DNA of 35,740 nt, from NCBI GenBank assembly GCA_905236535.1, contig CAJOQN010000061.1, positions 1 to 35,740 on the forward strand, in the 5' to 3' direction. The translations under genes were made by a program, and so were the position numbers. Positions 1 through 35,740 of this stretch are shown piece by piece. Numbering within the stretch: the stretch's first letter is position 1; every line of letters begins with the position of its first letter. The DNA is from an uncultured Bacilli bacterium. Its GTDB lineage: Bacteria > Bacillota_I > Bacilli_A > RFN20 > CAG-826. Below the pieces are notes generated by a model, which was not told where the DNA came from, did no database searches, and was given only the letters and a program-made list of their open reading frames with translations.

Positions 1-47
1 GAAAAAGGTTTCTTAACAATTTATTTGTTAAGTCTAAAACGTAAATT

Positions 48-92
48 AAAAGGGGCTAAGTCACCTTATAGGTTTCTTAACAGCCCCTTTTT
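48..92. terminator. Long imperfect hairpin downstream of hit, probable intrinsic terminator
   Basis: AAAAGGGGCT (48-57) pairs with AGCCCCTTTT (82-91), with an inner ACCT-TAT-AGGT stem; A/T tracts on both sides; a few nt past the hit stop. Confidence 0.65.
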
Positions 93-98
93 CATTGA

Positions 99-512
99 TT
101 AAAGTTGATCTTTGATTGATTTAGCAATCATCGGGAGATTGAGATCTTTGCTGTTATCTTTCATCTCAAGAATAAAGCCATCGCCCTTTTCATAACGAGG
201 GATGACATGGACATGGAAGTGATTAACACTTTGTCCCGCGGCTTCATAGCAGTTAGTGAGAATGTTGACACCTTTCGCTCCTAACATTTGGATTTGGACT
301 TGTCCAATTCTTTGAGCGACATCCATCACCTTATGGATGACTTCTTGAGGGGCCGCTAAAAAGTTATCGTAATGCTCTTTAGGAATGACGAGAACATGTC
401 CTTTTGTGACTTGAGAGATATCTAAGAAGGCTAAGACATCTTGGTCTTCAAAGATTTTATAACATGGAATTTCTCCACGAATGATTTTACAAAAAACATC
501 ATCTTGACTCAT
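99..512 (-). CDS. hit: HIT family nucleotide hydrolase
   Basis: FCKII N-terminus, GHVLVIPK, histidine triad HFHVHVIPR; start moved to ATG 512 because GAGGT lies 8 nt upstream. Confidence 0.95.
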   Translation of the reverse strand: MSQDDVFCKIIRGEIPCYKIFEDQDVLAFLDISQVTKGHVLVIPKEHYDNFLAAPQEVIHKVMDVAQRIGQVQIQMLGAKGVNILTNCYEAAGQSVNHFHVHVIPRYEKGDGFILEMKDNSKDLNLPMIAKSIKDQL

Positions 513-544
513 AATTAAGTACCTCGATAAAAATATTATATCAC

Positions 545-574
545 AAAACAAAAGAGCGAGGGTTACTCGCTCTT
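545..574 (-). terminator. Intrinsic terminator of the lipoprotein operon
   Basis: Perfect 9-bp stem AAGAGCGAG/CTCGCTCTT (552-574), 5-nt loop, followed on the minus strand by TTGTTTT. Confidence 0.8.
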
Positions 575-582
575 AAGAATTA

Positions 583-2319
583 TTAATCAAATAATTCTGG
601 ATAATTTGTCTTGAAGTAATTGTAGACGACTTGGTCGTGATAGAGAATACCAGCTTTATCTAACCAATGTTTGGTGGATAAGGTTTCATAGGTATCTTTT
701 TCAGCGACGACTTCACAGATTTCCATGACGAAGGTTTCAGCATCGTCTGGTCTTGTGACAGAATAACGGTTTTCGTTAATCTTGGAGAGCTTACTGGAGG
801 AAGCGGCTTCTAAGATTTGGACGATGTAGAAGGTTGAACCATCTTTATCGTAGAAGACCATATCTCTATCAGCAGAACCACTTTCAGTGGTTTCAGTCTT
901 AAGGAAGTAGGCTCCGTTAATTCTGGCGACGTATGGTGATTCGTTTACAGGTTTGGCATAGGTGTAGTTACCAGCTTCTCCTTGCCAACGATCCGCTTGA
1001 GCTTCTAAATCAGCTTTTTCGGTTAAGGCATTGGCGACACCAACGTTGAATAAACGGGAACGAAGGCTATCTGGTAAGTTGGTTAAGCCACCATCTTTGA
1101 TGTACCAACCGGTTTCGGTGTGGTCTCTTAAGTAGATTTCTCTCTCTTTGAGTTCTTTTCCAACTTCTTTGGTGTAAGTTCCGCCACCGGTGAAATCGCT
1201 TTCAACAGAAGTGTCACTTAATTGAGGATCATCTTTAATTTTGAGATAATCTTCCATCATGTCACCATATTCGGTGCCTTTGTAATAATCATTGGTGGAA
1301 TCATATTCGAAGCCGTTAGAAGCGACGAGAAGAGCTTCTTCTTCGGCGCTTAAGTCCGCACCTTTCCAAGCGTTACTTAAAATCTTTAAGGTATCAAGAT
1401 TAACAGTGTTATTACCATTTGGTTCGGCAAGGATATAATCATTGACGAATTGGTTGACTAAGTAACGGGCTGCGAGTGGGTATTCGTTGTTTGTTTTGAT
1501 GGAGACAATATTCACTTTACGAGCATAGCTACGTCCTAAAGTATTATATTGTTCATCTAAGATATATTGTTCGACGAGCATTTCTTTATAGATTTGTGGA
1601 ACAATTTTATCTTCAACATAAGTGTTATTACCATCGGAGTATAAACCCCAGTAATATCCCTTATTTAAGATTCCGGCGTTGAAGACATCAACATCTTCGA
1701 TGGCAGGATCAAGTAATCCTGTATAGGTGGTGACGGTCGCTGGAGAATTAACTTTTTCTAAGTTATTTCTTAAGCTCATTAAGTATTTTTCTTCTCTGAA
1801 GATGCTTCTATCGGAATAGGAACCACCAGAGATGTCTTGATACATTTTTTTCGCCACTCTCTTTTCGATGTTGTTGAAACGTTCTTTAACGCGGTCTTTT
1901 TCGCTTTGAGATGCATTGGCATCTTCGGCGACTTCTGTACCTTCATCATCAACACGTTTGCCATCATCGTTGACGGTCCAATAAGCTTTATGACCTTTAA
2001 CAAAGTCATCGACATTGGTTCCATCTTTGACGGTGAATAAGGTGTCATCACCATCTTTATATCCTTTGACATATTGATCGTAAGGACCAAAGATGCTGAC
2101 AGCGTATTGATAAAGAACTTTTTCTAAGGTTTGACTTGCGACGTTGTTTTCATGAATATCATCATAGATGATAGACATAAGGTTGTTATAAAGATCATCG
2201 TCGACATTCATCACTTTGTCGTCTTTATAGCCGGTTGGCTTAGCGATGATTTCGGAGCATGCGCTTAAGGTTAATAAGGAAGCTGCACCTAAGACTAAGA
2301 GTTTAATTTTATTTTGCAT
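583..2319 (-). CDS. Large lipoprotein, possibly a degenerate PrsA/SurA-like foldase paralogue (578 aa)
   Basis: Signal II peptide MQNKIKLLVLGAASLLTLSAC; AAGGAG 9 nt upstream of ATG 2319; overlaps the stop of the upstream gene; ARKVNIVSIK and FYIVQILE weakly echo the first and last parvulin strands. Confidence 0.7.
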   Translation of the reverse strand: MQNKIKLLVLGAASLLTLSACSEIIAKPTGYKDDKVMNVDDDLYNNLMSIIYDDIHENNVASQTLEKVLYQYAVSIFGPYDQYVKGYKDGDDTLFTVKDGTNVDDFVKGHKAYWTVNDDGKRVDDEGTEVAEDANASQSEKDRVKERFNNIEKRVAKKMYQDISGGSYSDRSIFREEKYLMSLRNNLEKVNSPATVTTYTGLLDPAIEDVDVFNAGILNKGYYWGLYSDGNNTYVEDKIVPQIYKEMLVEQYILDEQYNTLGRSYARKVNIVSIKTNNEYPLAARYLVNQFVNDYILAEPNGNNTVNLDTLKILSNAWKGADLSAEEEALLVASNGFEYDSTNDYYKGTEYGDMMEDYLKIKDDPQLSDTSVESDFTGGGTYTKEVGKELKEREIYLRDHTETGWYIKDGGLTNLPDSLRSRLFNVGVANALTEKADLEAQADRWQGEAGNYTYAKPVNESPYVARINGAYFLKTETTESGSADRDMVFYDKDGSTFYIVQILEAASSSKLSKINENRYSVTRPDDAETFVMEICEVVAEKDTYETLSTKHWLDKAGILYHDQVVYNYFKTNYPELFD

Positions 2320-4132
2320 AGTAGCAAGCTCCTTCTTTCGCAAATGCGGGATCAGTACTGGCGTCTTTGAATTTTAAGGCACACATCTCAGGAATGAGAC
2401 GTTCTTCAGTACGGTTTGCTTCTTGAATGGTGATAAGTTCGAGATAGGATCTCCAACTGCTATTCATGGTTTCTGCAGCATTCCAAAGATTATATTCTCT
2501 TTGAGAAGCAATGTAGTTTGCGACTAATTCTTCTAAATTGATATTATCGTTGGAAAGGAATTCAATGTTTTCACCTTCTTCTTCAACAAAGTATTCGTAT
2601 AAACGATAGCTATATGTTGAATCGAAGTTCTTGATGGTGTTCTTTAATTCTTCTGCTCTATCTTTGTAGACAGATTTATTAGTGGTGTTTTCATATGTAA
2701 CATATGTTTTGACACTAGAGTCATAGCCTTCATCACCTGGGATTAAAGCATCAGGATTGTAGTAAGCTTGTAAATCGGAGTCGGTAATAGCCTTTTCTAA
2801 AATCATGAAGTGAATACCGTGTTGTGAACGAACGGCGATGATTGGACGGCCTAATTCATCGGTTAAGATACCTTGGTTTGCCGCTAAAGAGATGTTATCA
2901 AGATGACGGAAACCAGTCTTTGTGGAATCAGCACCTAATAATGGAAGGCTGGTATCAACATCTGTTGTGGCAGTAATTTCACCATTATAACTACCTTCTG
3001 GTAAAACGTTGTTGGTAATGACAAAGACATTGTGTCTGTTGAGATATTTATTCCAATAAATGTTTCTTGGATAATAATGTTCATTACCTTCGTTGACTTC
3101 TTTACCGGTGGAATCGGTGGTGTCTTCACGTAATTCGTTAATTTTAACGAAAGCGTTATATGGGACATAGCCTAAACCAATTTCATTTAATTTTTCAGTA
3201 ACGGTCTTTTGTTTGTTTAAACCATTACCTTCAGAATCGGTGTCAAGGAAGTCACCAGTTAATCCAAGTCCTTCAGATAAGTCTTGGATTTCGCTTGTGG
3301 TATTTTGAGAATAGATCGCATCATAAGCATAGATACCAAGTTTGAATTCGTTGACGAATGAAGTACTTGTATCCATGATGCCGACAGAACCATATTTTTC
3401 CGCACTTCCGGAATCACCACTTAAGTCGTGAGCAATTTCACCAAAGGTGGATTTGCCATCGAATAAAGCCTTAACAACTGTATATAAGCTAAGGGCTTCA
3501 TTAGAAGTAATAGTTCCATTATAGAAGCTGGATTCACCACCAGAGACACTGGTAAGGATATGTCTGATGTGATATGGGAATTTTGAAGCGGCTTTATCTG
3601 TTTGAGTTAAGCCGATATATTCCTTTAATAAATCTTCTTTGTTAACTCTGAAGTACCAATCTTTAATTTCTTCTTCTTCGGATTGATAAATTAATTTTTG
3701 TAAGAGTTCTTTTTCGTTTTCAACTCCGTGGTTTTCGAGAACTTTTTCCCATTCTTCTTTATAGTTGCCACCTTTATTTTTGGCTTCTTTCTTTAAGCCA
3801 GCGATTTCGTTTTTGGCATCTTGTTGAATTTGAGAATAACTTCTCTTTGTGGTTTCACCGCTTTGAGAAACCTCTTTGAGCTTGCTGTTATCGTTTTGGA
3901 ATTCATAACGAACAAGAACTTCAAGCATGGCATCATAAATCTTTCCAATACCTGCAGAGGTTTTTAAGTAATCATAGTAGACGCTATCGGTTAATACATC
4001 TACTTCTTGTCCGTCATATCCTTTGAATGTTACAACGGCTTTCTCATTAGAGGTGACCTTCCCGCAGGAAGTCATAGCAAGTGAAGCAATGAAAGCAGTA
4101 ACTAAACTAACTGATAGTTTACTTTTCTTCAT
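2309..4132 (-). CDS. Large lipoprotein with PpiC/parvulin motifs, PrsA-like foldase (607 aa)
   Basis: Signal II peptide ending AMTSC; motifs YHIRHIL, FGEIAHDLSGDSGSAEKYGSVG, FVNEF, VRSQHGIHF; strong SD AAGGAGG; prsA and hit are neighbours in Bacilli. Confidence 0.8.
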   Translation of the reverse strand: MKKSKLSVSLVTAFIASLAMTSCGKVTSNEKAVVTFKGYDGQEVDVLTDSVYYDYLKTSAGIGKIYDAMLEVLVRYEFQNDNSKLKEVSQSGETTKRSYSQIQQDAKNEIAGLKKEAKNKGGNYKEEWEKVLENHGVENEKELLQKLIYQSEEEEIKDWYFRVNKEDLLKEYIGLTQTDKAASKFPYHIRHILTSVSGGESSFYNGTITSNEALSLYTVVKALFDGKSTFGEIAHDLSGDSGSAEKYGSVGIMDTSTSFVNEFKLGIYAYDAIYSQNTTSEIQDLSEGLGLTGDFLDTDSEGNGLNKQKTVTEKLNEIGLGYVPYNAFVKINELREDTTDSTGKEVNEGNEHYYPRNIYWNKYLNRHNVFVITNNVLPEGSYNGEITATTDVDTSLPLLGADSTKTGFRHLDNISLAANQGILTDELGRPIIAVRSQHGIHFMILEKAITDSDLQAYYNPDALIPGDEGYDSSVKTYVTYENTTNKSVYKDRAEELKNTIKNFDSTYSYRLYEYFVEEEGENIEFLSNDNINLEELVANYIASQREYNLWNAAETMNSSWRSYLELITIQEANRTEERLIPEMCALKFKDASTDPAFAKEGACYYAK

Positions 4133-4169
4133 TATTCTTCTTCCTCCTTAAAAAATGAATAGCGTTATT

Positions 4170-4198
4170 ATTGTATAGACCTGCGATATTCTTTTCAA
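4170..4198 (-). promoter_or_regulatory. Sigma-A-type promoter of the lipoprotein operon
   Basis: TTGAAA-17 nt-TACAAT on the minus strand. Confidence 0.6.
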
Positions 4199-4300
4199 TA
4201 ATATTTTTTAAAAAATATCAAAAATATCAAATTTACATATACGCGTGAGGCAAAAACAGGACCCTTTTCTTATCCTATTTATTGATTTTGAGCATTTCAT

Positions 4301-4329
4301 TTGTAAATATAGGTAACCCTCTATAAAAT
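4301..4329 (+). promoter_or_regulatory. Sigma-A-type promoter of the suf operon
   Basis: TTGTAA-17 nt-TAAAAT, 21 nt upstream of the sufC ATG. Confidence 0.55.
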
Positions 4330-4350
4330 AACTAAGGTTGAGGTAAAGGT

Positions 4351-5169
4351 ATGTCAACATTACGAATTAAAGATTTATATGCTGAAGTTGAAGGCAAGAT
4401 GATTCTTAAAGGATTGAATCTTACGGTCAATGAAGGTGAAACAGTGGCCCTTTTGGGTAGAAACGGACATGGAAAGTCTACTTTATTAAATGTCATTATG
4501 GGTCATCCAAGATACAAGGTGGTCTCTGGATCCATCTTTTTAGATGATCTAAATATTTTAGAAATGTCTCCAGATCAAAGAGCAAAAGCTGGTTTATTCT
4601 TCGGAATGCAATATCCAAGTGAAGTTCCTGGAGTGAATAATTCTGATTTTTTAAGAGTCGCTTTAAACGCTCGTTTGGACAAACCTGTTTCGACTTATAA
4701 ATTCTATAAAATGTTAGACGCAGCAACCAAAGAATTAGACATGCCTTTTGACCTTGCAACCCGCTCTCTCAACGAAGGTTTTTCAGGCGGAGAAAAGAAG
4801 AGAAATGAGATATTGCAACTTATCCTACTTGAACCAAAAATATCTATGCTTGATGAAATCGATTCTGGCTTAGATGTTGATGCTATTAATGTTGTTGCAA
4901 AAGCCATTAACAAAGAAAAAGATAAAGGTCATGGATTCCTTGTAATTTCTCACTATGCGAGACTTTTTGAAATTGTTAAAGCCGACCGTTCGGCGGTCAT
5001 GATTGATGGCAAAATCGTTCTTGAAGGTGGCCCTGATTTAATCAGTAAGATTGATAAAGAAGGATACGAATTCCTCAAGATCGAATATGGTATTGATATT
5101 GAAAAAGAAGAAAAAGAAATGAATGCAACTTCGCTTGGTTCTTGCGGTGTTAAAGAAGCTATTAAATAA
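4351..5169 (+). CDS. sufC: Fe-S cluster assembly ATPase SufC
   Basis: Walker A GRNGHGKST, LNEGFSGGEKKRNE, LDEIDSGLDVDA, ISHY. Confidence 0.97.
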   Translation: MSTLRIKDLYAEVEGKMILKGLNLTVNEGETVALLGRNGHGKSTLLNVIMGHPRYKVVSGSIFLDDLNILEMSPDQRAKAGLFFGMQYPSEVPGVNNSDFLRVALNARLDKPVSTYKFYKMLDAATKELDMPFDLATRSLNEGFSGGEKKRNEILQLILLEPKISMLDEIDSGLDVDAINVVAKAINKEKDKGHGFLVISHYARLFEIVKADRSAVMIDGKIVLEGGPDLISKIDKEGYEFLKIEYGIDIEKEEKEMNATSLGSCGVKEAIK

Positions 5170-5171
5170 AT

Positions 5172-5984
5172 ATGAATTTCTCCCAATATTTAAAACAATT
5201 CAATGATAAAGATTATGACATCATGTCAATGAATGATGATTCTTTTGCTTTTATTGATGACGATGAAACTTTAAATATTTTTATTAAAGAAAATAGTGTC
5301 ATTTCAATTTCTTTTGGGGATTTCATAAGTGATGATTTTAACAATATTTGTTTTAGACTTTTACAAGGTGCTAAAGTTCAACTTTTTGGACTTCTCACCG
5401 AAGTTGTTCCCACTTTAAATGTTCACATAATTTTAGAAAAAGATGCGGAAATTGGGTGCTTTTTCCTCGATTTTATGGAAAAAACAAACAAAACATTAGT
5501 GACTATTGATCTTAATGGAGAAGGTTCTAAAGCTACATGGAAACTTGCTTCTTTAGCGAGAGAAAACGACAATAAAGAATTTGATGTTTATATTAATCAC
5601 TATTATCGAAATACCTATGCTTTAAGCGAGAATTATGGCATCGCAAAAGATAGTTCTCGACTTGTCTTTGATGGTATTAGTGATATTAAAAATGGAGCGA
5701 TTGGGTCTTCGACTAGACAAGTTGCTAAAACTGTTTTGTTCGACGATGAAGCAAAGGCTAAATCTATGCCTATTTTGAAAATTTCTGAGAATGATATTAG
5801 CGCTTCACACGCCACCAGTGTGGGAACCTTGAACGAGAACGAAGTTTTCTACCTCACATCTCGTGGTATCAGTGAAGAAATGGCCAAAAACCTTATCACT
5901 TTAGGATATTTTAATCCTATCATTTCAAAGTTTGATGAAAAGGCTCAAAAAGAAATTCAAAAATTAATTAAGGAGAGGATGTAA
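5172..5984 (+). CDS. sufD: Fe-S cluster assembly protein SufD (short form)
   Basis: C-terminal PILKISENDISASHATSVG...FYLTSRGI motif; position between sufC and sufS. Confidence 0.9.
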   Translation: MNFSQYLKQFNDKDYDIMSMNDDSFAFIDDDETLNIFIKENSVISISFGDFISDDFNNICFRLLQGAKVQLFGLLTEVVPTLNVHIILEKDAEIGCFFLDFMEKTNKTLVTIDLNGEGSKATWKLASLARENDNKEFDVYINHYYRNTYALSENYGIAKDSSRLVFDGISDIKNGAIGSSTRQVAKTVLFDDEAKAKSMPILKISENDISASHATSVGTLNENEVFYLTSRGISEEMAKNLITLGYFNPIISKFDEKAQKEIQKLIKERM

Positions 5985-7220
5985 ATGTATAAAGTAGATG
6001 AAATTCGCAAACTCTTTCCGATGTTAAATCCTCAAAAAACGATGCAAGGAAAACCTTTAGTGTTCCTTGATAATTCATCGACTACTTTTAAACCTACATG
6101 CGTGATTGACGCGCTTGATAAATATTATCGCGAAGAGACCTCTAATTCCCATCGTGGAGACTATGATCTTTGCTACAATATGGACCAAGAATTATTAGAG
6201 GCCAGAAAAGCGGTTGCCAATTTTGTAAATTGCGATGTAAATGAAGTCGTTTTTACAAGTGGAACAACAATGTCTATAAACCTTGTCGCGTGGTGTTATG
6301 GCATGAAATTCTTAAAAGAGGGTGATGAAATCCTTCTTTCGGAAGCCGAACACGCCTCTAATTTGCTACCATGGTATAAAGTTGCCTCTTTAAAAGGAGC
6401 AAAATTATCATTTGTGCCTCTTGATAAAGAAGGTAGAGTGACTCTTGAAAATGTCAAGAAAGCATTAAATAAAAACACTAAGATTGTCTCATTGGCGCAT
6501 ATCGGCAATGTCATGGGATTCATGATTGATGTCAAAGGCATTGCCAAAGCTGCTCATGAAGTTGGGGCTATTATGGTGGTTGATGGAGCCCAATCAGTGC
6601 CACATATTAAAACAAACTTTAAAGATTGGGATATTGATTTTCTCGCTTTCTCTTCTCATAAGATGTGTGGGCCAACTGGAGTTGGGGCCTTAATTGGAAA
6701 ATATGAACTTTTAGAAAAGATGGATCCTTTATTCTCTGGTGGGGGAATGAATATCACATTTGACACAAATGGAGATGTTGAATATTTAGAAGCACCAGTC
6801 AAATTTGAATCCGGAACTTTAAATCTTGCCGGGATTATGGGGTTTAAAGCTGCGATTAATTTCATTGATGAACTTGGCATTGATAACATTCATCTACACG
6901 AAAGAGAACTTCGCGAATATGCGATTAACGAATTAGAAAAATTAGATAATGTTATTATGTATAATAAAAACGCTGAAGGAAGCATGATTACCTTTAATGT
7001 CAAAGGAGTTTTTGCTCAAGATGAAGCAACCTTATTAAATTCAAAAGGTATTGCGGTTAGAAGCGGACAACATTGTGCGAAAATTTTAAATGGTTTTTTA
7101 GAAACCCCAGCGACTGTCCGTATGTCGATTGCTTTATATACGAATAAAGGAGATATTGATGCTTTTGTGGAAGCACTTAGAAATGGAGGAGATATTCTTG
7201 ATGCCTATTTCAATGACTAA
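5985..7220 (+). CDS. sufS: Cysteine desulfurase SufS
   Basis: LDNSST, EHASN, DGAQSVPH, PLP-lysine SSHKM, group II active site RSGQHCA. Confidence 0.97.
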   Translation: MYKVDEIRKLFPMLNPQKTMQGKPLVFLDNSSTTFKPTCVIDALDKYYREETSNSHRGDYDLCYNMDQELLEARKAVANFVNCDVNEVVFTSGTTMSINLVAWCYGMKFLKEGDEILLSEAEHASNLLPWYKVASLKGAKLSFVPLDKEGRVTLENVKKALNKNTKIVSLAHIGNVMGFMIDVKGIAKAAHEVGAIMVVDGAQSVPHIKTNFKDWDIDFLAFSSHKMCGPTGVGALIGKYELLEKMDPLFSGGGMNITFDTNGDVEYLEAPVKFESGTLNLAGIMGFKAAINFIDELGIDNIHLHERELREYAINELEKLDNVIMYNKNAEGSMITFNVKGVFAQDEATLLNSKGIAVRSGQHCAKILNGFLETPATVRMSIALYTNKGDIDAFVEALRNGGDILDAYFND

Positions 7221-7638
7221 CGAAATGATGAGAGCGATTATTATGGATCATTATTCTAACCCCATCCATAAAGTTGCCCCAAAAGATGATAGCTATCAAA
7301 GAATCCATATGCATTCTGATAACTGCATCGATGACATTGATGTTTTTGTCAAATTTGATAACGATGTTATCGTTGATGCCTGTTTTACAGGGATTGGATG
7401 CACAATTTCAACCGCGTCCACTGACGTGATGTGTGAATTAATCATTGGCAAAAATAAAGAGGAAGCTAATTATTTAATCGAACAATTTATGCATATGATG
7501 CATGAAGAACATTTTGATGAAGAAGCTTTAGAAGAAGCTAATGCTTTTGTTAATACTTCGAAACAAGCCGCCCGTATTAGATGTGCGACTATTGGTTGGA
7601 GAGCCATCGACTCCATTATTAAAGACGAGAATAAATAA
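7201..7638 (+). CDS. sufU: SufU sulfurtransferase/scaffold
   Basis: [30 protein letters not shown]; GGAGGAG 9 nt upstream of ATG 7201 (alternative start 7213). Confidence 0.92.
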
Positions 7639-7639
7639 A

Positions 7640-9043
7640 ATGAGTGATAAGATTAAATTTCAAGAAGAACAACAAAGAAAGTACGGATTTAAAGACCAAG
7701 ATGTTTCAATTATGAACACTGGTAAGGGTCTTTCTGAAGAAGTGGTCAGGACCATTTCTAAGATTAAGAACGAACCTGATTGGATGCTTGAATTCCGTTT
7801 GAAAGCTTTAAAAGCTTTTAATTCTTTGAAGATGCCTTCTTATGGCCCAAATATGGATGATGTGGATTTTGATTCTTATACCTATTATACAAGAGTGAGT
7901 GATAAAGACGCTCAAAGTTGGGATGATGTTCCAGAAACCGTTAAAAATACCTTTAATAAACTTGGTATTCCTGAAGCTGAACAAAAATTCCTTTCTGGAG
8001 TTAATACTCAGTATGAATCCGAGATGGTTTATCACAATATGCTTAAAGAGATTGAAGATAAAGGCGTTGTTTTTGTTTCCACTGAAATGGGATTAAAACT
8101 CTATCCAGAACTTTATAAGAAATATTTTGGTAGCGTTGTTCCAATTGCTGATAATAAATTCTCCGCTTTAAATAGCGCGGTTTGGTCTGGTGGATCCTTT
8201 ATCTATGTTCCAAAAGGAGTGCATCTTGATAAGCCACTTCAATCATATTTTAGAATTAACAATGAAAAAACGGGTCAATTTGAAAGAACTTTAATTGTGG
8301 TCGATGAAGGAGCAAGTGTCCACTTTGTGGAAGGTTGTACCGCTCCTGCATATTCTAAAGATTCTTTACACGCAGCAGTCGTAGAGATTGTTGTTTTAAA
8401 AGATGCAAAATGTCGTTATACGACAATTCAAAACTGGTCGACAAATATTATCAATATGGTGACCCAAAGAGCCGCGGTTTTTGAAAATGGAACGATGGAA
8501 TGGGTGGATGGTAATATTGGTTCTTATAAGAACATGAAATATCCAGCCTGTATCTTAAAAGGTGAAGGGGCCAAAGGCACTGCTATTTCCATTGCGGTTG
8601 CCGGTCGAAATCAATTTCAAGATAACGGGGCAAGAATGATTCATGAAGCACCAAATACTTCTTCCAGAATTATTTCAAAATCAATTGTCAAGAATGGTGG
8701 AACTGCGAATTATCGTGGAACTGTTAGATTATTAAACAAGGCTAAAAACAGTCGTAGTCATATTGAATGTGACACTCTTATTTTGGATAACCTTTCAAAC
8801 AGTGATACTTATCCAAAGAACGAAGTTTATAATAACGAATCATTTATTGAACACGAGGCCACCGTTAGTAAAATCAATGAAGATCAACTCTTTTATTTAA
8901 TGTCTCGTGGGCTTAAAGAAAGCGAAGCAACCCAGATGATTATCATGGGATTTATCGAGCCATTCGCTAAGGAATTACCGATGGAATATGCGGTTGAACT
9001 CAATCAATTAATCAAGATGGATATGGAGGGTAGTGTCGGTTAA
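7640..9043 (+). CDS. sufB: Fe-S cluster assembly protein SufB
   Basis: [52 protein letters not shown]; ATG 1 nt after the sufU stop. Confidence 0.97.
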
Positions 9044-9044
9044 A

Positions 9045-10922
9045 ATGAAAGACTACTCAGTCATTGTTGTTGGTGGTGGTCATGCCGGTCTAGAAGCGGC
9101 CTTCGCAAGTGCAAATATGGGTGAAAAAACCCTACTTTTGTCGTTAAATCTAGATAAAATCGGCAATATGCCATGTAATCCATCAATCGGTGGAAGCGCC
9201 AAAGGAATCGTTGTTAGAGAGATTGATGCTTTAGGCGGAATGATGGGTAAAATTGCAGATATCAATTACCTTCAAATGAAGATGCTTAATACTGGCAAAG
9301 GTCCTGGTGTTCAATGTTTAAGAGCACAACAAGATAAAATTGGTTATCCTGAAGAGTGGAAGAAAGCTGTTAAGAAGCAAGAAAACCTGACTTATAAAGA
9401 TGGAATGGTTGTTTCTTTACTTCATGATGATAAACATGTTTATGGTGTCAAACTTGAAAGTGGAGAAGAGATTACTGCAGACGCTGTTATATTAACAACC
9501 GGCACGTATCTTGATAGCAGAGTGATTCGCGGCACTGAATCTTTAGTGGAAGGCCCTGATGGTGAACGTTCCTGTTTTGGTTTATCTCCATATCTTAAAG
9601 AAATGGGTATTGATATTTACCGTCTAAAGACAGGCACTCCTCCTAGGGTGAGAAGAGATTCTATTGATTTTTCAAAAGCTCTTCCTCAACCTGGTACACC
9701 TGGCAATCTTTCTTTTTCTTATGAAACTAAGGATTTTATTCCTGTAGATAAACAAGAACTTTGTTGGTTGATATATACCACTCCTGAAACTCATCAAATT
9801 ATTCGCGAACATTTAAATGATACGGCTTTATTTAATGGTCTCATTACGGGAACGGGGCCACGTTATTGCCCATCAATCGAATCTAAATTAATCAATTTCC
9901 CAGATAAAGATCGACATCAATTATTTTTAGAACCTGAATCAAGATTCACTGATTCCATTTATGTTCAAGGTTTTTCAACCTCGATGTCGAGAGAAATTCA
10001 AGATTTAATGGTTCATTCTCTGCCCGGTTTTGAAAATGCGGTTATTTTAAAATATGCTTATGCCATTGAATATGACGCTATTCAAACACATGAATATGGC
10101 CCAACATTAGAACTTAAAAAATGGCCTGGATTATATATCGCGGGTCAAATATGCGGGACTTCTGGTTATGAAGAAGCCGCAGGTCTTGGTTTACTCGCTG
10201 GAATCAATGCTGTTTTAAAGATTCAAAAGAAAGACCCCTTAATCTTACGACGTGACCAAAGTTATATTGGGGTTATGATTGATGATTTAGTGACCAAAGG
10301 AACCAATGAACCCTATAGATTACTTTCTTCTCGCGCGGAATTTCGATTATTAATGAGGCATGATAACGCTGATTTGAGATTGTCTGAGATTGGTCATGAG
10401 ATTGGTTTGATTAAAGAAGAAAGATATCAAAATTTTCTTAATAAGAAAAATAACATTCAAAAAGCCTATGATATCTTAAATAGCACGCATCTAGGAAAGT
10501 CCAAAGAAGTGGAAGAATATCTTTCCTCTTTAGGCTTTAATGAACTTAAAGGTGGAGTTTTAGCAGCAGAATTATTAAAAAGACCAACCGTTACCTTTTT
10601 AGGTATTCGAGATTTTATTCCAGAGCTTAAAGATGTTGATTTAGATGAAACAGCGATTAACCAACTTGAAATTATGGTCAAATATGAAGGCTATATCGCC
10701 AAACAACAAAAAGAAGCAAAAAATATGCAACGCCTTGAAGAATTATTAATTCCTCAAAACATCGATTATCTCCACATGGATGGACTTGCGTTAGAAGCAC
10801 GTCAAAAATTAGATATGTTTAGACCTCTTACTATCGGACAAGCCTCCCGTATTTCAGGAGTTAATCCTTCCGATATTTCAATGTTAATATTAAATATAAG
10901 AAAGTTAAGACATCATGAATAA
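9045..10922 (+). CDS. mnmG: tRNA U34 modification enzyme MnmG (GidA)
   Basis: VVGGGHAG FAD motif, MPCNPSIGG, RLKTGTPPR, GPRYCPSIE, GTSGYEEAA. Confidence 0.98.
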   Translation: MKDYSVIVVGGGHAGLEAAFASANMGEKTLLLSLNLDKIGNMPCNPSIGGSAKGIVVREIDALGGMMGKIADINYLQMKMLNTGKGPGVQCLRAQQDKIGYPEEWKKAVKKQENLTYKDGMVVSLLHDDKHVYGVKLESGEEITADAVILTTGTYLDSRVIRGTESLVEGPDGERSCFGLSPYLKEMGIDIYRLKTGTPPRVRRDSIDFSKALPQPGTPGNLSFSYETKDFIPVDKQELCWLIYTTPETHQIIREHLNDTALFNGLITGTGPRYCPSIESKLINFPDKDRHQLFLEPESRFTDSIYVQGFSTSMSREIQDLMVHSLPGFENAVILKYAYAIEYDAIQTHEYGPTLELKKWPGLYIAGQICGTSGYEEAAGLGLLAGINAVLKIQKKDPLILRRDQSYIGVMIDDLVTKGTNEPYRLLSSRAEFRLLMRHDNADLRLSEIGHEIGLIKEERYQNFLNKKNNIQKAYDILNSTHLGKSKEVEEYLSSLGFNELKGGVLAAELLKRPTVTFLGIRDFIPELKDVDLDETAINQLEIMVKYEGYIAKQQKEAKNMQRLEELLIPQNIDYLHMDGLALEARQKLDMFRPLTIGQASRISGVNPSDISMLILNIRKLRHHE

Positions 10923-11616
10923 AGAATCTTTAAGAATTGCTTTAGAGTCTTTTAATCTTCGGTTTAGTGAAGAACAACTTTCTAATCTTGAACATTTAGT
11001 GGACACGACCTTAAAAACAAATGAGACTTTTAATCTCACTGCAATCAAAGATAAAGATTCTTTTTATGAAAAGATGATTTTAGATTCTGCATTAGGTCTA
11101 ATTAATATCAATTTAGAAAATAAAAAAGTTATCGATGTCGGAACAGGGGCAGGTTTTCCAGGAATGGTCTTATATATCTTAGGTCCTAAAATGGATTTAA
11201 CTTTATTAGATTCAACCACTAAAAAGATTAATTATTTATCTAATTATGCGAAAGAAAGAGATTATCATATTTCTTTTTCCAATGAGAGAATTGAAGATTT
11301 TGCTTTAAAAAATAGAGAATCATTTGATTTTGCTTATGCAAGAGCGGTTTCTTCATTAAATATATTATTGGAATTAATCGCTCCTATTTTAAAAGTAGGT
11401 GGATATTTTATCGCTATGAAAGGTCCAAATGTTGATGAAGAAATTAAAGAAAGTGGAAACGCTCTCAAAATTCTTTCTTTGGATACAATCCAAGATTACA
11501 AATATATTCTTCCTGAATCAAAAGAAGAAAGACACATTTTGATTATCAAAAAAAATAAAGAAACATCTAATAAATATCCTCGTCAATATGGGATAATCAA
11601 AAAGAGGCCACTTTAA
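10915..11616 (+). CDS. rsmG: 16S rRNA m7G527 methyltransferase RsmG (GidB)
   Basis: FNLTAI, DVGTGAGFPG, ARAV, KYPR; follows mnmG. Confidence 0.95.
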   Translation: MNKESLRIALESFNLRFSEEQLSNLEHLVDTTLKTNETFNLTAIKDKDSFYEKMILDSALGLININLENKKVIDVGTGAGFPGMVLYILGPKMDLTLLDSTTKKINYLSNYAKERDYHISFSNERIEDFALKNRESFDFAYARAVSSLNILLELIAPILKVGGYFIAMKGPNVDEEIKESGNALKILSLDTIQDYKYILPESKEERHILIIKKNKETSNKYPRQYGIIKKRPL

Positions 11617-12380
11617 TGGGAAAGATTATCGCTATTGCCTCCCAAAAAGGTGGAGTAAGTAAAACTACAAGCGCAATTAATATCTGCGCAGGATTAGCTT
11701 CATATAATAAAAGGATTCTTCTTGTGGATATGGATCCATCTGGAAATGCCTCGAGAGGTTTTGGTTTTGACACCACTTTAGTGGAGACATCTATTTTTGA
11801 TGTTTTATCAAATGGACTTAATATCAACAAAGCCATTGTTAAAACAAAAATTATGAATATCGATCTTTTACCCTCTAAGTTTTCTTTATCTTCAATCGAA
11901 GAACTTAGAAAAAATGAAGAAGGACAATATCTTCTTTTGAAAGAAAAGATTTTATCTATCAAAGACGATTATGATTATCTCATTATTGATTGTCCTCCAT
12001 CATTAGGTTTTTTGACCTGTAATTGTTTGGCAGCTTCTAATAGTGTCATCATTCCATTTCAATGCGAGGCCTTTGCTTTTGAATCAATCAGTCAGATGCT
12101 AGGGTTGATTTCTAACATTCAAAACGAGGCGAATATCGATCTCTCAATTGAAGGTTTTCTCATCACCATGTTTGACAAGAAAAATAAAGTAAATCTAGAA
12201 ATTTGCTCGCAAATTCGGTCTCTTTTTAAGGAAAATGTCTTTTTAACAGAGATTCCAAGAAACACCTCAATAGTTGAAAGCATCTCCTTAGGAATGCCGG
12301 TAACTTCATATCGACCAAACTCCATTGGCGCTTTAGCCTTTAAATCGCTAGCGAGAGAAATTATTGATAAAAATCGTTAA
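11616..12380 (+). CDS. soj: ParA/Soj family ATPase
   Basis: Deviant Walker A QKGGVSKTT, DMDPSGN, IIDCPPSLG, EIPRN; follows rsmG. Confidence 0.9.
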   Translation: MGKIIAIASQKGGVSKTTSAINICAGLASYNKRILLVDMDPSGNASRGFGFDTTLVETSIFDVLSNGLNINKAIVKTKIMNIDLLPSKFSLSSIEELRKNEEGQYLLLKEKILSIKDDYDYLIIDCPPSLGFLTCNCLAASNSVIIPFQCEAFAFESISQMLGLISNIQNEANIDLSIEGFLITMFDKKNKVNLEICSQIRSLFKENVFLTEIPRNTSIVESISLGMPVTSYRPNSIGALAFKSLAREIIDKNR

Positions 12381-12421
12381 AATTAATGCATATTGAATAA
12401 TCTTTGATTATAATATAGTTA

Positions 12422-12524
12422 CTTCAGGGCAACGGTTAAATCCCGTGACCGGCGGTATACCCCGCGAGCGAAAGCAGGAACCTGTGAAATTCAGGTGGCG
12501 ACAGTATAGTCTGGATGAGAGAAG
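12422..12524 (+). ncRNA. FMN riboswitch (RFN element) aptamer
   Basis: CTTCAGGGC...GACCGGCGGT...CCGCGAG...GTGAAATTC...CGACAGTATAGTCTGGATGAGAGAAG matches RFN consensus blocks; lies upstream of a RibU-like gene; TATAAT at 12409-12414. Confidence 0.93.
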
Positions 12525-12531
12525 CTTTTTT

Positions 12532-12562
12532 AAAGCCCTGTTGTCATGGGCTTTTTATTTTT
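12532..12562 (+). terminator. Riboswitch expression-platform terminator
   Basis: AAAGCCC...GGGCTTT stem followed by a T tract, between the aptamer and the ribU ATG. Confidence 0.8.
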
Positions 12563-13270
12563 ATGGGTAAAACAGATTTAGTTAGATTTATTATTTCTAT
12601 TGTTGCCATTGGTATCCTTGGATCATTTTTGCTTTCTAAACTTTTCTTAAAAAGAAATATTTTTACCACCAAACTAATTACAAGAGTTGCTCTTTTTTCA
12701 GGAATCAGCGCTCTATTATATATCATTCCTTATTTAAAATTCGCGGTTCCCTTTTTTCCAAGTTTTTTAGAAATTCATTTTGATGAAATCCCAGCGATGA
12801 TCGCTGGATTTGCATATGGACCATTCTGTGGTTTTTTAGTTATTTTAATTAAAACAATTATTAAATTACCTTTTACCTCTTCTTTATGTGTCGGAGAATT
12901 AACTGATTTCATTTATGGCAGTATCATTGTGGTTATTTCCTCTCTTTTTTATAAGAAGAATCGTTCAATTAAAGGCGCTCTAATTGGTTTATTGGTGGCG
13001 ATGGCGGTCCAACTTGTGGTTTCTGGATTTGTCACAACATTTATTATTTTAGATTTCTATATCTTTGTGATGGGATTCCCTAAACAAGCAATTATCGCGA
13101 TGAGTCATATGGCAAATCCAATGGTCAAATCTTTAGGGTGGGATTTTTTCTTGTTTATAGCTTTACCGTTCAACGCATTCAAAGATGTTATTATTATAAT
13201 TCTCACTATGCTTTTATATAAAAAGACCCACTCGATTATAGACAGGGCCTCAAATGCTTTAGCAAAATAA
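12563..13270 (+). CDS. ribU: ECF transporter S component, riboflavin transporter RibU/FmnP
   Basis: Multi-TM protein with PFFPSFLEIHFDEIPA...GFAYGP, VGELTDF, LPFNAFK; under an FMN riboswitch; the ORF-track start at 12515 lies inside the riboswitch. Confidence 0.9.
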   Translation: MGKTDLVRFIISIVAIGILGSFLLSKLFLKRNIFTTKLITRVALFSGISALLYIIPYLKFAVPFFPSFLEIHFDEIPAMIAGFAYGPFCGFLVILIKTIIKLPFTSSLCVGELTDFIYGSIIVVISSLFYKKNRSIKGALIGLLVAMAVQLVVSGFVTTFIILDFYIFVMGFPKQAIIAMSHMANPMVKSLGWDFFLFIALPFNAFKDVIIIILTMLLYKKTHSIIDRASNALAK

Positions 13271-13301
13271 AAAAGTTGGATTCGCGATATCCAACTTCTT
13301 T
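13268..13301. terminator. Bidirectional terminator between ribU and fer
   Basis: 9-bp stem AAGTTGGAT/ATCCAACTT (13273-13297) flanked by A and T runs between convergent genes. Confidence 0.8.
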
Positions 13302-13307
13302 AATTAA

Positions 13308-13484
13308 TTATTCGGCTTGAATTGCGCCAACTGGGCAAATTTCGAGTGCATCTTCTTCAGCTTCGCCACTGATTAATTCAGCTTGGCCATTGTCGTTGAA
13401 TTGGATGTCTTCTGGGTATGTGCCAACGCACGCCCCACAACCGATGCAAAGAGAAGCATCAATTTTTAATTTTTTACGAGCCAT
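13308..13484 (-). CDS. fer: Mono-cluster ferredoxin (58 aa), absent from the ORF track
   Basis: Translated by hand: MARKKLKIDASLCIGCGACVGTYPEDIQFNDNGQAELISGEAEEDALEICPVGAIQAE; CxxCxxC...CP motif; SD AGGAGG at 13491-13496; convergent with ribU as in B. subtilis fmnP/fer. Confidence 0.95.
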   Translation of the reverse strand: MARKKLKIDASLCIGCGACVGTYPEDIQFNDNGQAELISGEAEEDALEICPVGAIQAE

Positions 13485-13603
13485 GGTTTGCCTCCTATAG
13501 GTATTTTTATTTTACTTAATTATCTTTGTTGTTTTCAATAACATATATTTTTTTAAATCTTTGCTAGTTATCTATTTCTAATTTAATTAGAATATTAAAT
13601 GAT

Positions 13604-13894
13604 ATGAGCAATACACGAGTTGAAAAATATAAAGGCTATAGAGCCAAACTCATCAGTGAAGGTGATCCCGTTTATAAAAGTGCAAAAGAAGGGATTTCTA
13701 ATACTTTTATGACTAGTTCTACCCTTCCAATCAAAGAAGTCTATAAGACTTTAGAAGAGGAAGAAAGAAAAGAAAATGCTCTTTTAGAGCATCAAAAGAA
13801 ACAAGCTCTTATCCGCAATATTTTTATCGGAATTGGTTTAGGACTTGTCGCGATTGGATTAATCATATTTGCAATATTTGCATTTAAAAATTAA
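13604..13894 (+). CDS. Small tail-anchored membrane protein of unknown function
   Basis: Basic N-terminus RVEKYKGYR, charged helix, single C-terminal TM segment; 13 nt upstream of cmk. Confidence 0.75.
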   Translation: MSNTRVEKYKGYRAKLISEGDPVYKSAKEGISNTFMTSSTLPIKEVYKTLEEEERKENALLEHQKKQALIRNIFIGIGLGLVAIGLIIFAIFAFKN

Positions 13895-13907
13895 AAGGGG
13901 AAATATT

Positions 13908-14579
13908 ATGAAGAAAGTTGCTGTGGCCATTGATGGTCCTGCCGCTGCTGGAAAAAGCACTGTGGCCAAAATAGTTGCTGAAAGAAAAGGATATACCTAT
14001 ATCGATACAGGGGCGATGTATCGCGCTTTTACTTGGTACTGCCTTAAAAAAGGTGTGGATTGCCAAGATGAAAAAGCTTGTTGTGCTTTGATTCCAGAAG
14101 TTCAAATCGAACTTAAACCAAATCATATCGTTATTTGTAATGGAGAAGATGTTTCTTCGGCCATCAGACAAACCAATGTTTCTGGAAACGTTTCCTATAT
14201 TGCCTCTTATAAAGACATTCGTCTTGCTTTAGTTGTTCTTCAAAGAAAGATGGCGGAGCACGATTCCGTTATCATGGACGGCAGAGATATTGGAACCTAT
14301 GTTCTTCCTAATGCCGATGTCAAAATCTTCCAAATTGCTTCAGTTCAAACAAGAGCTATTCGTCGATATGAAGAAAATATTTCTAAGGGTATTGCTTGTA
14401 CTTATGAAGAAATTGAAGAAGATGTCAAAAAGAGAGATTATATCGACTCCCATAGATCATTTGCGCCTTTAAAACCAGCAGAAGATTCTATTGAAATTGA
14501 TACTTCAAATATGTCAATCGAAGAAGTGGTTACTGCCATTATTGAAATTATTGATAAAAAACTTGCGGAGAAAAATTAA
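13908..14579 (+). CDS. cmk: Cytidylate kinase
   Basis: AIDGPAAAGKST, YIDTGAMYRA, MDGRDIGT; start reset to ATG 13908 after AAGGGG. Confidence 0.97.
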   Translation: MKKVAVAIDGPAAAGKSTVAKIVAERKGYTYIDTGAMYRAFTWYCLKKGVDCQDEKACCALIPEVQIELKPNHIVICNGEDVSSAIRQTNVSGNVSYIASYKDIRLALVVLQRKMAEHDSVIMDGRDIGTYVLPNADVKIFQIASVQTRAIRRYEENISKGIACTYEEIEEDVKKRDYIDSHRSFAPLKPAEDSIEIDTSNMSIEEVVTAIIEIIDKKLAEKN

Positions 14580-15889
14580 TGCCCAAAGGAATAGTTGCGA
14601 TTGTTGGCTCTCCTAATGTTGGCAAATCAACGATTTTTAATCGTTTCATAGGCGAAAGACATGCGATTGTCGATGATGAAGCTGGCATTACAAGAGATCG
14701 TTTATATGGACAATGCACCTGGAATGGTGTGACTTTTTCTGTTATCGATACTGGTGGCATTGAATTGAAAGATGTTCCCTTTCAAAAGCAAATTCGTATC
14801 CAAGCCGAAATCGCTATTCAAGAAGCTGATGTTATAGTTTTTGTCACCGATGGTCAAGTAGGGGTTACCGCTGATGATCAGATGGTGGCAAGAATGCTTT
14901 ATAAAGTTAAAAAGCCGATTATTCTCGCGGTCAATAAAATTGATGAAGGAATGCATGTTTCTAATGCTAGTGAATTTTATGCTTTAGGATTAGGACATCC
15001 ATATCCTGTCAGTGGCTCTCATGGTGTGGGTATTGGTGATATTCTTAACGAAGTTGTTAAGCATCTTAAAAACGTTGAAGAAACAGTCAATGAAGATGTT
15101 ATTACTTTCTCCTTAATTGGAAGACCAAATGTTGGTAAATCATCCTTGGTGAACGCTATCTTAAATCAAGAAAGAGTTATCGTTAGTGATATCTCAGGCA
15201 CTACCCGTGATTCTATTGATACCCCGTTTAAAAGAGGGGATAAAAACTACCTTGTCATCGATACCGCTGGACTCAAAAAGAAGGGTAAAATTTATGAGTC
15301 TATCGATAAATATTCTGCTATCCGCGCGCTTAAGAGTATTGAACGCAGCGAAATCGTTTTATTAGTGATTGATGGTGATGCTGGAATCACTGACCAAGAT
15401 AAACATGTTATTCAATACGCTACCGATTTACATAAGGCTATTATCATCGTTGTGAATAAATGGGATTTGGTAAACAAAGATCAAAATACGATGTCCGAAT
15501 TTTCTAAAAAAATACGTAATGAATATAAATTTTTGGATTACGCTCCGATTGTTTATTTATCAGCGAAAACTAAATCTCGTCTTCCTTCTTTGTTTGAAGC
15601 TTTAGAGAAAGTTCATGAAGCCTATTATACGAGAATTTCAACCTCGCTTTTAAACCAGGTTCTTCAAGATGCACAAATGATGAACCAAGCTCCAGACTTC
15701 AATGGAGGGAGAGTAAAAATTCTTTATGGTTCACAGGTTTCCGTGGCCCCACCTTCTATTGTTTTATTCGTCAACAATAAAGAATTTATGCATTTTTCTT
15801 ATTTAAGATATATAGATAATAGATTAAGAGATACATTTAATTTTGATGGAACCCCAATTAATTTAATTTTGAAGTCGAGAAGAGAATAA
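14579..15889 (+). CDS. der: Ribosome biogenesis GTPase Der (EngA)
   Basis: Two tandem G domains (GSPNVGKS/DTGG/NKID; GRPNVGKS/DTAG/NKWD). Confidence 0.98.
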   Translation: MPKGIVAIVGSPNVGKSTIFNRFIGERHAIVDDEAGITRDRLYGQCTWNGVTFSVIDTGGIELKDVPFQKQIRIQAEIAIQEADVIVFVTDGQVGVTADDQMVARMLYKVKKPIILAVNKIDEGMHVSNASEFYALGLGHPYPVSGSHGVGIGDILNEVVKHLKNVEETVNEDVITFSLIGRPNVGKSSLVNAILNQERVIVSDISGTTRDSIDTPFKRGDKNYLVIDTAGLKKKGKIYESIDKYSAIRALKSIERSEIVLLVIDGDAGITDQDKHVIQYATDLHKAIIIVVNKWDLVNKDQNTMSEFSKKIRNEYKFLDYAPIVYLSAKTKSRLPSLFEALEKVHEAYYTRISTSLLNQVLQDAQMMNQAPDFNGGRVKILYGSQVSVAPPSIVLFVNNKEFMHFSYLRYIDNRLRDTFNFDGTPINLILKSRRE

Positions 15890-15986
15890 AATATTGTAAT
15901 TTTGATATAAATTTTTTCAAAAATTTCTTTTAATAAAAAGTTTGTTATTGCTAACATATAATTATAATAATATGGAGGTTTATTTG

Positions 15987-16271
15987 ATGGGAAAAATCAA
16001 CCGTAAAGACCTTGTCGATCGCCTCAGTGAAGAAATGCATCTTTCTAAAAAGGAATCCAGACAAATCTTTGACGCGACAATTGATTACATTGTTGAAGCA
16101 TTACGCAATGGCCAAGAAGTGAACATCAGTGGTTTTGGTGTCTTAACCCCTAAACAACGCAAAACACGCGTGGGTACAGATCCTAAAACGCACAACAAGA
16201 TTCAAATTAAATCGGCTACCACAATTCTCTTTAGACCATCTAAAGATTTTAAAGAAAAACTCAATAAATAA
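15987..16271 (+). CDS. hup: HU family DNA-binding protein
   Basis: NRKDLV, VNISGFG, RVGTDPKT, FRPSK; GGAGG upstream of ATG 15987. Confidence 0.93.
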   Translation: MGKINRKDLVDRLSEEMHLSKKESRQIFDATIDYIVEALRNGQEVNISGFGVLTPKQRKTRVGTDPKTHNKIQIKSATTILFRPSKDFKEKLNK

Positions 16272-16300
16272 TAATTTATATAATATATTTGTTCCGTTTT

Positions 16301-16326
16301 AGAGACTTTAAAAGGTCTCTTTTTTT
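16301..16326 (+). terminator. Intrinsic terminator after hup
   Basis: AGAGACTT-TAAA-AGGTCTCT hairpin followed by a T run. Confidence 0.8.
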
Positions 16327-16341
16327 ATTTATCATATTTAT

Positions 16342-17022
16342 ATGAATAGATTAGAAGCCTTTAATAATTTGTCATTATTATTTCAAGCCCATGGCTATAA
16401 ACTTTTTCTTGTCGGTGGAAGTGTTAGAGATTATCTATTAAAAAAGGAAATTATAGATCTTGATGTAACAAGCGATGCAACCCCTAGTGAAATAAGGGCT
16501 TTTATTGGAGATGATGCCGATTATACCTTCTCAAAATACGGTAATGTAAATATTGATTTTGTGGGTTATAAATTTGAGCTTACAACTCTAAGAAAAGAAG
16601 ATAAATATTTTGATTCTCGTCACCCTAATAAAATTACTTTTACCAAGGATTTAAAAGAGGATTCAAACCGTCGCGATTTTACGATTAATGCTTTATATAT
16701 GGATATGAATAAAAATATTTATGATTATCACCAAGGGTTAAATGATTTACAAACTGGAGTTCTTAAAATGATTGGAGAGCCGACCAAAAGAATCATGGAG
16801 GATCCTCTTCGCATTCTTAGAGCGATTCGTTTTTCCTATCTTCTCTCATTTAAGATTGATGAATCTTTAAAAATATCAATGCATCAAAATGTTGAATTAT
16901 TAAAAAAACTCAATCCTGAAAAAATCAAACAGGAATTAAGAAAATTCAACGCGGAGAAAGAAAAGATTTTTCCTCTTTTTGATGAATTTGGTATAACAAA
17001 TCTATTAGATATGTTAAATTAG
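16342..17022 (+). CDS. cca: Short class II tRNA nucleotidyltransferase (CCA-adding enzyme family)
   Basis: VGGSVRD, DLD, RRDFTINAL, EDPLRILRAIRF, PEKIKQEL. Confidence 0.85.
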   Translation: MNRLEAFNNLSLLFQAHGYKLFLVGGSVRDYLLKKEIIDLDVTSDATPSEIRAFIGDDADYTFSKYGNVNIDFVGYKFELTTLRKEDKYFDSRHPNKITFTKDLKEDSNRRDFTINALYMDMNKNIYDYHQGLNDLQTGVLKMIGEPTKRIMEDPLRILRAIRFSYLLSFKIDESLKISMHQNVELLKKLNPEKIKQELRKFNAEKEKIFPLFDEFGITNLLDMLN

Positions 17023-17031
17023 TAAACACAT

Positions 17032-17673
17032 ATGATTACTGAAGCTATTGATTTCCGTTATTTACTTATTGATAACTATAAACGTTTGGGCCTCAACGAG
17101 AATGAACTCGCGGTCATTTTTGTTGTTGATTTTCTCATCGATCAAGGTAATCCATTCATCACCGCGGATTATCTCTCATTAAAAATGAGTTTAGATGTTA
17201 AAGAAATTGATAAAATATTAGCCTCTTTGCTGAAGAAAGATTTAATTGAATATGTCTCTCAAGGCAAAAAGACAGTCACAACCTTAAACCCTTTAAAAAA
17301 TAAATTATATAAAGAATTCCAACTCTCTTTTGATTTAGAACAAAATAGCAAAGAAGATAAAAATGATCGTCTTGGCAATATTTATTCCCAATTCGAAGAA
17401 TTGCTTCAAAGAAATCTCACTCCTGTTGAATTCTCTAAAATCAGAGAATGGATTTCTTTTGGTTATAGTGATGAGATGCTTATTAACGCTTGTAAAGAAG
17501 CGGTAAACAGAGGCAAGAAATCTCTTAGAAGTATTGATAAAATTCTTCTTCAATGGATGGCGAGAGATGATGTTGAAACCGATGGAATGACTCCAATTAG
17601 AAAAGATTGGAACAAGAATTTAGAAGAGACCATTCGTATCGCTAAAACACCATGGATCAAAGATGACAAATAA
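17032..17673 (+). CDS. dnaD: DnaD primosomal protein
   Basis: YKRLGLNENE N-domain; FEELLQRNLTPVE and SIDKILLQW DnaB_2 motifs; upstream of nth. Confidence 0.9.
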   Translation: MITEAIDFRYLLIDNYKRLGLNENELAVIFVVDFLIDQGNPFITADYLSLKMSLDVKEIDKILASLLKKDLIEYVSQGKKTVTTLNPLKNKLYKEFQLSFDLEQNSKEDKNDRLGNIYSQFEELLQRNLTPVEFSKIREWISFGYSDEMLINACKEAVNRGKKSLRSIDKILLQWMARDDVETDGMTPIRKDWNKNLEETIRIAKTPWIKDDK

Positions 17674-18292
17674 AGAAAAGATTAATCGTATCACCTCTTT
17701 TTTGGATGAACTTTTTCCAAATGTCGGATGCGAACTTCATTATACAAAAGATTATGAGCTCGCGATTGCGGTCATGCTATCCGCTCAAACCACAGATAAA
17801 TCCGTAAATAAAGTAACGGATGTTCTTTTTTCTAAATACCAAAGTTTAGATGAATTAGAAAACGCTTCTTTAAACGATATCGAAAATATCATTAAGAGTA
17901 TTGGTTTATATCAAAATAAAGCGAAAAACTTAAAAGGCATCGTCCATGAATTAATTACCAGGTTTGACTATAAACTCCCTTCTGATAAAGATGATTTAAT
18001 GTCGCTTCCAGGGATTGGAAATAAAACCGCTGGAGTCATCCGGGCGGAAATATTTAAGATTCCTGAACTCCCAGTGGATACCCATGTGAGTCGAATATCT
18101 AAAAGACTTAAATTAGCTCATAAAGATGATGATCCATTAACTGTTGAGGGCAAACTCAAGAAACTTTTCCCTAAAGAAAGATATATCAAAACTCATCATC
18201 AAATGATTCATTTCGGAAGATATTTCTGTCTAGCAAAAAATCCTCATTGCGAGGATTGTAAAATCAAGGATTTGTGTAAAAAAGACTATTAA
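17663..18292 (+). CDS. nth: Endonuclease III
   Basis: LSAQTTD, HhH LPGIGNKTA, VDTHV, 4Fe-4S motif CLAKNPHCEDCKIKDLC. Confidence 0.97.
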   Translation: MTNKEKINRITSFLDELFPNVGCELHYTKDYELAIAVMLSAQTTDKSVNKVTDVLFSKYQSLDELENASLNDIENIIKSIGLYQNKAKNLKGIVHELITRFDYKLPSDKDDLMSLPGIGNKTAGVIRAEIFKIPELPVDTHVSRISKRLKLAHKDDDPLTVEGKLKKLFPKERYIKTHHQMIHFGRYFCLAKNPHCEDCKIKDLCKKDY

Positions 18293-18299
18293 AAGTCCA

Positions 18300-18920
18300 T
18301 TATTTAGAAAAATATTGGGTATCGATGGCCTCTAAAAAATAGAGTCTTGGATAATACCCTCTTTTTATTTCAATCCCTTCTTGTTTAATAACTTCATAAG
18401 GAATGGATTTGCGTTCTCCATGTTCATAGAAATCAATGACAAAAGAAGCATCTAACAAATAGATTTTGTCATATGTCGAGAAAGCGATAATAAAGAATGC
18501 GATTCCATTTTGTAGAATCACTTTTTTAAGATGAGTGATTTGATGTTTGGTGATGTTGTTTAAAGGAAAGCTGGTTTTGCTTTTGGTCATCTTGGCTTCA
18601 AAGTCGAGGTATCTTCCCTTATAGACCCCATTATAGTCAGTTGTGGATTGCTCTTCATAATAAGCATTGATGATTTTAGCCCCTTTTGAATAATCAACTT
18701 TAACGACATTGATTGGAGTTGGTCTTTTATATATTAGAGCGAGATCTTTTTCCCGATAAAAATCGCATGATAAATTGATATCACGCTCCAAATCCATACC
18801 TCTATTTGCCGCGCTTAAAGAAACCTCTTCTTTTGATTTAGTTCTTGTTTTTTGAGCTTTAGAGGTTTGAATTTGTTTGGTCTCAGGATCATAGATTTTT
18901 CCGTTTGGATATTTAATCAT
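18300..18920 (-). CDS. recU: Holliday junction resolvase RecU
   Basis: MIKYPNG, NRGMDLE, KRPTP, STTDYNGVYKG, DFEAK, HQ. Confidence 0.97.
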   Translation of the reverse strand: MIKYPNGKIYDPETKQIQTSKAQKTRTKSKEEVSLSAANRGMDLERDINLSCDFYREKDLALIYKRPTPINVVKVDYSKGAKIINAYYEEQSTTDYNGVYKGRYLDFEAKMTKSKTSFPLNNITKHQITHLKKVILQNGIAFFIIAFSTYDKIYLLDASFVIDFYEHGERKSIPYEVIKQEGIEIKRGYYPRLYFLEAIDTQYFSK

Positions 18921-19642
18921 TTAATTTCCTTTTTAATCTCTTCTTCAAACAATTCTGGAGTAACATTCCCTCCATCCTTTAATTCTTTTAATACCGCTCT
19001 CACGGAAGTGGGGAATTTAGGATTATTGACGATAACTTTTTTATATTCTCTTAAGGTAATATCTTGTTTGGTGAGAAAAGCGTTATAGACATTAGCGAGA
19101 TTGATAGCGTCCACCGCTGGGTCGTGTGGTGGAGTGGCTAATGCTAAATCATAAAGTTCACATAGATGAATTAACGATAAAGTTTGATATTTGTCATCTT
19201 TGACATAATTGTTGATAAAACCACCAAAGTCCCAGTAATTTGTTTGAATTTGTTTGCAAATGTCTAACGGTGATTTTAAGTTATGAACAATCGTTTGACT
19301 TAAGATTCTTAAATCGTTGGTGCCATAGGTCACAAATAAAGATTTCTTCCATTTAAGACCGACATATTTTTTAAATTCCACCATCGTATCGTAGAAGGAA
19401 CGACCTTCATTTCTTAAAAGTTGATCGTCAATACCAGTGAGGTTTTTAACAATTTCTCCAACTTTTGTGGTGCTTCTCACATATCTTTTAAATGGGGGTT
19501 TGATGTGTTTAATGCTTCCATCTTTATTTAAAGAAACGGAGACTGCTCCAATCGCAATCATTTCTTGAGTTCTTTGTGTTCCTTCTAAATCGAAGAAGAC
19601 AATATTTGAACGACCTTTTAATATTTTGAGTACTTTTTCCAT
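18917..19642 (-). CDS. DEDDh 3'-5' exonuclease (KapD/ERI1-like)
   Basis: ExoI FFDLEGT, LTGI, ExoII YGTND, ExoIII HDPAVDA. Confidence 0.85.
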   Translation of the reverse strand: MEKVLKILKGRSNIVFFDLEGTQRTQEMIAIGAVSVSLNKDGSIKHIKPPFKRYVRSTTKVGEIVKNLTGIDDQLLRNEGRSFYDTMVEFKKYVGLKWKKSLFVTYGTNDLRILSQTIVHNLKSPLDICKQIQTNYWDFGGFINNYVKDDKYQTLSLIHLCELYDLALATPPHDPAVDAINLANVYNAFLTKQDITLREYKKVIVNNPKFPTSVRAVLKELKDGGNVTPELFEEEIKKEIK

Positions 19643-19693
19643 ACAACGTTTAAATTATAGCAAATACTAATTGTTACATAAATAGAAAAAACA

Positions 19694-19722
19694 TTGAATT
19701 GCTCAATATCTTAATATAAAAT
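19694..19722 (+). promoter_or_regulatory. Sigma-A-type promoter for gpsB-rnpB
   Basis: TTGAAT-17 nt-TAAAAT, 14 nt upstream of the gpsB ATG. Confidence 0.55.
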
Positions 19723-19736
19723 ATTAACCGTACATT

Positions 19737-20099
19737 ATGAGCGTCAAACTATTTTTGTCTTCAAATGCGATTTTAGAAAAAGTATTTCATGGGGCTACTC
19801 CTGGATACAATCCTTTGGAAGTTGATACCTTCCTTGACCAAGTAATAAAGGATTATAAAATCGTGGAATCAAATTATCTTCTTAAGAAAAAAGAAGTAGA
19901 TGATCTCAACGCTAAAATTGAAAGACTCGAAAACGAAAATTCAGCTTTAAAACTTGAGAATGAAAAATTCAATCAACGTTATGGGAATCTAAAACCCACT
20001 GAAAATGTCTCTCAAGACAACATGAAGTTATTAAAAAGAATTGATGCTTTAGAAAAGTTCCTCTTTAAAGAGGGATATGATGTCACTAAAATAAAATAA
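19737..20099 (+). CDS. gpsB: DivIVA-domain protein GpsB
   Basis: ILEKVF...GYNPLEVDTFLDQVIKDY DivIVA domain, C-terminal NMKLLKRIDALEK; synteny with recU and rnpB. Confidence 0.9.
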   Translation: MSVKLFLSSNAILEKVFHGATPGYNPLEVDTFLDQVIKDYKIVESNYLLKKKEVDDLNAKIERLENENSALKLENEKFNQRYGNLKPTENVSQDNMKLLKRIDALEKFLFKEGYDVTKIK

Positions 20100-20433
20100 A
20101 TCCGATCCGGATGATAGCTGGTTATTCCAGAGGAAAGTCCATGCTCGCACAGGCTGTGATGCCTGTAGTGATTGCGCTAGCGGAAAAAATAACGCTAGGG
20201 ATGCGGGAGCGCATCACGGCGGAAGAAGACCTAAGGCTTAGGCTATGGTGGCCTTCCTGAAAGTGCCACAGTGACGGAGTTTAACAGAAATGTTAAAGTG
20301 GAACGCGGTAAACCCCACAAGCGAGAAACCCAAATTTGGTAGGGGAGGCTTATACGGAGAATTGAATCCTAAAAAGCAGGCATTGCCTAGATAAATTATC
20401 ATCTTAAACAAAACATGGCTTACAAGATCGGAT
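20100..20433 (+). ncRNA. rnpB: RNase P RNA, bacterial type B
   Basis: GAGGAAAGTCCATGCTCGC, GAAAGTGCCACAGTGACG, GTGGAACGCGGTAAACCCC, ACAAAACATGGCTTA; P1 helix ATCCGATC/GATCGGAT. Confidence 0.97.
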
Positions 20434-20448
20434 ACTCACTTTAAAAAG

Positions 20449-21096
20449 ATGAATACTCCAAACAAAATTACGATTTCAAGAATTATCTTAATAGCAATTA
20501 CGTTGTTATCTCTTTTTGTTTTATCTTTTTTTAAAGATTTGCAAACCCCTCTTCTTGGTAATAGCGGGATCAATCTCATCTTCTTAATCGTCGCTTGTGT
20601 CTTTATCATCGCGGCCTTCACCGATTTCTTGGATGGTTATTTGGCAAGAAAAAATAACGAAGTCACTAATCTTGGGAAATTTTTAGATCCTATTGCTGAT
20701 AAGATTCTCATCAATTCTTTAGTCATCTTATTAATCGCTCCTCAATTTTTTGCTCCCTATAACCATGAACAAGTAGTTTCTTTTAACATTTGGTGCGGAG
20801 TTTTATTAATTGTGAGAGATGTGATTGTCGACGCTTTAAGATTTATCGCCGCTTCAAAGAATGTGGTTATCGCCGCTAACATCTTTGGCAAACTTAAAAC
20901 CGTCTTTGAGATGGTTACTATCTCTTTAATTTTATTAAACGGATTCCCATTCTATTACTTTGACGCCTCTTGGTATCAAGGATTACATATCACTGATTTC
21001 GCTGTTTATATCACAACAGCAATGTCCCTTATTTCAGGGATTATCTATATTGTTCAAAACATCAAAGTCTTCAAAGACAACAAGGAGAAAGAATAA
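20449..21096 (+). CDS. pgsA: CDP-diacylglycerol--glycerol-3-phosphate 3-phosphatidyltransferase
   Basis: NTPNKITISR, DFLDGYLARK, GKFLDPIADK. Confidence 0.96.
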   Translation: MNTPNKITISRIILIAITLLSLFVLSFFKDLQTPLLGNSGINLIFLIVACVFIIAAFTDFLDGYLARKNNEVTNLGKFLDPIADKILINSLVILLIAPQFFAPYNHEQVVSFNIWCGVLLIVRDVIVDALRFIAASKNVVIAANIFGKLKTVFEMVTISLILLNGFPFYYFDASWYQGLHITDFAVYITTAMSLISGIIYIVQNIKVFKDNKEKE

Positions 21097-21566
21097 TGAA
21101 CGCTCAAGACATTAATACCTTATTTCGTGATAAAGGGAGAACATTAGGTTCTGTCGAATCATTCACCGGCGGAATGTTTGCCAGTGATGTTATCTCTGTC
21201 TCTGGCGCTTCTCACTTCTTTAAAGGTGCATTAGTCACTTATATGACTGAAGAGAAAGTTCGTCTTCTTGGAATCCCTTATGATCTCATTGATAAATTTG
21301 GAGTTGTCTCTAAAGAAATCGCCGAAATGATGGCGACCTTAGGTTCTCAAAGATTAGCGGTTGATTATTGTATTGCCTTTACAGGAAATGCTGGTCCAAA
21401 GGCGATGGAAAATAAACCAGTTGGTGAAGTATATATCGCTGTTTGTGCTTATCAAAATGTTGAAGTCATTAGATTTAATTTCCAAGGTGATAGAGAAACC
21501 ATTCGTAAGAATGCTCTTGAAGCTGGATACGTTTTCCTCGAAGAAATGTTAAAAAAATATAATTAA
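21096..21566 (+). CDS. pncC: Stand-alone CinA C-terminal domain / NMN deamidase PncC
   Basis: ESFTGG, SGASHFFKG, FTGNAGP, PVGEVYI; between pgsA and recA. Confidence 0.88.
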   Translation: MNAQDINTLFRDKGRTLGSVESFTGGMFASDVISVSGASHFFKGALVTYMTEEKVRLLGIPYDLIDKFGVVSKEIAEMMATLGSQRLAVDYCIAFTGNAGPKAMENKPVGEVYIAVCAYQNVEVIRFNFQGDRETIRKNALEAGYVFLEEMLKKYN

Positions 21567-21618
21567 TTTTACGAAAATTAGAAAAAATTCACTATTTATA
21601 TATTGAGGGGGTCTTTTT

Positions 21619-22629
21619 ATGGCTAAACAAAATAACGAACAAATTATTGATAAAGATGTCGCCTTAGAAGAAACGTTAAAAGAGATTCAAAAACTCTATG
21701 GCAAAGGCGCGGTTATGAAACTTGGAAATCGTAATCCAGTCGATGTCGATGTCATTCCTAGCGGCTCTTTATTAATTGATGATGTCCTCGGTGTTGGGGG
21801 ATATCCAAAAGGACGTATCGTCGAAATCTATGGTCCTGAATCCTCAGGTAAAACTACACTTGCTTTACACGCGATTGCGGAATGCCAAAAGCAAGGTGGA
21901 CGCGCGGCATTCGTTGATGCGGAACACGCGATTGATCCAGTTTATGCGAAAAACTTAGGGGTCAACATTGATGAATTAATCCTTTCTCAACCAGATAGTG
22001 GAGAACAAGCTCTTGAAATCGTTGAGATGCTCGCATCTTCCAAAGCTATCGATTTGATTATTGTCGATAGTGTCGCCGCCTTAGTTCCTCAAGCTGAACT
22101 TGATGGTGAGATGTCCGATAACTCTGTCGGTCTTCAAGCTAGACTTATGTCTAAAGCGATGAGAAAACTCGCTGGTATCTTAAATAAAGCAGATTGCGCG
22201 GTTATCTTCATCAATCAACTTAGAGAAAAAGTTGGTGTGATGTATGGAAATCCTGAAACAACTTCGGGTGGTAGAGCTTTAAAATTCTACGCTTCTATCC
22301 GTATCGATATTAGAAGAGTGGACGCCATTAAAAATGGTTCTGATATCGTTGGTAACTCTTGCCGCGTTAAAGTGGTAAAGAACAAAGTTGCCCCACCATT
22401 CAAACAATGCGAAATCGATATTATCTATGGTGAAGGTATCTCCATGGAGGGCGAAATCATTGATAAAGCCGTCGAACTTGGACTTATGAAAAAGAGTGGA
22501 TCTTGGTATGAATATAAAGGCAACAAGATTGCCCAAGGCCGTGACCAAGCGAAAGCCTATCTTCAAAGCAACGAAGATGTGGTAAAAGAATTAAAAGAGG
22601 CAATTAAAACTGGTGTCAAAGCCGAATAA
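21619..22629 (+). CDS. recA: Recombinase A
   Basis: [31 protein letters not shown]. Confidence 0.99.
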
Positions 22630-22636
22630 GCTAATT

Positions 22637-22664
22637 CCGTCACTTCATGTGGCGGTTTTTCTTT
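22637..22664 (+). terminator. Intrinsic terminator after recA
   Basis: CCGTCAC-TTCAT-GTGGCGG followed by TTTTTCTTT. Confidence 0.8.
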
Positions 22665-22694
22665 TAAAAATTTTATTTAAAAGATATAATAATT

Positions 22695-22848
22695 ATGCAC
22701 CCCTCGAAAGGTGTTTACCTATAGATCTCTATATGAGAACCTTATTATCAGGCTTGCCTGTTAAATATATAAAGTGTCAATATATCGTATTTTTTGGCAT
22801 ACTTAGGTAAATTATAGCTTTTAGCTATATTTTGATATAGAAAGGACC
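22695..22848 (+). ncRNA. Candidate structured RNA (6S-like rod or rny leader)
   Basis: TATAAT at 22685-22690, followed by about 150 nt with nested complementary blocks; see findings. Confidence 0.3.
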
Positions 22849-22853
22849 ATTTT

Positions 22854-24425
22854 ATGATCGTACTCGTAGATGCGATGGCCATTGCTTTGCCAATCATCTG
22901 TGGTGTTGCTGGTCTTATAGTCGGAGGACTAGTTATTTTCCTCATCCCCGTTTTTAGAAAATATCGCGCAGAAAACACTGCGAAAAAGATTATTCGTGAA
23001 GCGGAAATTAAAGCCGAACACATTACCAAAAACGCTAAACTTGATGGCAAACAGGCTATCTTTGAAATGAAACAAGAAGCCGACAAAGAAATTCGCGAAA
23101 GAAAAATGGAAGTCGCGAACCAAGAAAACAAATTAGCCCAAAGAGAACAAGGTATCGATAGAAGAGATGCCGCGCTCATTCAAAAAGAGAGCAATTTGGA
23201 CGCTAAAGAAGAAACTCTTAATCGCCGTTTAAAAGACGTCGATAAGAAAGAAACCCTTCTTCAAGAAAAAATCGATAGCATTATCGTCGAACTTGAAAAA
23301 GTCGCTCAAATGTCCACTCAAGAAGCGAAAGATGAACTCTTTGCGAGAGTGGAATCTAAGATTTCTCAAGAAATCGCTGCCTTCGTTAAAAATAAAGAAG
23401 ACGAAGCTAAAGAACAAGTGGAAGAGAAAGCTAAAGATATGCTCGCGCTTGCCATTTGTAAATATTCTCAAGACACCGTGACCGAAAGAACGGTCTCTGC
23501 GATTGCCCTCCCTAATGATGAAATGAAAGGACGTATCATCGGTCGTGAAGGCCGTAACATCCGTTCCTTAGAACAACTTTTAGGTGTTGATTTAATCATT
23601 GATGATACCCCTGAAGTTATCACTGTTTCCTGCTTTAATCCTATTCGTAGAGAAATTGCTCGTCGTTCCTTGGAAGCTTTAATCAAAGACGGGAGAATTC
23701 AACCTGGAAGAATTGAAGAGATTGTCAACAAATGTTCCCAAGAAGTGGAAGAAGAATCTCATAAAGCCGGTATGGATGCAGTCAATAGACTTGGTTTACC
23801 AAGAATTAATAAAGAACTCGTTAATTATATCGGTAAACTTAAATATCGTACCTCCTTTGGGCAAAACCAATTACAACACTCCATCGAAGTGGCATATCTC
23901 ACTGGAATTATGGCTGCGGAACTTGGTTTAGACCAAAACCTTGCTAGAAGAGCGGGTTTATTACACGATGTCGGTAAGGCAGTGGACTATGAAACTGATG
24001 GTTCACACGTCGAAATCGGCGCTCATTTAGCAAAGAAATATGGAGAGCCAGATGTCGTTATCAATTCCATTGAATCGCATCATGGTGATGTTCCAGCAAA
24101 ATCTATAATTGCGAACTTAGTCCAAGCCGCGGATACCTTATCTGCTGCTAGACCAGGGGCTCGTAGTGAAATGCTTGAAAATTACATCAAAAGAATCGAA
24201 AAACTCGAAGAAATTTGTAATTCCTATGATGGTGTTTCTCAAAGCTTTGCGCTACAAAGCGGTCGTGAACTTCGTGTGATGGTTATCCCTGATAAAGTTG
24301 ACGATATTGGCGCTTTCAAATTAGCGAGAGAAATCAAAGAAAGAATCGAAAATGAAATGACCTATCCAGGTCAAATTAAAGTTTCTGTCATCCGCGAATA
24401 TCGCGCGGTTGAAACAGCGAAATAG
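22854..24425 (+). CDS. rny: Ribonuclease Y
   Basis: N-terminal TM segment, coiled coil, KH MKGRIIGREGRNI, HD motif LLHDVGK, AADTLSAARPGAR. Confidence 0.98.
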   Translation: MIVLVDAMAIALPIICGVAGLIVGGLVIFLIPVFRKYRAENTAKKIIREAEIKAEHITKNAKLDGKQAIFEMKQEADKEIRERKMEVANQENKLAQREQGIDRRDAALIQKESNLDAKEETLNRRLKDVDKKETLLQEKIDSIIVELEKVAQMSTQEAKDELFARVESKISQEIAAFVKNKEDEAKEQVEEKAKDMLALAICKYSQDTVTERTVSAIALPNDEMKGRIIGREGRNIRSLEQLLGVDLIIDDTPEVITVSCFNPIRREIARRSLEALIKDGRIQPGRIEEIVNKCSQEVEEESHKAGMDAVNRLGLPRINKELVNYIGKLKYRTSFGQNQLQHSIEVAYLTGIMAAELGLDQNLARRAGLLHDVGKAVDYETDGSHVEIGAHLAKKYGEPDVVINSIESHHGDVPAKSIIANLVQAADTLSAARPGARSEMLENYIKRIEKLEEICNSYDGVSQSFALQSGRELRVMVIPDKVDDIGAFKLAREIKERIENEMTYPGQIKVSVIREYRAVETAK

Positions 24426-24455
24426 ATCACCCCTATTTCATAGAAAGAACAACAA

Positions 24456-25241
24456 TTGAATATTTTATTTATTGGTGACATCGTTGGACGTGTTGGACGT
24501 CGAATGATCAAAGACTACTTAAACATCTATGTGGAGAAATACCATATAGATTTTGTCATTGCTAATGGGGAAAACGCTACCCACGGAAAAGGTTTAATTC
24601 AAAACCATTATAATGAGTTAATCAATGATGGAGTGGATGTTATCACCCTTGGCAATCACTATAAGAGCAAGAATGAGATTCTCCGTTATTTGGATTTCGC
24701 GGATAATCTTGTTAGACCTTATAACATCTTAGAGAAATGCCCAGGAGTGGGCACTGCCATCTATGATGTTGACGGAATAAGCGTGAGGGTCACAAATATC
24801 TTAGGAGCGGCCTTTATGAACGAACAAGTCAATGCCCCTTATTATTCCATTTTAGAAATCCTCTCTGATGAGGAAAAAGCTAATATTCACATCATTGATT
24901 TTCACGCAGAAGCGACCGGAGAAAAGCAAAGCTTTGCCTATGCTCTTGATGGAAAAGTAACCGCGGTGTTAGGGACTCATACCCATGTTCAAACTAGAGA
25001 CTATATGGTTCTCCCCAATGGAACTGGATATATCTCAGATGTTGGAATGACTGGATATTATGAAGGCGTTTTAGGGTTTACAAAAGAAACCGTTGTCGCT
25101 AAAAATATGTATGGAGAGATGAAAAGATTTGAAGTTCCTGATGAAGGAAGAGGACTTCTCTCCGCGGTTGTTCTCCACGTTGATGATATAAGTGGAAAAT
25201 GCTTAGAAATATTCCCAATCTACTTTGTAGAGGAAAAATAA
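24456..25241 (+). CDS. ymdB: YmdB-like metallophosphoesterase
   Basis: GDIVG, NGEN, TLGNH, DFHAEATGEK, GTHTHV, DVGMTG; TTG start. Confidence 0.95.
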   Translation: MNILFIGDIVGRVGRRMIKDYLNIYVEKYHIDFVIANGENATHGKGLIQNHYNELINDGVDVITLGNHYKSKNEILRYLDFADNLVRPYNILEKCPGVGTAIYDVDGISVRVTNILGAAFMNEQVNAPYYSILEILSDEEKANIHIIDFHAEATGEKQSFAYALDGKVTAVLGTHTHVQTRDYMVLPNGTGYISDVGMTGYYEGVLGFTKETVVAKNMYGEMKRFEVPDEGRGLLSAVVLHVDDISGKCLEIFPIYFVEEK

Positions 25242-25242
25242 A

Positions 25243-26952
25243 GTGAAAGAAAAAATCTTAAACAAACCAGATTTAAAAAAGGCGATTCAAAGAGATTCTA
25301 GTGTTTCTCCGATTATTTATGTTGAAGACAATCGTTCTCAAAAGCTTTTAGATTTCGCCAAAGATAAAAAATATTACATTCACACCTATGGTTGTCAGGC
25401 TAATGTCAGAGACGAAGAATCGATGAGAGGAATGCTTGAGAGCATTGGTTTAACAAAAACTGAAAATAGAGAAGAGGCGGATGTTATCCTTCTTAATACC
25501 TGTGCGGTGAGAGAAAACGCTGAAGATAAATTATATGGAGAAATTGGTAACCTTAAAGGTTATATGGAAAAGCATAAAGATGCGGTTCTCGGCATCTGTG
25601 GTTGTGTTCCTGAAGAACCTGAAATCTTAGAAAGAATTCTTAAAACGTTCCCATATGTTAATTTGGTCTTTGGCACTCATGAAGTTTATCGCTTACTTGA
25701 GTTCCTTGAAGAAGTTATCTCTTCTAAAAAGAGATTAATCGCCGTGGAATCTAAATCTGGAGAAGTCTATGAAGGTTTACCAGTTATTAGAACTTCTAAA
25801 TATAAAGCCTTTGTTAATATTATTTATGGTTGTAATAAATTCTGTACTTATTGCATTGTTCCTTACACTAGAGGAAAAGAAAGAAGCCGTAAGTTCTCTG
25901 ATATCTTAAAAGAATGCCAAGAACTTATTGATGATGGGTATCAAGAGATTACCTTATTAGGCCAAAACGTCAATGCTTATGGAAAAGATTTAGATGAAGG
26001 AAAAGACTTCGCTGACCTTTTGGAAGCAGTGGCAAAACTTGGAATTCCTAGACTTAGATTCACAACATCTCATCCATGGGATTTTACCTCAAAGATGATT
26101 GATGTTATCGCTAAATATGATAATGTCATGAACTTTATTCATCTTCCAGTGCAATCTGGAAATGACAATGTTCTTAAAAAGATGGGAAGAAGATATACCT
26201 CCTCAGATTATTTAAAACTCGTTAAAGAGATGAAAGAAAAGATTCCAGGATTAGGATTATCCACGGATATCATTGTGGGCTTCCCAAATGAATCAGATGA
26301 AGAATTTAATGACACTTTAAAACTAGTGGATGAAGTAGAGTATGATTCCGCGTTCACTTTTATCTATTCACCAAGAAAAGGGACACCTGCTGCGAGGATG
26401 GAAGATACTATCTCTAAAGAAACTAAAGGCAAGAGATTTAAAGAATTAGTTAGTCATCTTGAAAAGAGTATCAGCGCCTCCAGTGAAAGAATGGTGGGTC
26501 AAGTTTATGATGTCTTAGTGGATGGAGTAAGCAAAAATAATGAGGATATGTATAGTGGTTACACCGAATCTAATAAGCTCGTCCATTTCAAAGGCGATGA
26601 ATCGATGGTGGGTAAGATAATTAAGGTTAAAATTACTGAATCCCATACTTACTCCTTAATTGGTGAAGTTATTAGTGATGATCCCATTATTCAAAAAGCC
26701 AAAGAATTAAAAGAATGTTTGAAAAATGAGCCAGTTTTAGAGGAATATTTAAGGATTAAAGCTATTTTTGAAGTCGATGAATCATTAAAAGAACTCCGTC
26801 AAAAGATTGCTGAATCAAAAGCTAAAAACGAAAAGGATGAATATGATAGATTAAAACAAATGTATGATAATCATCCACTTGTCATTAACTACTATAAAGC
26901 CAAAGAAGAAGCGATGGAGTTATTAAAAGGATTGCACGATATTATCCAATAA
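25243..26952 (+). CDS. miaB: tRNA methylthiotransferase MiaB fused to a C-terminal YmcA/YlbF (RicA-like) domain
   Basis: TYGCQAN, NTCAVRE, radical-SAM GCNKFCTYC, TRAM domain ending SLIGE, then about 90 extra helical residues. Confidence 0.95.
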   Translation: MKEKILNKPDLKKAIQRDSSVSPIIYVEDNRSQKLLDFAKDKKYYIHTYGCQANVRDEESMRGMLESIGLTKTENREEADVILLNTCAVRENAEDKLYGEIGNLKGYMEKHKDAVLGICGCVPEEPEILERILKTFPYVNLVFGTHEVYRLLEFLEEVISSKKRLIAVESKSGEVYEGLPVIRTSKYKAFVNIIYGCNKFCTYCIVPYTRGKERSRKFSDILKECQELIDDGYQEITLLGQNVNAYGKDLDEGKDFADLLEAVAKLGIPRLRFTTSHPWDFTSKMIDVIAKYDNVMNFIHLPVQSGNDNVLKKMGRRYTSSDYLKLVKEMKEKIPGLGLSTDIIVGFPNESDEEFNDTLKLVDEVEYDSAFTFIYSPRKGTPAARMEDTISKETKGKRFKELVSHLEKSISASSERMVGQVYDVLVDGVSKNNEDMYSGYTESNKLVHFKGDESMVGKIIKVKITESHTYSLIGEVISDDPIIQKAKELKECLKNEPVLEEYLRIKAIFEVDESLKELRQKIAESKAKNEKDEYDRLKQMYDNHPLVINYYKAKEEAMELLKGLHDIIQ

Positions 26953-26954
26953 AA

Positions 26955-26983
26955 TTGTGTTTTAAAATGTTGTTTGCTATATT
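26955..26983 (+). promoter_or_regulatory. Putative promoter giving a leaderless rhs mRNA
   Basis: TTGTGT-17 nt-TATATT with an extended TG; ATG 6 nt downstream; no SD. Confidence 0.45.
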
Positions 26984-26989
26984 TAAAAT

Positions 26990-29900
26990 ATGAAGCAACT
27001 CATCTATAAATCATACACAAATTCATCCACTGATTTTTTAGTGTCACTCCAAGAGAATTTACCAGGAGAAAGTAGTTATCTCCCACTTGATGGAAGCGTT
27101 TCATCCTATGTTTCTCTTATTCTTACCATCTCAGGATTAAACCTTCATAAAAACGACATTATCACCAATGTGACTTTGAAGTTTGAAACAAGTGCGACTT
27201 CAGGTCAAAACAATATCTCTCTTCAAGCTAATGGAACCCTCATTGACTATTCAACTAATAGAAACGAGACTGATTCCATTTATTTTGATATTACACATCT
27301 TTTCTTAACAGATTTTAATAATAACAAAACCTTCACTTTAAATCGTAACGGGAATAACAATATGACCTTTTATCTTAGACAGCCATCTGATAATGGTCTA
27401 TGCCCTGAATTAATAATTAAATATATTCCTGCTTTTGATTTTATCGATAATCAAAATAAGATTAGTGGAAGTATTGGGGATGATATGTCTTATTCTTTAT
27501 TTCTTCCGTCTTCTTTATTTAATGTTTCTTTAAAACTATTTCCTACCTTGCTTCCGTTTGAATTATCGTTTATCTATTCTTCCTATAATCCAAATCAAGC
27601 TAATTCTATTTTCCCAAAAGGCTGGAATCTTAATCTTTTATCTTCTTTAATCATAGAGTCTAATCAAATTACCCTTATAAATGCTTCTCAGATTCAAAGA
27701 GTGTTCCTCCCTGTTCCTAATGAAAGTGGATCTTACTTTGATTCAAGTGGAAGTGGACGTCTCCTCAAACTTATCAATAATGAATATCACCTCTATTCAA
27801 ATACCTTTGATGAAGACTCATATAGTGTTTTCTCTTTAGCTGGTGATATCACCTCAATCCATCTTTTAGGATATGGAGATATCACGATTACTAGAGATAC
27901 CTCTTCTCTTACGATTACAGATTATAACGGGAATGTTGTGACCTTTTTAAAATCTACACGTAGTTCATTATCCTCTCTCACCATTTCTTTAAGCGGATTT
28001 AATTCAAATTATTATTCCTTGCTTGGCAATAATTCAAATTCGTTAACCAATCTAAATTCTGATGATGGATTTTATTCTTTTTCCTATGATTTATCCAACA
28101 ATCTGATCCAGATTATTTCTCCTTCAAATGACACGTTGAAGCTATCGTATGATTCTAACAAGCGAATTAATAAGCTCGAAGAAGGAACAAGAATAAATAA
28201 CGTCAATACTTTTTCTAACTCCTATTCCATCACTTATCAACTATTCAAATATTCAATCACCGATTTTCATAATGTAATGGTGAATTATACCTATGATGAT
28301 GAATTAAGACTATTAAGCGCCTATGAACCCGAAAAGAGCAACTTTATTGGAGCGTATAAACATAGTCTTGTTTCTTCTCATAATATTCCGTTTAATAGCC
28401 TTTCATACAAATGCACTTTAAAAAATGGAAATAATGAAAGTGCTTCTATTACCTTATCTTCTTCAAACAACAATCAAAGTGTCTCTTTTATTGGATCTTT
28501 ATCAAACAATGAGACTTTTTTGAATAACAAATACTATGTCCTTGCCTTTAAACTTGATCGCTCGCCTTTGATATATTTTGAAAGCGATCATAATACCTTT
28601 TTCTCAGCTGAGAGAAGTGTTTACGCTTTGATGGAGTGTTATGATTCAAATAATAACCTCGTCTATGGGACAAGCGCCTATGTCCCTTTGATCATTAATG
28701 AAGCGACAAACGAGATAATTTTCCCATTTAAATTTATAGAGACCACTGAGTATTCTTTGGTAAATAAAATTAAAATCACCTTCTATTTAAAGGGCGATTA
28801 CGGTTCATTCACTTTTAATGATTTCAAAATCTATGAATCCTTAGAACAAGAAAAGGAGATGTATTTGGAAGTTTCTGATTCTTATCAAAGCCCAGACCTT
28901 GTTATCAATTTTAAAAAATATAAGAAAATCATTTCTTTAAAACAATATATCTACTCAACCCCATTTAACCTTTCCTATCAAGATTTCATCATCAATAAAT
29001 TGAGGTATTATTTTTCTAGTCCATCTTTTATTTTTTATAACAGACTCAGAGAGATTATTTCTTTTAATAATCAATATAACGCTGCGACATATGATGGTGA
29101 CATTTATATTAATCACTCTAATAACATCGCTCTTATTTCTAAAAGTCAAACTAGTGATTCTTCCTCGCTTTATTTAGAAGCCCAAATCCTTAAATATGAT
29201 CCTGATAACACTAATTACTTCATTATTGAAACCATCAAAAAACATGGAGTTATAGAAGAAATAACAAAATCATATTATGACAAGCACTTTAGACTCATCA
29301 AAACCATCGATAAGGATGGGATTGTTTCTTTAAATACCTATTCATCCGCGAATAATCTCACCTCGAATAAAGTGTATTTAGAAAATAATCTAAGTAAATA
29401 TTTTGAGACCACATATTCTTATAATAGACATCGTCTCACCCAAGAGAGTTACTTTTCTTCAACTTCTGTTGTCTCTAAGCAATATACATATAAGAATTAT
29501 TCTGAGATATGCACTAAATATACAAATCCTAACTCCAATAGTTTTGATTATTCATATTCCACAAATTATAAATATCTCACTAAAAATAGATATCATTTAG
29601 GGATGACCGTGGATGATTACACCCAAAGTTCATATTCTACTCAAAAGTTATCTAACACCTCATCTTCTAATCACACAAAATATCTTTTCACCTATGATAA
29701 ATATAACCTTTTAGCCTCGTTTGATTATGAGGAGTACACAAGTGGAGGTGGAGGTATCACTCCTTTTGATCCACTTGAGCCAATTGGACCTATCTCAATT
29801 GGAGATACCTATTACACCGATGACCCTCCAACATATTCAAAACTTATCGAATTTAGAAACGAGATAACCTCTAACGGAAAAACCAACCTCGCGATTTATA

Positions 29901-32047
29901 AAAATCACGATGTTATCATTTCGGAGTTTGATAAATATAGTCGCTTAACTTCTCTTAGATGTGAGAAGGATGGTGTTTCTCAAGGGGAAGCTACTTATTT
30001 ATATGCGGATTTAGATTGGATTATTAATAACTTTTATCCTTATAATTCGCCAATGTTTGATATTGCAAGCGTTCCTAATGACTATATTTCTTCAGAATCT
30101 AAACTGATCAAAATAACTGATGATGTCTTAAGCTGTTATACTTTATTCTTTTATTATCCAAATGGTTTAGTTAGTGAAATATATGTGACGGATGCTCCAT
30201 ATTCAAATATGATTGCTACCGAGTCTTTTGCTTATGATAGTCTTTTTAGACCAACAAGAGTTGCGTTTGATTATGTAGCCCCATTTGCAGCCACAATTAG
30301 AACATATGAATATGATGGTCTAGAAAAACAGCCATATAAGGAATTTATTACTCTAGATAGTCAAACCTCTCCAACTTTTGCTGTTGAAATCCATAAAGAC
30401 TCATTTGGAAGAGCCTCTCAAATAGATGAAAAGTTTACATTCTCAAAAGGATTCATCTATTCTTATGATTACTTTACGAATGGGACGCTTTTAAGTAATT
30501 TAGTTTCATCTATTGCAATAACGAGTGTTGCTAATTCATCAAATTATTCCGTCAATGATTTAACATATGATAACAACGGGAATATAACTTCAATTACCGA
30601 AACAATTCATGAGGGCAATCAAACACCAGTTACTTATCATCGCTCTTTCTCTTATTCAAGCACTGGGGTGTTGTTAAGAGACAATAATGAACAGCTTGGT
30701 AAAAGCACTAAATATGCATATGATTCAAATGGCAATATTAAAACCATTGTTTCGGGAACCTATTCAACATCATCTACAATTCCTAATTCCACAACTAAAA
30801 CATTCACTTATAGTTCAACATTTCCTGATCTTTTAACTGATTATAATGGCTCCACAATTGAATATGATGCTTATCTCAATCCTATTAGATGGGGCACAAC
30901 ATATTATGAATGGACTAGGGGAAGACTATTAAGCAAATGGCAAAAAGGCTCCACAACTGTCACATTTACCTATAACGATTCTGGATTAAGAACCTCAAAA
31001 ACGGTTGGATATACTACTCGTTTGTATTTTTATAATTCATCTAACCAACTTACTTATGAAACTACAATTGGGAATGTGACTAGTTATTACTATTCACTTA
31101 ATGGAATAGTTGGCTTTAAATACAATGGGAATCTTTATTATTACAAAAAGAACATCTTTGGTGATATCACTCATATCTATAATAGCAGTGGCAACCTTGT
31201 AGCCACTTATAAATATGATGCCTACGGTAACACAATAGTATGTAACCCAAATGGTATAGAGAATACCTCATCGTCGTTTATTGGTAATATCAATCCTTTT
31301 AGATATAGAGGGTATTACTATGATAAAGAAACCGGGTTATACTATTGTAAGTCCAGATACTACAATCCAACATGGTGTCGATGGCTCAACGCTGATTCTT
31401 TAGATTATTTGGATAACACTGAGATAGGTGGTATTAACTTATTCTCATATTGTCATAATAATCCAGTGATGTTTAAGGATGAGACTGGTCACCTACCAAC
31501 TTGGGCAAAATGGGTGATTGGAGGAGTTACTTTTGCTATATCTATCGCTTTGACGGTCGCTACTGCTGGTTCTTTGGCTCCTCTCTTTATTGGCATGGGT
31601 ATTAGTATTTTGGGTGGAGCATTAGTTGGTGGATTATCCTATACAATTGAAAACAAAGATTTTTGGGATGGTTTTGCAGAAGGAGCTGCCGATGGTGCAA
31701 TGTGGGGAGGTATTTTTTCATTAGTAGCTTCTTTATTTAATGTTGTTTCAATGGCTAGACAAGGATATACTATCGGAAAATATGGAGTTTACCAAGATGT
31801 TGCAAGAGCGACCGGAACTAATTATTATAGAGGCATGAAATCATATAATTTTGTTAAAAGCATTCTTGGAGAAAAAACAGCGAATACTTTAGCGTGGACA
31901 CAAAACAAATTTGTCTTAAAAACGGTTATGTTATTTCGCGGCCCAATTTTTAATGCAGTTAGCCCATTAACAGGAACATATGCAAAGGAAGTTGCTTTGA
32001 TTACCTCTCTGGGATATAAATATTTTTATGAAGTTTGGCCGTATTAA
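26990..32047 (+). CDS. RHS/YD-repeat polymorphic toxin-like protein (1685 aa)
   Basis: YD repeats (TYDNNGNI, AYDSNGNI, KYDAYGN), RHS core NPFRYRGYYYDKETGLYYCKSRYYNP...NLFSYCHNNPVMFKDETG, hydrophobic Gly-rich segment, variable tip. Confidence 0.92.
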   Translation: MKQLIYKSYTNSSTDFLVSLQENLPGESSYLPLDGSVSSYVSLILTISGLNLHKNDIITNVTLKFETSATSGQNNISLQANGTLIDYSTNRNETDSIYFDITHLFLTDFNNNKTFTLNRNGNNNMTFYLRQPSDNGLCPELIIKYIPAFDFIDNQNKISGSIGDDMSYSLFLPSSLFNVSLKLFPTLLPFELSFIYSSYNPNQANSIFPKGWNLNLLSSLIIESNQITLINASQIQRVFLPVPNESGSYFDSSGSGRLLKLINNEYHLYSNTFDEDSYSVFSLAGDITSIHLLGYGDITITRDTSSLTITDYNGNVVTFLKSTRSSLSSLTISLSGFNSNYYSLLGNNSNSLTNLNSDDGFYSFSYDLSNNLIQIISPSNDTLKLSYDSNKRINKLEEGTRINNVNTFSNSYSITYQLFKYSITDFHNVMVNYTYDDELRLLSAYEPEKSNFIGAYKHSLVSSHNIPFNSLSYKCTLKNGNNESASITLSSSNNNQSVSFIGSLSNNETFLNNKYYVLAFKLDRSPLIYFESDHNTFFSAERSVYALMECYDSNNNLVYGTSAYVPLIINEATNEIIFPFKFIETTEYSLVNKIKITFYLKGDYGSFTFNDFKIYESLEQEKEMYLEVSDSYQSPDLVINFKKYKKIISLKQYIYSTPFNLSYQDFIINKLRYYFSSPSFIFYNRLREIISFNNQYNAATYDGDIYINHSNNIALISKSQTSDSSSLYLEAQILKYDPDNTNYFIIETIKKHGVIEEITKSYYDKHFRLIKTIDKDGIVSLNTYSSANNLTSNKVYLENNLSKYFETTYSYNRHRLTQESYFSSTSVVSKQYTYKNYSEICTKYTNPNSNSFDYSYSTNYKYLTKNRYHLGMTVDDYTQSSYSTQKLSNTSSSNHTKYLFTYDKYNLLASFDYEEYTSGGGGITPFDPLEPIGPISIGDTYYTDDPPTYSKLIEFRNEITSNGKTNLAIYKNHDVIISEFDKYSRLTSLRCEKDGVSQGEATYLYADLDWIINNFYPYNSPMFDIASVPNDYISSESKLIKITDDVLSCYTLFFYYPNGLVSEIYVTDAPYSNMIATESFAYDSLFRPTRVAFDYVAPFAATIRTYEYDGLEKQPYKEFITLDSQTSPTFAVEIHKDSFGRASQIDEKFTFSKGFIYSYDYFTNGTLLSNLVSSIAITSVANSSNYSVNDLTYDNNGNITSITETIHEGNQTPVTYHRSFSYSSTGVLLRDNNEQLGKSTKYAYDSNGNIKTIVSGTYSTSSTIPNSTTKTFTYSSTFPDLLTDYNGSTIEYDAYLNPIRWGTTYYEWTRGRLLSKWQKGSTTVTFTYNDSGLRTSKTVGYTTRLYFYNSSNQLTYETTIGNVTSYYYSLNGIVGFKYNGNLYYYKKNIFGDITHIYNSSGNLVATYKYDAYGNTIVCNPNGIENTSSSFIGNINPFRYRGYYYDKETGLYYCKSRYYNPTWCRWLNADSLDYLDNTEIGGINLFSYCHNNPVMFKDETGHLPTWAKWVIGGVTFAISIALTVATAGSLAPLFIGMGISILGGALVGGLSYTIENKDFWDGFAEGAADGAMWGGIFSLVASLFNVVSMARQGYTIGKYGVYQDVARATGTNYYRGMKSYNFVKSILGEKTANTLAWTQNKFVLKTVMLFRGPIFNAVSPLTGTYAKEVALITSLGYKYFYEVWPY

Positions 32048-32387
32048 ATTACAACACAATAATAGTGCCATGATTAAGGCATTTAGATTTCTTTTTGATG
32101 AATTTGATTTGGAACTTGATTTTTGTTATCCATATGGTTTTCAATGGTCAAAATGGTCAAACTCAAAAATGTCTATCAAAATATCTTTTTTTTATTCTGA
32201 TTCACCTTTTTTTATTTTTGCTATTGGTTCGACAGAACAAAATCCAATCAGTTTTTATTATGAATTTTCTCCGCCTTTTTCTGATAACATGATTCAAATG
32301 CCCCTCACAGAACTTTTTTATCTTGCGGCAGACTGGTTTAAGAAGAAACTTTTTGATATACTACATCCTTGCTGTAATTTCTTTTAA
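32028..32387 (+). CDS. Putative cognate immunity protein
   Basis: Small Phe-rich ORF overlapping the rhs stop by 20 nt (alternative ATG 32070); fills the gap to miaA. Confidence 0.6.
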   Translation: MKFGRIKLQHNNSAMIKAFRFLFDEFDLELDFCYPYGFQWSKWSNSKMSIKISFFYSDSPFFIFAIGSTEQNPISFYYEFSPPFSDNMIQMPLTELFYLAADWFKKKLFDILHPCCNFF

Positions 32388-32402
32388 TATATTTTTATTT
32401 AT

Positions 32403-33263
32403 ATGCTTTATATCATTGTTGGTCCAACAGGCTCTGGAAAGACTGCTTTAGCGCATCAATTATCTGACCTCTTTGATAAGTGTCCTTTAGTGAATGCGGA
32501 TGCTTTTCAAGTGTATAAAGATTTAGATATTGGGACTGCGAAGATTAAAAAAGATTCGCCTTATTATTCTCGTTATCAACTTCTTGATTATCTATCCCCT
32601 GATAAGCCATTCTCTATTAAGGATTTTCAAGACGATTTCAGAAAAGTGGTAGATCCTAATAAAGACTATGTTGTCGTTGGTGGTTCTGGGCTTTATATTA
32701 AAGCCGCGATCTATGATTATTCATTCCCAGAAGAAGAACAATCATTTGATAACTATGATGATTTAAGCAATGAAGAATTATATTCAATGCTTCAAGAATT
32801 AGATATTGAAGCTTCTAAGAATATTCACCCTAACAATCGTAAGAGAGTGATAAGAGCGATTCAAATTGCGAAAAGCGGCCTCACTAAAAGTGAAGTGATT
32901 GAATCTCAAGAGCATAAGCTTTTATATCCATGTCGAATTATCTTTATCAATCCACATAGAGATGAATTATATGAACACATCAACAAACGAGTGGACATTA
33001 TGATTAAAGAAGGTCTCGTGGATGAATGTAAGATGCTCTTAGAGAAATATGAGTTATCCCTTACTGCAAGACAAGCGATTGGATATAAAGAGATATTTGA
33101 TTATTTAGAAGGTAAATGTTCTTTAGAATCTGCGATTGAATTAATTAAAAAGAGAAGTAGAAATTATGCGAAGAGACAAGTTACTTTCTTTAAACATCAA
33201 TTTCAGACAATTGAATATATAAGTGCTGAAGAAGCACTAAAGGCTATTAAAAATGAAAGATGA
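32403..33263 (+). CDS. miaA: tRNA dimethylallyltransferase
   Basis: GPTGSGKT, DAFQVYK-LDIGTAK, VGGSGLY, AIGYKE, NYAKRQ. Confidence 0.97.
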   Translation: MLYIIVGPTGSGKTALAHQLSDLFDKCPLVNADAFQVYKDLDIGTAKIKKDSPYYSRYQLLDYLSPDKPFSIKDFQDDFRKVVDPNKDYVVVGGSGLYIKAAIYDYSFPEEEQSFDNYDDLSNEELYSMLQELDIEASKNIHPNNRKRVIRAIQIAKSGLTKSEVIESQEHKLLYPCRIIFINPHRDELYEHINKRVDIMIKEGLVDECKMLLEKYELSLTARQAIGYKEIFDYLEGKCSLESAIELIKKRSRNYAKRQVTFFKHQFQTIEYISAEEALKAIKNER

Positions 33264-33939
33264 ATATTTAAAAAGAACGATTGGATTATTAGGTGAAGAT
33301 AATGCCTCCAAACTTTCCGAGATTACTGTTTTAGTCTGTGGTCTTGGAGGAGTGGGAGGTACTGCTTTAGAAGCTTTAGCGAGAAGTGGAATCAAACATT
33401 TCATCATCGTTGATTTTGATGTTGTTGATCCTTCTAACTTAAATAGACAAATTCTTTATGGAGAAAAAGATTTAAGACTATTGAAAGTGGAATGTGCAAA
33501 ACAACACATCTTAAATATCGATAACTCCATTAGTATGGTTTCTATGAACTCCAAGATTGATGATTCAATCGGTACAGCGTTAGATCATTTTGAAATAGAT
33601 TATATCGTGGATGCAATTGATGATGTCAAAGGGAAGATTGCTTTGGCAAAATATGCTTCTAAAAAGAACATTCCACATATCATGTCACTTGGAATGGCCA
33701 ATAGACTTGATCCCACAAAAGTGGTTATTGAAAGATTAGATAAAACCACCGATGATCCATTAGCAAGAAAGATTCGTTATGAGTTTAAGAAAGAGGGAAT
33801 TGAGACTAACAAAATTATCTGTGCGGTCTCTAAAGAAAAACCTCAAAAGGATGGCGTCAATCTCAATTCAATGATGCTTGTCCCTTCTAGTGCGGGCTTA
33901 GCAATTGCTTATCAAGTGATTTCTCACTTTATAAAATAA
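33253..33939 (+). CDS. tcdA: ThiF family protein, tRNA threonylcarbamoyladenosine dehydratase TcdA-like
   Basis: GLGGVG, DFDVVDPSNLNRQ, VDAID, DPLARKIR. Confidence 0.87.
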   Translation: MKDEYLKRTIGLLGEDNASKLSEITVLVCGLGGVGGTALEALARSGIKHFIIVDFDVVDPSNLNRQILYGEKDLRLLKVECAKQHILNIDNSISMVSMNSKIDDSIGTALDHFEIDYIVDAIDDVKGKIALAKYASKKNIPHIMSLGMANRLDPTKVVIERLDKTTDDPLARKIRYEFKKEGIETNKIICAVSKEKPQKDGVNLNSMMLVPSSAGLAIAYQVISHFIK

Positions 33940-33980
33940 AAATATAGATTATAATTAATGACAATTACGAGGAAATAAGT

Positions 33981-35585
33981 ATGGAAAGCATCTATCAAAT
34001 CGCCAAGAAAATTGGCATCAAAGAAGACTATGTCATCCCTTATGGAAAAGACAAAGCCAAAATAGATTTAGAGATTTTAAAAGAAGTTGGCAACAACCAA
34101 AACGGTAAACTTGTTTTAGTGACCGCGATTACCCCCACAAAAGCGGGCGAAGGAAAGACCACAACCAGCATCGCTCTTCACGATGGCTTTGCTTGCATCG
34201 GTCAAAAATCTTTACTTTGTTTAAGAGAACCATCTCTTGGCCCAGTCTTTGGTATTAAAGGTGGAGCCACCGGTGGTGGAAAAGCTTCCATTACTCCAAG
34301 CGAAGATATCAATCTCCATTTCACTGGTGATATGCACGCTTTAACAAGTTCCATCAATCTTATTTCCGCGATTATTGATAACCATATCTATCAAGGTAAT
34401 GAATTACGTATTAATCCTCATAAGATTATTTGGAAGAGAGCTCTTGATATGAATGACAGATCTCTTAGAAGCATCACTGTCATGCAAGATGATAAAAAAG
34501 GTATTCCACATCATGATGAATTCGTTATTACAGTTGCAAGTGAATTAATGGCCATTCTTTGTTTATCAGAGAATGATGAAGACTTCATCAGAAGAGTGAA
34601 CAACATTATCGTTGCCTATAATATGGATGATAAACCAATCTTCTTAAGAGATTTAAGAATCTCTAAAGCCATCATGAAACTTATGAGAGATGCTTTAAAA
34701 CCAAATCTCGTTCAAACCTTAGAAGGCAATCCAGTCTTCGTCCATGGCGGACCATTCGCGAATATCGCTCACGGATGTAACTCAATTATCGCCACAAAGT
34801 TAGCCCTTAAATTATCTCCAATCGTCATCACTGAGGCCGGCTTCGGCGCGGACTTAGGCGCGGAAAAATTCTTAGATATCAAATGCCGTGTGGGTGGGTT
34901 GAAACCTGACTGTGCGGTGATGGTGGCGACCATTAGAGCCCTCAAGATGCATGGAGGGCAAGCCTTCGAAGAATTAGACCAAGAAAATTTAGAAACGTTA
35001 AAGATTGGCTTTGCCAACTTAAAACAACATGTCGAGAATATAAAGAAATTTGGTTTACCAGTGGTCGTTTGTATGAATCATTTCACCCAAGACACTGAAA
35101 AGGAAACCAAACTCTTAAGAGAACTTTGCAAAGAAGAAGGCTATAAAGTTGCTTTCTGCTCCGCTTTCGTCGATGGTGGTAAAGGGGCGGTTGAACTCGC
35201 TAATGCGGTTAAAGAAACCTTGGAAAACGAAGAATCTAAATATCATCCTTTATATGATGTTAATGATTCTATAAAAGAAAAGATTAAAACCATTGCCCAA
35301 GAAATTTATCGCGCGGATGATGTCGTCTATACCGATGAAGCTTTAGAACAAATCAAAGAATTTGAAAAACTTGGATTTGGTAAGACTCCAATTTGTATCG
35401 CTAAAACCCCTCAATCATTCTCTGATGATCCTAAAGTCTTAAACTGCCCACGTAATTATAATATTTATGTGAGAGAAGTTCGCTTATCAGCAGGAGCGAA
35501 CTTCATTGTTCCACTTGCGGGAAAGATTATGACGATGCCAGGTTTGCCAAAGGTTCCAGCCGCGGTCAAAATGGAAGATAATTAA
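33981..35585 (+). CDS. fhs: Formate--tetrahydrofolate ligase
   Basis: TPTKAGEGKTT, GIKGGATGGG, HGGPFANIAHGCNS, TEAGFGADLGAEKF, TMPGLP. Confidence 0.98.
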   Translation: MESIYQIAKKIGIKEDYVIPYGKDKAKIDLEILKEVGNNQNGKLVLVTAITPTKAGEGKTTTSIALHDGFACIGQKSLLCLREPSLGPVFGIKGGATGGGKASITPSEDINLHFTGDMHALTSSINLISAIIDNHIYQGNELRINPHKIIWKRALDMNDRSLRSITVMQDDKKGIPHHDEFVITVASELMAILCLSENDEDFIRRVNNIIVAYNMDDKPIFLRDLRISKAIMKLMRDALKPNLVQTLEGNPVFVHGGPFANIAHGCNSIIATKLALKLSPIVITEAGFGADLGAEKFLDIKCRVGGLKPDCAVMVATIRALKMHGGQAFEELDQENLETLKIGFANLKQHVENIKKFGLPVVVCMNHFTQDTEKETKLLRELCKEEGYKVAFCSAFVDGGKGAVELANAVKETLENEESKYHPLYDVNDSIKEKIKTIAQEIYRADDVVYTDEALEQIKEFEKLGFGKTPICIAKTPQSFSDDPKVLNCPRNYNIYVREVRLSAGANFIVPLAGKIMTMPGLPKVPAAVKMEDN

Positions 35586-35615
35586 AATTTTTAAAATATT
35601 TTTACGAAAATGACA

Positions 35616-35650
35616 TAAAACCCTCCTATTTATAAGTAAGGGGGTTTTTA
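35616..35650. terminator. Probable bidirectional terminator after fhs
   Basis: AAAACCCTC...GGGGGTTTT inverted repeat with T/A tails. Confidence 0.65.
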
Positions 35651-35711
35651 TTATTGATAAAAGCAATATATTTTTTACCAATTAAGGGAAAATATGTTTC
35701 ACCAATATTGG

Positions 35712-35740
35712 TTATTCGTCTTTAAACAAGTCCTCCTTGC
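35712..35740 (-). CDS. Possible 3' end of a convergent gene running off the window (…KEDLFKDE*)
   Basis: Short open minus-strand frame ending in TAA, facing the bidirectional terminator; too short to verify. Confidence 0.25.

Follow-up and report, generated by a model that had tools for sequence, protein, structure and literature searches.

An RHS polymorphic toxin gene without predicted signal peptide and its very probable immunity gene between miaB and miaA of an uncultured gut bacterium, with holin-linked counterparts in related genomes

The RHS locus and its genomic setting

The window, by which we mean the whole analysed stretch of 35,740 nucleotides from an uncultured Bacilli bacterium, contains an RHS toxin gene and a small partner gene with the following features, all on the forward strand.

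25243..26952, +, miaB, bordering the insertion on the left (Pfam UPF0004, Radical_SAM and TRAM)
26990..32047, +, RHS polymorphic toxin gene, 1685 aa (intact open reading frame, matches to TIGR03696 and TIGR01643, similarity to solved RHS shells)
26990..27439, +, N-terminal all-beta domain, aa 1-150 (ESM Atlas, hhalign and AF2, the latter at low confidence)
27539..27697, +, DUF6531-like plug region, aa 184-236 (PF20148, E 0.0044, 17.8 bits, under the cut-off of 24.1)
28403..29149, +, beta-rich stretch, aa ~472-720 (BLAST, low-confidence AF2 model)
31214..31492, +, Rhs-associated core ending in the predicted C-terminal autoproteolysis motif (TIGR03696)
31478..31489, +, predicted DETG cleavage motif, aa 1497-1500 (alignment to solved RHS chains)
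31490..31762, +, part 1 of the toxin tip, tip aa 1-91, three long helices (AF2 model)
31763..32044, +, part 2 of the toxin tip, tip aa 92-185, predicted to be a small toxin domain of alpha/beta type in which E167 is conserved (homologues, VIA-align)
32028..32387, +, very probable immunity gene, 119 aa (profile match to reading frames 3' of homologous tips)
32403..33263, +, miaA, bordering the insertion on the right (Pfam IPPT, E 2.3e-67, and synteny)

The RHS reading frame and the frame downstream of it overlap by 20 nt, and the genes around the pair, miaB, miaA and a ThiF-family gene, have housekeeping functions according to Pfam. As miaB and miaA are direct neighbours in 22 of 29 relatives of the same family, including a genome of the same genus in which miaB adjoins miaA and the Rhs core is absent, the toxin-immunity pair is, judged by synteny, a 5.4-kb insertion that separates the two genes. 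The host is a gut bacterium with a small genome and a gene set of the Bacilli type; its assembly comprises 1.05 Mb in 114 contigs and is 75.6% complete, and no reading frame in it exceeds 1947 aa.

The host genome encodes three RHS paralogues with unrelated tips, two of them outside the window on other contigs, and their cores are 76-80% identical, the window core sharing 76% identity with each of the other two over the alignment block of the Rhs-associated core. Variable tips on a conserved shell are a hallmark of competition toxins. Housekeeping genes lie upstream at the RHS loci C61 and C45, and the third paralogue has lost its 5' flank at the end of its contig. The idea that the genes are pseudogenes was discarded, as all three copies are open over ~5 kb at a G+C content of roughly 30-40% for the genome, estimated from the profile of the window. 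An earlier note on this DNA had described an intact RHS frame with its core and a DETG motif, a small overlapping frame downstream and the lack of any adjacent secretion or mobility gene, and our analysis bears out each of these points, with the position of the motif being exact. It had further called the pair stand-alone, a description that does not hold because of the two paralogues elsewhere in the genome, and had proposed the genome-wide search for copies with variable tips that brought them to light.

Shell, tip and immunity gene

The first ~1500 aa constitute an RHS protein made up of a beta-rich N-terminal domain, the plug-like region, YD repeats and the conserved core. The Rhs-associated core TIGR03696 is matched by aa 1409-1501 (E 7.7e-20; 71.2 bits, cut-off 32.5), the YD repeat TIGR01643 with 25.2 bits (cut-off 15.8), and the solved RHS shells 8h8a, 5kis, 7q97, 8cp6, 6l7i and 4igl are matched in sequence. 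An E value of 0.01 for the Pfam family RHS_repeat is reached by both paralogues and missed by the window copy, and the weak DUF6531 match at aa 184-236, the best-conserved N-terminal part across the three paralogues, is the sole Pfam match in the protein. The core ends in a predicted aspartyl autoproteolysis motif, DETG, whose aspartate aligns with that of the terminal D-x-x-G in 5kis, 8h8a and 8cp6, and the chains 8h8a_A, 8cp6_B and 6l7i_G terminate within one residue of the end of the match. Note that the window motif has a glutamate in place of proline, and that the upstream aspartate of the sequence 'NADS' also aligns with aspartate residues in 5kis, 8h8a and 8cp6.

The N-terminal domain is probably a diverged binding module of the CBM96/DNRLRE-like type that is not preceded by a signal peptide. 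In the ESM Atlas, its top three feature matches are all CBM96 clusters (0.93, 0.92 and 0.92), with a low number of shared features of at most 145, and a comparison by hhalign with 20 aligned DNRLRE domains returned P 9e-4 at a probability of 22.7%, while neither NF033679 nor PF24517 was matched as a family. An AF2 model of aa 1-760, calculated from a five-row alignment, was too poor for a fold search (mean pLDDT 50.9), but shows the domain as all-beta with low confidence. The same low-confidence model contains long beta strands in aa 472-617, and a BLAST search with aa 481-720 retrieved the query itself only, with nothing in 57 database homologues or in the other two paralogues.

Behind DETG follows a tip of 185 aa, for which AF2 yielded a model with a mean pLDDT of 90.9. 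Its first part is formed by the helices 4-24, 30-53 and 58-91, the first two of which are hydrophobic and rich in glycine, and this part is a pre-toxin membrane module common to many tips of the order. A hydrophobic segment begins within 40 aa after the cleavage motif in all 27 evaluable RHS proteins of the order versus 7 of 19 evaluable signal-bearing homologues. The second part has 117 homologues at E≤1e-3, and residue E167 is at least 90% conserved in their alignment A1 and invariant in A2, a closer alignment that was used for scanning the genome collection as A1 was too divergent for this. VIA-align relates the second part to nucleoside 2-deoxyribosyltransferases, a CD38-like T6SS toxin and TIR domains, the anti-phage TIR proteins 8v6t, 7qqk and 9phb among them, with rmsd values of 2.2-3.2 over 75-91 residues and Z scores of 5.7-7.4, and Z scores below 8 are middling and can reflect a common arrangement. 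For the entire tip, Foldseek found no match in the PDB at E<0.1, and phmmer against PDB sequences gave a chance-level match only, the Tse5 tip not being matched. Based on the weak VIA-align fold match, the tip is read as a hydrophobic helical module joined to a TIR/deoxyribosyltransferase-like domain.

A word-indexed homologue search with the downstream frame returned only the query, and its family was recovered through genomic context instead. All 12 loci found in other genomes to encode tip homologues have a frame of 101-122 aa belonging to one family directly 3' of the tip, and the window frame matches the profile of these tip-linked frames with E 4.4e-11 (Z=1) and an hhalign probability of 94.2%; the scan matches L068 and L069, both weak and short, were excluded from this count. 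As its family is found directly 3' of homologous tips in all twelve genomes, the 119-aa protein is very probably the immunity protein, in line with the role that the earlier note had assigned to it. Pfam, NCBIfam and PADLOC hold no match for the tips, the immunity frame or the frames 3' of the paralogues. The analysis defines a new family of toxin tips together with its immunity family and the common hydrophobic pre-toxin module.

Export signals and holin genes across the order

Among the observations of the earlier note was an N-terminus devoid of signal peptide, PAAR, WXG or LXG signatures, and this was confirmed. Pfam detects no PAAR, LXG, WXG, SpvB or TcdB domain in the RHS protein, and an in-frame TAA at 26984, one codon ahead of the ATG, implies that no upstream signal sequence can be appended. 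The highest Kyte-Doolittle mean over 12 residues within the first 70 aa is 1.85, located at residue 41 inside the N-terminal domain, while 39 of the 57 database homologues reach values of 2.0-3.6 near their N-termini by the same crude measure. Although this call relies on a hydrophobicity heuristic rather than on SignalP, the RHS protein is, by all of these sequence features, without a signal peptide. In the host genome at 75.6% completeness, WXG100 (PF06013) and YukC (PF10140) were not found, and the search for EssC (TIGR03928) produced only an FtsK-like match of 131 bits; the earlier note had proposed such a check for T7SS genes.

We extended the analysis to 201 genomes of the host's order, with a completeness of 90% or more in 140 of them. 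These are common uncultured gut bacteria rich in RHS genes: 67 of the 201 sampled genomes contain RHS, and single genomes have as many as 16 core matches, where related genomes are not independent samples. EssC was found above the cut-off in none of the 201, with the genome G174 containing an EssC fragment just below it at 768 bits. From 37 full-length RHS proteins fetched from the order, a set that includes the near-duplicates L019/L020 and L024/L030, two exceed the crude hydrophobicity threshold, neither convincingly. Neither PBP transpeptidase nor MraY was found in the 75.6% complete host genome, and for this reason the host is probably wall-less; of 65 genomes from its family, 3 encode PBP, as compared with 12 of 12 and 11 of 11 for two further families.

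Near the RHS genes of relatives we identified a holin of the Hol44 family (41.9 bits for PF16079, cut-off 29.2; E 1e-11 for phrog_1129 'holin'). It is encoded on the same strand at most 2.5 kb upstream of at least 11 of the 37 RHS genes, in five families, and RHS is present in 17 of the 20 order genomes with a Hol44 holin versus 50 of the 181 without. The cassette in these relatives consists of a small phrog_1863-type membrane protein, the Hol44 holin and a protein of ~290 aa with a nucleotidyltransferase domain, whose N-terminal part gave uninformative scores of at most 0.86 in the ESM Atlas. The small protein, which may be XhlA-like, has no match to Pfam XhlA and corresponds solely to phrog_1863, a family of unknown function, and neither an endolysin nor a spanin was seen in the cassette. 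With at least 11 of the 37 RHS genes directly behind a Hol44 holin, the data suggest, by analogy to the Tc toxins, that RHS toxins of the order may be released by holin or lysis. Note that this linkage is one of gene neighbourhood and does not in itself demonstrate export, and as the holin is missing from 50 of the 67 RHS-bearing genomes it is not the general route. In the host genome itself, tblastn searches for the holin, the nucleotidyltransferase accessory gene and the phrog_1863-like gene returned nothing, PF16079 produced a chance-level match of 15.5 bits, and none of 70 small membrane reading frames matched the holin families of PHROGs or Pfam; within the host's family, 11 of 12 RHS-bearing sampled genomes are without the Hol44 holin. 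A literature search from which most subscription journals were absent yielded no report of holin-linked Rhs in Bacillota or of RF39 with Rhs.

WapA of Bacillus subtilis, which carries wall-binding repeats besides an N-terminal signal peptide, is exported via Sec and associated with the wall. The window gene resembles WapA of B. subtilis and Streptococcus suis in its RHS shell, polymorphic tip and 3' immunity gene, but is without signal peptide or wall-binding repeats, and the contrast to WapA drawn in the earlier note, while correct as to the missing signal, loses weight because the host is probably wall-less. One report describes WapA as an RHS shell of the Bacillota lineage whose C-terminal toxin is polymorphic and is followed by an immunity gene (PMC12704120). 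LrhA from Listeria is a signal-less Rhs toxin of 1656 aa associated with a T7SSb (EssC8); its N-terminal region is helical, and three small WXG100-like partner genes lie next to essC8 (PMC10327511). LrhA and the window protein are both signal-less Bacillota Rhs proteins of similar size; each has DUF6531 and YD repeats, and each carries a variable tip followed by an immunity gene. They differ in that the window protein has a beta-rich N-terminal domain and a host genome in which EssC, WXG100 and YukC were not found. With Sec for WapA and T7SSb for LrhA as the known export routes for RHS proteins of Gram-positive lineages, the RHS genes of the order fit neither.

The large clostridial toxins, whose release is holin-dependent (TcdE type), are very large, signal-less Bacillota proteins encoded beside a phage-derived holin; in contrast to them an RHS shell is present here, and the holin of the relatives is of another family. 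A closer parallel in architecture is the BC cocoon of Tc toxins (TcdB2-TccC3, YenB-YenC2), for which release is reported to occur through a type 10 lysis cassette of holin and endolysin (PMC10847048). The likeness extends to a signal-less RHS protein, the same C-terminal aspartyl autoproteolysis motif and, in the relatives, RHS genes behind a phage holin, and the window core aligns to TccC3, TccC2 and YenC2. Unlike the Tc BC system, the window protein is without SpvB/TcdB domains, the relatives' holin is of another family with no endolysin or spanin seen, no holin was found in the window's genome, and the producers are gut Bacillota. The earlier note had suggested a different, undescribed delivery route. 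The negative side of this proposal is supported, and more broadly than the note had put it, with EssC above the cut-off in 0 of 201 genomes of the order and no convincing signal peptide in 37 RHS proteins. Its positive side, an undescribed route, remains hypothetical. The holin cassette of the relatives is a concrete candidate, and a holin/lysis cassette that frees an RHS cocoon devoid of a signal has a precedent in the Tc toxins (PMC10847048).

Proposed release and action of the toxin

We favour, at a little better than even chances, a working RHS toxin-immunity module that was acquired by insertion, is released in a holin- or lysis-type or otherwise Sec- and T7SS-independent manner and delivers its tip into a target cell. 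The tip would be cut off and retained within the shell, and the RHS protein would exit the producer without Sec or T7SS through holin- or lysis-type release, although in this genome it might get out when some cells lyse or by an as yet unrecognised route. Once outside, the protein could bind a target surface by its CBM96-like N-terminal domain. The three-helix hydrophobic module would then insert in the target membrane and bring in the alpha/beta domain, which through E167 may cleave either NAD+ or the N-glycosidic bond of a nucleotide, with the 119-aa protein shielding sister cells. A bolder version, to which we give distinctly less credence, holds that the whole order of small-genome gut Bacillota might export its RHS toxins without Sec or T7SS via a dedicated cassette of phrog_1863-type protein, Hol44 holin and ~290-aa nucleotidyltransferase protein 5' of the toxin gene, a route resembling type 10 for interbacterial toxins of the Gram-positive lineage, with the pre-toxin module carrying the toxin across the target membrane and wall-less members having dropped the cassette in favour of lysis or membrane shedding. 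The recurrent holin cassette is a specific hypothesis that is genetically testable. If true, release by holins, known from insecticidal Tc toxins and clostridial exotoxins, would extend to toxins used in competition between bacteria, and it would show how wall-less bacteria join toxin warfare.

Since neither an export signal nor an exporter was found, the protein might also stay inside the cell as a suicide or addiction module, related to abortive infection or toxin-antitoxin systems, the shell serving as a safety container and the 119-aa protein acting as the antitoxin. The tight placement of the pair in a housekeeping operon would suit this, as would a tip that joins membrane helices to a TIR/deoxyribosyltransferase-like domain with anti-phage TIR proteins among its structural neighbours. 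The swapping of tips on a conserved shell in the three paralogues, the resemblance of the N-terminal domain to carbohydrate-binding modules and the holin of the relatives, which fits release, all speak against it, PADLOC has no match for the RHS or the immunity protein, and the signal-like N-terminal segments in 39 of the 57 homologues mark these homologues as extracellular, so that we regard an intracellular role as improbable. That a known exporter, T7SSb or other, sits in the unassembled quarter of the genome is conceivable for an assembly in 114 contigs and in view of the EssC fragment in G174, but with EssC above the cut-off in none of the 201 sampled genomes of the order, with WXG100 and YukC likewise not found in the host, and with an RHS N-terminus in which Pfam sees neither LXG nor a helical domain, we consider it very improbable indeed.

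A probably wall-less producer might dispense with export genes altogether and deliver the protein by shed membrane vesicles or through direct contact or fusion of its membrane with that of the target, the helices of the tip aiding the loading. The missing holin in the host and in nearly all RHS-bearing genomes of its family, together with the hydrophobic tip starts that set the order apart from signal-bearing homologues, agrees with this. Yet the walled families of the order carry the same signal-less RHS genes, direct evidence for such a route is lacking, and the helices, located behind the cleavage site, should be enclosed by the shell; we thus grant it only a slim chance. A different question is whether the glycine-rich hydrophobic helices themselves are the toxin, in the form of a membrane-depolarising pore, with the alpha/beta domain as an accessory. 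The precedent is Tse5 of Pseudomonas aeruginosa, a T6SS Rhs protein with a pore-forming hydrophobic tip (PMC10684867). The two proteins share a glycine-rich hydrophobic tip on an Rhs shell, enclosed in the case of Tse5, and the window core aligns to 8cp6_B, while Tse5 is a Gram-negative T6SS substrate with a tip of dissimilar sequence and the window tip has the alpha/beta domain in addition. Some tips in the order consist almost solely of such hydrophobic segments, which keeps a pore a minority option that we consider unlikely rather than negligible. Against it, the Tse5 tip was not matched in sequence, the helical module is common to tips with differing C-terminal domains, and the invariant polar residues are found in the alpha/beta domain, which co-occurs with the immunity family.

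The RHS gene, its toxin tip and the immunity ORF

The host genome is an assembly of 1.05 Mb in 114 contigs with an estimated completeness of 75.6%, and contig C61, the window, carries two overlapping genes.

Genes of the RHS module in the window
26990-32047, + strand: RHS gene, ORF of 1685 aa
32028-32387, + strand: small downstream ORF of 119 aa, with a 20-nt overlap with the end of the RHS gene

As evidenced by the NCBIfam models, the 1685-aa protein contains YD repeats and an Rhs-associated core (aa 1409-1501, E 7.7e-20), and a sequence search with the whole protein gives matches to solved RHS shells of Tc toxins and T6SS effectors. The DETG motif that an earlier note had located at 31478-31489 was found at the same place on re-check. 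In HMMER alignments, its aspartate and one Asp upstream are aligned with Asp residues of 5kis, 8h8a and 8cp6, and because three solved core fragments (8h8a_A, 8cp6_B, 6l7i_G) stop within one residue of the match end, the alignments fit a self-cleavage after this motif. Note that GC skew is -0.08 to -0.22 across most of the RHS gene (window 27000-31000) and positive in the flanks, which probably reflects Ser/Thr/Asn/Tyr-rich codon use or a foreign origin.

An exhaustive HMMER search with the tip, the 185 residues behind DETG, yielded 117 homologues at E<=1e-3, of which 44 reach E<=1e-10; many are RHS proteins or fragments, and the best is 65% identical across the whole tip. A scan of genome collections gave 14 tip loci, in gut MAGs labelled Ca. 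Scatousia, Eubacteriales, Oscillospiraceae and Clostridia, and with two weak short matches excluded, an ORF of 101-122 aa from a single family lies directly behind the tip in 12/12 loci. A word-indexed search with the 119-aa ORF of the window returned no homologues; the profile of the 12 downstream ORFs matched it with E 4.4e-11 in a single-target search, and hhalign assigned a probability of 94.2% to the same comparison. As the tip family and the downstream ORF family are linked in all loci examined, the 119-aa ORF is very probably the immunity gene of this tip.

The AF2 model of the tip (mean pLDDT 90.9) begins with three long helices, 4-24, 30-53 and 58-91, of which the first two are hydrophobic and rich in glycine, and ends in a small alpha/beta domain. 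Foldseek found no match for the tip. In VIA-align, the neighbours of the alpha/beta domain were nucleoside 2-deoxyribosyltransferases at Z 7.4-6.2, a CD38-like T6SS toxin at Z 7.2 and numerous TIR domains at Z 6.1-5.7. Since these Z values are middling, a predicted N-glycosidase (NADase-like) activity acting through E167, which is conserved among the homologues, is only a lead.

Paralogues and insertion site

The description of the pair as stand-alone does not hold for the genome as a whole, as the genome-wide search for paralogues with variable tips revealed two further RHS genes, on contigs C45 (1710 aa) and C13 (1673 aa, truncated where the contig ends). All three proteins have a common N-terminal architecture and a core identity of 76-80%, but unrelated tips, which at the sequence level marks them as a polymorphic toxin family. 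The C45 tip is laid out in reverse of the C61 and C13 tips, with no hydrophobic start and with a glycine-rich hydrophobic segment in its last 40 aa, at the extreme C-terminus. Behind the C13 paralogue lies a 385-aa membrane protein (C13:5020-6174), and behind that of C45 two ORFs of 179 and 175 aa (C45:17541-18601); they are candidate immunity genes, and none has a family match in Pfam or PADLOC.

The RHS gene is preceded by miaB at C61 and by a QueT transporter gene at C45. In the host's family, 22 of 29 relatives have miaB immediately next to miaA (six other loci have no miaB within 1.5 kb, one has a 1.3-kb gap), and in the window the two genes are 5450 nt apart. Because the junction is unbroken in most relatives, and in a same-genus genome (84% complete) it is uninterrupted and the Rhs core is absent, the module is, on these comparisons, a recent insertion. 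No mobility gene lies beside it. At its C-terminus, the adjoining miaB (window 25243-26952) encodes a YlbF/YmcA-like domain (PF06133, aa 482-569, E 8e-6), an unusual fusion that seems to be shared by relatives' miaB.

Secretion signals and cell wall in the host's order

An in-frame TAA one codon 5' of the RHS ATG leaves no room for a hidden upstream signal sequence, and a hydrophobicity scan detected no hydrophobic core in the first 70 residues, which bears out the proposed absence of a signal peptide; none is present in any of the three paralogues. Sec is in normal use by the organism, as seen from plain lipoprotein-type signals at the starts of other window ORFs and from the presence of SecE. 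In the N-terminal region, Pfam identified DUF6531 alone (aa 184-236, sub-threshold). The first ~150 aa occupy the position of the DNRLRE domain of longer Clostridia homologues, with a weak profile match to it (P 9e-4), and in the ESM Atlas every one of their closest clusters is CBM96 (0.92-0.93, with few shared features); AF2 models aa 1-760 as all-beta, but unreliably. A diverged carbohydrate-binding module is probable here and would fit an extracellular function.

The earlier note saw no secretion gene next to the pair, and for T7SS this lack holds more widely: searches of the host genome (75.6% complete) detected no WXG100, EssC or YukC. Nor did they detect a PBP transpeptidase or MraY. We further sampled 201 genomes (0.8-2.4 Mb) from the order of the host, 67 of which contain an Rhs core. 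EssC was above cut-off in 0/201, with one fragment just below it in G174. PBPs are present in 56/201, with 3/65 in the host's family and 11/11, 23/31 and 12/12 in three others, and because these tallies differ by family, the order contains lineages both with and without a wall; the host probably has none. PBPs are almost missing in some families (3/65, 4/66, 1/12) and found in all sampled genomes of others, a pattern suggesting that cell wall loss was repeated or is ancient.

Among 37 full-length RHS ORFs (>=1400 aa) from the listed order matches, two passed a crude hydrophobicity threshold, one via a doubtful TTG extension and one within a beta strand, at residue 43, whereas by the same heuristic 39/57 database homologues, mostly long Clostridia proteins, have a signal-like N-terminus. 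The signal-less state thus belongs to the order as such, whether or not the family has a wall. Four genomes (G008, G015, G021, G057; 1.5-2.4 Mb) each hold 12-16 Rhs-core matches, many covering the last ~50 core positions only, in ORFs of 100-330 aa that look like orphan tip cassette arrays.

Pre-toxin segment, holin cassette and release

Wherever a motif pattern located the cleavage site, which left out 10/37 order and 26/57 database proteins, a hydrophobic segment starts <=40 residues past it in 27/27 order proteins, and in 7/19 signal-bearing and 8/12 signal-less database homologues. Two of the host's three paralogues share this start, and the segment often includes a common W-x-G...D-G-x-M-W-G-G-I motif. 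The segment has the appearance of a conserved pre-toxin membrane module, which would bring the toxin into the target membrane or through it.

Clustering of the ORFs in the 6 kb 5' of the 37 RHS genes (<1 kb of sequence at three loci; some loci near-duplicates) revealed a recurrent same-strand order.

Genes upstream of RHS genes in relatives, in order towards the RHS gene
Upstream, same strand: ~100-aa membrane/coiled-coil protein, 8 loci; phrog_1863, function unknown
Upstream, same strand: ~96-aa Hol44-family holin, 11 loci in five families; PF16079 above cut-off, phrog_1129 'holin'
Directly upstream, same strand: one or two ~290-aa proteins with a C-terminal minimal nucleotidyltransferase domain, 15/37 loci

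The ~290-aa protein, often in two copies (L043, L044, L045, L046, L052, L053 and other loci), combines a ~190-aa N-terminal part of no assigned family with a PF01909/PF18765 domain (PADLOC PDC-S09-like); regulator, chaperone or toxin-antitoxin part are candidate roles. At seven other loci the place of these genes is taken by a 153-175-aa membrane protein with multiple helices that belongs to no known family, and at least one of these accessory genes occurs at 24/37 loci. In three genomes of one family (L043, L044, L045), a conserved gene trio on the opposite strand, 3-6 kb 5' of the RHS start and ahead of the cassette, encodes proteins of ~410-610 aa (with a P-loop-like motif), 150 aa and 331-345 aa, and may be part of a larger island.

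RHS was found in 17/20 order genomes with the Hol44 holin versus 50/181 without, these being related and not independent genomes; the holin is thus absent from 50 of the 67 RHS-bearing ones. Tc toxins are an established case of a signal-less RHS cocoon that a holin/lysis cassette releases (PMC10847048). A literature search, mostly of sources other than subscription journals, gave no report of a holin link for RHS toxins of Bacillota. Of the new leads, this linkage, as read from gene order, is the most useful one, though it is a correlation and concerns the relatives, not the host genome.

The alternative delivery route suggested earlier thus gains a candidate in relatives, but none was found in the host genome (75.6% complete): tblastn detected no cassette accessory gene, PF16079 gave a 15.5-bit match only, and 70 small membrane ORFs had no holin family match in PHROGs or Pfam. 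As no accessory gene was found, the options for release of the C61 protein are wall-less cell lysis, vesicles, a missed gene, or no export. The locus is a real RHS toxin-immunity module, as the earlier note had it, and of a kind already known; its tip-immunity family is new, and its setting is unusual, with a probably wall-less host and an order-wide lack of Sec and T7SS targeting.

In the same genome, in which PBP and MraY were not found, a small membrane ORF (C107:644-949) matches Spore_YabQ (29.7 bits, cut-off 27) and adjoins a DivIC homologue. The largest ORF (C114:1757-7597, 1947 aa) has a clear Ala/Leu-rich signal peptide and a composition that looks unlike the rest of the genome; it could stem from contamination (estimated 2.3%) or encode a surface protein of foreign origin.
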